DNA of 64,000 nucleotides from Candidatus Latescibacterota bacterium. Its GTDB lineage: Bacteria; Latescibacterota; UBA2968. Below are positions 1-64,000 of this stretch, piece by piece. Position 1 is the stretch's first letter; every line of letters starts with the position of its first letter. The notes below the pieces were generated by a model that was not told where the DNA came from, searched no databases, and saw nothing but the letters and a program-made list of their open reading frames with translations. The stretch lies in NCBI GenBank assembly GCA_965198115.1, contig OZ240241.1:5856001-5920000 (forward strand). Direction: 5' to 3'. The position numbers and the translations under genes were made by a program.

Positions 1-718
1 ACAGGCCAGTCGTCGTCTGTCTCTTCGGCTTTACCGCGGCGAGGATGCGCAGACGACCTTCGATGTCGATCACGTTCGGCTCAAGGTAGCGGCTGGGCAA
101 ATCGGCGAAGGCGCTGTTGATGAGCTGATCGGGTATTCCGGGATAAGGAACGGTATTGGACATTCGCCAGGATGCGGGGTCCATCAGATCTCCCGAAAGG
201 TCACCCACGACGACGCAGGGCCCGCGCTCGTTCTCACCTGGGCTCAAGTCGTCGGTCGCCCAGTAGAGGCGACCATCCCTCTTCACCATACTGGTGTGAC
301 AGTTCCAGTAGTGACCTTCGAAAAGCGTGACCGGCTCGGACCAGCTGCTGCCACCGTCCTCGCTGCGCAGGAGAAGGAAATCATCGTTCCGGAACGTCCT
401 TCCCCCTTTGTTCACGAAGAGGTAAAGTGCGCCATCGTACTGCCACGGAGCGACGGCATAGTAGGGTAATGCGGTGACGGGCTGCCAGGAGGTGCCATCA
501 TCTCTGCTGCGAACGATGTGCACCCGACTACCGCTTACCCGCTGCTCGCCGAGCGCCTCTCTGTCGAAGCAGTCGGTCCGCGGGGTCACCGCCACGGTTG
601 CGACCCATTCGTCTTTCGCGAGACGCACCAGCCCGGGACTGTCCACGAAAAACCGGCGGTCCGTGTTGTGAAAGACCACCGTGTAGTCCTGCGCGAGCGA
701 TGCCGCCGAATTCGTCAT
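1..718 (-). CDS. Sialidase-like/BNR (Asp-box) beta-propeller protein, 3' end outside the window
   Basis: Translated by hand (not in ORF track): ATG at 718 after GGAAGGGA, MTNSAASLAQDYTVVFHN...; two Asp-boxes SRDDGTSW and SEDGGSSW; frame open to the window edge. Confidence 0.75.
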   Translation of the reverse strand, partial: MTNSAASLAQDYTVVFHNTDRRFFVDSPGLVRLAKDEWVATVAVTPRTDCFDREALGEQRVSGSRVHIVRSRDDGTSWQPVTALPYYAVAPWQYDGALYLFVNKGGRTFRNDDFLLLRSEDGGSSWSEPVTLFEGHYWNCHTSMVKRDGRLYWATDDLSPGENERGPCVVVGDLSGDLMDPASWRMSNTVPYPGIPDQLINSAFADLPSRYLEPNVIDIEGRLRILAAVKPKRQTTTGL

Positions 719-888
719 TGATCGTTCCCTTCCGTTCGACCGGATTCCAGCCACTGGGTTTCATTCACGGTCAGCACTGTCCCATCAAAAGGTAGGGCTT
801 CCCTCGAACCCCATTCCGGTAGGGCCTCGGAGTTTCGATCTGCTTCCAAACCTCCGTGTCCTCTGTGTTCTCAGTGGTTTTAGGGTTT

Positions 889-2460
889 TCAGCACCGCAG
901 CCGAAGTCCCTCTTGCGACATCCATCGCTTGAGAATACGCTGCGATCGTTTGAGCAGCCGGAGATAAGCGGTGTTCAACGTCTGCTGCTTCGCGCTCTTC
1001 GCTTTACCGACGGGAGCGATGTTGTAGCGCCCGCGCACCTGCGTCACCGCCTTGCCCTTCACGTCGACGGCAATGGTCATCACTGGGTGTCGCTCTCGGT
1101 TTCCGTCGACTGCCTGCAGCGACCAGATGGAGGAGCGACCTTTACGGCAGTTTTTGGCGTAGGTCGAGACGCAGTGTTTCATCGCACGACCTTCGCATAT
1201 GAGCTCGCGACTGCTGACCAGTTCCTGGACCATCCAGGTGATGGTTTCTCCGGTCTGGGGAACGTCCTCCTGGATGCGCAGAGGACGAAAACCGGATCGA
1301 TCCCAGGTGATCGGTGCTTTTCGTCCTCGACCGAGATCCTCCTCGGCCTCGATCTCTTGGCCCAGCTCGCCGTGCCATTCTTCCATCTGATCGAGGAGTT
1401 TCTCCACGCTGCGGCCCTTGACCGAGAAGTTGGACTGACGCGGCCCGAGTCGCTGAACCTGACCTCCCGGACGGACGATTTCGCGGGGTGCAAACTTCGT
1501 GTTGTGGATGAAGTCGATGATGGGGTCGACGAGCGACGGATCGACCATCGGATTGTTGACGAGGAACGTGAGTACGGTTTCCCAGAAGTCCTCGTGCTGA
1601 AAATTCATGCCGAGACGCGAGCTCATCACCGCACGGGCGAGGGATTCGCTGCCGCCCTGGCCGACAATCTGGCCCCACCGTAAGGCACGCTCGACCGGAA
1701 GCCCATCGGGCGCGTGGGCGAAGCAGTGGGCCATCATTTTTGTCAGTCTGACGGGAATGTCGGCCGTACGGATGTTCTGCCCATCCCCCATATGGCGGAA
1801 CCAGATCTGCTGCTCGCGTGCGAGTTCCTCGTCTTCGCGAAACCAGGCTGCGTCCATCAAGAACGGGACGTCATAGGTGGCCAGGAGATGTCGTGCCAGG
1901 TGGTTGAATTGGCGCCGAGTGTTGTGGCTGTTTGGACGCCAGTGGGCAATCGGCCGGACCCACGCCTTGTGGTGTCGGGCGAGCATCCCGATGCCTTCGA
2001 TATACGTATTCCCCGGTGTGGGTCCGAAGAAGGGTATGGCGGGATCGAGCCCGAACAGGGATCCGAATCGCTCGATGTGGATCAGCAGTTCGTGTAGGGC
2101 TCGACGTGTCTCGTCATCCGCCGTGCCCTCGAAGAGGAGGCGAATCTTCTCGAGATATTCAGCGCCAACATCATCGCGGCCGATGCTGCCTCGGTAGAGC
2201 CCGGTGATGGTGTTCTGAGGATGGCGCGTACCACGTCGCCTGCGAGAGAGCGCGGTCTGACCGCGAAGCTTGTCCGCCAGGCCTCGCTCTTTCTTGCGGA
2301 GAGCGGCGCTTTTGTGAAGGTCCTTGCTGAAGCCGTGCTCGACGCACCAGGTCCGGTACTCGTACTCTGAAGAAAGACCGAGCTCCTTGATGTGTCGCTG
2401 GAACTGGCGCGCTTTGAGCGCGTGGTCGTGTGAGCGAGTTCGTTTGGGTCCGCGGGGCAT
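889..2460 (-). CDS. PcfJ-domain-containing protein
   Basis: 523 aa; C-terminal ELVSSRELICEGRAMKHCVSTY...SSIWSL...TIAV...QVRGRYN matches the PcfJ-like motif; SD GAGGAG upstream. Confidence 0.8.
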   Translation of the reverse strand: MPRGPKRTRSHDHALKARQFQRHIKELGLSSEYEYRTWCVEHGFSKDLHKSAALRKKERGLADKLRGQTALSRRRRGTRHPQNTITGLYRGSIGRDDVGAEYLEKIRLLFEGTADDETRRALHELLIHIERFGSLFGLDPAIPFFGPTPGNTYIEGIGMLARHHKAWVRPIAHWRPNSHNTRRQFNHLARHLLATYDVPFLMDAAWFREDEELAREQQIWFRHMGDGQNIRTADIPVRLTKMMAHCFAHAPDGLPVERALRWGQIVGQGGSESLARAVMSSRLGMNFQHEDFWETVLTFLVNNPMVDPSLVDPIIDFIHNTKFAPREIVRPGGQVQRLGPRQSNFSVKGRSVEKLLDQMEEWHGELGQEIEAEEDLGRGRKAPITWDRSGFRPLRIQEDVPQTGETITWMVQELVSSRELICEGRAMKHCVSTYAKNCRKGRSSIWSLQAVDGNRERHPVMTIAVDVKGKAVTQVRGRYNIAPVGKAKSAKQQTLNTAYLRLLKRSQRILKRWMSQEGLRLRC

Positions 2461-2469
2461 CTTTCAATG

Positions 2470-2625
2470 TCTCCTCGCTTGGGTCAATATAGTCCTTCCT
2501 ATCGTAGAACAAGCCTGAATCGAGGAGAATGCTGGGTACCGTACACACGAAAAGCACCCTCGACTCGATCGCTACTGGCGGACCTCTGGCGGTGGACCAC
2601 GAGCTCGATTGACGAGTGGGTGCTT
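2470..2625 (-). promoter_or_regulatory. Putative translational attenuator (alternative helices controlling the pcfJ SD)
   Basis: Segment 2613-2625 pairs with 2552-2567; 2521-2528 (UCUCCUCG) pairs perfectly with SD region 2470-2477 (CGAGGAGA); alternatively 2553-2566 pairs with 2517-2533. Confidence 0.65.
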
Positions 2626-2628
2626 CAT
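2572..2628 (-). CDS. Leader ORF2 MKHPLVNRARGPPPEVRQ with RGPP arrest-like motif
   Basis: ATG 2628, TAG 2572-2574; in frame with leader ORF1 (offset 75 nt, no other stop between); weak GAGG SD inside a hairpin. Confidence 0.55.
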   Translation of the reverse strand: MKHPLVNRARGPPPEVRQ

Positions 2629-2682
2629 TTGCCGTGCCTCGTACAGGGCAACGGCGTCGTCCGAAATGTCAGTAAAGCCGTG

Positions 2683-2703
2683 CTATGTGAAGCCGAGGTA
2701 CAT
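2683..2703 (-). CDS. Leader mini-ORF MYLGFT
   Basis: AGGAGAGACG-ATG TAC CTC GGC TTC ACA TAG; strong SD; resembles the msr(D) leader peptide MYLIFM. Confidence 0.65.
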   Translation of the reverse strand: MYLGFT

Positions 2704-2745
2704 CGTCTCTCCTATGTATGGGGTTCTGGCTGACAACACGCTGTA

Positions 2746-2773
2746 AATATAGAATAGGAATCCAGAATGACAA
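2746..2773 (-). promoter_or_regulatory. sigma70-like promoter for the leader-pcfJ transcript
   Basis: TTGTCA (2773-2768) - 16 nt - TATATT (2751-2746). Confidence 0.5.
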
Positions 2774-2789
2774 CCGGATTGCAAAAGGT

Positions 2790-3263
2790 TCAGGGAGATC
2801 GCTCCGTCGTCCTCAGCTGCATCAATTCCCGATCACCACGGTCTTCGACGACCTCGAAACCGAGCCGTTCATAAAGACGCTTTGCGTGTGGATTGTCTCT
2901 CTCCACTTCGAGAGTCAGCGGTAGGCCTTCCTCTTGTGCTTCGTCTATGAGCTGCCGCATCACACGCGTGTCGATGCCCTTGCCTTGATGAGCCGGCAGG
3001 ATCTGGATGCCTGCAACGTGGATCGCATCTCCCGGCCGAATCAGACGAAGTCTTCCCGTGGGTCGACCTTCGTACTCGATGACGTGCGTGACGCTATCCC
3101 TGACTTTCCCCTCGACTTCGTTTCTGGCTGATTGTTCGGTCTGCAGAGCGAATGTATCGGCGTCCCAATCGTCCCTGGTACAGAGACGTTCCTCGTTCGC
3201 CAGGATGTTCACTGTGGTCAGGAATCCGATGTCTTCCTTGCTGGCCGGTCGGGTCTTCAGCAT
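2790..3263 (-). CDS. GNAT family N-acetyltransferase
   Basis: IQILPAHQGKGI acetyl-CoA motif and NPHAKRLYERLGF. Confidence 0.85.
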   Translation of the reverse strand: MLKTRPASKEDIGFLTTVNILANEERLCTRDDWDADTFALQTEQSARNEVEGKVRDSVTHVIEYEGRPTGRLRLIRPGDAIHVAGIQILPAHQGKGIDTRVMRQLIDEAQEEGLPLTLEVERDNPHAKRLYERLGFEVVEDRGDRELMQLRTTERSP

Positions 3264-3730
3264 CAGCTTGCAGGTCGCATTCGCGTGGTCGTCCGCTCAT
3301 CGACGGTTTCGCCCGAGCCGCCGAATTCAGCGGGCAGGCCCACGAACTTCGGCAGCCCATCACAGAGGTCTAGCACAGCCTCGTCACAATGGATGTGGAA
3401 GCTTGCATCGTGGACATAGCCCGACCCGGCCAGAACCATCGCGTAGATGACGGTTCGCTGCGGACCCACCTTGTTCATCAGACTCGAACCACATTCTCTG
3501 CACCAATGTCGGTGTGTTGTGGATCCTTTATACCCGACGAGCAACTCCTCCCCTTTCGTGATGCGGATCGCGTCGTTGCTCCGGACCGCCCAGGCGTTGA
3601 TCGGAGCTGCGTGCCAGATCCGGCAGTCTTCGCAGTGACAGTATCCCGCGCCGCGGGGTAGCCCAGTCACTTCGACCGTGACCTGCCCACAGAGACAGCT
3701 GCCGTGATAGGTCGGTACGTCTTTAGGCAT
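3263..3730 (-). CDS. GFA (CENP-V/glutathione-dependent formaldehyde-activating) family protein
   Basis: GSCLCG, CHCEDCR and WCRECGS zinc motifs; coupled to the GNAT gene. Confidence 0.9.
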   Translation of the reverse strand: MPKDVPTYHGSCLCGQVTVEVTGLPRGAGYCHCEDCRIWHAAPINAWAVRSNDAIRITKGEELLVGYKGSTTHRHWCRECGSSLMNKVGPQRTVIYAMVLAGSGYVHDASFHIHCDEAVLDLCDGLPKFVGLPAEFGGSGETVDERTTTRMRPAS

Positions 3731-3857
3731 TCGTATCCTTCCTTTCTGCGATCGGGCGATCGTCTTAGGCGAAAGTGAAAGCGAACGACCGCAAGTCGCT
3801 TTATCTTGTATTCCTCATTGACAACAAACTGGAGTGTGAAACTTGACCGGAGAGACC

Positions 3858-4847
3858 ATGGACACCCCACGTCACCCCTGCTCACAGGCTTTGCCGGAAG
3901 ATCTGGACATCGGTGAGGCTTGTGTGTTCAAAGACCCGGACTTCACCAACGGTGAGACGACTCTCAGCGACGCAGAGGTTGCGCACTTCAAAGAACAAGG
4001 TTTCGTCGTGAAACGCGGGTTGCTCGACGAGGGCGAGACGTTCCAGCGAGTTGTCGATTACGTTTGGGAGAACGTACCTCGAGGGATGTGCAAGCGCGAT
4101 GACCCCGAGACGTGGTTCGCCGCATTGGGTGAAGATTGGACAGAGGAAGACGAGAGAGCACTCGGGCCGATCAAGCACGGTGGCTGGAGGATGCGGTCTC
4201 GAGACGGCATCGGGACCGAACCGTTTCTACGCGACAAGATCGGGAACCATCCGCAGATGCTGGGAACGGTGTCCCGGTTCACGGGCACCCCCGTCAAGCG
4301 TCTAAGTCGGGTGCGAGGGGTCTACAGCAAGTTTCCACACCTTCCCGGCACGGTTGGTAAACTGGCTCCACACGCGGACCATATTGCGTCGCAGCTTTCC
4401 GCGATGGTTCTCGTGAATGAGGTTCCTCCACGATGCGGCGGCTTCACGATCTGGCCCGGCTCCCACCGTCTCCTGCACTCGCACTGGGATACGGTGTTCG
4501 GAAGTGGCATTGGCCCTGATCGTCAGGATAGTTTTCGAGAAGCTCGGGACTCAGCGCTGAGGGAAATCACTCCCCTGGAGTTTCCGGGCAGTTCAGGCGA
4601 CGTGGTCTTCTGGCATCCTCGACTGATTCACTCGACGGGGATCAATCATTCGGTCGAACTGGGTCGTCCTATCCTGCGTCTGGTCGTGCCCTGCGATTAC
4701 CAGCGCGATGGCGGAACCTGGTTCGACGATATGGAGTTCGGCCCGGGATCGGACCGGCAGTGGTGGATCGACACACGCAATTTCCGCGAAGACGTGCCGG
4801 CCACGGCTGACAACCTCTGGGACGGGTGGGCGTTTGAAACTGGTTAG
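3858..4847 (+). CDS. Phytanoyl-CoA dioxygenase (PhyH) family protein
   Basis: F..QGFVV, PHADH (HxD), IWPGSH, GDVVFWHPRLIHS. Confidence 0.85.
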   Translation: MDTPRHPCSQALPEDLDIGEACVFKDPDFTNGETTLSDAEVAHFKEQGFVVKRGLLDEGETFQRVVDYVWENVPRGMCKRDDPETWFAALGEDWTEEDERALGPIKHGGWRMRSRDGIGTEPFLRDKIGNHPQMLGTVSRFTGTPVKRLSRVRGVYSKFPHLPGTVGKLAPHADHIASQLSAMVLVNEVPPRCGGFTIWPGSHRLLHSHWDTVFGSGIGPDRQDSFREARDSALREITPLEFPGSSGDVVFWHPRLIHSTGINHSVELGRPILRLVVPCDYQRDGGTWFDDMEFGPGSDRQWWIDTRNFREDVPATADNLWDGWAFETG

Positions 4848-4859
4848 ACGTCGGAGTTC

Positions 4860-5817
4860 TCAGCTCGAAACGGGCCCCTCCCGACGAAAGATCTCCTGCG
4901 CCAGGTCGAACACCCGACGGTTCGGGTAATCTCCATCCGCAACATTCAGTACACCGTCGACCTGCTCAACCGAATTCAATCCCACGATCAGACTCGTCAC
5001 GATTGGGTGGCATAGGCTGAACTTGATGGCGAAGGTCGTCCAGGATAGGATCTCGATTCCCAGATCGGCCTCCAGGATGGCTAGTCGATCGTACGCTGCA
5101 TCCCACTGCTCTTCGTGGTAACGATCGTCCGAGGGAAGATCGGCCCTTGAAGACCGGCGATCGGTAAGCAGCCCTCCCATAAACGGACGGATGCAGAAGA
5201 AGCCTTGTCCGTTCGTTTCCATCTGCGGGAAGTATTCGGCCATCTCCATTTCGATCGGGTTGTAGTAGGCGACCATTCCGTCGAACGTGCTCGATTTCAG
5301 TGCCTCCCCGGCGAAACCAGCCGTGTAGGGGAAGGTTGTCAGGTAGCCGGCCTTGCCCTCTGCTTTGAGCTGGGCGAAGCATTCGAGCATTGCCTCGTTC
5401 GTTCTGGCGATGTCCGGAATACGACGATCGTCCTCGTTCGGCCGGGCGCGCTGGAGGTGTTGCAGTACGTCGATGCGCTCCGTGTGAAGATCACATAGAG
5501 CTTCTTCCACACGGAGCCGAAATTTCGCTGCGTCAAACTTCCCGCCGTCGTCGAAGTCGGGAACAGGTACCTTGATAATGTGGTGCAGATCGTGGCGCTT
5601 GGGATGGTCTTTCAGCACGCGGCTCATCGCCCAGCGCGTGTTGTACTCATAAGCTGGAGTGGATGAAGTTGACGCCGCGGTCGATGGCGTGCTCCAGCGC
5701 ACGCTGCCCCTCCTGAGAGACAATGTCTTCGCCCGGAGATTTAGCCGAGAATCGCATCGGGCCGAAGCAGATTTCCGAGACTTCGAGATCAGTGTTGCCG
5801 AATCTTCGGTAATGCAT
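4860..5817 (-). pseudogene. Aldo/keto reductase, two frameshifts near the 5' end
   Basis: ATG 5817 MHYRRFGNTDLEVSEICFG typical AKR start; frame shifts near 5760 and 5650; remainder ..LHTERIDVLQH..PFMGGLLT..SLIVG in ORF 4860-5861; indels could be sequencing error. Confidence 0.75.
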
Positions 5818-5849
5818 GGGTTCCTTTCGTTCGCGAGACAGTTCAACTC

Positions 5850-6107
5850 AAGGGGCAGCACAACGTCCCGGCCGTATCAGGCGCAGGCGTCCAACCGAGT
5901 TCCCATCGAATTCGACCGAGTGGGTGACGCTGTTCGCGACGTGACCGGCCACTTCCTGGATCGCGGATTCTCTGGCATTCTCCTCGAAGGTTTGAGCGTC
6001 CCAACCCTCCTGAACAGACAGCCGGCTCTCGTTGGCCAGCACATTGACCCGAGCCAGGAAGTCAACGTCGTCTTGGTGGAAGGCCGAATGTTCAGTCGAT
6101 CGGTCAT
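5850..6107 (-). pseudogene. Truncated, frameshifted paralog of the GNAT at 2790-3263
   Basis: LANESRL..WDAQTF..EVAGHVANSVTH..GRLRLIRPG aligns with LANEERL..WDADTF..EVEGKVRDSVTH..GRLRLIRPG; acetyl-CoA-binding half absent. Confidence 0.75.
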
Positions 6108-6206
6108 CAGGTGCGATCAGGGAGTGTGCTGACGGCTCTCGGGAATTAACTTCCTAAAGTCCTTTTCAGATCGTGAGTCTAAAGCGGAACTACAGCGGAG
6201 CCGACC

Positions 6207-6553
6207 ATGAACACAATCGAAAATATCACCCCTATCCTCTACGTTGCAGATATGGAGCGCAGCCTTCGATTCTACGTCGATCTGTTAGGCTTCCAGACGC
6301 CGAGTGGGGAGATGACAAGTTCACCGGCATTTCGCGAGACGGTTCCAGCATCCTGCTGTGCAGAGAGGGCCAAGGCCATGCCGGGACCTGGATCTACGTC
6401 GGTGTGGCGGATGCCCGGGAAGTGTGTGAGGACCTATCGGCAAAGGGCGTGAAGATCGTTCAGGAGCCGACGAATAAAGCCTGGGTGCTTGAGGCCTGGG
6501 TCGAGGATCCAGACGGTCACGTCCTGCGATTCGGCTCCGAGCCGGAGGAGTGA
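6207..6553 (+). pseudogene. VOC/glyoxalase-bleomycin resistance family protein, frameshifted
   Basis: ITPILYVADMERSLRFYVDLLGF in one frame, then IYVGVAD...VEDPDGHVLRFG in another; shift near 6295. Confidence 0.75.
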
Positions 6554-6559
6554 AGCGAA

Positions 6560-8188
6560 TCAATCCACACGGCGGTTGACGACACCGCCCGTTCCTCCGT
6601 CGATCACGAGATCACCAATCGTCTCGGCACGATGCACGCTTGTAGCGGTCCACTCGAAACGGCAGGAAGATCCTGCCTCGAGGTGTCCGGCTTCTATACG
6701 TCTTTCCGTGACGTGGACATCATCTTCAGGATCGAGCTCGATGTACACGGAACGCACCCTGTCGAGCGCTTTCCCCCGGTTGGTGACGTGTGTCGGCAAG
6801 TTGCCCTGATTGGCGATGCCAAGGCTGATGCGACAGGTCGTGTCATCGATGCGGTTGACCTCCAGCGAGTCGATGACGACATGCGGATGTCTTCCCGCCA
6901 GCTCGAGCGTGAAACGGTGACATCCTTCGAGCATCTCTTCCAACGCTGATACGAGCGGGTTGTCCCACGCCGTGTAGTGCCATCCACCGATTTCGACCTC
7001 TCCCAACTGCGGATGATCGAACTCGTGCCAGGACTCGAACAGGGGTTCTGGCTGACCTCGTTCATCCCACCACGCCAGAAGACGGCGGTTCCATCGATCT
7101 GCGTCGCCGTCTTCCCATCTCAGCCACTCCTCGGTTGTGAGACCGGCGTTATTCGTGACCGTGCCCAGCTCCAGCTCGAGTCCGAGGACCCCCAGATGAT
7201 GATAGATGGTGTCGAGAGAGTGCCCGCCCTTGCCCGGATTGTCCTTTGTGACGAGCGGTAGGATATGGGTGCCCGTATGCTTCACGCCGATCTGGGCTAG
7301 TTCCTCGATCAAACGGTCGTCCTCCGGGTCGAGATCGTCTCTCGATCCGCTGGCAGGAGGGCGAATGACGGAGGCGTGGCCGCAGTGATAGCCCAGAATG
7401 GCAAAGATACGGGAATGTGAGAAGAGGAAGTCGGCGAAGTGACGTAGCTCGAGCTCACTGAAGGGATAGTCTCCGGCACCGATCTGTTCGGGACGCCAGT
7501 TGTAGGGCCAGTTCCGATTCCAATCGAATGTACGGCCACCGGCGAGCTCACGCGTCGAGGGGATGAACGATTGCAGACCCCCTTGGAGGATGTGGTCGCC
7601 GCCATCCCAATCGAATACGTAGCCTTCGGGAAAGACGCGGTAGTAAGGGCCGGGCGAGTCCGGCTGGCGTTTGACGAGCAATCTGGGTTCTTCTGGATCG
7701 ACAATGAGCCCGCCGATCGGATGCTCTTGACGAATGGTCAGGATGAGTCCGTCGTCATTGATGTCTTCGGGATAGACCACGTTCGCTTCGCGGTTGTCGA
7801 AATCCGTGCGGCTGCGGACACGCGTGGAGGTCGCAATACAGAATTCAGATGCGTCAGGGCAGAGGCGGGGGACGATGTAGAACGCCACACGACTCAGCAA
7901 ACCATTGGATTCGTGATCCTGAAGCAGTCGGAGGGCGGTATAGAGCGGCGCGTGAGCGGAGGCCGGTTCGTGCGCATGGATGCCCCCGTGAATCACGAAC
8001 GCCGGCCGATTCTCGGCTTTGCCGCTCGTGAAATCCGTGAGGGTCAGGAGTTGGATCGCACGACCTTCACGAGACGATCCGATCGATCCTAAGTGGCAGA
8101 GATCGGGATAGGCATCTGCCAACGAGGCGCAGAACGCATCGATCTCGGCGTAGGTGTAGAAGTGATCGTATTGGATCTCAGGTTTCAC
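6560..8188 (-). CDS. M14 family zinc carboxypeptidase
   Basis: SIGSSREGR, GGIHAHE (HxxE), DWNRNW, YPFSE, GYHCG; probable GTG start at 8188. Confidence 0.85.
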   Translation of the reverse strand: MKPEIQYDHFYTYAEIDAFCASLADAYPDLCHLGSIGSSREGRAIQLLTLTDFTSGKAENRPAFVIHGGIHAHEPASAHAPLYTALRLLQDHESNGLLSRVAFYIVPRLCPDASEFCIATSTRVRSRTDFDNREANVVYPEDINDDGLILTIRQEHPIGGLIVDPEEPRLLVKRQPDSPGPYYRVFPEGYVFDWDGGDHILQGGLQSFIPSTRELAGGRTFDWNRNWPYNWRPEQIGAGDYPFSELELRHFADFLFSHSRIFAILGYHCGHASVIRPPASGSRDDLDPEDDRLIEELAQIGVKHTGTHILPLVTKDNPGKGGHSLDTIYHHLGVLGLELELGTVTNNAGLTTEEWLRWEDGDADRWNRRLLAWWDERGQPEPLFESWHEFDHPQLGEVEIGGWHYTAWDNPLVSALEEMLEGCHRFTLELAGRHPHVVIDSLEVNRIDDTTCRISLGIANQGNLPTHVTNRGKALDRVRSVYIELDPEDDVHVTERRIEAGHLEAGSSCRFEWTATSVHRAETIGDLVIDGGTGGVVNRRVD

Positions 8189-8393
8189 GCAACACCACAA
8201 AAGCTTGGGGAACCACAGAACACACGGACTACACAGAAGGAAAACCAAGACAAACCACGAACCACCTGCGCCAACAACTCCGCTAAGGCTACGGGTGCGT
8301 CAGGAGACTACGGCGAGGAATCACGAAACACACGGAATCGACGACACTGTCACGGGACAAAGCGACACGCCTGCTCGCCGCCTGTCTCTGGCT

Positions 8394-9497
8394 TTACAGG
8401 GTCTGTGCCCGCAACCGCTCTTCGTCGATCTCCAGGCCGAGTCCAGGTCCGTCTGGAACGACGATATGTCCGTCTTCGTACTGGATGCGCTCTTTCACAA
8501 TCTGTTCTTCGTAGACGACCGGACCGGCGGGATAACAGGGGAAGTCGATGTTCGGCAGCGATGCGGCGAGGTGGGCTCGGCCGGCTGTGCCGATCGACAT
8601 TTCGACGGTGCTGCCCATCAAGGCCTTCAGGCCGAAGATTTCGACGAGGCCGAATACTTTCTGAGTGGCCGTGATGCCGATGTAGCCAGGACCGATGTTG
8701 AAGACGTCGACAGCGTGATGACGCGCGAATCGCTCGGCGAGGTCGTATTCGGACAGATGCTCGCTGATGGGGATGTCGACCGCTTCGCGAACGGCGACGA
8801 AGTTTTCGATCGGGCTCGTGGCTCGGCCTTTGACGGGTGACTCGACGATGTTCGGGTTGAAGACGGCGAATCGGTTGATGATTTCGATGGCTTCGTCGAC
8901 TTCGAATCGCCCACTCGCGTCGAGGGCGTTGATCTCGACTTTGTCTCCCCACCGCTTCCGAAGCTCGCTGAGGAACTTCTCGTCGAGGGCGAGGTCCGCC
9001 CCGAAGTAGTAGCGGATCGTGGGGTGGCCCAGCTCCTGGATCCACTCGATGCGGGCGAGGTTCGCGTCGACATCAGCAGGCACGCTGCACGGCTTGATTG
9101 GATAGGCGAAGGGGATTCGGGCGCGGAACTTCCCGCCCAACAGTTGGTAGACAGGCACGTCCAATGCTTTTCCAATCGCATCGTGCAGTGCGATGTCCAC
9201 GCCGCACGTCACCTGATGCTCCCACTTCTGCTGGTAGAGCTCGACCTGGATTGCCGTCAGATCGAACGCGTTCTTCCCGACCAGGACGGCAGAGAGACGG
9301 GCGTCTAGGTCTTTCAGCGCGGAGGGCGTCGGTTTGAAAGTGATATCCGACATCTCGCCCAGCCCCGTGATTCCCTCATCGGTGTGAAGGAACAGAATCA
9401 CGTGCTCCGAAATGGACTTCTCCGGATCCGATGGCCCGGCTTTGCCCATCTCACGCGTCGCGAACACCGGTATTAGTTCAAGCTCTGTGATTTTCAT
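8394..9497 (-). CDS. Mandelate racemase/muconate lactonizing enzyme family protein
   Basis: TDEGITGLGE, VDIALHDAIGKALDVPVYQLLGG, VPDGPGLGLEIDE. Confidence 0.9.
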   Translation of the reverse strand: MKITELELIPVFATREMGKAGPSDPEKSISEHVILFLHTDEGITGLGEMSDITFKPTPSALKDLDARLSAVLVGKNAFDLTAIQVELYQQKWEHQVTCGVDIALHDAIGKALDVPVYQLLGGKFRARIPFAYPIKPCSVPADVDANLARIEWIQELGHPTIRYYFGADLALDEKFLSELRKRWGDKVEINALDASGRFEVDEAIEIINRFAVFNPNIVESPVKGRATSPIENFVAVREAVDIPISEHLSEYDLAERFARHHAVDVFNIGPGYIGITATQKVFGLVEIFGLKALMGSTVEMSIGTAGRAHLAASLPNIDFPCYPAGPVVYEEQIVKERIQYEDGHIVVPDGPGLGLEIDEERLRAQTL

Positions 9498-9535
9498 CGA
9501 ATAGCCCAATCTTTAGAAATTCTATGGAAGAACAA

Positions 9536-9638
9536 TGTCATCCCGGCAGGCTTCTGAGCCGGGATCCATTTTCGAGCGCGCTCGATTGACGAGGACGCTC
9601 ATACGATGGACCCCGGCCTAAGAGCGTACGGGGTGACA
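9536..9638. repeat. REP-like double-hairpin element (TGTCATCCCGGC...GGGGTGACA family)
   Basis: Inverted ends with internal hairpins; same family at 16728-16907 and 18161-18252. Confidence 0.7.
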
Positions 9639-9676
9639 GATCTCTCCTTCATCCCTGCGGGCCCTGCGTTTCGCTT

Positions 9677-11174
9677 CTATCCCCGCAATTTCTCGAAATC
9701 GATATCAAGATTCCGCGACTTGTAGACGACGATGACCCCCCGTCGCGGCGATTCGTTCATCCACGGATAGGCACCGTGCGACTGGGCAGCGCCCATAAAG
9801 ATGAGCACGTCACCCGCGTTCATTTCCACGTGCTTGACCATCCCCATCTCTTCTTCGCACAGGCTCAGCGCATCGGGCATCGGATAGTTTGCCTTGTGGC
9901 TGCCGGGGACGCAGACATACCCACCGTCGCCGGCGTTCGTATCCACGAGCTGCCACGCGACGTTGACTTGCTCCGAGTAGACTCTTCCGTTCTGTAAGAC
10001 ATAGGTGTTTCGAGGCGAGGTCGGCTCGGGCGTACTGTGGACGTAGAGCCCGGAAGTCCCCTTCTCATAGTGAATGGCTCTGGCGCGGCTCAGGCAGTAA
10101 CCGCTTCCCATCATCCAGTTCAGGCGCTGGATGACGGCCGGGTGCGCGGCCATTCTGCGGAACGGTTCGCAGTACGGGTCTGGCAGATGGAAGAGTCCGT
10201 AGAGCGCGGGGTAGCGTGATCCAGCAAGCCTTTTGGAACCACGTGTGCCGTCATTACCGTATTCCAGTCGATCGGCGTAGACATCCATGGCCTCGTGGGC
10301 TGCCTCGATCCACGCTTCGTCCATCACATTCCTGATGAGGACGTAGCCGCACAGATCCCAGAAGTAGAATTCCTTCTCGTCGATGCCTGATTCGGGATCG
10401 GGTGCGTGAATCGATGGATGATACCGTGCCTCGGTTTTTTCAACGTGACAGGTCTGCCCGTCGGATTTGATGACAGATGAGAGCGACTCTTTCGCCGACA
10501 GAACGGCGCCTTGCTCCGGCGACATCCCTTCCCAACCGGAAGTCTCCCCTATGATGGCGTCGTTCGACCCTCTCACGAGACCGCTGATGTAACCGAATTC
10601 AAGAAGCCTCTGCTTTCCGTCTCCGTTCCACGGTCGAAGCCCGTGGAGGACGTTCTGAGCGCACAGGATCAGGTCGCCCGCCTTGAGCACCGGCTGCTCG
10701 GCCAGACCCATATCGTCCGTGCCATCGAGGAGGTCCGCGGGCGTTTCCAGGTCGCTCCGATGGGTACCGGGCACGAGGACCAACCCGCCGTCGCCCGGGT
10801 TCACGTCGGCCAGTGCCTAGATCGCGAGCACACCGTGGCAGTAACGAATATGATTTCGTTGCTGGTAGGCGCGAGACCAGTTGCGTGGTTCGTTGCCGCC
10901 GGTGAGAGAGGTAGATGACGCGGTAGTCTCGTCGAGGAGACGCGGGGGCTGGCCCTGACGAGCATCGCCCCAACAGAGCTCTTCGAGGTATCCGACGACA
11001 AGAGGATGATCGCGAAGCTGACGAAGGGGATCGGCCAGAGCGTCCGCATCAATCTCCCCGCTAGGGACTTCGTCCAGAGCCTGGTTGCACGTAGCCAGTT
11101 CTGCCTTCAGTCAGCACGTTCCGCAGAATCAGATATCCCGCCACGTCGAAGCGGTAATCCTCTTCGTGACTCAT
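9677..11174 (-). pseudogene. Tandem two-domain PhyH-family protein with a frameshift and an in-frame TAG
   Basis: ATG 11174 MSHEEDYRFDVAGYLILRNVL; shift near 11105; TAG at 10817-10819 in VLAI*ALAD (Trp expected); second domain EKEFYFWDLCGYVLIRNV...VPGSHK. Confidence 0.75.
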
Positions 11175-11204
11175 CGGCTCTGTGTCCACAGTCTCTCTCC
11201 CTGG

Positions 11205-11420
11205 ACTCACCGGGCTCTGCCCGGGGACCTTGTTACGATATCCGCGCTCGCTTGTCCCCGTGCTCTGCACTGGGACGCAGAGTTTTGTTCCAATGCTGAA
11301 AGTGGTTGGTCTGTGCCTCTAGCACGAGACGAGACTCGACACCCCTTGGCCCCCGTGCGGAGCACGGAGGCGAGCGAAGCGCAAGCTCGTTGTATTCCGG
11401 GCAGAGCCCGGAACGAATTC
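11205..11420. repeat. REP-like nested inverted repeat (CCGGGCTCTGCCCGG / CCGGGCAGAGCCCGG)
   Basis: Outer palindromes ~11209 and ~11398 are reverse complements; inner pair CCCGTGCTCTGCAC / GTGCGGAGCACGG. Confidence 0.6.
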
Positions 11421-11430
11421 CCCTGCGATC

Positions 11431-12903
11431 CTACACGAACCGGAACGTGTACAGCTTCGTCGCGCGCATCATCACACGCAGGCGAATCGGCCCCTTGACA
11501 TCGATACGGTTGCCCTTGCCGTTCCACGACACGCGTTTCTGAATCGCGTTGGCCGTAACGGTCTGACACTCCTTGAAAGTATAGCCCTCCAAAGCACGTC
11601 CCTCCGCATCCAGGAGCTCGACCAGGAGCCAGCCTCCGGAACCGCAGTCGACGTTGAGTTCAAGCTCGTTGCCGTCGAACGTGAGTGGGGGCGTGGTGAA
11701 CTCTCCGCCAGCCATACTCGTATCCGCGGAGACGAACCCGTCACGGCGGAGGACGGCTCGGAAGAGACCCGAGTTCGAACCGTCGCGCTCATCCTCATTG
11801 TGTTTATCTCCACGCCCACCGTAGTAGATCCACGTCTCCGTTTCGGTGTGGATGGGCCAGACGCCGGCCATCACCATTCCGCCGTCCGGGGCGCCATCGA
11901 AACCTCGACGGATGAAGGGTTCACGGTTTCCCTGTCGTGTCCAGGTGATGCCGTCCCGACTCGTGAGGAGCTTCACGTCCATCGTGGCCGGCCCGTCGTC
12001 GGCTTCCCAGTGGTGATAAGCGGCTGGCAGCATAAAGTAGGCGTCGTCGCCTTCCGGATGTTTATAGGCGGCGTTCGTGTAGAAGTCCATCTGGGGTCGC
12101 TCGACGCGATTGAACGGCAACGGCGATCCGAGCTCGACGGCATCACCTTCCAGGACGATGAGGGTGGGCTGCGACCAGGTCTTGAAATCGGGTGACGTGA
12201 TTCGCCCGACTGAGCGGTAGCGCTTCCCGTGTTCCATCTCGGCGGCCTCGTCCCGTCGCTGGGTTTCGTGCACACGTGTGTAGCCGACGTAGCAGTCGTA
12301 TTTGTCGTCCCAGAAGAAGACGTTCTGCGTGTCGCACATCTGATTGGGCGGGTTGGGCTGATTGTCATCGTAGGTCCAGTGGACCCCGTCGGGTGAATGC
12401 ATCGCCCAGAGCCCGGGCTGGGTACCCGCTTCGATCTCCGCATCCGCCGGCTGGTATTTCGTCCAAAGGCGGTAACGTTCTTCGGCGGGTGCTCGGTCGT
12501 CGATGTAGACGGTCCCGCCCTGCATGCTCTGACGCTCATCCAGCGGAGCGACGATGTTGTTGGCCGTGGAACCCTGGAAGGTGTTGAGGTTGAGTTCAGG
12601 TTTGTGCCACGCCAGACCGTCCTCCGATTCCGCGTAGCACAGCCTCACCGCGCCTTCCTGCGGATAACCGGATATGTAGAGCCCTCCGTACCAGAGCCGA
12701 AACTGCTTCTCGCCCTCGCGGATGATCGTGTTGTAACCGCTGATGCCCTGACGCTCCCACGGTTTGTCCGGGCGCATCACCGGTTCCGGGGATTGCGCGG
12801 GTGGATTCATGCACAGCCCAATGCCAGTCGATCGATCGAAGTACCGATGGTCGATGAAGAAATGCTTTTGCGATCCCGCGTCGATGACGTTCTGCTCAGC
12901 CAT
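11431..12903 (-). CDS. GH32/GH43-like five-bladed beta-propeller hydrolase
   Basis: LCYAESEDGLAWHKP, SPDGVHW, SRDGITW, C-terminal LRRDGFVS...LYTFRF. Confidence 0.7.
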   Translation of the reverse strand: MAEQNVIDAGSQKHFFIDHRYFDRSTGIGLCMNPPAQSPEPVMRPDKPWERQGISGYNTIIREGEKQFRLWYGGLYISGYPQEGAVRLCYAESEDGLAWHKPELNLNTFQGSTANNIVAPLDERQSMQGGTVYIDDRAPAEERYRLWTKYQPADAEIEAGTQPGLWAMHSPDGVHWTYDDNQPNPPNQMCDTQNVFFWDDKYDCYVGYTRVHETQRRDEAAEMEHGKRYRSVGRITSPDFKTWSQPTLIVLEGDAVELGSPLPFNRVERPQMDFYTNAAYKHPEGDDAYFMLPAAYHHWEADDGPATMDVKLLTSRDGITWTRQGNREPFIRRGFDGAPDGGMVMAGVWPIHTETETWIYYGGRGDKHNEDERDGSNSGLFRAVLRRDGFVSADTSMAGGEFTTPPLTFDGNELELNVDCGSGGWLLVELLDAEGRALEGYTFKECQTVTANAIQKRVSWNGKGNRIDVKGPIRLRVMMRATKLYTFRFV

Positions 12904-12940
12904 TACTCACCTCACGTTTGGGGCTCATTGAGAGCATTCG

Positions 12941-13006
12941 AACCACAGATCACACAGAGCACACCGAATGGACACCCCTCTGTCTATTCTGTGTGTTCTG
13001 TGGCTT
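12941..13006. repeat. Inverted pair of short 9-mer tandem repeats (AACCACAGA.CACACAGA type)
   Basis: AACCACAGATCACACAGAGC...TTCTGTGTGTTCTGTGGCTT; related tracts at 851-880, 8211-8240 and 26491-26512. Confidence 0.6.
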
Positions 13007-13012
13007 CTATTC

Positions 13013-13957
13013 TCACGCCGCGATCGCTGCCAGCATCGCTTTTATGTAACCCACCGAGTAGGCGAGGGCGTGGGTGTTCTTACCTGGCGCGTCCCCTTCG
13101 AGAGAGGGGTAGTGATCGGGGTGGAGACAGCCGTCGAACCCGAGACGATGAAGCTCCTGTACGATCTTGAACATGTTCATGTCGCCGTCATCGAGCAGCA
13201 CTTCTTCGAAGGCACGCGCTGACGCGAAGCTTCCACGGAGGTTGCGGAAGTGGACCTCGAAGATGCGGCCTTTTCGACAGTAGTTGTTGATCTCATCGAG
13301 AACGAGAGTAAGGCCGCCCGCCTCGCCGCGTGTTCCGCAGCAATAGAGATAGCCGACACAGGGATTGGGAAATGCGTCGATAAGGCGGTGGAAACCGAGA
13401 CCGTCGAACAGGACGTCCTGTGTCGGAGGGTCGGACGGGTGCATCATGAGCCGAACGCCGGATTCGGTTGCGACGGGAACCAGTCTTCGGTAGGCGTCAC
13501 AGACTCGCTGCCATCGTTGCTCTCTGACCTCGCGGGAGGGCGTCTCACCGTTCGGGTCACGAGCCAACGTCTCGCCTCGGGTCCTGTGACCGCCTCGATG
13601 GTCGGTCTGGTAGCGGTCGATCATCCAGTCGTCTGCGGAATAGGCACAGTGAACCCGGCCGAGGGGATAGCCCGCTTCGCCCAGCACCCGGACGGATTCG
13701 CACGCGACGTCGAGTTCGGCCTCCGAGCCGTCCTCGTTATTCATGAAGGATTCCGATAAACCGGGCAGGCTGATGCGGTTCACGCTCATGCCCCAGGATT
13801 CGACCTTTTTCCGAACTGCGATGGCTTCATCCAGGTCGAACACGCCCCTGTCGTCGGTTGGCAAGGGCACCGCATCGGCGCATTCGACACCGATCTGAGA
13901 CAGAAAACGGAGATTGGAATCGGACAAATCCTGGCACCAGGTGGCGACTCGGATCAT
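13013..13957 (-). CDS. Mannonate dehydratase (UxuA)-family protein
   Basis: LVPVATESGVRLMMHPSDPP, EVHFRN, GDMNM, PDHYP, AYSVGYIKAM. Confidence 0.85.
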   Translation of the reverse strand: MIRVATWCQDLSDSNLRFLSQIGVECADAVPLPTDDRGVFDLDEAIAVRKKVESWGMSVNRISLPGLSESFMNNEDGSEAELDVACESVRVLGEAGYPLGRVHCAYSADDWMIDRYQTDHRGGHRTRGETLARDPNGETPSREVREQRWQRVCDAYRRLVPVATESGVRLMMHPSDPPTQDVLFDGLGFHRLIDAFPNPCVGYLYCCGTRGEAGGLTLVLDEINNYCRKGRIFEVHFRNLRGSFASARAFEEVLLDDGDMNMFKIVQELHRLGFDGCLHPDHYPSLEGDAPGKNTHALAYSVGYIKAMLAAIAA

Positions 13958-14106
13958 GAAGGGCTCCTATGGATTGGGGAACGGTATCGGCCCCGAGGAG
14001 TCAGGGGTCCACAACGGTTTTTTCTTCTCACGGTTCGTCCATTTCGCTATCTAGGCGGACGTAAGGGAATTTCTGTGTCCACCTCTCGCCACAGGAAGGA
14101 AACACG

Positions 14107-14532
14107 ATGACCCAAGAACAGCGAGGAAGAAAGGACCTGGTCGAGTATCCGATTCAGGACAATCTACGGCTGGATGTCTACTGGCGGGATGATAAGGCTG
14201 GATTCGGTCCCGCGGCATCGGTCTATGCCTACGATAAGGAGGTCCTGCGACTGGATTGCTTTGGGGAGGCCAAGAAGCAGGGCGGCAAGGGCCACTGCCA
14301 CATGAACCTAGAGCAAACGGGAGGAAGGCAGTGGATGTATCCACCGGGCTCCGTCACGGAGCATATCGATCACGCCATACACGACTTGAGACAGAATCTG
14401 AATTTCTGTTTGGTGACGAATCCGGACGAAAAGATCCAGGAGATCAAGGTCAGCTCGAAGACAATCGAACCGATCGCCGAGAAAGCCGAGAAGGACCTTC
14501 GTGCGTTTGCGGGCCAGCTCGAGCTCCCGTAG
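14107..14532 (+). CDS. Hypothetical protein
   Basis: 141-aa ORF with SD AAGGA and natural amino acid composition; no family recognised. Confidence 0.65.
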   Translation: MTQEQRGRKDLVEYPIQDNLRLDVYWRDDKAGFGPAASVYAYDKEVLRLDCFGEAKKQGGKGHCHMNLEQTGGRQWMYPPGSVTEHIDHAIHDLRQNLNFCLVTNPDEKIQEIKVSSKTIEPIAEKAEKDLRAFAGQLELP

Positions 14533-14535
14533 TGG

Positions 14536-15390
14536 TCAGGACGGGCGTCTTTGCCCCAGGAGATCGAGTAGCTGATCACTGGCGACCTGGAGCGCGTCAT
14601 CGGGGATCGGGACGCGGTTCGCACAGCCGAACCGCCGCCACGCCCAGTTGACGGCGTACTGCGATTGTATCAGGTAGCGCGTTCGGTCGGAGGTGTTGGG
14701 TGCGCCTCGATGCCAGCACTGGGGGTCCTGAAAGTAGATGTCACCCGCTTTGCAGAAGACGGACACGGGCCCCTTGCCTTCAAACTCGGGATGATCCTGG
14801 TTGTTCGGTTCGCGTCCGGAGAAATGACTGCCAGGCACGTATTGCGTCGGGCCGTGTTCGTCGGTTTCGATGTCGCTGAGCGCCATCTGGACGGTGAACC
14901 ACAGCACCGGCGGACGAATTCGAGGATCGTGACGGGGGACGTCGTCGGGAACAGGAAAGTGGACTGCGCCGTCGCAGTGCCATTTCTCGATCGCGACGCC
15001 AGCGGAGTTGCGCAGTACGTTCTGCCCGCAGAACTTGCAATCCGGCCCGACGATCGCCTCGGCCAGGCTGAGGATGGGTTCGCGCAGCAGCATGTCACGA
15101 AAAATCGAGTCGAGTTCGATCGTGTTTCGAAGGATGAAAGGCAATATCTCCCCTGTTTCTGAATGCGCCTTCGTCTGGACGTAACGGATGTCGCTCAGAT
15201 CAGGGTTCTCTCTGGCTGCGAGGACGGGATCGTCGAGTAGGGCGTCCGTTCTCTCTTTCAAGGCGGATATCTCGTCGGGCTCGAGTACGCCGGGGACGTG
15301 GACGAACCCGTCACGGTGCAGGGCGTCGACGATCTCTTGAGTTTCGGCTTCGCTGTATGGTTGACCTTCGAGAATAGGGCTGGATGCCAT
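14536..15390 (-). CDS. PhyH family dioxygenase
   Basis: DGFVHVPGVL, WHCDG, GPTQYVPGSH, WHRGAPNTS; ATG 15390 with GGAGGG SD. Confidence 0.88.
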   Translation of the reverse strand: MASSPILEGQPYSEAETQEIVDALHRDGFVHVPGVLEPDEISALKERTDALLDDPVLAARENPDLSDIRYVQTKAHSETGEILPFILRNTIELDSIFRDMLLREPILSLAEAIVGPDCKFCGQNVLRNSAGVAIEKWHCDGAVHFPVPDDVPRHDPRIRPPVLWFTVQMALSDIETDEHGPTQYVPGSHFSGREPNNQDHPEFEGKGPVSVFCKAGDIYFQDPQCWHRGAPNTSDRTRYLIQSQYAVNWAWRRFGCANRVPIPDDALQVASDQLLDLLGQRRPS

Positions 15391-15497
15391 GATCCCTCCT
15401 GGCAGTTGCGGGTTCGGAAGTGTTAGCAATCGAATCGGAGACGGAGTAAGTTGGGGCATTCTCAGCCCCGACACCACATCGAATCGAAAAGTCAGTC

Positions 15498-16676
15498 TTG
15501 AAAATCGAATCCATCGACTTCCAGATCCTCGAGGGCGAGCCGGTAGAGCCAGAGTGGCGACCCTACCGTACGATGATCGAATATCCCGATTCGCACCGGT
15601 TCGGCCACAAGCCGTTCGAGGGCGAAGGGATCAAGCTGGGGGCGAGACCAACCTATACGTGCGTGCTACGCATCCGGACCGACGAGAATCTCGAGACGTG
15701 TGAGATCTTTGGCTCGCGCTTCAGCCGTGAACAGATCGAGTGGGAAGCGCAGACGTTCAAGCTGCAGTGGGGGCCGGAGTTGGTCGGCGCCAACGCGTTG
15801 GACCGGGAGTACATGTGTCACAAGATGTGGATGGCCCGTCGCTATTTCCACATGCCCTCGCAGCTTCCCCTTACCTTAATCGATCAGCTCCTGTGGGACC
15901 TGGCCGGTCTCAAGGCACAGCTGCCAGTGCACAAGCTGCTCGGAGGGTTCAGGGATCGCGTGCCTGCCTACCTCACGGAAGCCAGCCGAAACCACGAACA
16001 GACGCTCGAGACGGCGCAGAAGGCGAAGGAGCTGGGCTACAAAGGGTTCAAAGATCATTCGATGCTGGGGGTCGAAGCGAACCTGGCACTCGCCAAAGAG
16101 CTGAGAGATCTGGTGGGTGACGAGATGGTGCTGCTGCACGATCCCGTGCAGCAGTACTCGGTGGAAGATGCGATCAAGGTGGGGCGTCGCCTGTGGGATC
16201 TCGACTACCTCTGGATCGAGGAACCGCTCCAGGAAGAGGACATTATCGGATTGAAGCGACTTTCCGACGCAATTGAACTTCCCGTTTTGGCGTTGGAATC
16301 GAACCTCGGACATCCATACGTGGCCGTTCCCTATCTGCAAAATGATGCGATCGATATGGTGCGGAACGTCGCGATGGGCATTACGGGTCAGATGAAGCTG
16401 GCCAATTTGGCGGAAATGTTCGGGAAGCCTGCCCACGGCGGGAACGTGCACGTGGTTGCAGCCGTTCGAAACGATGATTGGTACGAACACCACGCGAGGA
16501 ATGCGTTCAAACGCGGTGACAACAGCCCGGGAAGGCCCCTGTCGTTGGCCGTAGGAGGTCTGATTCGAGATACGTTCGAAGTCCGCGACGGCTATATGTA
16601 CGTTCCGCAGACCCCAGGTCTCGGCCGAGAGATCGATTGGGAACAGATTGAAGCGAGAACGATTAATACAATTTAG
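15498..16676 (+). CDS. Mandelate racemase-family enolase, tandem copy 1
   Basis: LWDLAGLKAQLPVHKLLGG, GFKDH, WIEEPL, PQTPGLG; TTG start. Confidence 0.85.
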   Translation: MKIESIDFQILEGEPVEPEWRPYRTMIEYPDSHRFGHKPFEGEGIKLGARPTYTCVLRIRTDENLETCEIFGSRFSREQIEWEAQTFKLQWGPELVGANALDREYMCHKMWMARRYFHMPSQLPLTLIDQLLWDLAGLKAQLPVHKLLGGFRDRVPAYLTEASRNHEQTLETAQKAKELGYKGFKDHSMLGVEANLALAKELRDLVGDEMVLLHDPVQQYSVEDAIKVGRRLWDLDYLWIEEPLQEEDIIGLKRLSDAIELPVLALESNLGHPYVAVPYLQNDAIDMVRNVAMGITGQMKLANLAEMFGKPAHGGNVHVVAAVRNDDWYEHHARNAFKRGDNSPGRPLSLAVGGLIRDTFEVRDGYMYVPQTPGLGREIDWEQIEARTINTI

Positions 16677-16727
16677 AATTAGGGAATCAGTGAATTAGGG
16701 AATCAGTGAATTAGGAAATTGAGGGAA
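16677..16727. repeat. Degenerate 8-mer tandem repeat (AATTAGGG/AATCAGTG)
   Basis: About six units directly after the stop codon; similar tracts at 18121-18152, ~19463-19481 and ~22929-22946. Confidence 0.65.
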
Positions 16728-16907
16728 TGTCATCCCGGTACGCTTCTTAGAGAGCCTGTCAGAGCCTGCTTCGAGCGAAGCGAGAAGAACGTATGTGAGG
16801 GGGGCCCATTTTGACTTTCGCAATGATGGGAGAATGGATCCCCTTCTACAAGCTCCCTTCGGCAGGCTCAGGACAGCCAGGCGGCTCCCAACAACGCCGG
16901 GATGACA
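16728..16907. repeat. REP-like element with two extra internal inserts
   Basis: Shares ends and core GGGGCCCATTTTGACTTTCGCA with 18161-18252 but is about 90 bp longer. Confidence 0.7.
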
Positions 16908-16941
16908 ACGCTCTTTCAATGGCGCTACTCATAGGTCACCC

Positions 16942-18120
16942 ATGAAAATCGAATCCATCGACTTCCAGATCCTAGAGGGCGAGCCGGTAGAGCCCGAGTG
17001 GCGGCCCTACCGAACGATGATCGAATATCCCGATTCGCACCGGTTTGGACACAAACCGTTCGAGGGCGAAGGGATCAAGCTGGAGGCGAGACCAACATAT
17101 ACTTGCGTGCTGCGCATCCGAACAGACGAGAATATCGAGACGTGTGGAATCTTCGGCTCACGCTTCAGCCGTGAACAGATAGAGTGGGAAGCGCAGACAT
17201 TCAAGCTGCAGTGGGAGCCGGAGTTGGTCGGCGCCAATGCGTTGGACCGTGAGTACATGTGGCACAAGATGTGGATGGCCCGCCGCTACTTTCACATGCC
17301 GGTGATCCTCCCTCTCTCCACAATTGATCAGCTGCTCTGGGACCTGGCCGGTCTCAAGGCTCAGCTGCCAGTGCACAAACTGCTTGGTGGGTTCCGAGAT
17401 CGTGTGCCGGCCTACCTGACAGAGGCCAGCCGCAATCACGAGCAGACACTCGAGACGGCGCAGAAAGCGAAAGAGCTGGGTTACAAAGGGTTCAAAGATC
17501 ACTCGATGCTGGGGGTCGAAGCGAATTTAGCGCTTGCCAAGGATCTGAGAGATCTGGTGGGTGACGAGATGGTGCTGATGCACGATCCTGTGCAGCAGTA
17601 TTCGGTGGAAGATGCCATCAAGGTGGGTCGTCGTCTGTGGGATCTGGATTACCTCTGGATCGAGGAGCCACTGCAGGAGGTCGACATCATCGGGCTCAAG
17701 CGGCTCTCCGACGCGATTGAACTTCCCGTCTTGGCGCTGGAATCGAACCTCGGGCATCCTTACGTGGCCGTGCCCTATCTGCAGGACGACGCAATCGACA
17801 TGGTGCGGAACGTGGCGATGGGCATCACGGGTCAGTTCAAGCTGGCCAATCTGGCGGAAATGTTCGGGAAACCGGCTCACGGCGGGAACGTGCACGTGGT
17901 TGCCGCCGTCCGGAACGACGATTGGTACGAACATCACGCGAGGAACGCCTTCAAGCGCGGCGACAACGAACCGCGCCGCCCGCTTTCGTTGGCCGAGGGA
18001 GGCTTGATCCGGGAGACGTTCGAAGTACGCGACGGGTATATGTACGTTCCGCAGACACCGGGTCTCGGCCGAGAGATCGATTGGGAACAGATCGAAGCGA
18101 GAACGATCAACACAATCTGA
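16942..18120 (+). CDS. Mandelate racemase-family enolase, tandem copy 2
   Basis: 392 aa; about 18 residue differences from copy 1 by eye. Confidence 0.9.
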   Translation: MKIESIDFQILEGEPVEPEWRPYRTMIEYPDSHRFGHKPFEGEGIKLEARPTYTCVLRIRTDENIETCGIFGSRFSREQIEWEAQTFKLQWEPELVGANALDREYMWHKMWMARRYFHMPVILPLSTIDQLLWDLAGLKAQLPVHKLLGGFRDRVPAYLTEASRNHEQTLETAQKAKELGYKGFKDHSMLGVEANLALAKDLRDLVGDEMVLMHDPVQQYSVEDAIKVGRRLWDLDYLWIEEPLQEVDIIGLKRLSDAIELPVLALESNLGHPYVAVPYLQDDAIDMVRNVAMGITGQFKLANLAEMFGKPAHGGNVHVVAAVRNDDWYEHHARNAFKRGDNEPRRPLSLAEGGLIRETFEVRDGYMYVPQTPGLGREIDWEQIEARTINTI

Positions 18121-18160
18121 AATCAGGGAATCAGGAAATGAGGGAATTGAAGGCGAGAGA

Positions 18161-18252
18161 TGTCACCCCGGCATGTTTCTTGGCCGGGGCCCATTTTGAC
18201 TTTCGCAAAGATCGGAGAATAGATCCCGGCTCAAAACAATGCCGGGATGACA
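18161..18252. repeat. REP-like double-hairpin element
   Basis: TGTCACCCCGGCAT...ATGCCGGGATGACA. Confidence 0.7.
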
Positions 18253-18289
18253 CCGCTCTTTCATAGGCGCTGTAAATCGTAGGTAACCC

Positions 18290-19462
18290 ATGAAAATTGA
18301 ATCCATCGAGTTCCAGATCCTCGAAGGCGATCCGGTCGAACCCGAATGGCGTCCACTGCGAACGATGCGGGAGTATCCTGGGTCCCATAAAGTCCGGTTC
18401 GGTCATCGGCTCTACAGCGAAGAGGGTATCCGACTGGACCCACGACTGGCCTACACGTGTCTCATGCGGATCAGGACAGACGCGAATATCGAGACGATCG
18501 GCTCCTTCGACACCGGATGGGGAAAAGAGGATCTCGAGTGGGGTGCGCGGACGTTCAAAGTTCAGTGGGAGCCGGAGCTGGTCGGCTCCGATGCGCTTAA
18601 CCGTGAGTATATGTGGCACAAGATGTGGATGGCGCGTCGGTACTTTCACATGCATGCATCAACCGCGCCGCTGGTCTTGATCGATACGCTGCTCTGGGAC
18701 CTGGCGGGGCTGCACGCGAAGCTACCCGTCCACAAACTGCTCGGGGGGTTCAGGGATCGGGTGCCCGCGTACCTGACAGAGACGGGCATTCCCTACGAGG
18801 ACACGTTGAAGTCAGCCCAACGTGCGGTCGACGAAGGCTACCACGGCTTCAAGGATCACTCGATGCTGGGTGTCGAGACGAATCTCGCGCTGGCGAAGGA
18901 TATCCGCGACCTGGTCGGGGGTGACCTGGTGTTGATGCACGATCCCGTGCAGCAGTACTCGGTCGACGATGCGATCAAGGTGTCCCGCAGGCTCGAAGAA
19001 CTGGACTACATCTGGATCGAAGAGCCGCTGCAGGAGTTCGACATCAACGGGTTGAAACGATTGTCGGATGCGGTGGATCTGCCAGTGATGGCGCTCGAAT
19101 CGATTCAGGGGAACCCGTATCTCGCGACGCCCTACCTGGCGGCGAGTGCGATCGATATTGTGCGGCAAACCGGATTGGGCATCACGGGGCAGATGAAGCT
19201 GGCCAACCTGGCCGAGATGTTCGGAATGAATGCCCACGGCGGGCACCCACACGTCGTGGCTGCGATCCGCAATGACGACTGGTGGGAAGTGAGCGCGTGG
19301 CCGGCAACAGGGTCGGACCGTTCAATGGGAGGGTCGTTCCCGGGGTTGATCGGAGGAATGATGGAGATCCGGGACGGGTATATGTATGTTTCACAGGATC
19401 CTGGGCTGGGACGGTCGATCGATTGGGATCAGATCGAAGCCAGGACCATTATGAAAATATGA
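18290..19462 (+). CDS. Mandelate racemase-family enolase, tandem copy 3 (diverged)
   Basis: Same N-terminus and motifs; diverged loops and C-terminal third. Confidence 0.9.
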   Translation: MKIESIEFQILEGDPVEPEWRPLRTMREYPGSHKVRFGHRLYSEEGIRLDPRLAYTCLMRIRTDANIETIGSFDTGWGKEDLEWGARTFKVQWEPELVGSDALNREYMWHKMWMARRYFHMHASTAPLVLIDTLLWDLAGLHAKLPVHKLLGGFRDRVPAYLTETGIPYEDTLKSAQRAVDEGYHGFKDHSMLGVETNLALAKDIRDLVGGDLVLMHDPVQQYSVDDAIKVSRRLEELDYIWIEEPLQEFDINGLKRLSDAVDLPVMALESIQGNPYLATPYLAASAIDIVRQTGLGITGQMKLANLAEMFGMNAHGGHPHVVAAIRNDDWWEVSAWPATGSDRSMGGSFPGLIGGMMEIRDGYMYVSQDPGLGRSIDWDQIEARTIMKI

Positions 19463-19625
19463 AATTAGGGGCTTAGGAAATCGGCGGATCGATCGTCGTT
19501 GAATGCGTTCTTGTCTGTACGGTTAGATCACGATTGGGTGGTCAGCCGGCTTCACCCGGCTTCGCTACCCTAGCGTGGGGCTTCAGCCCCACCCACCAAG
19601 GGGCCCACGGCCACCGAGGCGAACA

Positions 19626-20828
19626 ATGGTGACAAGAGAAAACATCATTCGTAACCCACTGCTCGAAGACATCGACGATCCGATCCTCGCTCGTGCGCTT
19701 ATCGGGTCGACCGAAGAGCTAGCGACCGCGACGCGTCCCGCCTTTCTCGAGAATCCGCACTCACCTGTCACGTGGGGGCCGGAGGATTGGGAGACGCTGG
19801 AAGCCTCACGTGAAGACCTTTTCGACTGGTCATCTGTCGAGGCGCAGTTCGACTTCGACACGTTCCTGCGAGACGGATACGCGGTCCTCCGCGGCGTGAT
19901 GACGCCGGCTACGGTGAATGCGTGGACCGAAGCCGTTCAGTTCGGGCAACGGATCAACGATGCGCTGTTGAGAGCCGACTGGAATGAGATCGATTGGCTC
20001 GCCCTCGGTCGGAATCCTCCAGCGAAGTTTCTTTCGCAAGAGGACATAGAGCGTGCCACCGCGGGCAGCCAGAAGGCACCACAGTCGACTGACGAAGCGG
20101 GTGTCTTGACGCTTCGGATCAATAGTGTGTTCTCAGAGTACTTCCCATCCGGGCACGTCCCGTATCTGATGAACGTGCTGACGCACCCTCAGATGCTGGC
20201 GCTGGAACGTGCGTGCCTCGAGACAGAGGAGATCTATTTCGATCATAACCAGCTTCTGACGCGCCCACCAGGGTATCTCGGCGGAACCTGGCACAGCCAC
20301 CGCATCGGCGCCGGCTACGACGATGGTGTCGTCAGCCTGGAGGCCTATAGATCTCAGCCGAACGCGATTCTGACACTGTGCTATCCTCAAGGGTTCGAGA
20401 GTGAGAACGACGGTGGGCTGAAGATCGTGCGAGGTAGCCATCTATTCCGCGAACCGGACACGTGTCGCGCGCCGAGTGATGAAGAGTTGGCGGCGGGATG
20501 GATGAAAGAGCATCTACACCCCGTAACATCCGAACCATTGGAAATCGAGCACCTTTCGCTGGAACCTGGATCGGTTGTCTGCTGTCTGTCTCACGCGGCG
20601 CACGCAGTATCCCCAAAGGGGACGGATAAATCGACGCGCTGGTGCTCTTTGTACTGCTACAAGAAAGCGGATGTGAGTACTGGGCTCGTCCAACCTCCGA
20701 GCGCGATTCCTCCCGTGTGGGCGATGAAGGCCCAGCGAGGAGAGTTGCCCGGGGTACTCACCAAGTTGCTTCGCCACAGCTTCGATCGCGAGTTGACGGG
20801 CGGTCGAAAACTATTCGACGATGCCTGA
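19626..20828 (+). CDS. PhyH-like Fe/2OG dioxygenase
   Basis: FLRDGYAVLRGVM, WHSH, GGLKIVRGSH, PGSVVCCLSHAAHAV; start uncertain. Confidence 0.7.
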   Translation: MVTRENIIRNPLLEDIDDPILARALIGSTEELATATRPAFLENPHSPVTWGPEDWETLEASREDLFDWSSVEAQFDFDTFLRDGYAVLRGVMTPATVNAWTEAVQFGQRINDALLRADWNEIDWLALGRNPPAKFLSQEDIERATAGSQKAPQSTDEAGVLTLRINSVFSEYFPSGHVPYLMNVLTHPQMLALERACLETEEIYFDHNQLLTRPPGYLGGTWHSHRIGAGYDDGVVSLEAYRSQPNAILTLCYPQGFESENDGGLKIVRGSHLFREPDTCRAPSDEELAAGWMKEHLHPVTSEPLEIEHLSLEPGSVVCCLSHAAHAVSPKGTDKSTRWCSLYCYKKADVSTGLVQPPSAIPPVWAMKAQRGELPGVLTKLLRHSFDRELTGGRKLFDDA

Positions 20829-20897
20829 GACCCACACCTTTCCAATCCGCAAGCGTCGAGCATCTGCTCCGACTGCCACGGTCTGAACGGCCCATCT

Positions 20898-22907
20898 TTG
20901 TCTATCGCTCCTGAACGATCTCCCTCCACGGCTGACGACGCCTCCCGAGCCGAAGGCACATCCTTCATCACGAAGCGAGCGTTGATCGTTGGCGTCATCC
21001 TCGCCACTCTCATGCCGGTGTGGCCGACGTATACCAGTTTCATCCTCCACTCTACGCGAGCCGATCACTCGCATCTCTCGCTGGCGATGCTCATCCCGTT
21101 CGTGATTCTCTTGATCATCAACACGTTTCTCGAACGTTGGGGGATGGGATTCACCCCGACCGAGCTGTTGACGATCTGCTGCATCGGAATGGTGGCCGCC
21201 GTGATGCAGGGCGAGTTCTTCCTCGTCTGGTTCATGGGTATGCTGACGATGCCGTCTTACTTCGCGTCGCCGGAGAACCGATTCGAAGAACTGCTCCTTC
21301 CACATATGCCGGAATGGACGACGATCATCAACCGCTCGGTCGTTCAGGGGTTCTATGAAGGTATTGTCCCGGGAAGTCCCTTCCCCTGGCCCGAATGGGG
21401 ATCCGTGCTCTTCTGGTGGGGGGCGTTCATCGGGGCGGTGATGACGGTGAATCTGTGTCTCAGCGTCCTGCTCAGAAAGCAGTGGATGGAACACGAACGG
21501 TTGTCGTTTCCGGTCGCGTCCTTTCTGTTGGAGTTGACGGGCGTATCGGGGACGAGCGGGACGCTGATGACGCTCGTAAGGAACAAACTATTCAAAGCGG
21601 GCTTCCTGATTACCTTCGCCATCATCGCCTACAACGTCTCGACCTGGTTCACGATCGCGATGCCGATGATGCCCTTCCTGGCAGGCCGATACGGAAGGCA
21701 CGTGCTGCCCGTCGCTCCGGGTTTTCCCAGCCTGGTGACCACGTTCGTTCTTCTCACATTCTGCCTCGGCTATTTTACGAAGCTGGAAGTCTTGTTCAGC
21801 CTCTGGTTCTTCCATCTGGTTCAGATCGTGCAGGCGGGCATTTTCAACCGTATCGGTGTGGATATGGGAACGGTCGACCCCTGGAGCTCGAGTCATCCGG
21901 CGATCGGTTGGGAGACGTTCGGGGGGATGACCGTCTTTGTGTTGTGGGGATTCTGGATCGCCCGGCCCCACTTCCACGCTGTTCTCCGCAAGGCGTTTAT
22001 GAACGATGAGAAGGTTGACGACTCCGAGGAGCTCATGTCCTACCGGACAACGGTCATCCTGCTCATCGGTTGTGCGCTTTTCATCGTCTTTTGGTTGTCG
22101 CGCGCGGGTATGGACGTGTTGCCGATTCTGGGCTGGTGTTTCGCGATGCTGATTCTTCACGTCGGGATGTCACGGATCGTGGTCGAGAGTGGATTGGTCT
22201 ACCTGCGCGTCCCGATTACCGCGCAGGCGTTTACGTGGCACGCTTTCGGCATCGGGAATCTGGGCCCGGCAAGTGCGACGGTTCTGACGCTGACCAATAC
22301 CCTCGTGAGCGACGGAAAGACCGTTGGGATGACACAGATGGCGCACGTGCCGCGGCTGGGGATGGCGATGGCACGCAAGAGCCGAAAAGCCCTGGCGCCG
22401 GCTGTGCTGATTGGGACGATGCTGGGTGCGTCGGCCGCGATCGGGTTCTTGCTCTACCAGGGGTATTACGGGCCGGGGGCCTCCAATTTCGGAACGGGAA
22501 CCTTCAAGGGTGGGGGTGGCGCCGTGCTGTTCAGCAACATCGCGGTGGGACGCATCCAGGACGGGACGACTGCGACGGACTGGGATCGGATCGCCTGGAT
22601 GTTCGTTGGGGGTGGGTTTACGGCTGGACTCTACTATCTGCGGTATCGATTCACGGGGTTTCCACTCCATCCCATCGGATTCACGATCTGTGGGATGGTG
22701 GAGATGCAGGACAATGCGTTCAGCCTGTTTCTGATGTGGTTCGTGAAACTCATCATCATCAAGGTAGGCGGGTTGGAGCGATACCGGGAGTACACGCCCT
22801 TCTTCATCGGGATGATCATGGGCTACCTCGCGGGAATTACACTAGGCGTTACCGCAGACTTCTTCTTTTTCCCGGGAGAAGGCCACGAGATTCATTGTGA
22901 TCCCTGA
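20898..22907 (+). CDS. Polytopic membrane protein, DUF6785/OPT-like putative transporter
   Basis: 669 aa, many TM segments; LRKQWMEHERLSFP, FPLHPIG, GGLERYR..PFFIG motifs. Confidence 0.7.
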   Translation: MSIAPERSPSTADDASRAEGTSFITKRALIVGVILATLMPVWPTYTSFILHSTRADHSHLSLAMLIPFVILLIINTFLERWGMGFTPTELLTICCIGMVAAVMQGEFFLVWFMGMLTMPSYFASPENRFEELLLPHMPEWTTIINRSVVQGFYEGIVPGSPFPWPEWGSVLFWWGAFIGAVMTVNLCLSVLLRKQWMEHERLSFPVASFLLELTGVSGTSGTLMTLVRNKLFKAGFLITFAIIAYNVSTWFTIAMPMMPFLAGRYGRHVLPVAPGFPSLVTTFVLLTFCLGYFTKLEVLFSLWFFHLVQIVQAGIFNRIGVDMGTVDPWSSSHPAIGWETFGGMTVFVLWGFWIARPHFHAVLRKAFMNDEKVDDSEELMSYRTTVILLIGCALFIVFWLSRAGMDVLPILGWCFAMLILHVGMSRIVVESGLVYLRVPITAQAFTWHAFGIGNLGPASATVLTLTNTLVSDGKTVGMTQMAHVPRLGMAMARKSRKALAPAVLIGTMLGASAAIGFLLYQGYYGPGASNFGTGTFKGGGGAVLFSNIAVGRIQDGTTATDWDRIAWMFVGGGFTAGLYYLRYRFTGFPLHPIGFTICGMVEMQDNAFSLFLMWFVKLIIIKVGGLERYREYTPFFIGMIMGYLAGITLGVTADFFFFPGEGHEIHCDP

Positions 22908-22970
22908 GGTCGGGAGACCAGTAAGAAGGAATCAGGAAATTAGGGAGTTCCCCACATCAGTAGTCCGGTA

Positions 22971-23165
22971 GCACACCGTTCATCCTGAGTAGACGGCTAC
23001 GAGATACAGGTTCCGGATTCCCACAAAGCGGGCAGAGATCCGTCATATCGAAGGACGAACGGTGGACATTGCCACAGACCGCACTCCCTTCGATATGCGA
23101 ATCAAATTCTGTCATCTGAGGACGGAAACGGATCTCGGATGTCGCTACTCAGGATGAGCGGTGCG
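22971..23165. repeat. REP-like nested palindrome (second family)
   Basis: CACCGTTCATCCTGAGTAG...CTACTCAGGATGAGCGGTG outer arms, CATATCGAAGG...CCTTCGATATG inner arms; related sequence at ~26560-26705. Confidence 0.65.
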
Positions 23166-23217
23166 TCGGTTGTTCGGTCCTTGAGAATGGGAAGCATGGC
23201 ACGGATTCATGGATGCC

Positions 23218-23964
23218 TCACGATCCCAGCCTACTCGTAAAGCTCATCCCCAACACCTCCCTCGCCCTCGCGACATTACAATGCTGATCGGCGTCGGGTG
23301 ATCCGACGACGTGCAGAATATCGAAATCGATTCCCTCCTTCTCGATCGCCAACCGACAGGCCTCTGCGATGTCGTGGCGACAGACCCAACCCATTTCCCA
23401 CGTGCCCGGTTCGAAGGGCGGTCCGTCCTTACCTGAACCAAGCCGGCTGTCGATGATGCTGCACGGTCTCAGAACGACCTGCGACAGGCCGAAGGCGTCG
23501 TGGAATTGCCGACACATTTCCTCCTGTAGCCGTTTGGTGACGGCGTAGAGACTACCGTCGGGACGGCGAACGTCCGCGTTGAAGAACACGCCGTCGGGAT
23601 GCTCGACCTGGCACGATCCGATGTGGACCACGCGGGCGATATCGTTCTGCTGCGCCGATTCCAGGACGTTCCATAGGCCCTTCAGGTTGACCAGGAAAGG
23701 TGCCTCGCTGTCGACGCCGTAGTCATTCGCGTGGACGGCGGCGTGCACGACCGCGTCCATCCCACGGACGACCTCATCGACGTCCCCGTAGTCGGCTACG
23801 TCACCCTCGACGATGCGTCCGGCTGTCCACTCGCCCTCTCGCTTGTTGCCCGATATCCACGCGTCTTGTCCGCGATCGAAAGCCGTGACCTCGTGACCGG
23901 CGGACAGATTCGTTAAAATCGCGCGACCGAGCCAACCCGCTGCACCGAATACGACGATCTTCAT
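23218..23964 (-). CDS. NAD-dependent epimerase/dehydratase (extended SDR, uronate-dehydrogenase-like)
   Basis: MKIVVFGAAGWLG Rossmann motif, YAVTK (YxxxK); the ORF track's longer N-terminus is IS256 sequence. Confidence 0.85.
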   Translation of the reverse strand: MKIVVFGAAGWLGRAILTNLSAGHEVTAFDRGQDAWISGNKREGEWTAGRIVEGDVADYGDVDEVVRGMDAVVHAAVHANDYGVDSEAPFLVNLKGLWNVLESAQQNDIARVVHIGSCQVEHPDGVFFNADVRRPDGSLYAVTKRLQEEMCRQFHDAFGLSQVVLRPCSIIDSRLGSGKDGPPFEPGTWEMGWVCRHDIAEACRLAIEKEGIDFDILHVVGSPDADQHCNVARAREVLGMSFTSRLGS

Positions 23965-24002
23965 TGGGAAAATAGGAAATTGTAGAGACCGTAGGAATCC
24001 TG

Positions 24003-25390
24003 GGTCAAGTCCCATAGTCAGTTGAAACTCATCGGGCTCCGTGGTATTCATGCTCTCTGCCGAGCATCTTGATTGTCGCCGAGATTCAGGTTGTTTTTCA
24101 GTGCTTGCCTGAGCAGCGGGAGGTGTTTGTATCCGCTCACGCGTCGCAGGCGTGGTTCGATGTCGAGGAGTGCGGCCGCGACCCATCTGTGTCGCTGAGG
24201 AGAGTTGTTCCAGCGGTTGACCTTCCGTATCAGGTTGCCGGTCATGCTGTTGAGCGCCTCGATGCAATTGGTGGTTCGGAAGCTTCGCTTCAAGAACGGG
24301 AGCATCCCCAGCCGGTGGAGGGTCAGGGTTTCCTCCAGTCCTTCCTCGAGGCTTGCCACGGCAGACTGATTCATCAGCTTGAGTTCGGGTTTGAGTGATT
24401 CGAGTGCGGCCTTTGCCTCCTCGTAGGTGTCGCAGTCATAGGCTTTCTGAAGTTTCCGTCGAACTCTTGGACGTTCTGCCTCCGGGAGGTAGCTGACGAC
24501 GTTCTCGCGCTTGTGCCACTGACAGCGATGCACGCACACATCCCCTTTGAGGGCTTTGGTGACGGCACAGCGGAGTCCCTTTGAGCCGTCCAGCACAACG
24601 AGAAGGCCCTGGTCGTAGCACAGGCCTCTCCGGATGAGATCCTGGATCAGCTGACGGCAGATCCGTTCGTTCTCCGTCGCCGATTCGACGAAGCCCAGGG
24701 GGATCTTCTGGCCGTCCGTCGTGACGCCCAGAGCGATCACGATCTCTTCGTCGGCAAAGCTCTTTCCGTCGATGAACAGGGCGACCAAGTCGTAGTCGTC
24801 GAGCGGTCGTTCCTGGAACTGCTTCAGCTTCTTTGCGGTGGCTTTGATGAACCGTCGCGAGACGGAGGATGCCGAGATTCCGAACGCTTCGGGTACCGAC
24901 TCTGCACAGGCTCTGTAGTTGCGACAGGAGATTCCCTTGAGCACACGAAGCAGCAGCTTCTCATCCATCGCTCTGGGCCTCTGCATCCCCCGGTATGCGG
25001 CCAGAGAAACCTCCGTATCGGACTCGACGTCGCGCACACGGGGAACGGCCACCGGCAGCTTCTGGTCCATCAGATACACGGACCCTTTCTGGCTTCCCCA
25101 TCGACGATGCGACTGCTCTGAACCCTTACGCGCATACCGAACGCCTGCGAGCTGCTCCACCTCCTGCTGGAGCACGTCGGCAACGGCCTCCAGACCCAGC
25201 GGAATCAGCGCCCGGATCACCGATAAACGCGTCTCCAAATCCATAACGTCTGACCCAACCTTGACTTCGCCATCCCCTGCAAATAGCTTCTCCATCGTGG
25301 GCTCCTTTCTTACGGGTACACGCTCTCACACGTCTACCCACAACGTAAGTTTGGAGCCCTTTAAGTTTCAACTAGGATAGGGACCTCACC
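24003..25390 (-). mobile_element. IS256-family element, copy A (1388 bp)
   Basis: Imperfect TIRs GGTCAAGTCCC..AGTTGAAACT / GGTGAGGTCCC..AGTTGAAACT; 8-bp TSD GAATCCTG at 23995-24002 and 25391-25398. Confidence 0.95.
24048..25295 (-). CDS. IS256-family transposase
   Basis: LFIDG, VVLDGSKGL, HRCQWHK, RTTNCIE (mutator-type DDE). Confidence 0.95.
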   Translation of the reverse strand: MEKLFAGDGEVKVGSDVMDLETRLSVIRALIPLGLEAVADVLQQEVEQLAGVRYARKGSEQSHRRWGSQKGSVYLMDQKLPVAVPRVRDVESDTEVSLAAYRGMQRPRAMDEKLLLRVLKGISCRNYRACAESVPEAFGISASSVSRRFIKATAKKLKQFQERPLDDYDLVALFIDGKSFADEEIVIALGVTTDGQKIPLGFVESATENERICRQLIQDLIRRGLCYDQGLLVVLDGSKGLRCAVTKALKGDVCVHRCQWHKRENVVSYLPEAERPRVRRKLQKAYDCDTYEEAKAALESLKPELKLMNQSAVASLEEGLEETLTLHRLGMLPFLKRSFRTTNCIEALNSMTGNLIRKVNRWNNSPQRHRWVAAALLDIEPRLRRVSGYKHLPLLRQALKNNLNLGDNQDARQRA

Positions 25391-25444
25391 GAATCCTGCG
25401 GCTTGAGATCAAAGTGAACAATTACTGAATTGATAATTCCTGAT

Positions 25445-26455
25445 TTACGCAATTAGATTCTCTGTCCTAACCCAGAAGGGCGACTGACCGACATCGTAGC
25501 TATCGAACCGGGTGAGGTGACCATCCGCCTGGTCGATGTGGTAGGCGTTCATCGTGTTTGCCCCCTCGCCGGCGCAGTAGAGGAACGATCCCGTCGGGTC
25601 GATGTTGAAGGATCTTGGGCTGGCAGGGACCGACACGTGACCGAACGGATCGAGTGAGCCGTCGTCGGCGACGTTGAATCCGACGATGCTGTCGTGTCCG
25701 CGGTTGGACGCGTAGGCCCAACGGCCGTTCTCGTGGACTTCGATGTGAGCGGTGTGACCACCTTCAGTCCAATCAGACGGTAGTGTGGACAGGTGCTGGA
25801 AGATTTCGAGCGTCCCGGTGCTCGGATCCACACGATGTACCGTGACGGTATTGCCCTGTTCGTTGACGATGTAGGCGACATCGCCTTTTGGTCGGAGGCA
25901 GATGTGTCGTGGCCCCGTGTTGTCGTCAGGGGGCAGGAGCTCTGCGGGAGTGTTGGCTGTCAGTTGGCCCGATCCTGCCTCGAACAGGAATTGGGCCGTC
26001 TTGTTGTTCGGGCAGACGTGCGGCACGAAGACGAATCGATCCTCGTAGGACAGAACCGCGTGAGCTTTCTCTCCGGTGTCGATATATTGCAGTTGCTCGC
26101 CGATCGAGCCGTCGGCGTCGAGACGATGCACGGTGACGCCGCCTGCACCGTAGTAACCGGTGATCAGGAACTTGCCGTCACCGGCCGTGATGAGGTGAGC
26201 GGGGATCACATAACCGGTTTGGACCTTGTTGATGAGCGTGAGCTCGCCACTATCTGCGTCCAACGCGTAGCTGGCCAGATCGGTTGAGCCGACGTGGGCG
26301 GAGTAGAGGACCTTTTCGTTCGGGTGCAACTCAAGCGCTCCCGTTGGTCCGTGGGCGTCGCTTGTCGTGCGAAGCTCGAGCGCGCCGGACGCGTCGATGT
26401 CGTAGAGCTTGATCTGTTCGTCACCGGTGAGAGATACGAAGACAACATTGGACAT
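25445..26455 (-). CDS. Lactonase (6-phosphogluconolactonase/Pgl-like seven-bladed propeller)
   Basis: GPRHI, YASNRGHDSI, PRSFNIDPTG; ATG 26455 with AAGGAG SD. Confidence 0.88.
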   Translation of the reverse strand: MSNVVFVSLTGDEQIKLYDIDASGALELRTTSDAHGPTGALELHPNEKVLYSAHVGSTDLASYALDADSGELTLINKVQTGYVIPAHLITAGDGKFLITGYYGAGGVTVHRLDADGSIGEQLQYIDTGEKAHAVLSYEDRFVFVPHVCPNNKTAQFLFEAGSGQLTANTPAELLPPDDNTGPRHICLRPKGDVAYIVNEQGNTVTVHRVDPSTGTLEIFQHLSTLPSDWTEGGHTAHIEVHENGRWAYASNRGHDSIVGFNVADDGSLDPFGHVSVPASPRSFNIDPTGSFLYCAGEGANTMNAYHIDQADGHLTRFDSYDVGQSPFWVRTENLIA

Positions 26456-26725
26456 TGGAATCTCCTTTCGTGAGGGTTCCAATTTAGGGAAACCACGAAA
26501 CACACGAAAGACGTGAACCGGGACCCGCGAACCGGGAAGCGGTCGGAGCGCACCGTTCGCCCTTCGATACAACCTGCCGTGAATCACGGTGTGGGGCTAC
26601 GCGGAGTATGGCTTCCCCGACGAGGTCACCCAGGGTGAACGGTGGTGAAATCGTCTCTATTCATCTGCCTGCCCTGAGTAGGCGCGCAGGGCCGTGCCGA
26701 AGGGTGGTTTCAACCCGGGCTAAGA

Positions 26726-28129
26726 ATGCCTGAAGAAGTCAACTACGCGAGCTGGCCTCAGCACGTCGGGCGGTTCCTCGACATAGGCGATCGCAAGCAG
26801 CTGTTTCTGGACGATGAGTTTCTCGTCGAGCGATCCGAGGGGATCCGATACGTCGTCAACAAACCCACGAAACATCGGGCCAATCCGCTGATTATTCCAG
26901 ACAAGCCGTGGGAGAACGTCTTACAGCACTATGGATCGGTGCTGTGGGATGAGGCCGCATCGACATTCCGGATTTGGCACACGTGCCGGACTACCCGGCA
27001 CGGGAGCGATAATGCCGTGGCCGTCGGCTACGCCGTGTCGCCGGATGGCGTCACGTGGGAAAAGCCCGGGCTGGACATCCTGGACTATGAGGGTTCGACA
27101 GAGACCAACATGGTTCTGGATATGGGGCCCGGTGGTAGCGGAGGCGTATGTGTGCTCGATACGCCTTGGGACGAACCAACAAAGCGTTATAAGATGCTCT
27201 ACAAGACGATCGAAGAGGGCGGAGGCCTCCAAGTGGCCTTCTCGGTGGATGGTGTTCACTGGGAGAAACACACGAAGACAGTGCTCGAAGGGGTTTTCGA
27301 TACGTTCAACGTTGCTCTTTGGGATGGCGATCGCTACGTGGCCTACGTGCGGATCAATCAGAGACCGAGAAAGCGTTTCAGGGCGCTGGGTCGGATCGAA
27401 TCGGAGGATTTCATCCACTGGACGAAACCGACGATCGTCCTGGGTCCCGACGACAACGACCCTGAAGACTCGGATCTGTATACATCTGCGGCGTTCAAGT
27501 ACGACGAAGCCGAAAGAGCCTATTTCATGTTTCCGAGTCTGTTCGATTGGCGGACCGGGCAGCTGACCCCGCAGCTGGCGACGAGCCGAGACAACCTGAA
27601 CTGGCGTCGGGCGGGTAACCGAGAGGCCGTGATTCCGCTAGGGCCCCCGGATAGCTTCGAATCGCAGGAGATTATGGTCGGGGCACCCCCTGTCGTCAAA
27701 GACGACAAGGTCTACGTCTACTATCACGGCGAAAATCGACCCCACTGGAGCGGCACCGGGGCACCGTTCGAGATGGAGAGCGGTATCGCGCTGGCGACTT
27801 ACAGATTGGACGGATTCGTTTCGATCGAGGCGGGGGACAAGCCCTACGGCGGGAGCGTGACGACCATCCCCATCCAATTCTCGGGATCCCGCCTTGAAAT
27901 CAACGCCGATGCGACGTGGGGCGAAATTAGAGTCGAAATTCTGGATGATGCAAATAAGGTAATCGAGGGTTACGAAGTCGAGACTTGCAAGCCGGTGATG
28001 GGCGACTCCGTGCGTCACCGAGTTACGTGGGCGAATGCAAGCGTCGGCAGTCTGATCGGTAACACGGTGAAGTTGCGGTTTTACCTGACGGCTTCGAGAC
28101 TTTACGCGTTCCAGTTCGTTCAACGATGA
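26726..28129 (+). CDS. GH32-like beta-propeller hydrolase
   Basis: NPLIIPDKPWE, YAVSPDGVTWEKP, SEDFIHW, RLDGFVS, LYAFQF. Confidence 0.7.
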   Translation: MPEEVNYASWPQHVGRFLDIGDRKQLFLDDEFLVERSEGIRYVVNKPTKHRANPLIIPDKPWENVLQHYGSVLWDEAASTFRIWHTCRTTRHGSDNAVAVGYAVSPDGVTWEKPGLDILDYEGSTETNMVLDMGPGGSGGVCVLDTPWDEPTKRYKMLYKTIEEGGGLQVAFSVDGVHWEKHTKTVLEGVFDTFNVALWDGDRYVAYVRINQRPRKRFRALGRIESEDFIHWTKPTIVLGPDDNDPEDSDLYTSAAFKYDEAERAYFMFPSLFDWRTGQLTPQLATSRDNLNWRRAGNREAVIPLGPPDSFESQEIMVGAPPVVKDDKVYVYYHGENRPHWSGTGAPFEMESGIALATYRLDGFVSIEAGDKPYGGSVTTIPIQFSGSRLEINADATWGEIRVEILDDANKVIEGYEVETCKPVMGDSVRHRVTWANASVGSLIGNTVKLRFYLTASRLYAFQFVQR

Positions 28130-28872
28130 TGCCATTAACGGAAGGATTGCGCATGGCAGACCTGACCGTTCCAGTTCGCTATTATAAAGACTATCCCGAG
28201 GGCTACGACTACGGGTATGAAGATTTGTCGCTTCCGCTCGACACGTGCGCCTTTCTGCTCGTGGATGTGGACGGGGGCTACTCGTTCAAGGACGACGCCG
28301 TTCATCCCACAACGGAAAGATTTATTGCACCCGCGCTGACGGGCGCTCGTCGTTGTGGAATGAAAGTTGCCTACGTGCATAACGATCTTCGTCTGGTGGC
28401 TGATCCCGGGAACATCGCGCTGGAGCTGTGGACGAAAACGAAAATGGCGAAAGGCAACGCCGTAGAGTCGTGGACCAAAGCGCGCGACTACGAACCGAAG
28501 TACGCGGAGTGCGTGGCGCCGAGAGACGGGGAGCCCAACTTCCCGAAGTGGATGTGGAGCGGCTTTCGTGACACGTTTCTGGACACGCGGCTTAGAGGAT
28601 GGGGCATCAAGACGCTTTTCGTCGTCGGATACAGCCGGCGCGCGTGCCTGCATTACACGTGCGCGGAGGCGATGGGGCACAATTACCGCGTTGTTCTTCT
28701 CCGGGATTGCTCAAATCCGCCCGGGGAGATCGAGATGCCCGATACGCTGGACGACAGTCTTCCGGAAGGGGGATGGGTGAACCGTATGATGCTCCGGCAG
28801 TTCGAGCATCTGATCGGGTATACCACGACGTCCGCCGAGTTCGTGGACGCGTGCGGAAAGGTGACGGCGTGA
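28126..28872 (+). CDS. Isochorismatase-family cysteine hydrolase
   Basis: FLLVD, K..WSGFRDT.LD..LR..GIKTL.VVG...AC (D-K-C triad). Confidence 0.85.
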   Translation: MMPLTEGLRMADLTVPVRYYKDYPEGYDYGYEDLSLPLDTCAFLLVDVDGGYSFKDDAVHPTTERFIAPALTGARRCGMKVAYVHNDLRLVADPGNIALELWTKTKMAKGNAVESWTKARDYEPKYAECVAPRDGEPNFPKWMWSGFRDTFLDTRLRGWGIKTLFVVGYSRRACLHYTCAEAMGHNYRVVLLRDCSNPPGEIEMPDTLDDSLPEGGWVNRMMLRQFEHLIGYTTTSAEFVDACGKVTA

Positions 28873-29990
28873 AAATTCGGGACATCGACACGATTCTGAT
28901 CGATTCCCCGGGACGGAAGTGGACGATCGTGCGGGTGCACACGGACGAGGATCTGGTCGGTCTGGGGGAGGCGACGTATTTGAAGAAGGAGCCGGTCGTG
29001 GTTTCAGCCGTCGAGCATATGAAGCAGGAGCTCATCGGCGAAGATCCCGGCCGAATCGAATACCTCCGGCACAAGATTTATCGGATGTCGACGCAGAGCG
29101 GCATTTGGCGGATGGCGGGACCCGTGTGGATGAGCGCCCTCAGCGGGATCGACCAGGCATTGTGGGATCTGAAGGGGAAGGTTGCCGGACTCCCGGTCGT
29201 CGAGCTCCTGGGAGGACGTTTCCGAGAGCAGGTGCGTGTCTACACGCACTTTTCCGGACGGACGCCAGAGGAATCAGCCAAAAGTGCCAAGCACTGGGCG
29301 GACCAGGGTTACCGCTACGTGAAGTCCGGGCTGCAGTCGAAGGAGGACTTCGGGTTCGATCCTTACCTGGAAGACGGCTGGCCGGAAGAGACGGCCGCCC
29401 ATTACGCTGCGGCGCGCGAAGCAGTCGGGCCCGACGTGGGGCTGCTCGTCGATTGCCACGGTCGGTTCACGGTCGGGGCTGCGGTGCGGCTGGCTCGGGC
29501 ACTCGAGCCTTGCGGGATGTTTTGTTTCGAGGACCCGGTCGCGCCGGATGACCTGAGTGCGTATCCGAAAGTGAAGCGAGAAACCTCGATTCCGATTATG
29601 GGGAGCGAGCGGTTGAACACGAAGACACAGTTTCGCCAGCTGCTGGAGATGGACGGGATCGACATCGCACAGCCGGATCTCGTCTATGCCGGCGGCATCA
29701 CGGAAGTCAAGAAGATCGCGGCGATTGCGGATACATTCCACGTGCCGATCTCGTTTCACAATACCAAGGGGCCGGTGGGCATCCTGGCCGCCGCCCATTT
29801 GCTGGCGTCGATTCCGAACGAGGCGCCGATGGAATTCGTGACGGGAATCGAATGGCGAGACGAGATTCTCGTGGATCCGCTCGAAATCATCGATGGCTGT
29901 CTGGTCGTGCCCGATCGCCCCGGTCTGGGCATTGTGTTGAACGAAGAGGGCGTCGAGAAACACCGATGGCAACCTGGTGATCCTTACTAG
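28869..29990 (+). CDS. Galactonate dehydratase-like enolase (MR family)
   Basis: GTG 28869 overlapping the previous stop; SGIDQALWDLKGK, VDCHGRF, QPD...GGITEVKKIA. Confidence 0.85.
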   Translation: MKIRDIDTILIDSPGRKWTIVRVHTDEDLVGLGEATYLKKEPVVVSAVEHMKQELIGEDPGRIEYLRHKIYRMSTQSGIWRMAGPVWMSALSGIDQALWDLKGKVAGLPVVELLGGRFREQVRVYTHFSGRTPEESAKSAKHWADQGYRYVKSGLQSKEDFGFDPYLEDGWPEETAAHYAAAREAVGPDVGLLVDCHGRFTVGAAVRLARALEPCGMFCFEDPVAPDDLSAYPKVKRETSIPIMGSERLNTKTQFRQLLEMDGIDIAQPDLVYAGGITEVKKIAAIADTFHVPISFHNTKGPVGILAAAHLLASIPNEAPMEFVTGIEWRDEILVDPLEIIDGCLVVPDRPGLGIVLNEEGVEKHRWQPGDPY

Positions 29991-31543
29991 GAGCCTGTCG
30001 GGTTACACCCGGAAGCTCGTTGAGATTAAGTCCAGCTGAGTCTGTCAGCGACCGGTTACCTTCGTTTTTCCTTGAGCCGAGTTTCTCTTCGGGATCAGGT
30101 AGCCAATGAGAGTCGATAGAGTTTCAGAAGGTTGTGTGTGAGACAGATCAGGTTCCATTCTCTGATGACTTTGTGGATTCGGCGGAATGAGAATCGGGTG
30201 AAGTTCCGAACGGATTTGATCTGTCCAAACACGGGTTCGATGATCTGTTTTCTTTTCCAGTAGGTGCAGCGACCTTTCTGTGTGAGAAGCTTTCTCGCCA
30301 TTTTGTCTTTCGTCGTTGCGCCCTTGGGGATCCGTCCCCTGGGGCAGGTCGCGATGGGCGTTCCATGTTTCTGTTTTGTCGTCGCCACATAGAGGTCGAC
30401 GCCATCTGATTGAACCTGATCGACCTGACTTTGGTTGAAGTATCCGGTGTCGGCAGTGAGGTGCTTGGGTGTCGTGCCGCCCATATTCGCTCTGATCTGG
30501 TTGACCATAGGTGTCATCTGGTTCTTGTCATTAGCTTCTTGGGTGACGTCGGCAGCAACGACAATCTGGGCCTTGTCATCCACAGCAGCTTGGCAGTTGT
30601 AGGCTTGAAGGAATTGGCCCCCTGAGACCATGATCCGTGAGTCGGGATCGGTGAAGTTCAGTTGTTCCTTGGAGTCGGGCTCTTTCGATGGAGGCTTGGG
30701 CTTACGTCCACGACCGCCGCGGCGCTCCCGGGCCTTTACCTTCTCTTCATACGCTGCCTGCTTCTCAGGAAACTCAGCCTCCGCTTCGGCTTCGATCTCG
30801 GCTATTGCGTCGCGGATTACTTTGAGTCGAGTCTCCCGGTGCTGCAACTCCTCGGGCAACTCGTCGCCGCGGTTGTCCTTTCCGTAGAGTTCGTCTTCGG
30901 CCGCGTCAGTGGCTTCGGCCTCGGTCAAGAGTCTGCGCACTTCGGCCTCGATCTCGGCTTCTTTCTTCTTCATCCGGCCGTAGCTCATCGCTTTGTGTTT
31001 TGAGGCATTTGCTTTGACTTTCGTGCCATCCAACGCCACGTGTCCCAGCTTCACCAGACCTGCCTTCACGCAGAGACACAGCACTTGCCTGAACAGACCT
31101 GAGAGGGCATCCAGATGCCGTTGACGAAAGGTCGATATCGTGTCGTGATCAGGATGCTGATCCAGGCTGAGCACACGGAAAGCAACGGAGTCATAGGTCG
31201 CACGCTCAATCTTGCGGGAACTCCTGATGCCTTCGCAGTAACCATACAGCAGTAGGCTCACCATCATCCGGGGATCATACGGTGGCTGGCCACCTTGAGA
31301 CCCATCGTAGGTCTCGTAGATCGCGGACAAATCAAGTTGTCCGACGATATCCAGAATGAAGTAGGTCGGATGACCCTTGGGAAGCCAACTCCGGAGATCC
31401 GGAGGCAGCAACATCAACTGAGCCGGATTGTAGACACGAAACCGAGTAGAAGTGCTCAACGGAAACCTCCAATTCAGAGTCGGAACCTTGATCGCACTTC
31501 TACAATACGAAATCTTCCTCCGGCTGGGTACTCCGACAGGCTC
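29991..31543 (-). mobile_element. IS1182-family element
   Basis: TIR GAGCCTGTCGG / CCGACAGGCTC; CTAG duplicated at 29987-29990 and 31544-31547. Confidence 0.92.
30095..31459 (-). CDS. IS1182-family transposase
   Basis: PYDPRMM, SSRKIE, PDHDTISTFR, ALDGTKVKANAS, TDPDSR, ADTGY, IEPVFGQIK. Confidence 0.93.
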   Translation of the reverse strand: MSTSTRFRVYNPAQLMLLPPDLRSWLPKGHPTYFILDIVGQLDLSAIYETYDGSQGGQPPYDPRMMVSLLLYGYCEGIRSSRKIERATYDSVAFRVLSLDQHPDHDTISTFRQRHLDALSGLFRQVLCLCVKAGLVKLGHVALDGTKVKANASKHKAMSYGRMKKKEAEIEAEVRRLLTEAEATDAAEDELYGKDNRGDELPEELQHRETRLKVIRDAIAEIEAEAEAEFPEKQAAYEEKVKARERRGGRGRKPKPPSKEPDSKEQLNFTDPDSRIMVSGGQFLQAYNCQAAVDDKAQIVVAADVTQEANDKNQMTPMVNQIRANMGGTTPKHLTADTGYFNQSQVDQVQSDGVDLYVATTKQKHGTPIATCPRGRIPKGATTKDKMARKLLTQKGRCTYWKRKQIIEPVFGQIKSVRNFTRFSFRRIHKVIREWNLICLTHNLLKLYRLSLAT

Positions 31544-31832
31544 CTAGCCTGAATTATGCATAAAAAAGCCGTACGACGTTCAAGGGAAAAACCAAAGGCC
31601 CCTTGAACTACAATTTTCTACGAAAATTGTATCTCTTCATGCGCATGCGCGCGCGCGAGGATTTTTTTTGAAACGCTGGCATGTCCATTCCAGATATCCT
31701 GACTGGCTGTCCACCGGAGGGATGCTGGTACCGGTTGATCGTGTTTCCGGGCCGTACGGGAGCCATAGAGAGCCTTTCGGCTTCTGGGTGAGCAAGGGCA
31801 TTTCGATGCTTAAATGGCCTTAAAAAGGCTCT

Positions 31833-32102
31833 ATGGAGCTCTGGGGACCGGATATGACAGCCATTGAATTCATTGGAGCATGCGCAATCATTGTCCGGCT
31901 GGTGCGGGATGGCGTGCCGAGAGATGAGGTCTATCGCCGGTATTCGCTCCTGATGGAACCGTACGCGGACATTCCACCGTACCCGGAAACGGATGCGGCT
32001 ACGGAGGATGCGGTAGTTCATGCATGGTTCAGGGCTACGATGGCATGGGCCACCGGGAGGTCCGGGCCGAGAAGGAAAAAGGATATTGGGCAAGTCCGGT
32101 AA
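31833..32102 (+). CDS. Small hypothetical protein (phage-like)
   Basis: ORF track only; lies within the island remnant. Confidence 0.35.
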   Translation: MELWGPDMTAIEFIGACAIIVRLVRDGVPRDEVYRRYSLLMEPYADIPPYPETDAATEDAVVHAWFRATMAWATGRSGPRRKKDIGQVR

Positions 32103-32429
32103 ATCTGAAACACAACCGATTTCTCGGCCTGCTCCTGCTTCGGAAGGGAAAGAGCCAGTATCCGCTACGATCGTTTTTGACCTGCCGATTCAGTTGGGAT
32201 TGGGGATACAAGGCGTTATTCGCCTGCCGAAATCGGCCATCGAGACCGTGAAGCAATTGAAAACACTTCTCGTGAGCGACGATGCGTCAAAGGGTGAGGG
32301 AGGTGGCTGAAAGACGGGCGTTGCTGAAGATCGGAACTGCTTGACAGCGAAGTTCGCATGGGCGATTGTTGTCGTGCAACGGATTTGCGGCCCGTTGTCG
32401 TTGTGTCCCGGAGGGTGCAGGTCCAGAGG

Positions 32430-32900
32430 GTCGGATGCACCCGGCTTCCGAGAGCAGTTTCCGAACTTCTGGTGTATCCTTCCTCGCCCAGATCATCTGC
32501 GCTGTGCAGACCACGACAGGCTTGAAAGGCTCCCAGTGCTTCCCTCCACACTTCCCGATGCACTCGGCAGGGATGACCTCAGCCAGGTCCTGGGCCGTCT
32601 GTTCCAAGAGAGTGCGGTTGGGCACAAAGTAAATCGTCTTCCGGCCGATCTTCTGGATCGCGACGGCAGCCGTCACCGTCTTCCCTGATCCTGTGGCGTG
32701 GGCGATGATGCCCCGGCTCTTGACCAGAGCAGCCTCCGATCCCTCCTCCTGGTAGTCCCTCAGGTGCATAGTGGTCTTCCCCAGCCGGTAGGACTTCTTG
32801 TCATTCTTCCGCAAGTCGATTACCCGGCACGGAATCCCGGCTTTCTTGAGGGCGGCTATGACGGGACTGGTCCATCCGGTGGGATAGGTCCCTGTTTTCC
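32430..32900 (-). pseudogene. SF2 (ResIII/DEAD-like) helicase fragment
   Basis: LRDYQ Q-motif, HATGSGKT Walker A, VPNRTLLEQ motif Ia; broken before Walker B and at the N-terminus. Confidence 0.8.
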
Positions 32901-34030
32901 CAAGGCTCGGATTGCACGACAGTTGGGGGTATCCCGGGGGACCGTGTACAACCACCTGGAGAGAGAGGAACCGTTTCCGAAGCTTCGGAAAAAACGGGTG
33001 TCGAAGCTGGAGCGGTTCAAGGGGTATATCGGGTCCCGCCTGGAGCGGTTCGACCTGCCCTGCACGGTGCTGTATCGGGAGCTGGTAGCGCTCGGATATG
33101 AGGGGGGTCTGACGATCCTTCGGGATTACGTGCGTCCCCTCAAGCGAGAGCTCACCCGGCGGGTCTGCGAACGGTTTGAGACCGACCCGGGACGACAAGC
33201 TCAGATCGACTGGGGGGAGTGCGGAACGGTGGTCGTGGACGGGGAGCGCCGGAAGCTCTACGTCTTCGTGATGGTGCTGGGCTGCAGCCGGATGCTGTTC
33301 GTTCGTTTCACGACCTCTTCGAAGCTGCCCGTGCTGATGTCGTGTCTGCAGGAGGCCTTCGGCCGGATCGGCATCCCCCGGGAGATCCTGGTGGACAACA
33401 TGCGGCAGGCCGTGGATCAGCACGACGTGACCACCGGCACGGTGCGATGGAACCGATCCTTCCTGGACTTCACAGAGCACCACGAATTCCTCCCGGCAGC
33501 GTGTCCGCCCTACTGGCCCCGGGCCAAAGGCAAGGTGGAGCGAGGTGTGGGTTACGTGAAGAAGAGCTTCCTGGAGGGTCGGTCGTTCACGGATCTTTCT
33601 GACCTGAACCACCAGGTCGATGCCTGGGTCGATACGGTCGCCAACGTGCGCATCCACGGCACGACCGGCGCCCGTCCGATCGACCGCTATGCCGAGGAAG
33701 CCCCGGCACTGTCCGTTTGCGAGCGTGCCGGCCTACGATACGCGCCCGGTGGAGCTGCGTGTTGTGGCCTCTGACAGCCACATCAGCTTTGGCAGCGTGC
33801 GCTACAGCGTGCACCCGATCGCGGTGGGACGAACCGTCGAAGTTCGTCCGGAGGGCGAGAGCGCGGGGGCGGCGCTGACCGTCCACCACGGCGATCGGCT
33901 CGTGGCGACGCACACGCGAGCTCCTCGGGGCAGCCGCGATGTCACGTTGCCCGAACACCTCGATGCCATCTGCAAACTGACTCGCGGTCGTCCACAGGCA
34001 ACCCCGCGGAAAGCGCCACAGTTCGTGTAG
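32899..34030 (+). pseudogene. istA: IS21-family transposase IstA, 5'-truncated and frameshifted; no istB
   Basis: IARQLGVSRGTV, RFETDPGRQAQIDWG, LVDNM, AKGKVER, RIHGTT; shift near 33710. Confidence 0.85.
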
Positions 34031-34054
34031 CTGCCCCCGTTGTCCCCCGAGGTC

Positions 34055-34216
34055 GCTCACTCTCAGGGTCAGCTCCCGCTTAGGGGACGCACGTAATCCC
34101 GAAGGATCGTCAGACCCCCTCATACCCCAGCGCCACCAGCTCCCGATACAGCACCGTGCAGGGCAGGTCGAATCGCTCCAGGCGGGACCCGATATACCCC
34201 TTGAACCGCTCCAGCG
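34055..34216 (-). pseudogene. Inverted fragment of a second, diverged istA
   Basis: Reverse complement matches ~33007-33160 with scattered substitutions. Confidence 0.75.
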
Positions 34217-34253
34217 ATGGATTTTCCGGACGGAAAACTACTATATTGGAGCT

Positions 34254-34457
34254 ATGGCGAGACTCGAGCGGATAGGTGCCACAGAAGCAGCTGCCCGAAA
34301 GGGGTGCTCAAGGCAGGCGATGAACTATGCGATCAGAAATGGCAAGATCGATGCGGAGCGCATTGGCAACCAGAACATCGTTGTTGTGAATGACCGATTT
34401 CAGGACCGGCAACCGAATCCAAGAATGAAGAGGGCGGGTAGACCAAGATCAGTCTGA
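34254..34457 (+). CDS. Small HTH DNA-binding (excisionase-like) protein
   Basis: GATEAAARKGCSRQAMNYAIRNGKIDAERIG; GGAG SD; next to the att-like site. Confidence 0.65.
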   Translation: MARLERIGATEAAARKGCSRQAMNYAIRNGKIDAERIGNQNIVVVNDRFQDRQPNPRMKRAGRPRSV

Positions 34458-34575
34458 GGCTGAGACCAGCCAGCAAAGTCGTGGTGGAGCGCTGTGATCC
34501 GGTTAGATCTGGCTCCGAATGGGGTTACATACGACGTTACGTTTATATAACTCATTGTAAATACTATTATGAATT

Positions 34576-34612
34576 CCTGCCTTACAAGCAGGAAGTCACT
34601 GGTTCGAATCCC
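34576..34612 (+). other. tRNA-Val(TAC) fragment, att-like site
   Basis: CCTGC-CTTACAA-GCAGG anticodon arm, AAGTC, ACTGG-TTCGAAT-CC; no D-arm or acceptor stem. Confidence 0.75.
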
Positions 34613-34797
34613 ACCTTCGCCCGGCGGGCTACGGCGGACAGGCCGGGTATCGCCTACCACATCGAAAGCAACGGGTCACAACCATTGGATCGTGACCCGT
34701 TTTTCTTTCGAGAACAGGATTGGTGGGCCGAATGAAGAGTACGTTTCCCGCAGATCCACATTGCCCATCTATCCGAGAATCTGAAACCGCGACGCGT

Positions 34798-36557
34798 CTA
34801 CGACGCTCGGTCCCACGGGAACGTCCACGTCGGCCGATGGGCGTAGCGCTTCGTTCGGATCTCTATTCGGCCGCCGCAGCCTGGTGCCAGCAGGATCGAG
34901 AAGGCGATGTCTCCGATCTCGACGCTTTCCTCACTGTCGAGCGTGACATTCGTGATCTCGTGCTCCGCGTAGCCGCCGCCCTGCACGATGATCGTCCGTG
35001 GCTCAACCGGGTTGACGTTGACGAGCGTGAGCGTCACGGCGTCATCCGAGAGCTTTTCGACGAGAGCGGCGACATCTCTGGAACGCCGGCTCGCTGTCCC
35101 TCCGGATCGAAGTAGCGGAGACGGCAATAGAGCGGCGATCCGACGCGTCCGGTCGGTAAACCTCCCAGCATCAGTTGCGTCAGGGTTTCGGTCTTAGCCG
35201 GATTGATGTGGTTCATGTCGTCCGACAGGCGGGTGTCGGGCGAACAGGTGTCGGCGGCCATTTCCTCCATGTCCTGGCGAACACGTTCCAGCGCACTCTG
35301 CAGCGCGACCGTCGGATAGTCCGCGTTCTTCCCTTCGAGATACCGCACCCACGGATTCTGCTCGACACGCCCGAGGTCGTCGCGATTCATCGACCAGTAC
35401 CAGACTTCGAGCGCACCCGAGTCGAAGGGCTTGTCCTTCCAGTCAAACCAGTCTTCCTCGCCGAAGTAGTCCCCGTAGGCGTTCGGCCACTTGGTCTGCC
35501 CGTCGATTTCGCGCGCGTTGTTGTTGATGTAGTCGATGACGCCTCGCCACGTGTCCACGTAGCGTTGATCGCCGGTTAGCATGAGTCCAACGCCGAAACC
35601 ATTGATCGCTCGCGTGTGGGAGTAGGTGCGATGGGCCAGTTCGCCGGTCTGCGGCACGATGACGGTGAAGCCCCAGCCGTAGATGCCGCCATACCATCGA
35701 CCGCCGCATTCTCCGCCGATTGTTCCGTCCAAGCCGATGTTGGTGGGGATGATCCCGCCATTCTCGGCGGTTCGTTCACACCACGCATCGATGTATTCCA
35801 ACGCCCAGGCGCGATACTTCTCCTCGTGCTCCACCATATACGCGTTCAAGGCCAGCGCCGTCGCGGCGAGGTTCATGGGATTGTCGCCAACGACGTCGTT
35901 GTAGTCCTGGAAATGAGCGACCATCTCTTCAAAGGACCGCTCGCCGTGACCCAAACGGAAACGCCCTTCGATTTCGATCGGATCTCCAGCCCAGTCTAAT
36001 CCAGTCGCCTTGCGCAGGAGCGGACCACGGCTGCCGTTGAAACAGCTGCGGATGATCTTGTGCTCAGGATCGTAATTGGGCGCCTGTGGGTCTTCGTTCA
36101 TGTAGAAGCCGGCGTAGCGCCTCGCACGGATCTGTCTGGCGGGGTCATAGGGATCCGACAGTCCCTGGAGATTGAAGGCGGAAAAACCTTCTCCGTGGTG
36201 GAACCAGTCGAACATCACGGGAAACTCCTTGTAGTACATCCCGTCGCGTCCCAGATCCACTTCCACCGTCTTGGCTTCCGTATACTGTCGGAGGTGTCCT
36301 TCCCACCCTCGTTTAAACAGGGCCAACACCGAGTCCGCGCCACCCAACGCGTGGAGCATCGTCCAGTTCAGCTGATTCTCTGCCGCGTCATCCGGCCCAT
36401 CGTCGCCGCCCCAGCGTGGGACGCACAGGAGATAGCCCCGCTCGTCGAAGTAGTGGTCATAGAACGCCTCGCAGGCGTCACTCTGAGCCTTCAGCAGCTG
36501 GCGCTCGAGCAATGCCCACGCAGGCGGTGCCATAGGTGTATCAATGTGTAAAGTCAT
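34798..36557 (-). pseudogene. Conserved hypothetical protein (~585 aa), one frameshift near 35075
   Basis: 507-aa ORF ends ..RAGVPE; continuation DVAALVEKLSDDAVTLTLVN...PTWTFPWDRAS in another frame. Confidence 0.65.
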
Positions 36558-36727
36558 GAGTTCCTCTCGATTCGGGTGAGACTATTCACAGCGGCTTCTG
36601 CTGCGATCATTCGTTGCCTGAAGTTGTGCACGGAATCCTCACCGAAGCAAGAACAGTGGTGCAGGTGGCTTTGATGTCGTCATGATTCAACGCGGGAAGC
36701 ACTTAAAGATTTCAAATGGAGGATTTC

Positions 36728-37666
36728 ATGGCGCTGGCAACCAGAAAACTCGGAACCACAGGCATCGAGGTTTCGGATGTGGGGATGGGATGTTGGGCGA
36801 TCGGGGGGGTGTCATTCCGGGACGGCTTGCCATCCGGCTGGTCGGGCGCTGACATCGAGCAATCTCTGGAAGCAGTCCGGTGTGCGTGGGATGCAGGGGT
36901 GACGCTTTTCGATACGGCGGACGCTTACGGACGGGGTAAGAGTGAGGTTCTACTCGGGATGGCCCTGAAGGAGCATAAATCCGATGCGGTGATCGCAACG
37001 AAGGTGGGTACCAGTCTGGCGGCTCCGGGACAGATCTTCACAGAGCCGTACATCCGCGGTGCGATTGACGCGAGCCTGACGCGACTGGAGACGGATTGCG
37101 TCGATGTGTATCAGCTTCATGGCCCGTCCCTGGATGCGATGACAGACGACTTGTTCGATTTACTGGGGTCGCTCAAATCGGAGGGGAAGATCAGATCCTG
37201 GGGCGTGTCGATCGGCTCGGTCGAAGAAGGTCAACGCGCTATCGAGGGCGGTGCCGAGGTCCTCCAGCTCGTATATAACATCCTACACCAGGAGGTTGGC
37301 GACGGGATCTTTCCCCTTGCAGAGAAAAGGGGGGTGGGCATCATCGTGCGGGTTCCGCTGGCTTCCGGCTGGCTAACGGGGAAATACGACGAGAACACGG
37401 TCTTTCCGAAAGAGGATCACCGGAGCCGCCGGTTCAGTGATGAGGAAACGGCGACGATGGCCGCAAAGGTAAAGGCGCTCGATTTTCTGCTCGAAGAAGC
37501 CGGTACGCTGGCCGAGGCAGTGCTTCGGTTTACGCTGATGCCTTCGGCCGTTTCGACGGTCATTCCCGGCGCGAAGTCAGCGGCACAGATCAGGGATAAC
37601 GTGGCTGCGTCCGGTAAGCCCCTGTCGGACGGTGCCATGAGGCGGATCGAGGAGGTTATTGGGTAA
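36728..37666 (+). CDS. Aldo/keto reductase
   Basis: FDTADAYG.GKSE, IATKVG, DVYQLHGP, PLASGWLTGKY. Confidence 0.92.
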   Translation: MALATRKLGTTGIEVSDVGMGCWAIGGVSFRDGLPSGWSGADIEQSLEAVRCAWDAGVTLFDTADAYGRGKSEVLLGMALKEHKSDAVIATKVGTSLAAPGQIFTEPYIRGAIDASLTRLETDCVDVYQLHGPSLDAMTDDLFDLLGSLKSEGKIRSWGVSIGSVEEGQRAIEGGAEVLQLVYNILHQEVGDGIFPLAEKRGVGIIVRVPLASGWLTGKYDENTVFPKEDHRSRRFSDEETATMAAKVKALDFLLEEAGTLAEAVLRFTLMPSAVSTVIPGAKSAAQIRDNVAASGKPLSDGAMRRIEEVIG

Positions 37667-37838
37667 AATACGTGCGCAGGAAGGAGCTGTAGGAGGTAAG
37701 GACTTATGAAACCCCAGGGTGTCATTGAGCTTCGTGATGCGCATCCGGCTGTGTTATCCTCTGGTGACAAGATCATCAGAGCATAGGGACCAGACACAGT
37801 CGAGTCCGGGGAATCAACAGACCCGTGTGGAGGAGCGT

Positions 37839-38778
37839 ATGGAAGGAGCGGCTGAGACACAGGCATCGAGCGTCTCGACCATGACGACGACCGACCTCGA
37901 GGCAACGAAAGAGCATTTGGACGTCCACGGGTACTGTATCGTCGAGGGAGCGATCAGCGCCGAAGAAGCGGCTGCGCTACGCGATCGGCTGACCGAGCAG
38001 GCGAAGGCCGAGGCGCAACTCGACAGGACCCGTATCCTCCCCGACAAGAAGCAGATCATTTGCGTTCCTGATCAACAAGGGCCGGGGATTTCGTGATCTG
38101 CTGTTCCATTCCGTTATGCGAGAGCTGGTCGGGCACGTGCTCGGCGATCTCTACCTCCTGTCCTCCTACAACGGACACATTGCCCACCCGGGTGGCACCA
38201 AGGTATTCCACACCGATCAGTGGTGGATGCCCCCACCCACAAATACTCGCAAGGAGTCCTTGATTCGCACAGGATCGATCCATCGCGATAACCAGCGAGG
38301 TCATTACCAGTTCGGCGAGGCCCGGATGGATCCGGTGACCATCTCCCCGGCGTGCACGTGCAACGTGATGTGGACCGTCGACGACTTCACAGCCAGGAAC
38401 GGCGCCACCATCGTGGTGCCGGGAAGTCACCTGTGCGGCCGCGAGCCCGATCCTGAGCTCGATGAAGACGCCAACTGGACCCCCGCGCTGGCTCCGGCGG
38501 GAAGTTTCGTGGTGCTGGATGGACGCGTGTGGCACTCCACTGGAGCCAACGTGAGCGACCGGACCCGGATCGGTTTGACGACCAATTTCTGTGCGTGGCA
38601 ATTCCGCCAGCAGGAGAATCTGCCGATGGGGGTGTCTCCAGAGGCTCTGGAAGACGCCTCCGATGAGTTGTTGGATCTGATCGGTTTCCGGCCGGCATTC
38701 GGGTATGGTGGGTTGGGGGTACCTGGCGAGAGGATCGAACGAGGCAGCTACGCGTTGGGAGAGCTAAGGCCCACCTAG
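37839..38778 (+). pseudogene. PhyH family dioxygenase, one frameshift near 38060
   Basis: LDVHGYCIVEGAI then FHTDQ, NGATIVVPGSH, VWHSTGAN. Confidence 0.8.
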
Positions 38779-38824
38779 CTGCTTATCCCGACCGCACGCA
38801 TCCGATGCAAAGAGGAGGCTTCCG

Positions 38825-39723
38825 ATGAAACCAACCATCGACGTACTACAGTCGACGCTTGGTGTTGTGATTACGGACGTCGATCTGAATGACCTCGACG
38901 ACGAATCGTGGTGCCTGATCGAGGACGCTTTTCACCGGCACGCAGCGCTGGTTTTTCCCGCACAGCACCTGAGTGAGGAAGCACAGGTCGCATTCGGTGC
39001 TCGGTTTGGGGATATCGAGATTCTGCGCGAGAATGCTCAGGCGGTTCAGTTCAGCAACAAGAATTCGGATGGCACGATGCTCGAGCCGGAGGAGTTTCGC
39101 TTCAAGGCGATGCGTGGCAACGAAGGTTGGCATATGGACAGCACGTACATGCCGCTGGCTGCCAAGGCCGGGTTGTTGTCTGCCGTGGAAATACCTGCCG
39201 AGGGCGGGGAGACCGAGCTGGCGGATATGCGAGCTGGCTACGACGCCCTCGACGACGCAACCAAGGAGCGGATCGCGGACCTTTCGGCCTATCACTCCCT
39301 TTACGCTTCACAAGCCAAGATCGGCCACATCGTGGAGACGGGCTCTGGCTATGGCTACCACGACAAGGCGCACCGCTGCGTCCACTGGTCAAGATTCATC
39401 CGGTAACGCAGCGCAAAGCTCTCTGCATAGGGCGGCACGCCTATCGAATACCTGGCATGGATGATGCCGCCGCACAATCTCTGCTCGATGATCTGCTGGC
39501 GTCCGCCTGCCAGCCGCCGCGCCTGTATACCCATCACTGGGTGCCTGGCGACTTGCTGATCTGGGACAACCGTTGCGTTCTCCATCGTGCCAGACCTTAC
39601 GACTTCAAGAAGCCACGCGTTCTGCTCGCCACCCGGATAGCCGGCGATCCCGCCACGGAGCTCGCACCGACCGGCCACGACGAACGCGCCAGCGGCTTTC
39701 ACCCGTCCGTTTCCAACCACTAG
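38825..39723 (+). pseudogene. TauD/TfdA family dioxygenase, one frameshift near 39367
   Basis: WHMDSTY, GGETELADMR, then PLVKIHPVT, GDLLIWDNRCVLHRA. Confidence 0.85.
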
Positions 39724-40588
39724 TGTCGTGTCCCGCGAATAAGTTTTAGAAGTCTGTTGAGTTTGTCGAGGATCGAGTCAGCGGTTGCCGTCCACACGAA
39801 AGGCTTTGAGTTCTGATTGTATTGGTCTGTGAACTTCTGGATGCAGGTGATCAGATCCTTGACGTTCCGAAAGGTTCCTCGTCGGATTGCTCTTTGTGTG
39901 ATGATGCCGAACCAGATCTCTACCTGGTTTAGCCAGGAGGCATACGTTGGTGTGTAGTGCACGTGGTATCTTTTACGTGAGGTGAGCCAACGTTTGACGT
40001 TCTGGTGCTTGTGAGTGCCGTAGTTATCGGCGACCAGATGGATGTCGAGATCCTTCGGGACGTTTTTGTCAATGTGCTTGAGGAACTGAAGGAACTCTCT
40101 GTTGCGATGTCTGGGCTTGCACTGAGTCAGGACTTTTCCTGATGCGATGTTGAGCGCCGCAAAGAGGGTAGTCGTGCCGTGCCGTGTATAGCTGTGAGTG
40201 ACGCCCTCGACATACCCGAGGCCCAAAGGGAGAATCGGTTGCGTCCGTTCGAGTGCTTGAATCTGGCTCTTCTCGTCTATGCAGAGCACCATTGCGTTGT
40301 CCGGCGGGTTCAGGTATAAACCGACGATATCCCTGACTGTCTCGACGAAGAAGGGATCGTTCGACAGCTTGAAGTGCTTCTGACGATGCGGCTGCAGTCC
40401 AAAGGCTCTCCATACACGTTGCACTGTGGACTTTGAGAGGCCCGTCTCATCGGCCATCGCTCGACAGGTCCAGTGGGTGGCACTCTTCGGCTTCTTCTTG
40501 AGCGTCTTGTAGATGAGTGAGGAGATCTCTTCGTCGCTAACGGACCGCGGACCACCAGGACGTAACTAAACCTTGGTAAGCCCCCGGC

Positions 40589-41976
40589 GGTGAGGTCCCT
40601 ATCCTAGTTGAAACTTAAAGGGCTCCAAACTTACGTTGTGGGTAGACGTGTGAGAGCGTGTACCCGTAAGAAAGGAGCCCACGATGGAGAAGCTATTTGC
40701 AGGGGATGGCGAAGTCAAGGTTGGGTCAGACGTTATGGATTTGGAGACGCGTTTATCGGTGATCCGGGCGCTGATTCCGCTGGGTCTGGAGGCCGTTGCC
40801 GACGTGCTCCAGCAGGAGGTGGAGCAGCTCGCAGGCGTTCGGTATGCGCGTAAGGGTTCAGAGCAGTCGCATCGTCGATGGGGAAGCCAGAAAGGGTCCG
40901 TGTATCTGATGGACCAGAAGCTGCCGGTGGCCGTTCCCCGTGTGCGCGACGTCGAGTCCGATACGGAGGTTTCTCTGGCCGCATACCGGGGGATGCAGAG
41001 GCCCAGAGCGATGGATGAGAAGCTGCTGCTTCGTGTGCTCAAGGGAATCTCCTGTCGCAACTACAGAGCCTGTGCAGAGTCGGTACCCGAAGCGTTCGGA
41101 ATTTCGGCATCCTCCGTCTCGCGACGGTTCATCAAAGCCACCGCAAAGAAGCTGAAGCAGTTCCAGGAACGACCGCTCGACGACTACGACTTGGTCGCCC
41201 TGTTCATCGACGGAAAGAGCTTTGCCGACGAAGAGATCGTGATCGCTCCGGGCGTCACGACGGACGGCCAGAAGATCCCCCTGGGCTTCGTCGAATCGGC
41301 GACGGAGAACGAACGGATCTGCCGTCAGCTGATCCAGGATCTCATCCGGAGAGGCCTGTGCTACAACCAGGGCCTTCTCGTTGTGCTGGACGGCTCAAAG
41401 GGACTCCGCAGTGCCGTCACCAAAGCCCTCAAAGGGGATGTGTGCGTGCATCGCTGTCAGTGGCACAAGCGCGAGAACGTCGTCAGCTACCTCCCGGAGG
41501 CAGAACGTCCAAGAGTTCGACGGAAACTTCAGAAAGCCTATGACTGCGACACCTACGAGGAGGCAAAGGCCGCACTCGAATCACTCAAACCCGAACTCAA
41601 GCTGATGAATCAGTCTGCCGTGGCAAGCCTCGAGGAAGGACTGGAGGAAACCCTGACCCTCCACCGGCTGGGGATGCTCCCGTTCTTGAAGCGAAGCTTC
41701 CGAACCACCAATTGCATCGAGGCGCTCAACAGCATGACCGGCAACCTGATACGGAAGGTCAACCGCTGGAACAACTCTCCTCAGCGACACAGATGGGTCG
41801 CGGCCGCACTCCTCGACATCGAACCACGCCTGCGACGCGTGAGCGGATACAAACACCTCCCGCTGCTCAGGCAAGCACTGAAAAACAACCTGAATCTCGG
41901 CGACAATCAAGATGCTCGGCAGAGAGCATGAATACCACGGAGCCCGATGAGTTTCAACTGACTATGGGACTTGACC
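40589..41976 (+). mobile_element. IS256-family element, copy B (1388 bp)
   Basis: TSD CCCCCGGC at 40581-40588 and 41977-41984; near-identical to copy A, inverted. Confidence 0.95.
40684..41931 (+). CDS. IS256-family transposase
   Basis: Differs from the copy A protein at 3 residues seen by eye. Confidence 0.95.
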   Translation: MEKLFAGDGEVKVGSDVMDLETRLSVIRALIPLGLEAVADVLQQEVEQLAGVRYARKGSEQSHRRWGSQKGSVYLMDQKLPVAVPRVRDVESDTEVSLAAYRGMQRPRAMDEKLLLRVLKGISCRNYRACAESVPEAFGISASSVSRRFIKATAKKLKQFQERPLDDYDLVALFIDGKSFADEEIVIAPGVTTDGQKIPLGFVESATENERICRQLIQDLIRRGLCYNQGLLVVLDGSKGLRSAVTKALKGDVCVHRCQWHKRENVVSYLPEAERPRVRRKLQKAYDCDTYEEAKAALESLKPELKLMNQSAVASLEEGLEETLTLHRLGMLPFLKRSFRTTNCIEALNSMTGNLIRKVNRWNNSPQRHRWVAAALLDIEPRLRRVSGYKHLPLLRQALKNNLNLGDNQDARQRA

Positions 41977-42081
41977 CCCCCGGCTCTGCCGGGGAGACTC
42001 CCAGAGTTTGACAGTTCCAGAAATATGTAAGAGCCTCCCTTGCCGTGGACCGCTCAAAGCACACGGAAGGAAGGCTCTCTA

Positions 42082-42513
42082 ATGAACAACGTAAGGAGTC
42101 TACGTCACACGGTATGGGAGTGCAAGTATGACGTTGTTTGGGTTCGGAAGTATCGTAGAAAAGTGTTGTATGGTGAAATTCGTCGCTATCTGGGCGAGGT
42201 GATTCGGGATCTGGCCGCACAGAAGGAATGCCGTGTGGAAGAGGGTCACCTGCGATCCGACCATGTGCACATGCTGATTTCGATCCCGCCGAAGCACTCA
42301 GTAGCTCAGACGGTAGGGTTCATCAAAGGAAAGAGTGCGATTCACATTGCTCGGAACTATCTGGGACGCAGGTCGAACTTCACCGGGCAGCATTTCTGGG
42401 CAAGAGGCTACTGGGTCTCCACCGTTGGCAAGGATGAACAGACGGTTCGGGAGTATATCCAGAACCAGGAGCGGGAGGACCGGCGTCTCGACCAGCTCAA
42501 CATTTTCAGGTAA
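42082..42513 (+). CDS. tnpA: IS200/IS605 HUH (Y1) transposase
   Basis: DHVHML HUH motif, KGKSA, FWARGY, EYIQNQ catalytic Tyr. Confidence 0.93.
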   Translation: MNNVRSLRHTVWECKYDVVWVRKYRRKVLYGEIRRYLGEVIRDLAAQKECRVEEGHLRSDHVHMLISIPPKHSVAQTVGFIKGKSAIHIARNYLGRRSNFTGQHFWARGYWVSTVGKDEQTVREYIQNQEREDRRLDQLNIFR

Positions 42514-42920
42514 TCGCCACCTTTAGGTGGCGCTTGGTTTCCAACCGCTTTGAGCGGTTCACAAGTTTTCAAGCCTCCGGCTTTGCCGGAGGTCATGACT
42601 CGTCATACAGTCCCATCAAGCCTTGCTCGCAGAAGCGACGGCGCCATTTGCCAACGGACGCTCCGGACAACCCGACTCGTTCGGCGATCTCCTGATTGGT
42701 CAGACCACCATCGCTCAGCAGGACGATCTTCGCCCGACGCACCAGAGCGTGAGGCATGCTGCGCGAACCGGACAACGACTGGAGTTGATCGCGGACTTCA
42801 TCACTGATGTTCAGTGGTTGTAACGGACGACCTCTTGCCATCGGTTCCTCCTCACAATGAGTGCCTGAGGAACCTTACGACTGTATCACGAATTTTTCTA
42901 GTTATTCCTGAGACGAGACA

Positions 42921-44093
42921 CTAGTGTCACGTCCCGCGTATAAGCTTCAAAAGTTTATGGACTTTCTCGAGGATTGAATCTGCCGTGGCGGTCCAGACGA
43001 AGGGTGTAGAATTCTCGTTGTAGTGATCAGTGAATTTCTTGATGCAGGCGATCAGGTCCTTGACGCTTCTGAAGGTGCCTCGTCGAATGGCTCTTTGGGT
43101 GATGATACCGAACCAGATCTCTACCTGGTTCAGCCAGGAGGCATATGTTGGTGTGTAGTGCACGTGATATCGTTTCCGTGAGGCGAGCCAACGCTTGACG
43201 TTCGGGTGCTTGTGCGTGCCGTAATTATCGACGACCAGATGGATGTCGAGATCCTTTGGGACGTTCTTGTCGATGTGCTTGAGGAACTGAAGGAACTCTT
43301 TGTTGCGGTGTCTGGGCTTGCACTGAGTCAGAACTTTGCCGGATGCGATGTTGAGCGCTGCAAAGAGGGTGGTCGTGCCGTTCCGGAATATAGCTGTGAG
43401 TGACGCCCTCGACGTATCCGAGACCCAAAGGAAGAATCGGTTGTGTCCGTTCGAGTGCTTGAATCTGGCTCTTCTCGTCTACACAGAGCACCATCGCGTT
43501 GTCCGGTGGGTTCAGGTATAGACCGACGATATCCCTGACTTTCTCGACGAAGAAGGGATCGTTCGACAGTTTGAAGTGCTTCTGTCGATGCGGTTGCAGG
43601 CCAAAAGCTTTCCATACACGTTGAACCGAGGACTTGGAGAGCCCCGTCTCGTCGGCCATCGAACGACAGGTCCAGTGGGTGGCACCCTTCGGTTGCTTCT
43701 TGAGCGTCTTGTAGATGAGGGAGGAGATCTCTTCGTCGCTGACCGACCGTGGCCCTCCAGGACGCAATTCGTCATACAGTCCCATCAAGCCTTGCTCGCA
43801 GAAGCGACGACGCCACTTGCCGACAGACGCTCCGGACAACCCGACTCGTTCCGCGATCTCCTGATTGGTCAGACCGCAATCGCTCATCAAGACGATCTTC
43901 GCGCGACGCACCAAAGCGTGAGACATGCTACGCGAACGAGACAATGACTCGAGTTGATCGTGGACCTCATCACTGATGTTCAGTGGCTGTAACGGACGAC
44001 CTCTAGCCATCGGTTCCTCCCAAGAATGAGTGCTTGAGGAACCATACGACAGAATCGAATATTTTTCTAGTTATTCCTGGGACGTGACACTAG
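42921..44093 (-). mobile_element. IS630-family element, copy 2 (transposase 42927-44010 with one frameshift near 43385)
   Basis: CTAG at both ends; VDEKSQIQ, SWLNQVE; shares a CTAG with copy 1. Confidence 0.9.
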
Positions 44094-44281
44094 TGGGCTG
44101 TTACGTTAATCGCCTTTGAAATCAGGAGAGCAGAGTCACTTCGAGCCCTTCGTCAGGCTCAGGATAGACTCCGTCGAGAAGTCCCTATTCGCGATTCGTA
44201 ATGGGCGTGTTCTCGACTACGCTCGAACTGACGCCGCTCAGTCTGGCAGTAAAAGTCCAGTACTGCTTTCGTGACAGGCCA
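44094..44281. repeat. MITE-like element with internal REP-like palindrome
   Basis: Imperfect TIR TGGGCTGTTACG / CGTGACAGGCCA; internal GTCACTTCGAGC...GCTCGAACTGAC and GTCGAGAA..TTCTCGAC. Confidence 0.5.
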
Positions 44282-44450
44282 CGAGTCGCACTTCTGGCGT
44301 GATGCCGATAAGCAGGAGGAACCGCCGGGTTTCTTGGGCACGCCAAATGATGCGGTCGGGTCGCCCATTGTCAACGTCGCTCAGGAGCAGGAACGGTATG
44401 AGCACTACACCGAAGCTGACGGATGTGATCTGCGCACGTTGATTCGTTAA
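44280..44450 (+). pseudogene. Orphan 3' gene fragment
   Basis: Open frame HESHFWRDADKQEEPPG...DLRTLIR* ending just before the next gene's SD; no start. Confidence 0.4.
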
Positions 44451-44464
44451 ACAAGGAGATTCCG

Positions 44465-45149
44465 ATGCTGTTGTGGGAAATGACTTCGCCTAGTGTTGAC
44501 GCACTTCCTCGCGATATCGTCGTGCTGATTCCCGTCGCGTCGTGCGAACAGCACTCTCTTCATCTGCCGGTGTGGACGGATAGCTTCATCGGTCAGGAGG
44601 TGGCGCGTCGTGTTCACGAGAAGGTGCCAGACGACGTGCTCGTGCTGCCGGTGCAATGGCTCGGCTACTCGCAGCATCACGCCCGGTATCCGGGTACGGT
44701 GACTGCCGTGTCGAGGACGCACCTGGATCTGATGATGGATATGGTCGACTCGATGGTTCGGCACGGATTCCGGAAGATTCTGCTGCAGAATTCGCACGGC
44801 GGAAATGGCGCCGGAATCCAGGTCTTACTTCAGAGGCTGATGGAGAGGTATCCAGAGGAAGAGGCCGAATTCTACTCCCGATGGGCCTGGGGGTCGGGTG
44901 AGCGACTCGACGAGATCCGCACGCTCGACAACAAAGGCTCCGGCCACGCTGGATCCGGACGGAGAGCGGGACGGAATGCGAGTTCCCGGGGTAGCCAGCT
45001 ATCACCGGTTCGATCAGCGAACGGCTCACGGAGGTGTTGGCGATCCGCGTCCGGCGACGGCGGAGATGGGAGAGGCGTTGCTCGAGGTTTCGGCGGAGGA
45101 AGTGGCGCGTGACGTTCGAGCTATCCGTGCGTTGAGGCCCTTTGGGTGA
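44465..45149 (+). pseudogene. Creatininase family protein with an internal lesion
   Basis: CEQHSLHLP..TD, NSHGGN, GHAG; the expected E.ETS segment is missing and the frame shifts to ..GGVGDP..ATAEMG. Confidence 0.8.
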
Positions 45150-45219
45150 GGAGGCGTATGATGAAATCTGGCACCTCGGGCGTTGCCGTAGCCGGCCACA
45201 CGGCTAGGAGTCGCGACCG

Positions 45220-45950
45220 ATGAAACGAGACTGGAAATCTGACGAATTCCTGAAAATGGTCGCGCTGGGCGAAAGTACGACGGCCGGGGGGTGGAGCACT
45301 GCGCCCGAGCGGTGCTGGGTTTCGGTTCTGGCAGCGGTCATCAACGATTTTCAATCCACGTCGATGGCGTTCGTCTATTCGGGGATCGGCGCAAACGTCA
45401 TTTCCTCCCGCAGTCCCTGCTATGAGCATAGCGGGAAGCCAGCAGCGGACGAGCGTCTCGACAAGCACGTGATCGCTCACCAACCGGATCTGCTCATCAT
45501 CTCATACGGACTGAATGACGCGCGAGGCGGTACGCCGCTCGATTTCTTCGGAGAGCGTCTGATCCATCTGGTACGTAGCGTTCGCGAGCGCGTTGACCCC
45601 GTGATCGTTCTTCCCGGCCCCTACTACATGACCGATTTCACTGTGGGGGGCGTTCAGTGGAGCCACTCCGACCCTCACTATTCAAGAAATACAACGAGAC
45701 TATCGCCGAAACGGCGAGTGAACAGGACTGTCTGTACGTCGACCTGCTGGCGGCAAACGGAGAAACGGACTGGATGGTGCATTGCGATGGAGTGCACCAG
45801 AACGACCTCGGGCATAGGATCATCGCCAACCGAATCTTCGAGGTGCTGGCTCAAAACTGCTCGTGTCTGGCCAGGCAGACCCAGGAAACGGAAAAACACA
45901 GTCCAAGGTGGCGGGACGAGTCGACCCTTCGGGCGGATTATGGACATTGA
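45220..45950 (+). pseudogene. SGNH/GDSL hydrolase, one frameshift near 45670
   Basis: ALGESTTAG, YGLND, then DGVHQNDLGH. Confidence 0.8.
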
Positions 45951-45977
45951 TCAACGCACCGTCGAGACCGGAATGTG

Positions 45978-46901
45978 CTACCCCTCGGCTCTGGGTCGGT
46001 TCCGTTGGTTCTGGCCGTGATAGCGGAAGCCCGGGACGTTGTCGGCGCAGTGGGTGCCACGGAAGAGGGTCTGCCGCATCGGGGGCATTTGGGCGACGAG
46101 TTCTTCCGGCGGCTGCCACTTGCCCCAGCGTGAGCCGACGCTGTTGTAGAGGTTGAAGATGGCGACGCGGGCATTCTCGGTGTTGGTCCAGGGGCACGTG
46201 CTGTGCGCGAGGGCCTCGGTGAAGAAGAGGACAGAGCCAGCAGGGCACTCGTAGGTATCCCAGACTTCAGAGTGGCGGTCCTGTATGGATTCGGGTGCGG
46301 TGTAGGCGGCTTTGTGGCTGCCGGTGGCGAGGAGGGTTCCGCCCTGTCCGTATTTGACCGGGGCGAGTTCCCAGACCACACGTGTCAGACCGCTAAAGGC
46401 TTTGCCGGGGACGCACTGGTAGTGGTGGGAGTCGACGGCGAAACGGAAGAAACCGCTGCCGTTGTGCGGGCCGAACCTGCCCTGATTGTCCGGGTCGGCG
46501 GAGGGAGACCGGATGTTGGAGCCCTCCATGCGGAATCCATAGCACTCGTGAGTCGACAGGTGCGGGTGGGCGAGGAATTCGTTCAGGAATCCGACGACAA
46601 CAGGGTGGTCGGTCAATTTCTCGAGGGGGCCGGATATGTAGTTGCGTTCGTGCTCAGTTAGGGACTCGGGTTCATCACGGACCCGTTCGGCGTGGCGTCG
46701 CGTGTCGTCGGCCACGTCGGCATTCAGTACGCCGGGGACCAACAGCCAGCCGCGAGCGTCGAAGATGTACTTTTGCTCCTGCGTCAGTTCGACGACGGGT
46801 TCGCCATCCGCGTTGACGCGAGGAAGATCATCGGGGTCGAGCTGGAGTTTTTCACCGAGGTTCTTGTCTACGACGAAGGGTTCTTGGTCAATGACGGTCA
46901 T
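45978..46901 (-). CDS. PhyH-family dioxygenase with HxG motif
   Basis: QKYIFDARGWLLVPGVL, PHNG, GSHKA, GSVLFFTEALAH; ATG 46901 with GGAGG SD. Confidence 0.8.
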   Translation of the reverse strand: MTVIDQEPFVVDKNLGEKLQLDPDDLPRVNADGEPVVELTQEQKYIFDARGWLLVPGVLNADVADDTRRHAERVRDEPESLTEHERNYISGPLEKLTDHPVVVGFLNEFLAHPHLSTHECYGFRMEGSNIRSPSADPDNQGRFGPHNGSGFFRFAVDSHHYQCVPGKAFSGLTRVVWELAPVKYGQGGTLLATGSHKAAYTAPESIQDRHSEVWDTYECPAGSVLFFTEALAHSTCPWTNTENARVAIFNLYNSVGSRWGKWQPPEELVAQMPPMRQTLFRGTHCADNVPGFRYHGQNQRNRPRAEG

Positions 46902-47108
46902 GGGTCCTCCTTGTTGTTGGCTGGGCAGTTGCCTATCTGTTCTATCGTTCGCGGACGTGCGCCATTGGTCTTCGTGTTTCGTTCTGCGTTCCTTGATGGC
47001 GGCGCGATTTCCTTTGACTGGTCGCATAGACCCAGGGCTTGTCCGCAACCGGCGGTGATCGGCCTGGGCTAAATCTCCCGCCCTTTCAGGGCGGAAACGC
47101 CGGCTGAA

Positions 47109-47432
47109 TCACGACGATTTGAACGCGCCGAAGGCGAAGGCTTCTTCCATCTCTTCCATCACGGACTTGCCCTCGTCGTCGGTGACCATCATGGTGGCCA
47201 TGTATTTCAGCCAGCGTTCGGCCACGGGGCCTTCGTGACTGCGGTCCAGATGCTCCTTCGATGCTGCGGTGGCAAAGAGAAAGAGACGGCCGTGATAGTG
47301 GTAGATGATCATATTCACGTCCTGATCCCGCATGGCTTCGACCATCTCCGGCCAGAGCTCGTCGTGGGCCTTCTTGTATTCCGGATATAGATCAGGATCC
47401 TTCAGCTGATAGGTCATTCCAACGGTATACAC
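47109..47432 (-). CDS. rhaM: L-rhamnose mutarotase family protein
   Basis: EYKKAHDELWPEM...ERWLKYM. Confidence 0.75.
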   Translation of the reverse strand: MYTVGMTYQLKDPDLYPEYKKAHDELWPEMVEAMRDQDVNMIIYHYHGRLFLFATAASKEHLDRSHEGPVAERWLKYMATMMVTDDEGKSVMEEMEEAFAFGAFKSS

Positions 47433-47458
47433 GTCATCCCCCTACGCGAGAACTGCAC

Positions 47459-49006
47459 ATGATCACAACCTACGATCCAGAGAAGCACTACGAACGAATC
47501 GGTGACCAGACGCAGTACTTCCTGGACGATACGGTTCTGGAGTGGGTGAAGAATATCACACGCACGCACCATCAGGCAACAAAACACGCCGAGAATCCCG
47601 TGCTTCAACGAGATCGGCCGTGGGAGGTGAATCCCCATTTCAACACGACGGTCTCGATGATTCAGGAGCCGGACGGGACCTTTCGATGCTGGTATCTGGA
47701 CTTCACCTTCATGGCCTTCGAAGGGGGTGGGGCTGAAGGCCAGGCTAAGCCGAAAATCACTTACGCGGAATCTTCCGACGGGATCCAATGGGAGAAGCCC
47801 GCGCTGGGAGTGGTCACCGTCGACGGGAACGATACGAACCGGATCGCTTGGGACGAAACTCACGGAACCCCGGTCGCGCTCTGCGTGATCCGCGACGACC
47901 ACGATCCGAGCCCTGAGCGACGTTACAAGATGGCCTTTCTGCCGGAGAAGTATAACGTCAACCGTCCCAAGAAGACGACGATCTCACACTCCCACTCACT
48001 CGGGTTGTGCTTGGCATACTCGTCTGACGGGCTGAACTGGACCTTGGAGGAGAGAAATCCCGTCAGCACGATCTGGGGAAGCGATGTGCTGACTTTGCTC
48101 TGGGACGAAGAGTTCCAGAAGTATGTTATCTACGGGCGAGCCCACTACGCCGCGGAAACCGGGAATCCGGACGCCGACCAGTGGTTCGTGAAGCACTACC
48201 CGTCTCAGCCGTTCGGGTGGATCCCGAAACGCGCGGTCTACCGGATCGAAAGTGAAGACTTGATCACCTGGTCAGACCCGGTGCGGGTCCTGGCACCCGG
48301 GCAAGGGCATAACCTGGATGACGCGTTCTATGCGCTGGCTTACTTCAAGATGGGGCGCTACCACTGCGGGCTGATGCCGGTGTTCCATATGGTCGCCAAC
48401 ACGAAGGACACGGAGCTGGTCTACAGTCACGACGGGGTGGACTGGAAACACTATCCGCACGGCCCCTGGATCATTCCGCGTGGAGGAGGAGAAGAGTGGG
48501 ATGCCTACCAGATGGACACGGTCATTCCGCCTTTTCGTGTCGGCGACCAGCATTACATCTTCCACGGTGGTGCGGATTTCCATCACGACTGGCATACCGT
48601 GGGTCGGACTCAGGGTCTAGATACGCCCGAGACCGAGCTGACGATCGATCAGCTGAACGAGGCGCTGGGTCTGGCCACGCTGAGACTCGACGGGTTCGTG
48701 TCGCTCGACGCGGGGATCCGAGAGGGCATCATCTGTACGGCGCCCCAGTTTTCTACGGGTGAAAAGCTGATCATCAATGGAAGATGTGAGAAGAACGGAT
48801 ACATCGACGTGGAAGTCGTCGATGCGATGGAGAACAACTGGGCGGACTATCGCCGGGAAGACTGTGACCGTTTCACGGGAGACGACGTGAATCACGTGGT
48901 GTCGTGGAACGGAAACACCGCGATCAACACGATCGTCGGCTACACGCGCTTTCGATTCTACATGAAGAACGCTGAGCTCTACTCGTATCGCATTGCCGAT
49001 GCGTGA
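47459..49006 (+). CDS. GH32-like beta-propeller hydrolase
   Basis: NPVLQRDRPWE, YAESSDGIQWEKP, SSDGLNW, LRLDGFVS. Confidence 0.7.
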   Translation: MITTYDPEKHYERIGDQTQYFLDDTVLEWVKNITRTHHQATKHAENPVLQRDRPWEVNPHFNTTVSMIQEPDGTFRCWYLDFTFMAFEGGGAEGQAKPKITYAESSDGIQWEKPALGVVTVDGNDTNRIAWDETHGTPVALCVIRDDHDPSPERRYKMAFLPEKYNVNRPKKTTISHSHSLGLCLAYSSDGLNWTLEERNPVSTIWGSDVLTLLWDEEFQKYVIYGRAHYAAETGNPDADQWFVKHYPSQPFGWIPKRAVYRIESEDLITWSDPVRVLAPGQGHNLDDAFYALAYFKMGRYHCGLMPVFHMVANTKDTELVYSHDGVDWKHYPHGPWIIPRGGGEEWDAYQMDTVIPPFRVGDQHYIFHGGADFHHDWHTVGRTQGLDTPETELTIDQLNEALGLATLRLDGFVSLDAGIREGIICTAPQFSTGEKLIINGRCEKNGYIDVEVVDAMENNWADYRREDCDRFTGDDVNHVVSWNGNTAINTIVGYTRFRFYMKNAELYSYRIADA

Positions 49007-49042
49007 CGTGAACCTTAACTCAGAGCATAGGGAACGAAGCGA

Positions 49043-50119
49043 ATGACCACGCCTCCGAAAGATCTTCATCAGGTCGAAACGCTCACCGAGAGCCAGGTCG
49101 CGCAGTTCAAGCGTGACGGCCTGCTCGTGCTGCCCGAGGTACTCGACCCCGACCTCTGTCGACAGGCGCGGGACCAGCTGTGGGATGTGATCGGGGAGCA
49201 TCGGCCGAGCATGAAGCGGGACGATCCGTCGACGTGGGTCCCGTTTGAGGAGGGGGAGGCGGATCGCCTCCACCGACCCGAGGGCGGCGGAGATGCTTAC
49301 TTTTTCGGAAGCGGTCACCGGCTGTTCACGCGAAACGGTGCGGAAGAGCTCCTGCTGGACACGGCCGTGCGCGCGGTGTGGAACGTGGCCGAGCAGCTGC
49401 TGGGCGAGGTGGTTTGGCCGGCGGGACTGAATGAAGAAGGTGTGACCGTGGGTCCGTGCCTGATGACGGAGAAAAACGTGAATGGCATGGAAACCCACCT
49501 GGGGGACGAGGCTGAAGCGTGGACCGGGAAGGCGACAGGCAAAGTCGAGGAGCTTCGTCTGCCGAAAACGGGGCCCGTCTGGATGAACGCGCAGGGCGCG
49601 CGTGGCCTTTACTGCACGCTGCCGAACAGTCCGTCGCCGAAGGAGAACTATGGGGGGGCACACGCCGAAGCTCTGCTAGAGACGTTCTGGCGACTCCAGA
49701 TCGCGGCTTACATCGACGACGTTCCGCCGAAGGCGGGCGGTCTGACGTTGTGGCCAGGCAGCCACCGGCGGATCTGGGACTACTGGGAGGCCGTACACCG
49801 CGATGTGCCGCCGCCCGAAAGACCAGACGGCGTGCCCGAGTGGAACGGGTATACGGCACCGCCGTTGCCGGACATCAAGTCCGACACGGAACCGATCGTG
49901 ACGTCGGGACTGGCGGGGTCGGTGGTACTGTGGCACGCCAACCTGCTTCACATGGCCGGTCAGAACACGCGGTCTGACGTGATGCGCCAGGCCTCGATCC
50001 ATGCGTTCGCGAAAACACCCAAGTCGGTTCCGGCCGAGATGGTTGTGCGGGACCCGCACGGCGACCTGTGGCGGGATTGGTCGGAGGAGGTGCGGTCGAT
50101 CGAGATAGCAGTTTCGTGA
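49043..50119 (+). CDS. PhyH family dioxygenase, tandem copy 1
   Basis: FKRDGLLV, AHAE, LWPGSH, GSVVLWHANLLHMAGQN. Confidence 0.85.
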   Translation: MTTPPKDLHQVETLTESQVAQFKRDGLLVLPEVLDPDLCRQARDQLWDVIGEHRPSMKRDDPSTWVPFEEGEADRLHRPEGGGDAYFFGSGHRLFTRNGAEELLLDTAVRAVWNVAEQLLGEVVWPAGLNEEGVTVGPCLMTEKNVNGMETHLGDEAEAWTGKATGKVEELRLPKTGPVWMNAQGARGLYCTLPNSPSPKENYGGAHAEALLETFWRLQIAAYIDDVPPKAGGLTLWPGSHRRIWDYWEAVHRDVPPPERPDGVPEWNGYTAPPLPDIKSDTEPIVTSGLAGSVVLWHANLLHMAGQNTRSDVMRQASIHAFAKTPKSVPAEMVVRDPHGDLWRDWSEEVRSIEIAVS

Positions 50120-50191
50120 GCAAAGGCCCCAACCCCCCGCATCACCGATGCGTGACGTGGACCTCGAGTTGAACCATAAGGAACGGAGCCG

Positions 50192-51271
50192 ATGACTGAG
50201 CTTCCGAAAGATCTTCACCAGGTCGAGACACTCACCGAAACCCAGATCGCGCAGTTCAAACGTGACGGCATGCTCGTACTGCCCGGTGTGCTCGACCCGG
50301 ACCTCTGTGGAAAGGCGCGAGATCAGTTGTGGGATTCGATCGCAGAGCATCGACCCAGCATGAAGCGGGACGATCCGTCGACGTGGGTCCCGTTCACGGA
50401 GGAGGAGGAGGAACGGTTCGCGCAACGTCCGGAAGGCGGGGGCGATGCGTACTTCTTCGGCCACGGTCACCGGCTCTACACGCGAAACGGCGCCGAGGAG
50501 CTCCTGTTGAACACGGCGGTGCGCGGGCTGTGGAGCGTGGCCGAGCAGCTTTTGGGCGAGGGAGAGGTCGTATGGCCGGCCGGCGAGGACGAAGAGGGCC
50601 TGACGACGGGACCGTGCCTGCTGTCAGAGGGCAACGTCAAGGGCATGGAAACCCACCTGGGACCCAAGGCCGAAGCCTGGACCGGGAAACCGACGGGCAG
50701 AGTAGGGGAGCTGCGCTTGCCGAAAACGGGGCCCGTCTGGTCGACCGGGCAGGGCTCGCGGGGCCTCTACTGCACGCTGCCGAACAGTCCGCCACGGTAC
50801 GGTCACACGTCGGCACACGCCGAGGCCCTGTACGAGACGTACTGGCGGCTTCAGATCGGGGCCTACATCGACGACGTTCCCCCGAATGCGGGCGGCCTGA
50901 CGCTGTGGCCGGGCAGCCACCGGCGGATCTGGGATTACTGGGAGGCTGTACATCGTGACGCGCCGCCGCCCGACAGACCCGACGGCGTACCGAAGTGGGA
51001 CGGCCGCTCCGTCCCACCGCTTCCCGAGATCAGGTCCGATACGGAACCGGTCATGACGTCGGGGCCGGCGGGCTCGGTGGTGCTATGGCACGCGAACCTG
51101 CTGCACATGGCCGGGCAGAATACGCGACCCGACGTGATGCGTCAGGCATCGATCCATGCGTTTGCGAAGACGCCCGAGTCGGTTTCGACTGAGGTGGTGA
51201 TGCGGGACCCGAGCGGCGACCTTTGGCGGGATTGGTCTGAGGAGGTGCGGTCTGTTGAGATGGCGTCTTAG
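50192..51271 (+). CDS. PhyH family dioxygenase, tandem copy 2
   Basis: Close paralog of 49043-50119. Confidence 0.85.
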   Translation: MTELPKDLHQVETLTETQIAQFKRDGMLVLPGVLDPDLCGKARDQLWDSIAEHRPSMKRDDPSTWVPFTEEEEERFAQRPEGGGDAYFFGHGHRLYTRNGAEELLLNTAVRGLWSVAEQLLGEGEVVWPAGEDEEGLTTGPCLLSEGNVKGMETHLGPKAEAWTGKPTGRVGELRLPKTGPVWSTGQGSRGLYCTLPNSPPRYGHTSAHAEALYETYWRLQIGAYIDDVPPNAGGLTLWPGSHRRIWDYWEAVHRDAPPPDRPDGVPKWDGRSVPPLPEIRSDTEPVMTSGPAGSVVLWHANLLHMAGQNTRPDVMRQASIHAFAKTPESVSTEVVMRDPSGDLWRDWSEEVRSVEMAS

Positions 51272-51332
51272 GGCAAGTCAAAATGCAAAATGAGTAGGCG
51301 CATCAGGGAATCAACGGCTATCGGGATCTTCG

Positions 51333-53114
51333 ATGGATAGAGCCATTCCAGACGCAACCACCGGTGCCGCATCAGCCCTGGGCAAGACCGGCTTTACAGC
51401 TAACGGACGCGCACATCCCCACGGGCTGTACACCCGCTACTGGTTCGAGTACGGGACCGATTCCTCATTCGGACAGCGTACTGAGCCTGAGCCGCTGCCT
51501 GCCCGTAGGGCCGCCTACTATGCGGAGAGCTGGGATAAGGGATGCAACGGCTGGATGGGTGACTTCGGCTGCCAGGAACAGCATCTAACCGACGGTGGTC
51601 CTTCGAAAGGTTTTCTGCGGGTTACGGAACAGCCGGTACGCAGCGACTTCAACCACGATGCCTCCGGCGTCCTGCACCTGATGACCGGTCTTCACACTGG
51701 ACCGATCAATCCCGACGAGGCCGTTTACCTCGGTGGCGGGGATGGCGACCTTCGAAATGCCCACGTTTCGCTCTACCTACGCGGCCACAACTGGCAGCCG
51801 AACGGCTCGGAGTTCGGCCTCTGGCTTCAATGCCAGAGCAACATCGAGCTCGGTCACGATCCAGGATGGCGACGGGCGAACTACTCGTATTGCTCGCATC
51901 CCCTCACGGAGTACCTGCTCGACGGTGAATGGCGCCGAGTCGAGTTGGACCTGATCAACGACTCAACCCTGTGGACCTATGGGGGCAACAACAGCATTCA
52001 GCAGGGAGCTCACGCAGTCCGCTACGCTTACTGGCCGATCGACCAATGCCTGACCCACGCCAACGTCAATCTTCTCTTTCTGTCGACGTTCGTGAACCCC
52101 GAGAATCCGCCGACCGGCTCGGTAGACTTCGACGAGCTCGAGATCGCCTACTGTAACCGGTCGCTCATCTATCCAGGAAACGGTGGAGAGCTGATCAGTT
52201 GGCCGGAGCGATCACAGGACGACGCCTCCGCGTTGACCGACGGCTGGCGTACCGGCGAAGGTCGCACGTGGTGCAGCGCGCCTGATCCGGTCGATGCGCA
52301 GGAATTCGTCTACCGGTTCGAGCGTGAAGTCGTCGGCGATACCGTACAGCTCCATCAGCACGCCGAGTGGCCTGCGAAGGAAGTTGAAGTTCTGGTTTCG
52401 GATGATGGCGAGCTTTTTCGGAAGGTTCTCGAACTCATCCTTGACGAGTACGACTTGGACAATCAAGGGACCACGTTCGGGTTGGGGCGTGACCTTGATA
52501 TATCAGCTCGTTTCGTGAAGGTTAGGATCCTTTCGGGCTACAGGGATCGGCACTGGGGACTGGGCGAGATCGAGATCTTCGGATCGGGTGCCGAGCTGCC
52601 GCACGACGATGTGGGACAGCACGTCAGCTCCGACATCGTCGACCTGACACCGGACCAGACTTATCACTACCGGATGGTGGCTGAAAGCGATGCGGGCAGG
52701 AGCTATGGAGAGGAATGCACGTTTACGACGCCTGATTCAGAGAAGCCTCTGGCAATGACCGGCGACGCCACTCAAGTGACTGCAACGACGGCGAAACTGA
52801 ATGGTCGCATGAGTTCGATGGGCTGCGTCAGCTACTACTACTTCGAGTACGGAAGGACGCCCTACGAGGACACACCCTTCGGGAACGCAACAAATACCGC
52901 GGTCGAGTGGAAGCGGCCTTTGACGCCTTCTCCACAAGCTGTGCAGATGCCGGTGCCTGGAACGTTCGCCGGCTTACAGCCGACAATGCGTACTGTCGTG
53001 GACAACCTTAAGGATCTGGAGCCGGGTAGCACCTATCATTACAGGCTGGTTGCCGTTAATCAACACGGTGTCGCCTATGGCGGCGACGCTACGTTTACGA
53101 CCTCGGATCGTTAG
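51333..53114 (+). CDS. Protein with FN3-like repeats and an F5/8 (discoidin)-like domain
   Basis: ALTDG..W, KEVEVLVSDDG, ARFVKVRI, LGEIEIFG; two L.P..TYHYR.VA motifs. Confidence 0.65.
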   Translation: MDRAIPDATTGAASALGKTGFTANGRAHPHGLYTRYWFEYGTDSSFGQRTEPEPLPARRAAYYAESWDKGCNGWMGDFGCQEQHLTDGGPSKGFLRVTEQPVRSDFNHDASGVLHLMTGLHTGPINPDEAVYLGGGDGDLRNAHVSLYLRGHNWQPNGSEFGLWLQCQSNIELGHDPGWRRANYSYCSHPLTEYLLDGEWRRVELDLINDSTLWTYGGNNSIQQGAHAVRYAYWPIDQCLTHANVNLLFLSTFVNPENPPTGSVDFDELEIAYCNRSLIYPGNGGELISWPERSQDDASALTDGWRTGEGRTWCSAPDPVDAQEFVYRFEREVVGDTVQLHQHAEWPAKEVEVLVSDDGELFRKVLELILDEYDLDNQGTTFGLGRDLDISARFVKVRILSGYRDRHWGLGEIEIFGSGAELPHDDVGQHVSSDIVDLTPDQTYHYRMVAESDAGRSYGEECTFTTPDSEKPLAMTGDATQVTATTAKLNGRMSSMGCVSYYYFEYGRTPYEDTPFGNATNTAVEWKRPLTPSPQAVQMPVPGTFAGLQPTMRTVVDNLKDLEPGSTYHYRLVAVNQHGVAYGGDATFTTSDR

Positions 53115-53122
53115 ACCGACCG

Positions 53123-53743
53123 TCAGTGATAGAAGCGAACTTTCGGATCCCTAAAACGGCACGCGGTGTTGCGACCCCACGTGGCCAGAGCGATGCCGCC
53201 GCGTGTGCTGAAGTCGTCGGTGAGGCGGTTGACGAGCTGACCGTCGATATAAGTGTGGATGGAACGCCCGCGTACGGCGATCACGATGTCGTACTCCTGG
53301 CCGTATTCGAAGGTGAAATTTGCGACGTCGAGCTTCGTGACGCCCCGCACACCGCCTTTCTTCATAGTGACGGAAACCGCCTGCCATCCTGTGAGGAAGT
53401 CGAGAAAGTAGTAGTCCTTCCCGTTCTTTCGGAACTCGATCTGAAGGTTCGATCCCTTGACGAACGTGGCCGCGACCTTGAACTCGTAAGCGACCCACGT
53501 GGAATCCCCTGTAGCCAGTCTGGTGTGATGTTCTTCGCCCGAGTCCACGATAATGGTGTTGCCTTCACGCGACCACACCCCCTCTTCGGCCGCCGTCCAG
53601 CCGTCGAGCCCGTCACCCTCGAGCAGCGTTTCCCAGGCGATCTTTCCACGCATCCCACCGAGCTTGGACCTTCCGTAGTCGTTTGCCGGAGTCGGTTCCT
53701 CGGTCGAAGCCGGCAGTGACCAACTCACTAATGCGATCAGACT
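53123..53743 (-). CDS. DUF1080 (3-keto-disaccharide hydrolase-like) protein; 5' end at the IS junction
   Basis: W.TL..G..LDGW, G.IAL, FRD.KVR; a signal-peptide-like stretch abuts the ISAzo13 end. Confidence 0.7.
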   Translation of the reverse strand, partial: SLIALVSWSLPASTEEPTPANDYGRSKLGGMRGKIAWETLLEGDGLDGWTAAEEGVWSREGNTIIVDSGEEHHTRLATGDSTWVAYEFKVAATFVKGSNLQIEFRKNGKDYYFLDFLTGWQAVSVTMKKGGVRGVTKLDVANFTFEYGQEYDIVIAVRGRSIHTYIDGQLVNRLTDDFSTRGGIALATWGRNTACRFRDPKVRFYH

Positions 53744-55030
53744 TAGGGTTTGCCACGAAATAAGTGCTGCACTTTTCAAGGTAATGATCTTACGCTCGGA
53801 GTGTGGACGTCGAAACTCTCCGAACGAAGTATGAAGCCTTGGCTCCGGTGCTGACGGAACGCACGCGTCGTCTGTGGGCCGCCACGGAAGCCGAAGCGTT
53901 GGGTCACGGTGGGATCGCGATTGTGGCTCTGGCGACAGGAATGTCCAGAGAGCGGATCTTTCGTGGCATTCAGGAGTTGAGGTCGGACGAACCTTTGGAC
54001 CCGGCTCGCATCCGGCGTCCAGGCGGCGGTCGTAAGCGGAAGGCCGACACGGACCCGACGCTGTGGCAGGACCTGAATGATCTGGTCGAGCCAACGACTG
54101 CGGGGTCGCCTGACGACAATCCTCTGAGATGGACATCGAAGAGCACTCGCAAACTGGCCGCCGAGTTGCAAGCGATGGGGCATTCGGTGAGCCCCAGGAT
54201 CGTTGCCAATCTCCTGCACGAACACGATTACACGCTGCAGGCGAATCGGAAGACAAGGGAGGGATCTGCACACCCGGATCGGGACGCTCAGTTCGTTTAC
54301 CTCGATGATCGGATTAGCCAGCAGCAGCAGCAGGGCCTTCCCGTTATCTCGGTGGACACCAAGAAGAAAGAGTTGATCGGCGACTTCAAGAATCCTGGCC
54401 GAGAATGGCGACCCAAGGGAGACCCGGAGCGTGTGAAGGTACACGATTTCATAGTGCCTGCTCAGGGCAAGGCGATCCCTTATGGAGTGTATGATCTGAG
54501 CCGTGATGAAGGCTGGGTAAGTGTCGGTATCGATCACGACACGGCCAGCTTCGCCGTGAATGCGATCCGAAGTTGGTGGAAGAACATGGGACGGCCCGCC
54601 TACGGCACTTCGACGCATCTGCTAATCACGGCGGACGCAGGCGGCAGCAACGGCGCCAAGACGCGGCTGTGGAAGTGGGAGCTGCAGCGCTTTGCGAATC
54701 GCACTGGCCTGACGATCACCGTATGCCACTACCCTCCTGGCACTAGTAAGTGGAACAAGATCGAACATCGCCTGTTCTCCTTCATCGCTATGAACTGGGC
54801 GAGGCAAGCCCCTGGTCAGCCTGGCTGCAACCGTGAATCTCATTGCCGGAACGACCACTCAAGCCGGTCTCCGAGTACGCTCCGAGATCGACAAGCGACC
54901 CTACCCTAACGGGGTCAAGGTGACCGATGAACAGATGACCCAAATCGATCTCACTCCGCACGATTTCCACGGCGACTGGAACTACACGATCCGGCCAATG
55001 GCTCAACATTGAGATCGACCGTTTATTTAT

Positions 55031-56450
55031 GGCTATATTCGGATCTCTCAACGAGATGAAGTGGGTGAAGGTGCCGTGGTTCCTGGCATGGGGGCGCGGT
55101 TAGAGTGTGCGGAACCTCTTCGGAATCTGCTCAGGGATGTTTATGTCTCCGACGGTAAGGAAGATCATATCGTTGAATGCGTCGAGTGTGCGGAATCCGC
55201 TGGCTCGGTTCTTGACGATTTGGACGATTCGGTTGAGGCCTTCGGCGATGGCGTTGGTAAGACGCGTGTTCACGAATGCGAGGACGCCGAAGAAGTGCTG
55301 TCGCAGGGTCCTGACGAACTTTCGCAGGGGTTCAAGTCGACTTCTGAGTGCGGACGTCGTCCAGCATTTCAGGAAGCGTTCGGCAGCCCAGGGCGCTTTG
55401 TATTCCCAGAACTGCTCGAACTCGTCCTTGAGTCTCCAGGCTCTATAGATTCGGTAGTTCGCCTTCTCCAGTGCTTTGAGTGTCCGAGTATCCCCTCTGG
55501 AGCGTGTCGCTGAGTGCCGGTAGAGGAGCCATCGGAGGCCCTTCATGGCTTTGCGCTCATCCGGGGCAGCTTTACGCCACTGGTCCTTACGGACCTCGTC
55601 AACGGCGGCATTGAGAGCCTTGACGATGTGAAAGCGATCGAGGACCAGCTTGGCATTCGGACAGTGTTCCTGGATGGCTCCGATGTAAGCTTCGCTCATG
55701 TCGCAGCAGGCCCACTCGATCTTGGATCTCCGGTAGGGACTGAGAGCCTCTGTGAAGAACCGATCGATCGTTTTACGCGCCCTGCCGCGGCCAACCCACA
55801 CCACGCAGGAGCGGTCCAGATCGTAAACGAGCGTGGCGTACCTGTGACGCTTGGCGTAGGAGATCTCGTCGATCCCGATGGTTTTGAGCCCTCGGATACG
55901 ATGACCTTCACGAAGCCGCGTGATGGATCGGTGAAGGAGATCCGACAGCGTCGAGGCAGAGATGCGCAGCAACTCGGACGCCGCCTTCTGCGTCATGGTC
56001 TGGCAGTAGCGCAGCATGGCATACTCGAAGCGATACGTCACCCGAGAGAACCGCTCCGCCCACGGAATCTCCTCGACCACACGACCGTGGGTAGGACACC
56101 GAATCTCCCGAGGATGGTAGAGAAGCCAGACCCTCCACCCGCACACCGGAATGTCACGCCACCGACGCGGATGGGGCATTGTGCGGACGATTTTACCTCG
56201 ACGGCCGCACTCCGGACAACAACAACCATTCTTATGGGGCTTTACGGCGATGACGAAACAGCTTCTCCCCTCAAACCACCAGCTGACAACACGGAACCCC
56301 TTGAATCTCAGCAGTTTCGATAGTAATCTGCTCCCGGTCATAGGTCGCACCCCCTTCGCTTTGATTGTCCTACACACACAACCAAGCGTAGGGAACGATC
56401 TATGACCTTGTCATTCTATAGTTTCACCGTTGAGAAACCCGGATAGAGCC
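55031..56450 (-). mobile_element. ISL3-family element (1420 bp)
   Basis: TIR GGCTATATTCGG..CTCAAC / GTTGAG..CCGGATAGAGCC; 8-bp TSD TTATTTAT at 55023-55030 and 56451-56458. Confidence 0.93.
55100..56341 (-). CDS. ISL3-family transposase
   Basis: CPECG zinc finger, IGIDE, CDMS..Y, DRFHIVK, TNAIAEGLN, GFR. Confidence 0.93.
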   Translation of the reverse strand: MTGSRLLSKLLRFKGFRVVSWWFEGRSCFVIAVKPHKNGCCCPECGRRGKIVRTMPHPRRWRDIPVCGWRVWLLYHPREIRCPTHGRVVEEIPWAERFSRVTYRFEYAMLRYCQTMTQKAASELLRISASTLSDLLHRSITRLREGHRIRGLKTIGIDEISYAKRHRYATLVYDLDRSCVVWVGRGRARKTIDRFFTEALSPYRRSKIEWACCDMSEAYIGAIQEHCPNAKLVLDRFHIVKALNAAVDEVRKDQWRKAAPDERKAMKGLRWLLYRHSATRSRGDTRTLKALEKANYRIYRAWRLKDEFEQFWEYKAPWAAERFLKCWTTSALRSRLEPLRKFVRTLRQHFFGVLAFVNTRLTNAIAEGLNRIVQIVKNRASGFRTLDAFNDMIFLTVGDINIPEQIPKRFRTL

Positions 56451-56467
56451 TTATTTATTCGCGAACC

Positions 56468-59079
56468 CTAAGTCTCACCCGCACCCGAGTTTGTCTGTAG
56501 CTCGAGCGTAGCCGAAGAGGCGCCGACACCCAGGTTGTTACGGAGGCGGTTCCCGACGATGACGAACGACGTGTCGACACGTTCGTTCAGCTCGATCTCC
56601 GTTCCCAAGGATCCATCCGTCGAATTGGCAATCCACATTCGCTGCACCTGAGTCGGCGAGGTGATCGTCGCCCACGTCGTCACAGCGCCAAAGTCTGAGG
56701 AAGTCAGAACGATTCGGATGTTCGGCGAGCTCGTTCTTCCATCCGGAGCCGCCAGTCCCTGGTTCGGCACGAGCGTCGGGTCGACACCCCCGTTGTCCAC
56801 ATCGACGGCCTCCCAGGAAATGACCACCGGTTCCTCGACGGAAACCTGGATATCTTGCGCAGGTTGTGTTCCCCGGATGTAGGGCGGATGTCTGAAGACG
56901 ACACCCTGAGGTGTGGTACCAACTTCTGTGAAAGAGATAAGACGGCTGGTACTGCCACCAGTGATGATGCCGTAGATGTCGGTTCTCGGAACAGTCGTTC
57001 CCTCGGTTGCGGGTGCTGTGAAGTTCCAGATGTCCCGCGCGAACTGGTTGTCGAACATCCCGTCCGGATCTTCGGCGATACTGGTGACAATCGTATGCGT
57101 GTCATTGTCACCACGGTTCAGGAAGTTCAACAGATCCGTTCCGTTCGAGTTTCCACTCGTATAAGCCACGCTCTTAGAAACATCCCTAAAGCTGGATCGC
57201 GTGCTGTAGTAGAGATCGATGGACGCGTTATTGTCGACATCGACGTCTCCGGCCAAGCCCAGTGATCCCCACGAGATGGCCACAAATCGCTGGGCAGGTC
57301 CTGGGAGCAGGTTCTTTCCATCCAGGTCTTGCTGCATCTGCGTGACGTCGATCCCGGTAGTGACATCGATGTCTCCATCATTCTGCAGATCGAAGTCGTT
57401 TAACGAAAACGAGTCAGGGTTGATGTTGGGTGAGTGTGTCACCGTCAGCGTCGTAAAGCTTGGTGAAGATTGGAAGGGATCGTCCTGTACCTGCCGCAGT
57501 ACACGGTGACTGTCGACCCCGTCTGTTGCCGCGAAATACACCGAGAAGCTGCCTTCAGGTATGAAGTCCGTGACGAGCTGGGTAATACTGTCACGGGTCA
57601 AGCCGATGAATCCAAACGACTTCTCATTTATGGACAGCGTGTCCGATCCAGAGACCTTCGTCGCGTTGGCGACGCTGTCGATGCCCGTATCCACGAAGTT
57701 CGCGGAGGTAAGACCACTCTGCGTAGACACGAAGATGGTCATCTCAACATCCCCGGGATTGTCCACGTCTTCCAGCAGGTAGAGCAGTTCCACGACGCTC
57801 AGAGAGCTCGGTGTAGCCCCATTGTTCAGGCTGCTGATGGCAGCGCCTCGTTCTACGAAAGAACCGGTATCCAGGGTGATGTTCCGGTTGTCTTTTCGGT
57901 TGCCTGCGACAACGGCCATGCCAGGGATGTCACTCGGGACCTGGATGATCCCCGTGGAGGAGAAATCATCGCCACCGTCGTCATCGTAGTCCCAGCCCAC
58001 GATGATGAATTCAGGCGGATGATTCACGAGCAACGGACCACTTCGCGAAAGGAACGCACCTGCCGTGAAGACACCTCGACGGGTGTCATCGAAGTCGGCC
58101 TTGGCACTACCCCCGCTTGTGTTGTTCACAGAGGGGAATCGATCCGGTGCCGGGTCAGCGAGCACGTAGACATAGTAGACGGTGTTGTCGGTCGTCTCCT
58201 CGAGAGAGATGACGGCGTTCGTGCTATCTGCCGTCGTCGGTGCAAAAATGGTTGTGTAGTTCTCTCGAATAAAAGTGCGGGGTACGACACGCGGATTCTG
58301 CCGCTGCCGACTAATGGAGTGCGATCTGCGCCCAGTGTGAAGTGTGTCAGATCGGCCAACGTTGAGGGACGACGGATGAGAGTCGAATCGGTCGACAGGT
58401 AAAACGTGTAGATGATGTCCGGCCGGCCGTCAGAGAATCCGGTGGATGCGGATAGACCGGAAATGCCCGTATGGCTCAGATCAGGCAGCGCGCTCGGGAA
58501 ATCAATCTTGTAGAAGCGACCGCCGAGTGTCGTCGTGTCGCCAATCGTCGAATCAGGATCCGAGAACTGAAACTCTTGAACTCGCAAGTTCTGAAGTTTT
58601 GAAACCGTGGGTGTCTGGCGGGTACCCACGTCTGAGCTGAAATCGAGTGTATAGACGGTGTCGACACGCGATCCTTGGGGGATGCCCGCAAATGCGGTGG
58701 GCGTCGTGAGGTCGAATTCGACGGTGACGACGGAGTTGGCAGCCGTACCAGTCAGGCCAAACGCCAGGGTCGTTGTGGTCGGAGATCCCGCGAAGAACGA
58801 GTTCGTCGCCGCCCCGTTCGTCGTCGTCGTCACGGAGTTACTGACCACCGTGAGTTCGGCGGGAACGGTAATGGTGAACGCCCGAGTCGCCGGACCGGCA
58901 GTTCCACCCAGCGTGATATCGAATCGCTGGTGGTACTGATCGCCAGACAGGGGCTCGATGCCGTTGACAACCTCGTCGGGTTGCAGGGTCACGGTCTGGG
59001 CCTGGAGCGATCCAGTCCAGAATGCGACCAGCAGCGTCAACAGGATGCCCGATTTGCGTTGACGAATGAGTGGGTTCAT
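56468..59079 (-). pseudogene. Large secreted T/S/D-rich beta-sheet surface protein, frameshifted, stop supplied at the IS end
   Basis: Signal peptide MNPLIRQRKSGILLTLLVAFWTGSLQA; frameshifts near 58200-58300 join ORFs 58126-59079 and 56468-58165. Confidence 0.65.
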
Positions 59080-59338
59080 GGGGATTTTCCTGGTTCGGAG
59101 CCAGGAGAGCGATTGGTCTTACCCAAGCTACTGGTATTTCAGGTGGTTACGTCCGTGTAGTTACCTTCGATCGCCTCCATGACCGGTCCGTGGGGTCCCG
59201 GCTCTAATTGATGTAACTAGTTGTTTTTTTTGACCAACGATTCCATTCACCGGTCTATGTGGGTTGGCCGGATGCAGGCCCCCTTCTCATGTATCGGCGA
59301 TGGAGCTTGAGTCTTTAGTCCGACTCGAAACTTTTTTC

Positions 59339-59379
59339 AAAAAAAGTAAGGGCCGGAAGCAAACGCTCCCGGCCCTTTT
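59339..59379 (-). terminator. Rho-independent terminator after the ROK gene
   Basis: AAGGGCCGGGAGC-GTTT-GCTTCCGGCCCTT followed by ACTTTTTTT. Confidence 0.8.
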
Positions 59380-59410
59380 CCAATCTTTCAAACTTCAATG
59401 TGCAAATCCG

Positions 59411-60343
59411 TTATCTCATCGCCAATGCCGCCGCCCCCAGCAGCACCGATCGATCCCCTCTCGCCGCGGGTAGAATGCGGACAGCATTACGATGAACAGG
59501 CATGACTCGATCCCTCGTCGCACGACGAAGAGGTTCGAACAGGATGCTGCCCGCGCGAGCGACCCCACCCCCGACAACGACACAGTCCGGCGCAAAGGTG
59601 TTCACCGTCGTCGCGATTCCCACACTCAGGTAGCGAGCCGTTTCCTCGACCAACCTGGCGGCAAGACGATCCCCTTCTTTCGCCGCCGACATCACATCCC
59701 TAGCGGTGATTACTCCCGAGGTTCTGTAGACCTTTCGCAAGCTGCGGCTCCTTCCACCCGCCACAAGGGCCTCCACGGCACGGCGACCGATCGACGACCC
59801 CGAGCAAAGAGCCTCGAGACATCCGCGATTGCCGCAGGCGCAGACCGGGCCCTCTTCCAGAATGGGGACGTGCCCCATCTCGCCGGCCTGACCGTTGGCG
59901 CCTCGGTAGATTTCACCGTCGATGATCACACCGCCCCCGATTCCTGTGCTAACCGTGTAATAGACGAGGTGCCGACACCCACGGCCTGCACCGAACGTCA
60001 GCTCGCCCAGGGCACCCAGATTGGCGTCGTTGTCGACCACGGTCGGAAGACCGAGTGCATCCTCGATCAGCTTCGACAGCGGAACGTCGTCCCAACCCTG
60101 AACGTGCGTAGAGTTGATCACACGCTGGTCATCGAACGCCACCGGACCGCCGAATCCCACACCGCACGCCGTCACTCTGAACGATTGGCAGAGCTGCCGC
60201 CCGTGCTCGATCACGCGGTCGATCATCCAGGGCGCACCGCCGGCCGCATCCGTCTTGCCCCGCTCGATGCGGGTCACCTCACCTCTGCGGCCGATCACCG
60301 CGAGCCGGTACTGAGTCCCTCCGATGTCGATCGCAAGAACCAC
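59411..60343 (-). CDS. ROK family sugar kinase (glucokinase-like)
   Basis: LAIDIGGT, DNDAN.GALGE, STGIGGG, GEMGH, CACGNRGCLE. Confidence 0.93.
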   Translation of the reverse strand: MVLAIDIGGTQYRLAVIGRRGEVTRIERGKTDAAGGAPWMIDRVIEHGRQLCQSFRVTACGVGFGGPVAFDDQRVINSTHVQGWDDVPLSKLIEDALGLPTVVDNDANLGALGELTFGAGRGCRHLVYYTVSTGIGGGVIIDGEIYRGANGQAGEMGHVPILEEGPVCACGNRGCLEALCSGSSIGRRAVEALVAGGRSRSLRKVYRTSGVITARDVMSAAKEGDRLAARLVEETARYLSVGIATTVNTFAPDCVVVGGGVARAGSILFEPLRRATRDRVMPVHRNAVRILPAARGDRSVLLGAAALAMR

Positions 60344-60346
60344 CTG

Positions 60347-61117
60347 TCACCCATTCCAGTTCACACCCAGTGCCTTCAAGTGGGATAAAGACTGCTCGAC
60401 CCTCGCGCAGACTTCAGCCTCAGTCAGAGATTCGCCTTCGATCCCCTCGATCTCGAGCGTCATCGGACCGGAAAACGAGGCCGCCCTCAGTATGTCGAAA
60501 ATCGATGTGAAATCGACGATGCCTTGGCCCAGTGCTGGGAAGTGCCACGTGCGGTATTCGCCGTTCGTGTCCTTGAGGTGAACAGCCCCAACGTGATCGA
60601 CAATCCGCCTCAGCTCTGATACGGCATCGACACCTTCATTATAGTAGTAGAGATTGGCCGTATCGAAATTGACCCCCACGTTTGGATGGGCAACACCCGA
60701 CATCGTCGCAAGGGCGACATCCGCATTCGTCACCAGGTCCGGATGCGTCTCCAGGGCCACCGTCACACCCCACTCGGCCGCAGCATCTCCGATGTTCTGA
60801 AGCCGTCCGTAGACGTAGTCCAGATCGAGTTCGCCCGTTTTGACGCTCGTGAACACCGTCTTGACGTCGAACTCGGCAACGGTTTGGAGAGCGTGTGCAA
60901 ATCGGACCACCACGTCGTCCGCGTCCATCTGACAGGGAACGATCAACGACGAAGCGGATAGACTGTGATCTTCGAGCTCCTGGCGAACGCCCTGGGCCTC
61001 CCGGCTATCCGGACACTGAATCTCCACGTGTTTCACACCCATTTCGGCCAGATGCGCGTACGCGCGATGACGATACGGACCATAGCTGGCCAAATTGCAG
61101 GCGACGAGGGCATTCAT
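60347..61117 (-). CDS. Sugar phosphate isomerase/epimerase (xylose-isomerase-like TIM barrel)
   Basis: ALETHP, VNFDTAN, VHLKD, G.G.VDF, LEIE. Confidence 0.9.
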   Translation of the reverse strand: MNALVACNLASYGPYRHRAYAHLAEMGVKHVEIQCPDSREAQGVRQELEDHSLSASSLIVPCQMDADDVVVRFAHALQTVAEFDVKTVFTSVKTGELDLDYVYGRLQNIGDAAAEWGVTVALETHPDLVTNADVALATMSGVAHPNVGVNFDTANLYYYNEGVDAVSELRRIVDHVGAVHLKDTNGEYRTWHFPALGQGIVDFTSIFDILRAASFSGPMTLEIEGIEGESLTEAEVCARVEQSLSHLKALGVNWNG

Positions 61118-61138
61118 CTACAATCACTCGATGGATGG

Positions 61139-61366
61139 TCAGAACAATCGTTGGAGAAACATCAGCGCGAGGAAAATCACGATAGGCGATAGGTCGAATC
61201 CACCCATCGGAGGAAGGAGACGGCGAACAGGAGCGAGCACAGGCTCCGTGAGCGCATAAATCACGCGGACGACGGGATGGTAAGGATTGGGCGAGAACCA
61301 CGACATTAGGACCCGTGCCAGGATGACGTACCAGTATAGTGTCAGGAAACTCGAGATCAGTCCCAC
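61139..61366 (-). CDS. yggT: YggT family membrane protein
   Basis: R.LMSWF.PNPYHP....YALTEPVLAPVRR.LPP.GGFDLSPI. Confidence 0.92.
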   Translation of the reverse strand: MGLISSFLTLYWYVILARVLMSWFSPNPYHPVVRVIYALTEPVLAPVRRLLPPMGGFDLSPIVIFLALMFLQRLF

Positions 61367-61488
61367 GTGATTCCCCTATCTTGACGGCAGGATGTAATCT
61401 GGTAGTTTTCAAATGCAGGCCGTTAGGTCGCATCACCTCCTATCTACCCCTCCCTTGATAGGAATACGCCCAACGGTCTGCATTTTTG

Positions 61489-61517
61489 TTGACCCGTGTG
61501 GCGGATCGGTTTAGGTT
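61489..61517 (+). promoter_or_regulatory. sigma70-like promoter
   Basis: TTGACC - 17 nt - TAGGTT. Confidence 0.5.
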
Positions 61518-61522
61518 TGACC

Positions 61523-61582
61523 CACTGAGTGATGCAGTAGTCCCCCGAGGGCACGGAGGGAGCCCTTGGGGGATTTGTCTTT
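61523..61582 (+). ncRNA. Candidate small RNA (hairpin plus U-rich tail)
   Basis: 14-bp stem 61539-61552/61562-61575 with G-U pairs on the + strand, loop ACGGAGGGA, U-rich tail; no + strand gene follows. Confidence 0.35.
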
Positions 61583-61657
61583 GTATGTCAAGAGGCGCTC
61601 GGCAGACCAACTGGGTGGACCACGTCTACCCCCGGTCACCCCGTTTCTTCCTGTCAC

Positions 61658-62035
61658 CTACATACGGCCTGCTTGATTCGACCGTCGAAAGGATGGTCCG
61701 AACAGAAGAATGATCGACAGGCTGCTGTAAACGCCGATCGGCCCACCGATGCCCCAGGAAAGACCGAACTCAACCCCTTTGTAGATAAAGAAACCGATCC
61801 CCGTCGTCACTCCGAAAGCAACCGCCGTGCGGAGGGCGCGAACAAAATCCTCAGCCTGCTCCTCGGTACTCGGCTTGTTCAGCCCGAACACGAGTCCCAC
61901 CGCAAGACCTGCGAAGAGACCTTGCCTGACCAAGTAGGCTTCCAGAAGCCTCTCCGTCAGAATCAGCACGGCCAAAATCAGACCGCTCCATCCTGTGGCA
62001 CGACGCCAGGTCAACCCGAACCCTCCCGTGGACAA
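61658..62035 (-). CDS. Hypothetical membrane protein
   Basis: About four hydrophobic segments; start uncertain. Confidence 0.5.
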   Translation of the reverse strand: MSTGGFGLTWRRATGWSGLILAVLILTERLLEAYLVRQGLFAGLAVGLVFGLNKPSTEEQAEDFVRALRTAVAFGVTTGIGFFIYKGVEFGLSWGIGGPIGVYSSLSIILLFGPSFRRSNQAGRM

Positions 62036-62107
62036 GGAACGATGAGAGCATAAGCCCGGGGTCGAAGTCCGTCAACGACGCCACAGACGCCCGATGATTG
62101 AACACGC

Positions 62108-63495
62108 GGTCAAGTCCCATAGTCAGTTGAAAACTCATCGGGCCCCGTAGTTTGGTCAGGCTCTCTTTTGAGCATTCTGTTCGTTGTCGAGATTCAGATC
62201 TTTGTTCAGTGCTTGCCTGAGTAGGGGAAGATGTTTGTATCCGCTCACGCGTCGCAGGCGAGGTTCGATGTCGAGGAGTGCGGCAGCCACCCATCTGTGT
62301 CTCTGGGGAGAGTTGTTCCAGCGTCTGACCTTCCGAGTGAGCTCGCCGGTCCTGCTGTTGAGGGCTTCGATGCAGTTGGTGGTTCGGAAGCTTCGTTTCA
62401 GGAATGGGAGCATACCCAGCCGGTGGAGGGTCAGGGTTTCCTCCAGGCCTTCCTCGAGGCTCGTTACGGCAGACTGATTCATCAGCTTCAGTTCGGGTTT
62501 AAGTGATTCGAGTGCGGCCTTTGCCTCCTCGTAGGTGTCGCAGTCATAGGCTTTCTGGAGCTTCCGTCGAACTCTTGGACGTTCCCTCTCCGGGAGATAG
62601 CTGACGACATTCTCGCGCTTGTGCCACTGACAGCGATGCACGCGCACATACCCTTTGAGGGCTTTGGTGACAGCACTGCGGAGTCCCTTTGAGCCGTCAA
62701 GCACAACGAGAAGGCCCTGGTCGTAGCACAGGCCTCTCCGGATGAGGTCCTGGATCAGCTGGCGGCAGATCCGTTCGTTCTCCGTCGCCGATTCGACGAA
62801 GCCCAGGGGGATCTTCTGGCCGTCCATCGTGACCCCCAGAGCGATCACGATCTCTTCGTCGGCAAAGCTCTTTCCGTCAATGAACAGGGTCACGAAGCCG
62901 TAGTCGTCGAGGGGACGCTCCTGGAACTGCTTCAGCTTCTTCGCGGTGGCTTTGATGAACCGCCGCGAGACGGAGGACGCTGAGATACCAAACGCTTCTG
63001 GAACCGATTCGGCACAGGCCTTGTAGTTGCGGCACGAGATCCCCTTGAGAACACGAAGCAACAGCCCCTCGTCCGTCTTCTTGGGCGTCTGTAGAGCCCG
63101 GTATGCAGCCAGGGAAACCTCTGCGTCGGCCTCGACGTCGCGCACCCGGGGAACGTCTAACGGGAGCTTCTGGTCCATCAGATACACGGATCCCTTCTGG
63201 CTTCCCCACCGACGATGCGCCTGCTCCGAACCTTTGCGCGCATACCGAACGCCTGCGAGCTGCTCGACCTCCTGCTGGAGGAGGTCTGCCACTGCCTCCA
63301 GACCCAACGGGATCAACGCCTGGATCACCGACAAACGCGTCTCCAAATCGATGACATCGCCCTCAACCTTGACTTCACCATCGCCTACAAATAGCTTCTC
63401 CATCTGGGCTCCTTTCTTACGGGTATACGCTCCTACACGTCTACCCAACGTAAGTTTGGAGCCCTCTAAGTTTCAACTACGATAGGCACAACACC
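62108..63495 (-). mobile_element. IS256-family element, copy C (diverged isoform, 1388 bp)
   Basis: TSD GAACACGC at 62100-62107 and 63496-63503. Confidence 0.95.
62156..63403 (-). CDS. IS256-family transposase
   Basis: Homologous to copies A/B; ATG 63403. Confidence 0.93.
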   Translation of the reverse strand: MEKLFVGDGEVKVEGDVIDLETRLSVIQALIPLGLEAVADLLQQEVEQLAGVRYARKGSEQAHRRWGSQKGSVYLMDQKLPLDVPRVRDVEADAEVSLAAYRALQTPKKTDEGLLLRVLKGISCRNYKACAESVPEAFGISASSVSRRFIKATAKKLKQFQERPLDDYGFVTLFIDGKSFADEEIVIALGVTMDGQKIPLGFVESATENERICRQLIQDLIRRGLCYDQGLLVVLDGSKGLRSAVTKALKGYVRVHRCQWHKRENVVSYLPERERPRVRRKLQKAYDCDTYEEAKAALESLKPELKLMNQSAVTSLEEGLEETLTLHRLGMLPFLKRSFRTTNCIEALNSRTGELTRKVRRWNNSPQRHRWVAAALLDIEPRLRRVSGYKHLPLLRQALNKDLNLDNEQNAQKRA

Positions 63496-63623
63496 GAACA
63501 CGCGGGACTTCTGATGATTTCAACTTGACCCCCACTCGCACCTGCCTGATCTTTCCCATCACAGCGGGAAACGAAGCTATCTCCTTATGAAGTAAGGGGA
63601 TAGCCCTTCTTAAAGAGGTTCGG

Positions 63624-64000
63624 TTGGCCAAGAACAATACCATCGCCCAGGTCGGAAAACGCAAAGTTCAGATCAGCAACCTGGACAAGTGTCTCTTTCC
63701 AGAACCGGGCATCATCAAGGCCGAATTGATCGAATACTACCTGGGGACCGCACCAACGCTCCTGCGACACATCAAGGGTCGCCCCCTGTCATTCGTCCGG
63801 TATCCCGACGGTGTGACCGGGCAAAGCTTTTATCAAAAAAACAGCCCGGAGGGCACCCCGCCCTGGGTCGAGCACATCCTTGTCGGAGACGGAGAGAAGA
63901 AGCTCAACCACGTCGTGGCAACGGAAGAGGCCACCCTCGTCTGGACTGCGAACTTGGCGTGTATCGAAATCCATCAAATTCACGCACGGCTCCCTCACGT
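63624..64000 (+). CDS. ligD: LigD-type NHEJ polymerase (primase-like) domain, partial
   Basis: Translated by hand: TTG start, ISNLDK.LFPE.GIIKAELIEYY...HIKGRPLSFVRYPDGVTGQSFYQKN...WTANLACIEIH. Confidence 0.85.
   Translation, partial: MAKNNTIAQVGKRKVQISNLDKCLFPEPGIIKAELIEYYLGTAPTLLRHIKGRPLSFVRYPDGVTGQSFYQKNSPEGTPPWVEHILVGDGEKKLNHVVATEEATLVWTANLACIEIHQIHARLPH

Follow-up and report, generated by a model that had tools for sequence, protein, structure and literature searches.

A candidate ribosome-controlled leader with an in-frame stop codon and an RGPP motif upstream of a pcfJ gene in a Latescibacterota genome

The window, a 64,000 nt stretch of genomic DNA from a Latescibacterota bacterium, carries a PcfJ-domain gene on its minus strand (889..2460, start codon ATG 2460). 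The 523 aa product has a basic helical N-terminus, a helical middle part and a C-terminal PF14284 domain at residues 408-482 (E 7.6e-12; 45.7 bits against a Pfam cut-off of 25). With VIA-align, the top rows are mostly GNATs over residues 388-523, the best at Z 7.2 and rmsd 3.0 with 107 aligned residues, which is under the trust level of the tool; a GNAT-like modifying enzyme would be a guess from this model. A sequence search of the PDB gave no match, Foldseek gave none at E<=0.001, and in the protein atlas PcfJ clusters alone. Across the phylum, 74 of 168 genomes encode the 523-residue form with its long helical N-terminal part, often as several paralogues. A search of the literature on PcfJ-like proteins found no description of function and no tie of PcfJ to RNA-repair islands. 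An earlier note on this DNA had cast PcfJ as a translation-stress effector; no support for this was found, and nothing ties PcfJ to translation.

The leader of pcfJ has features that the earlier note had listed, and these were found again at the same coordinates, all on the minus strand, when the sequence was re-read. A promoter-like TTGTCA-16-TATATT (2746..2773), called by a promoter scan, is followed by the SD AGGAGAG (2707..2713) and by ORF1, MYLGFT-UAG (2683..2703). This SD is predicted to be open, at 3.5-4.0 kcal/mol to unfold. The frame of ORF1 stays open beyond the UAG, as had been stated, through a linker of 54 nt or 18 codons (2629..2682) and into ORF2, MKHPLVNRARGPPPEVRQ-UAG (2572..2628), which starts at ATG 2628. 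The +1 frame after ORF1 is also open and ends at a UGA that overlaps the ORF2 AUG. ORF2 has 18 codons, with an R-x-R at codons 8-10 (2599..2607) and RGPP at codons 10-13 (2590..2601), that is, nine residues ahead of RGPP and a stop five codons after it. It has no localisation signal, and inspection of the read-through product shows no hydrophobic segment. The pcfJ SD is CGAGGAGA (2470..2477).

The arrangement is rare in this genome. A short SD-led uORF followed by an in-frame R[AG]PP occurs 2 times in 419, and an intergenic ATG-started ORF containing R[AG]PP in 3 of 2,953 regions. A second MYLI-stop...RGPP, at G000:C1:5140248, was taken as chance; it lies in a GC-rich hairpin past a gene end with no long same-strand ORF after it, and the G001 match to this site spans query bases 355-484 only, with the motif outside. 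The leaders of three ABC-F genes, one rtcB gene and three release-factor genes have no similar uORF.

One independent copy of the leader was found, in a genome of the same genus (G001). There, ORF1 reads MMIIGFT-UAG and its SD is weaker (AGAGAC). A 12 nt sequence spanning the ORF1 stop, TTCACATAGCAC, is the same in both genomes. The linker is free of indels, and the peptide encoded by it lacks conservation, with 6 of 18 residues shared. ORF2 of G001 is MKHPLVVRQRGPP..., with the next stop only within pcfJ, so that the frame continues into the gene. R-x-R is RAR here and RQR in G001, a +X+ pattern; R8 and R10 are kept and the middle codon differs at all three bases. RGPP is retained with synonymous changes and across a 3-nt in-frame indel.

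At the RNA level, four segments have exclusive pairings in both genomes, 1:2 plus 3:4 versus 2:3, with the SD in segment 4. Seg1 (2613..2626), the 5′ arm of a long hairpin, overlaps ORF2 codons 1-6. Seg2 (2551..2567) can pair with seg1 (OFF) or with seg3 (2518..2533; ON). The AGCA(U/C) part of seg3 has seg2 as its only partner; its CUCCUCG core (anti-SD core, 2528-2521) can pair with either seg2 or the pcfJ SD. Folding bears out the scheme drawn in the earlier note: the minimum-energy fold contains the OFF state, with a seg1:seg2 hairpin of -33.5 and a seg3:SD hairpin of -18.3 kcal/mol, and the alternative seg2:seg3 duplex has 15 bp at -18.7 kcal/mol here and -17.2 in G001 despite a changed seg3. 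A further hairpin, H1 (2631..2655; -11.8 kcal/mol here, -12.9 in G001, with a different inner sequence), hides the SD-like GAGG of ORF2. The seg1:seg2 stem is followed by a U-rich run (2546..2553; in either genome, T at 5 of 8 positions), a possible weak terminator tail, which in both genomes can alternatively pair with the pcfJ SD at about -7 kcal/mol. The earlier note had mentioned neither R-x-R, nor the hairpin over the ORF2 SD, nor the U-rich run after seg2, nor the conserved TATATT before the pcfJ SD that is described below.

A score for four-segment leaders, modelled on the architecture proposed in the earlier note, places this leader at rank 2 of 1,545 in the genome, tied with rank 3, and 22 of the 1,545 match or beat the G001 leader. 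The global folding z-score of the leader is -0.40, which is no signal.

The distal TTGTCA-16-TATATT is the sole promoter call in positions 1-5000, but shuffled sequence yields 1.2 sites on average, and therefore this promoter is by itself at chance level. Nor has G001 retained it next to the leader; there, hicAB directly precedes ORF1. A proximal TATATT (2486..2491, within TATATTGAC) is a possible -10 box or standby site. This raises the question of whether the proximal element drives pcfJ with a short leader, the upstream 200 bases being separate or decaying and exerting no control. TATATTG is identical in G001, and it is encodable at -30, a matching distance, in P0115, a closer relative (78-86% identical by region). 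In the 108 nt before the P0115 start, TCCTC, CCTCG and GGGTGCT are not encodable, which is indirect evidence from one sequence, and P0115 seems to be without the anti-SD. Judged by eye, the leaders of most homologues are short and carry promoter-like boxes, and the standing of the distal site also favours this explanation. However, the proximal TATATT has no fitting -35 box or extended -10 in either genome and was not called by the promoter scan. In addition, both genomes have an anti-SD of 7-8 bp whose alternative partner is conserved, an arrangement that would be useless off the pcfJ mRNA. Control by a proximal promoter alone is regarded as doubtful. CIRCE, a sigma-54 site and an internal TTCACA-17-CATTT promoter were dropped, as their second half-sites do not fit both genomes (judged by eye against consensus sequences).

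The conservation proposed as a check on the leader is found in the one independent copy: G001 keeps xxxGFT-UAG, the 18-codon open linker, MKHPLVxRxRGPP and the four pairing segments. The leaders are identical at 72 of 108 nt, and neutral four-fold sites at 17,676 of 41,833 (42%; 276 orthologue pairs). In simulations with independent sites and 28-33% divergence, ATG1, UAG, the 54-nt open linker, ATG2 and RGPP survive together in 0.07-0.2% of runs; taken alone, RxPP survives in 4-7% and R-x-R in 24-31%. Of the upstream regions of 67 control genes, 18 give a better alignment than the leader does and 5 a longer aligned block, so that the conservation is real yet unexceptional. Five of the features kept in G001 had been named in the earlier note without sight of that genome.

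Codon tests do not reach significance for ORF2 codons 1-13 (p 0.057), and values are 0.33 for ORF2 codons 1-11, 0.48 for ORF1 and 0.85 for the linker. The lowest p among 24 tests, 0.045, belongs to an antisense frame. The conserved block could be read as a plus-strand gene for a small protein in that frame (...VLHLPCLVQGNGVVRNVSKAVLCEAEVH..., ORF 2467-2733), of which the minus-strand features would be a shadow: the frame is open in both genomes, and 5 of 13 changed linker codons are synonymous in it. But the p of 0.045 is uncorrected and is not significant among 24 tests, the two genomes share no start with an SD, the frames diverge upstream of a 4-nt indel, and a word-based search of low sensitivity found no homologue in the protein collection. 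Such a gene is highly improbable.

The coding tests bear also on a second alternative, an RNA-only switch or terminator in which the segments are real and would be controlled by a protein or ligand, by temperature or by the pace of transcription, with the mini-ORFs and RGPP as side effects of conserved pairing. The ORF2 start and first six codons are seg1 itself, and the RGPP codons are paired inside the seg1:seg2 hairpin in both genomes. The sequence AGCAC is present both at the ORF1 stop and within seg1, and it can pair with seg2 in both genomes. The shared U-rich run after the stem and the lack of a significant coding signature point the same way. On the other side, RGPP remains in frame across the 3-nt indel despite an altered hairpin interior, frame-breaking indels occur only past RGPP, and the ORF1 SD is good and predicted to be open. 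Rfam gave no gathering-score match in the window and none at E<=1 around the leader. We consider an RNA-only device unlikely. If either this or the proximal promoter were the true explanation, the sequence would be an ordinary genus-level leader.

The searches for further copies left only two independent ones, that of this genome and that of G001. Blastn against 168 genomes of the phylum gave two long leader matches and five more of 20-37 nt (E 0.002-0.009), a pattern search gave 3 of 168 genomes, the third with three mismatches and no ATG, and a covariance model placed the leader in 2 of 131 genomes. In its own genome, blastn and nhmmer found only the leader itself. About 18 close homologues of PcfJ (62-83% identity) were found as proteins. 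Among 57 distinct pcfJ upstream regions, drawn from about 200 matches, the leader is absent from 55. Loci found through the protein came from the genome collection (two) and the metagenome collection (one), and the leaders of L034 and L045 are that of L006 and were counted as one copy. Viral contigs held no copies, and plasmids none by tblastn. Searches with the small peptides gave no homologue, or merely four unrelated repeat proteins. Contigs of sequencing runs X1-X3 had neither a variant nor a further leader, and no RNA run is listed.

The effect of a ribosome on the leader was modelled in two ways. In the split model the ribosome cuts the RNA and the downstream part is folded alone, with transcripts ending at ATG+3 or ATG+21; in the footprint model 31 nt are blocked and the flanks are free to pair. 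With the split model and the ATG+3 transcript of this genome, a ribosome at ORF2 codons 1-16 gives a seg2:seg3 probability of 0.50-0.83 and lowers the cost of opening the pcfJ SD from 5.8-7.8 to 1.1-2.7 kcal/mol, and at codon 18 the cost is back to 6.8 kcal/mol. With the ATG+21 transcript the decrease is only from 6.4-6.9 to 3.1-4.2 kcal/mol. In G001, the split model forms seg2:seg3 at codons 7-9 (0.87; 0.35 with the longer transcript), yet the SD pairs elsewhere, and with the ribosome at codon 12 the OFF state persists. Codons 7-9 are the only positions with good seg2:seg3 pairing in both genomes by this model (0.70-0.83 here; 0.87 in G001), and a ribosome with codon 9 in its P site covers the 3′ portion of seg1. 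A ribosome at RGPP leaves seg1 uncovered; in the footprint model seg1:seg2 re-forms around it (0.89, this genome), and the switch flips only if this re-pairing is prevented. In the models, then, the switch geometry of the earlier note works for this genome when the RNA is split by the ribosome; it does not work cleanly for G001, nor where seg1 can pair again.

The models also speak to how a ribosome might arrive at ORF2. With no ribosome present, the ORF2 binding site is predicted to take 11-12 kcal/mol to open in this genome and 14-21 in G001; with a ribosome on the ORF1 stop the values are still 11.5-18.9 and 14-23, respectively. With a ribosome on the ORF1 start codon, and seg2 not yet made, the cost decreases to 5-7 kcal/mol here, a state in which ORF2 could be initiated directly; G001 has no such effect. 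Direct initiation at ATG 2628, as the earlier note had allowed, looks hard on the whole, with its predicted binding site buried. Since the ORF2 start is buried in nearly all tested states and the ORF1 start is open, entry from ORF1 is favoured.

Erm attenuators follow a four-segment scheme in which 1:2 and 3:4 pair in the OFF state and 2:3 in the ON state. They are described with one or two leader peptides (ermC; ermA, ErmAL1/ErmAL2; ermB, ErmBL/ErmBL2; ermD; PMC8274638). The pcfJ leader resembles them in having the same pairings, two leader ORFs and R-x-R at codons 8-10, and, in the split model of this genome, in the predicted effect of the ribosome, which would turn the switch ON in the first 16 codons and OFF at the ORF2 stop. 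It differs in that the target is no rRNA methylase, the ORFs are in frame across a UAG, and an intrinsic arrest motif comes after R-x-R. Default initiation at the leader, as in erm, is predicted for ORF1 but not for ORF2, which overlaps seg1. A cascade of two leaders has been suggested for ermA, and for ermB it has been shown to be of importance (PMC8274638). An ermA-like cascade, in which a ribosome at the ORF1 stop would open ORF2, was rejected, as the predicted ORF2 site stays closed.

ORF1 has been likened to MsrDL (MYLIFM-UAA; 10.1101/2021.11.29.470318). Both have six codons, an M-Y-L start, Phe5 and a strong SD, and in G001, too, Phe5 of a hexapeptide precedes the final sense codon (MYLGFT here, MIIGFT in G001). 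However, Leu3 and Ile4 of MsrDL are both required for induction and UAA is its preferred stop (10.1101/2021.11.29.470318). ORF1 has Gly at the Ile4 position in both copies, Tyr2/Leu3 are Ile/Ile in G001, the stop is UAG, and no terminator directly follows ORF1. The likeness drawn in the earlier note fails, then, at one of the two residues essential to induction.

Perhaps the leader is an erm-type drug sensor without any read-through: translation of ORF2 would start at AUG 2628 itself, either with the aid of a ribosome on ORF1 or before transcription reaches seg2, and a stall at R-x-R (macrolide or ketolide) or at RGPP would flip the switch. The +X+ pattern is described as a macrolide arrest motif (PMC12583479; PMC6238534), and the conserved R-x-R ahead of GPP is, by analogy, a candidate rival stall site. 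The two arginines are retained around a wholly changed codon, and the codons best for seg2:seg3 pairing in both genomes include codon 9, where the P site reaches seg1. The two-leader erm precedent, the MsrDL-like hexapeptide and the cheaper ORF2 site under a ribosome on the ORF1 start also favour such a sensor. Nevertheless, R-x-R alone survives by chance in about a quarter or more of the simulated runs cited above, intrinsic arrest at RGPP just after it would make a drug-dependent stall redundant, the features that MsrDL needs at residue 4 and prefers at the stop are missing, and the models leave ORF2 closed with a ribosome at the ORF1 stop and show the ORF1-start effect in one genome only. 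A drug sensor of this kind seems rather unlikely; were it true, an erm-like switch would sit on a gene family without known function.

RAPP/RGPP arrest peptides are described as ApdA, ApdP, ApcA, SecM, CruR and seven uORFs of Streptomyces lividans (PMC12992588; PMC10951233). RGPP arrest is reported in many contexts, needing little N-terminal sequence and resisting EF-P (PMC12992588; PMC10951233), and on E. coli ribosomes peptides with the motif often do not arrest (6 of 7; PMC12992588). Arrest may differ from one species to another. RGPP and RAPP each occur 7 times in 1.99 million residues of long ORFs in this genome. The comparison motifs AGPP, AAPP, RGPA and RGAP occur 17, 29, 26 and 38 times, respectively, and this organism thus avoids RGPP and RAPP, as others are reported to do (PMC12992588). 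UAG, on the other hand, appears to be an ordinary stop. No tRNA with anticodon CTA is among 75 genes found by ARAGORN, which can miss unusual tRNAs, and TAG terminates 866 of 3,670 long ORFs; read-through would therefore be an error signal. Recoding of UAG by a pyrrolysine or suppressor tRNA was rejected, as no tRNA with a CUA anticodon was found.

That the leader is a real ribosome-controlled attenuator is, we think, somewhat probable. The fuller reading we prefer is tentative: within the 250 bases before pcfJ, a ribosome would load at ORF1, pass the UAG, park at RGPP and unmask the pcfJ SD. With no ribosome, or one that terminates at the ORF1 UAG, computed folds suggest that seg1:seg2 and seg3:SD would form and pcfJ would be off, and the U-rich run beyond seg2 may add transcription termination. 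As the ORF2 start would be hidden by H1 and seg1:seg2, we infer that ribosomes come from ORF1. In-frame read-through of the UAG would be the simplest manner of arrival, and a +1 slip or re-initiation after termination would be equivalent. Arrest, going by the RAPP/RGPP literature, would take place once the first Pro occupies the P site; seg2 would then pair with seg3 and the SD would open, as computed for this genome only. A ribosome that proceeds to the ORF2 stop would cover seg2 and turn pcfJ off again. The output would signal poor termination or miscoding at UAG.

Gating by read-through of the ORF1 UAG in particular is improbable. The same low weight is given to the complete read-through-gated arrest switch, in which a six-codon ORF would load ribosomes, and those that misread or bypass UAG would unfold the leader, stop at RGPP and keep the SD open; a literature search found no read-through-gated arrest of such a kind. 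If it were read-through-gated, the leader would be a simple translational-fidelity sensor within 250 bases, a cis meter of RF1 termination failure or miscoding as caused by aminoglycosides, release-factor-trapping peptides or the suppressor tRNA of UAG-recoding phage, and the PcfJ family would thereby be connected with translation stress or with defence against phage. Under read-through and drug sensing alike, knowing what induces the switch would give a first clue to PF14284 proteins.

The preferred reading shares with known RAPP/RGPP peptides a small ORF with RGPP upstream of a same-strand gene, and an SD concealed in a helix that would be opened by ribosome stalling. RGPP lies in frame in a uORF and is kept with synonymous changes, in two copies only. 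The signal sequence or membrane segment that is typical, though not universal, of these peptides is absent from ORF2. The known peptides are described as mostly secreted or membrane proteins of 100-300 residues, translated by default and with arrest on until released (PMC12992588; PMC10951233). ORF2 has a short reading frame and a start predicted to be buried, and the arrival of the ribosome, not its release, would be regulated. If RGPP is reachable only past a stop codon, the known RAPP logic would be inverted. In the account of E. coli PepNL (PMC11890864), read-through of a uORF stop likewise decides ribosome arrest, but there it cancels arrest at the stop, and here it would lead to arrest 29 codons on. 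A uORF that unmasks an SD to report general translation stress is described for toiL (PMC12121999), which differs in being a single uORF that senses stalling within toiL itself.

The pcfJ of G001 is broken by a stop at codon 48 and has lost 28 residues, and the gene may be decaying. The codon-48 stop was considered as a second site of read-through and set aside, as the 28 lost residues include a conserved Trp and Arg.

On the minus strand, the roughly 250-base leader of the PcfJ-domain gene (pcfJ) contains every element named in the earlier note. These are a promoter-like site (2773-2746), the SD (2713-2707) and reading frame (MYLGFT-UAG, 2703-2683) of ORF1, an open linker of 18 codons, ORF2 (MKHPLVNRARGPPPEVRQ-UAG, 2628-2572), and four pairing segments that include the pcfJ SD; the gene encodes 523 residues with a C-terminal PcfJ domain. 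The proposed OFF pairings (seg1:seg2 and seg3:SD) appear in the minimum-energy fold of the leader. Taken over its full length, the leader is no more stably folded than its shuffles (z -0.40). It matches no Rfam family, and finding a single promoter-like site in 5 kb is no more than shuffles predict. On balance, a ribosome-controlled attenuator is the favoured kind of explanation, taking together ribosome entry from ORF1 and drug sensing. As a candidate the leader is well formed, conserved in part and easy to test, but its case is weakened by there being two copies, one of which precedes a broken gene.

The ribosome was modelled by cutting the RNA at its leading edge, with the P site moved along ORF2. 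With the P site on any of codons 1-16, the ON pairing (seg2:seg3) has a probability of 0.50-0.83 in this genome, and the energy needed to open the pcfJ SD falls from 5.8-7.8 to 1.1-2.7 kcal/mol, or from 6.4-6.9 to 3.1-4.2 kcal/mol with 21 coding bases included. A ribosome at the ORF2 stop is computed to cover seg2 and turn pcfJ off again. The erm attenuators have the same geometry: ON with the ribosome early in the leader ORF and OFF with it at that ORF's stop. That a ribosome stalled at RGPP opens seg1:seg2 holds here for the cut RNA, but seg1:seg2 re-forms once pairing around the ribosome is allowed; a ribosome at RGPP leaves seg1 uncovered. In a genome of the same genus (G001), seg2:seg3 forms only at ORF2 codons 7-9, and the pcfJ SD pairs with other partners. 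One study describes RGPP as arresting in several peptide contexts, without need of the tunnel constriction and resisting EF-P (PMC12992588); according to another, upstream residues can abolish arrest, and arrest can be species-specific (PMC10951233).

The ORF1 binding site is open (3.5-4.0 kcal/mol here, 6-7 in G001). At all transcript lengths tried, the ORF2 site without a ribosome costs 11-12 kcal/mol here and 14-21 in G001. Ribosomes are thus more likely, on these folding energies, to reach ORF2 by elongation than by direct initiation. Of the two entry routes suggested previously, the frame past the UAG is indeed open in both genomes, while initiation at ATG 2628 is predicted to be hard. 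A ribosome at the ORF1 stop gives no help in opening the ORF2 site in these folds; with the ribosome on the start codon of ORF1 the cost drops to 5-7 kcal/mol, in this genome only. A ribosome elongating from ORF1 would park at RGPP and so turn pcfJ on; such entry is possible, if doubtful. Read-through proper, given the larger share of this reading, seems unlikely in itself, and slippage or re-initiation makes up the rest. The +1 frame past ORF1 is also open, ending at a UGA that overlaps ATG 2628, and the remaining frame soon meets a UGA common to both genomes. Since no CUA-anticodon tRNA is found among the 75 tRNA genes, TAG ends 866 of 3,670 long ORFs and three release-factor-family genes are present, read-through would be an error rather than recoding. 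Twenty tRNA genes form a one-strand array (2870558-2872531 of the genome's contig, G000:C1). The same insertion-sequence-like end lies directly 5′ of a truncated ABC-F ORF and of a release-factor gene (upstream of G000:C1:2159771 and 2675713).

Drug sensing would instead involve a macrolide-type stall at an R-x-R motif in an erm-like two-leader system. An R-x-R overlooked in the earlier note precedes RGPP (RAR here, RQR in G001), and ORF2 codon 9 is the position at which the switch forms in both genomes. Published work describes +X+ as the macrolide arrest motif (PMC12583479; PMC6238534) and reports two-leader erm systems (PMC8274638). The suggested likeness of ORF1 to MsrDL extends to Phe5 and length; ORF1 has Gly4 and UAG, whereas MsrDL needs Ile4 for induction and prefers UAA (10.1101/2021.11.29.470318; PMC11890864). 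Drug sensing is rather unlikely.

The one independent copy of the leader found beyond this genome is that of G001 (L006; L034 and L045 are the same sequence and are not counted separately). It reads MMIIGFT-UAG, 18 open codons and MKHPLVVRQRGPP, so that mini-ORF, in-frame stop, RGPP and helices are conserved in this single copy. From the ORF1 ATG to the Gly of RGPP, 72 of 108 bases are identical with zero indels, compared with 42% identity at four-fold sites (276 orthologue pairs, 360 kb of G001). The Pro codons contain a 3-base in-frame indel; indels that break the frame occur only 3′ of the motif. All three pairings are possible in G001, with seg2:seg3 at -17.2 kcal/mol (-18.7 here); the 5′ part of seg3, unable to pair with the SD, is still complementary to seg2. 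A hairpin of similar strength and different inner sequence hides SD-like bases before ATG 2628 in both genomes. The features had been named without sight of G001, which makes it fair to test whether they survive together there: they did so in 0.07-0.2% of simulated runs at 28-33% divergence, with sites taken as independent, yet ATG 2628 is inside seg1. Among 67 control upstream regions, some containing unmasked coding ends, 18 score above the leader and 5 have a longer aligned block. Codon tests give no significant coding signature for ORF2 (p 0.057 for codons 1-13, 0.33 for codons 1-11), ORF1 (0.48) or the linker (0.85). The lowest p among the 24 tests, 0.045, is that of an antisense frame; an antisense small gene is highly improbable.

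In the pcfJ of G001, codon 48 is a stop and 28 residues are missing between two LARH repeats, and a hicA-hicB pair (L034:2316-2719) absent from this genome's locus separates the GNAT gene from the leader, 22 bases 5′ of ORF1. The G001 leader may therefore be decaying. Two further pcfJ-like paralogues there also hold stops (L090 and L091, beside the broken orthologue at L006), and in G001 the family appears to be in decay.

An RNA-only switch or weak terminator would account for the pairings without a ribosome; five T in eight follow the stem in both genomes, and this reading is unlikely. So is a promoter proximal to the gene, TATATT at 2491-2486, which is the single element seemingly common to this genome, G001 and P0115, a closer relative known from its protein. 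The P0115 gene call carries 36 extra N-terminal residues, whose possible codons allow TATATTG at -30 and CGAGGA at -14 but exclude TCCTC, CCTCG and GGGTGCT. Its likeness to the leader is weak (7/200 and 10/100 shuffles reach its scores). Indirectly, from one sequence read back from protein, P0115 would either have lost the anti-SD or have a different leader.

Searches of 168 phylum genomes by blastn and by pattern gave no further copies, nor did a covariance model run on 131 class genomes. Genes like pcfJ occur in 74 of the 168, and the leader is missing from 55 of 57 distinct pcfJ upstream regions (57 of about 200 matches). A second paralogue in this genome (566 aa) has a structured leader too (L002, G000:C1 ~4570523-4570760, minus strand), with an SD, a GTG-started uORF MKPRT-UAA (K-x-R motif), a strong hairpin with a GAAA cap and then a U-rich run; it matches none of the other loci compared, among them the region of G001 that carries the broken orthologue. 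The gene 5′ of it is ECF sigma factor-like by eye. In two pcfJ clades (L008-L033) the leaders are short and the boxes GAAAC...GTCT and GTGCATC recur in them; to the eye these look like ECF-type promoters.

Within its own genome, the leader ranks second of 1,545 SD-bearing leaders of at least 200 bases by a weakest-link three-helix score, a somewhat circular rank as the score was modelled on the proposed architecture. R[AG]PP occurs in an ATG-started ORF in 3 of 2,953 intergenic regions, and in frame after a short SD-led uORF in 2 of 419. The other of these two, MYLI-UGA...MRGPP (L102, G000:C1:5140248, minus strand), was taken as chance: it sits within a GC-rich hairpin that follows the end of a gene, no long ORF on the same strand comes after it, and it is unmatched in G001. 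GC-rich hairpins can thus spell RGPP by chance. In the proteome (1.99 million residues) RGPP and RAPP are scarce (7 each; AGPP 17, AAPP 29, RGPA 26, RGAP 38). At about 40512-40683 of the window, plus strand, the intergenic ORF MSEEISSSLTDRGPPGRN precedes a 415-aa ORF that we take to be transposase-like.

RGPP uORFs, four-segment attenuators and two-leader systems are already known separately, as are arrest modulated by read-through (PepNL) and uORFs that respond to general translation stress (toiL). A literature search mostly outside subscription journals turned up no arrangement that joins a stop codon, an open linker and an arrest motif; the main text and 10 supplementary files of PMC12992588 do not mention PcfJ. 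No link between PcfJ and translation emerged from the sequence, structure or literature comparisons made. The PDB holds no relative of the protein by sequence, and Foldseek gave no match at E<=0.001 to its AlphaFold2 model (66 homologues, mean pLDDT 88.7). With VIA-align, most of the top rows for residues 388-523 are GNAT acetyltransferases (best Z 7.2, rmsd 3.0, 107 aligned); a match at this level may reflect a common arrangement. A short helical match of residues 16-79 to the N-terminal part of IF2 (Z 6.0) was given no weight. A fragment at window 5848-6107 resembles, near 5850-6040, the GNAT gene at 2790-3263 (AIQEVAGHVANSVTHSVEFDGNSVGRLRLIRPG versus SARNEVEGKVRDSVTHVIEYEGRPTGRLRLIRPG), and is possibly a broken duplicate of it.
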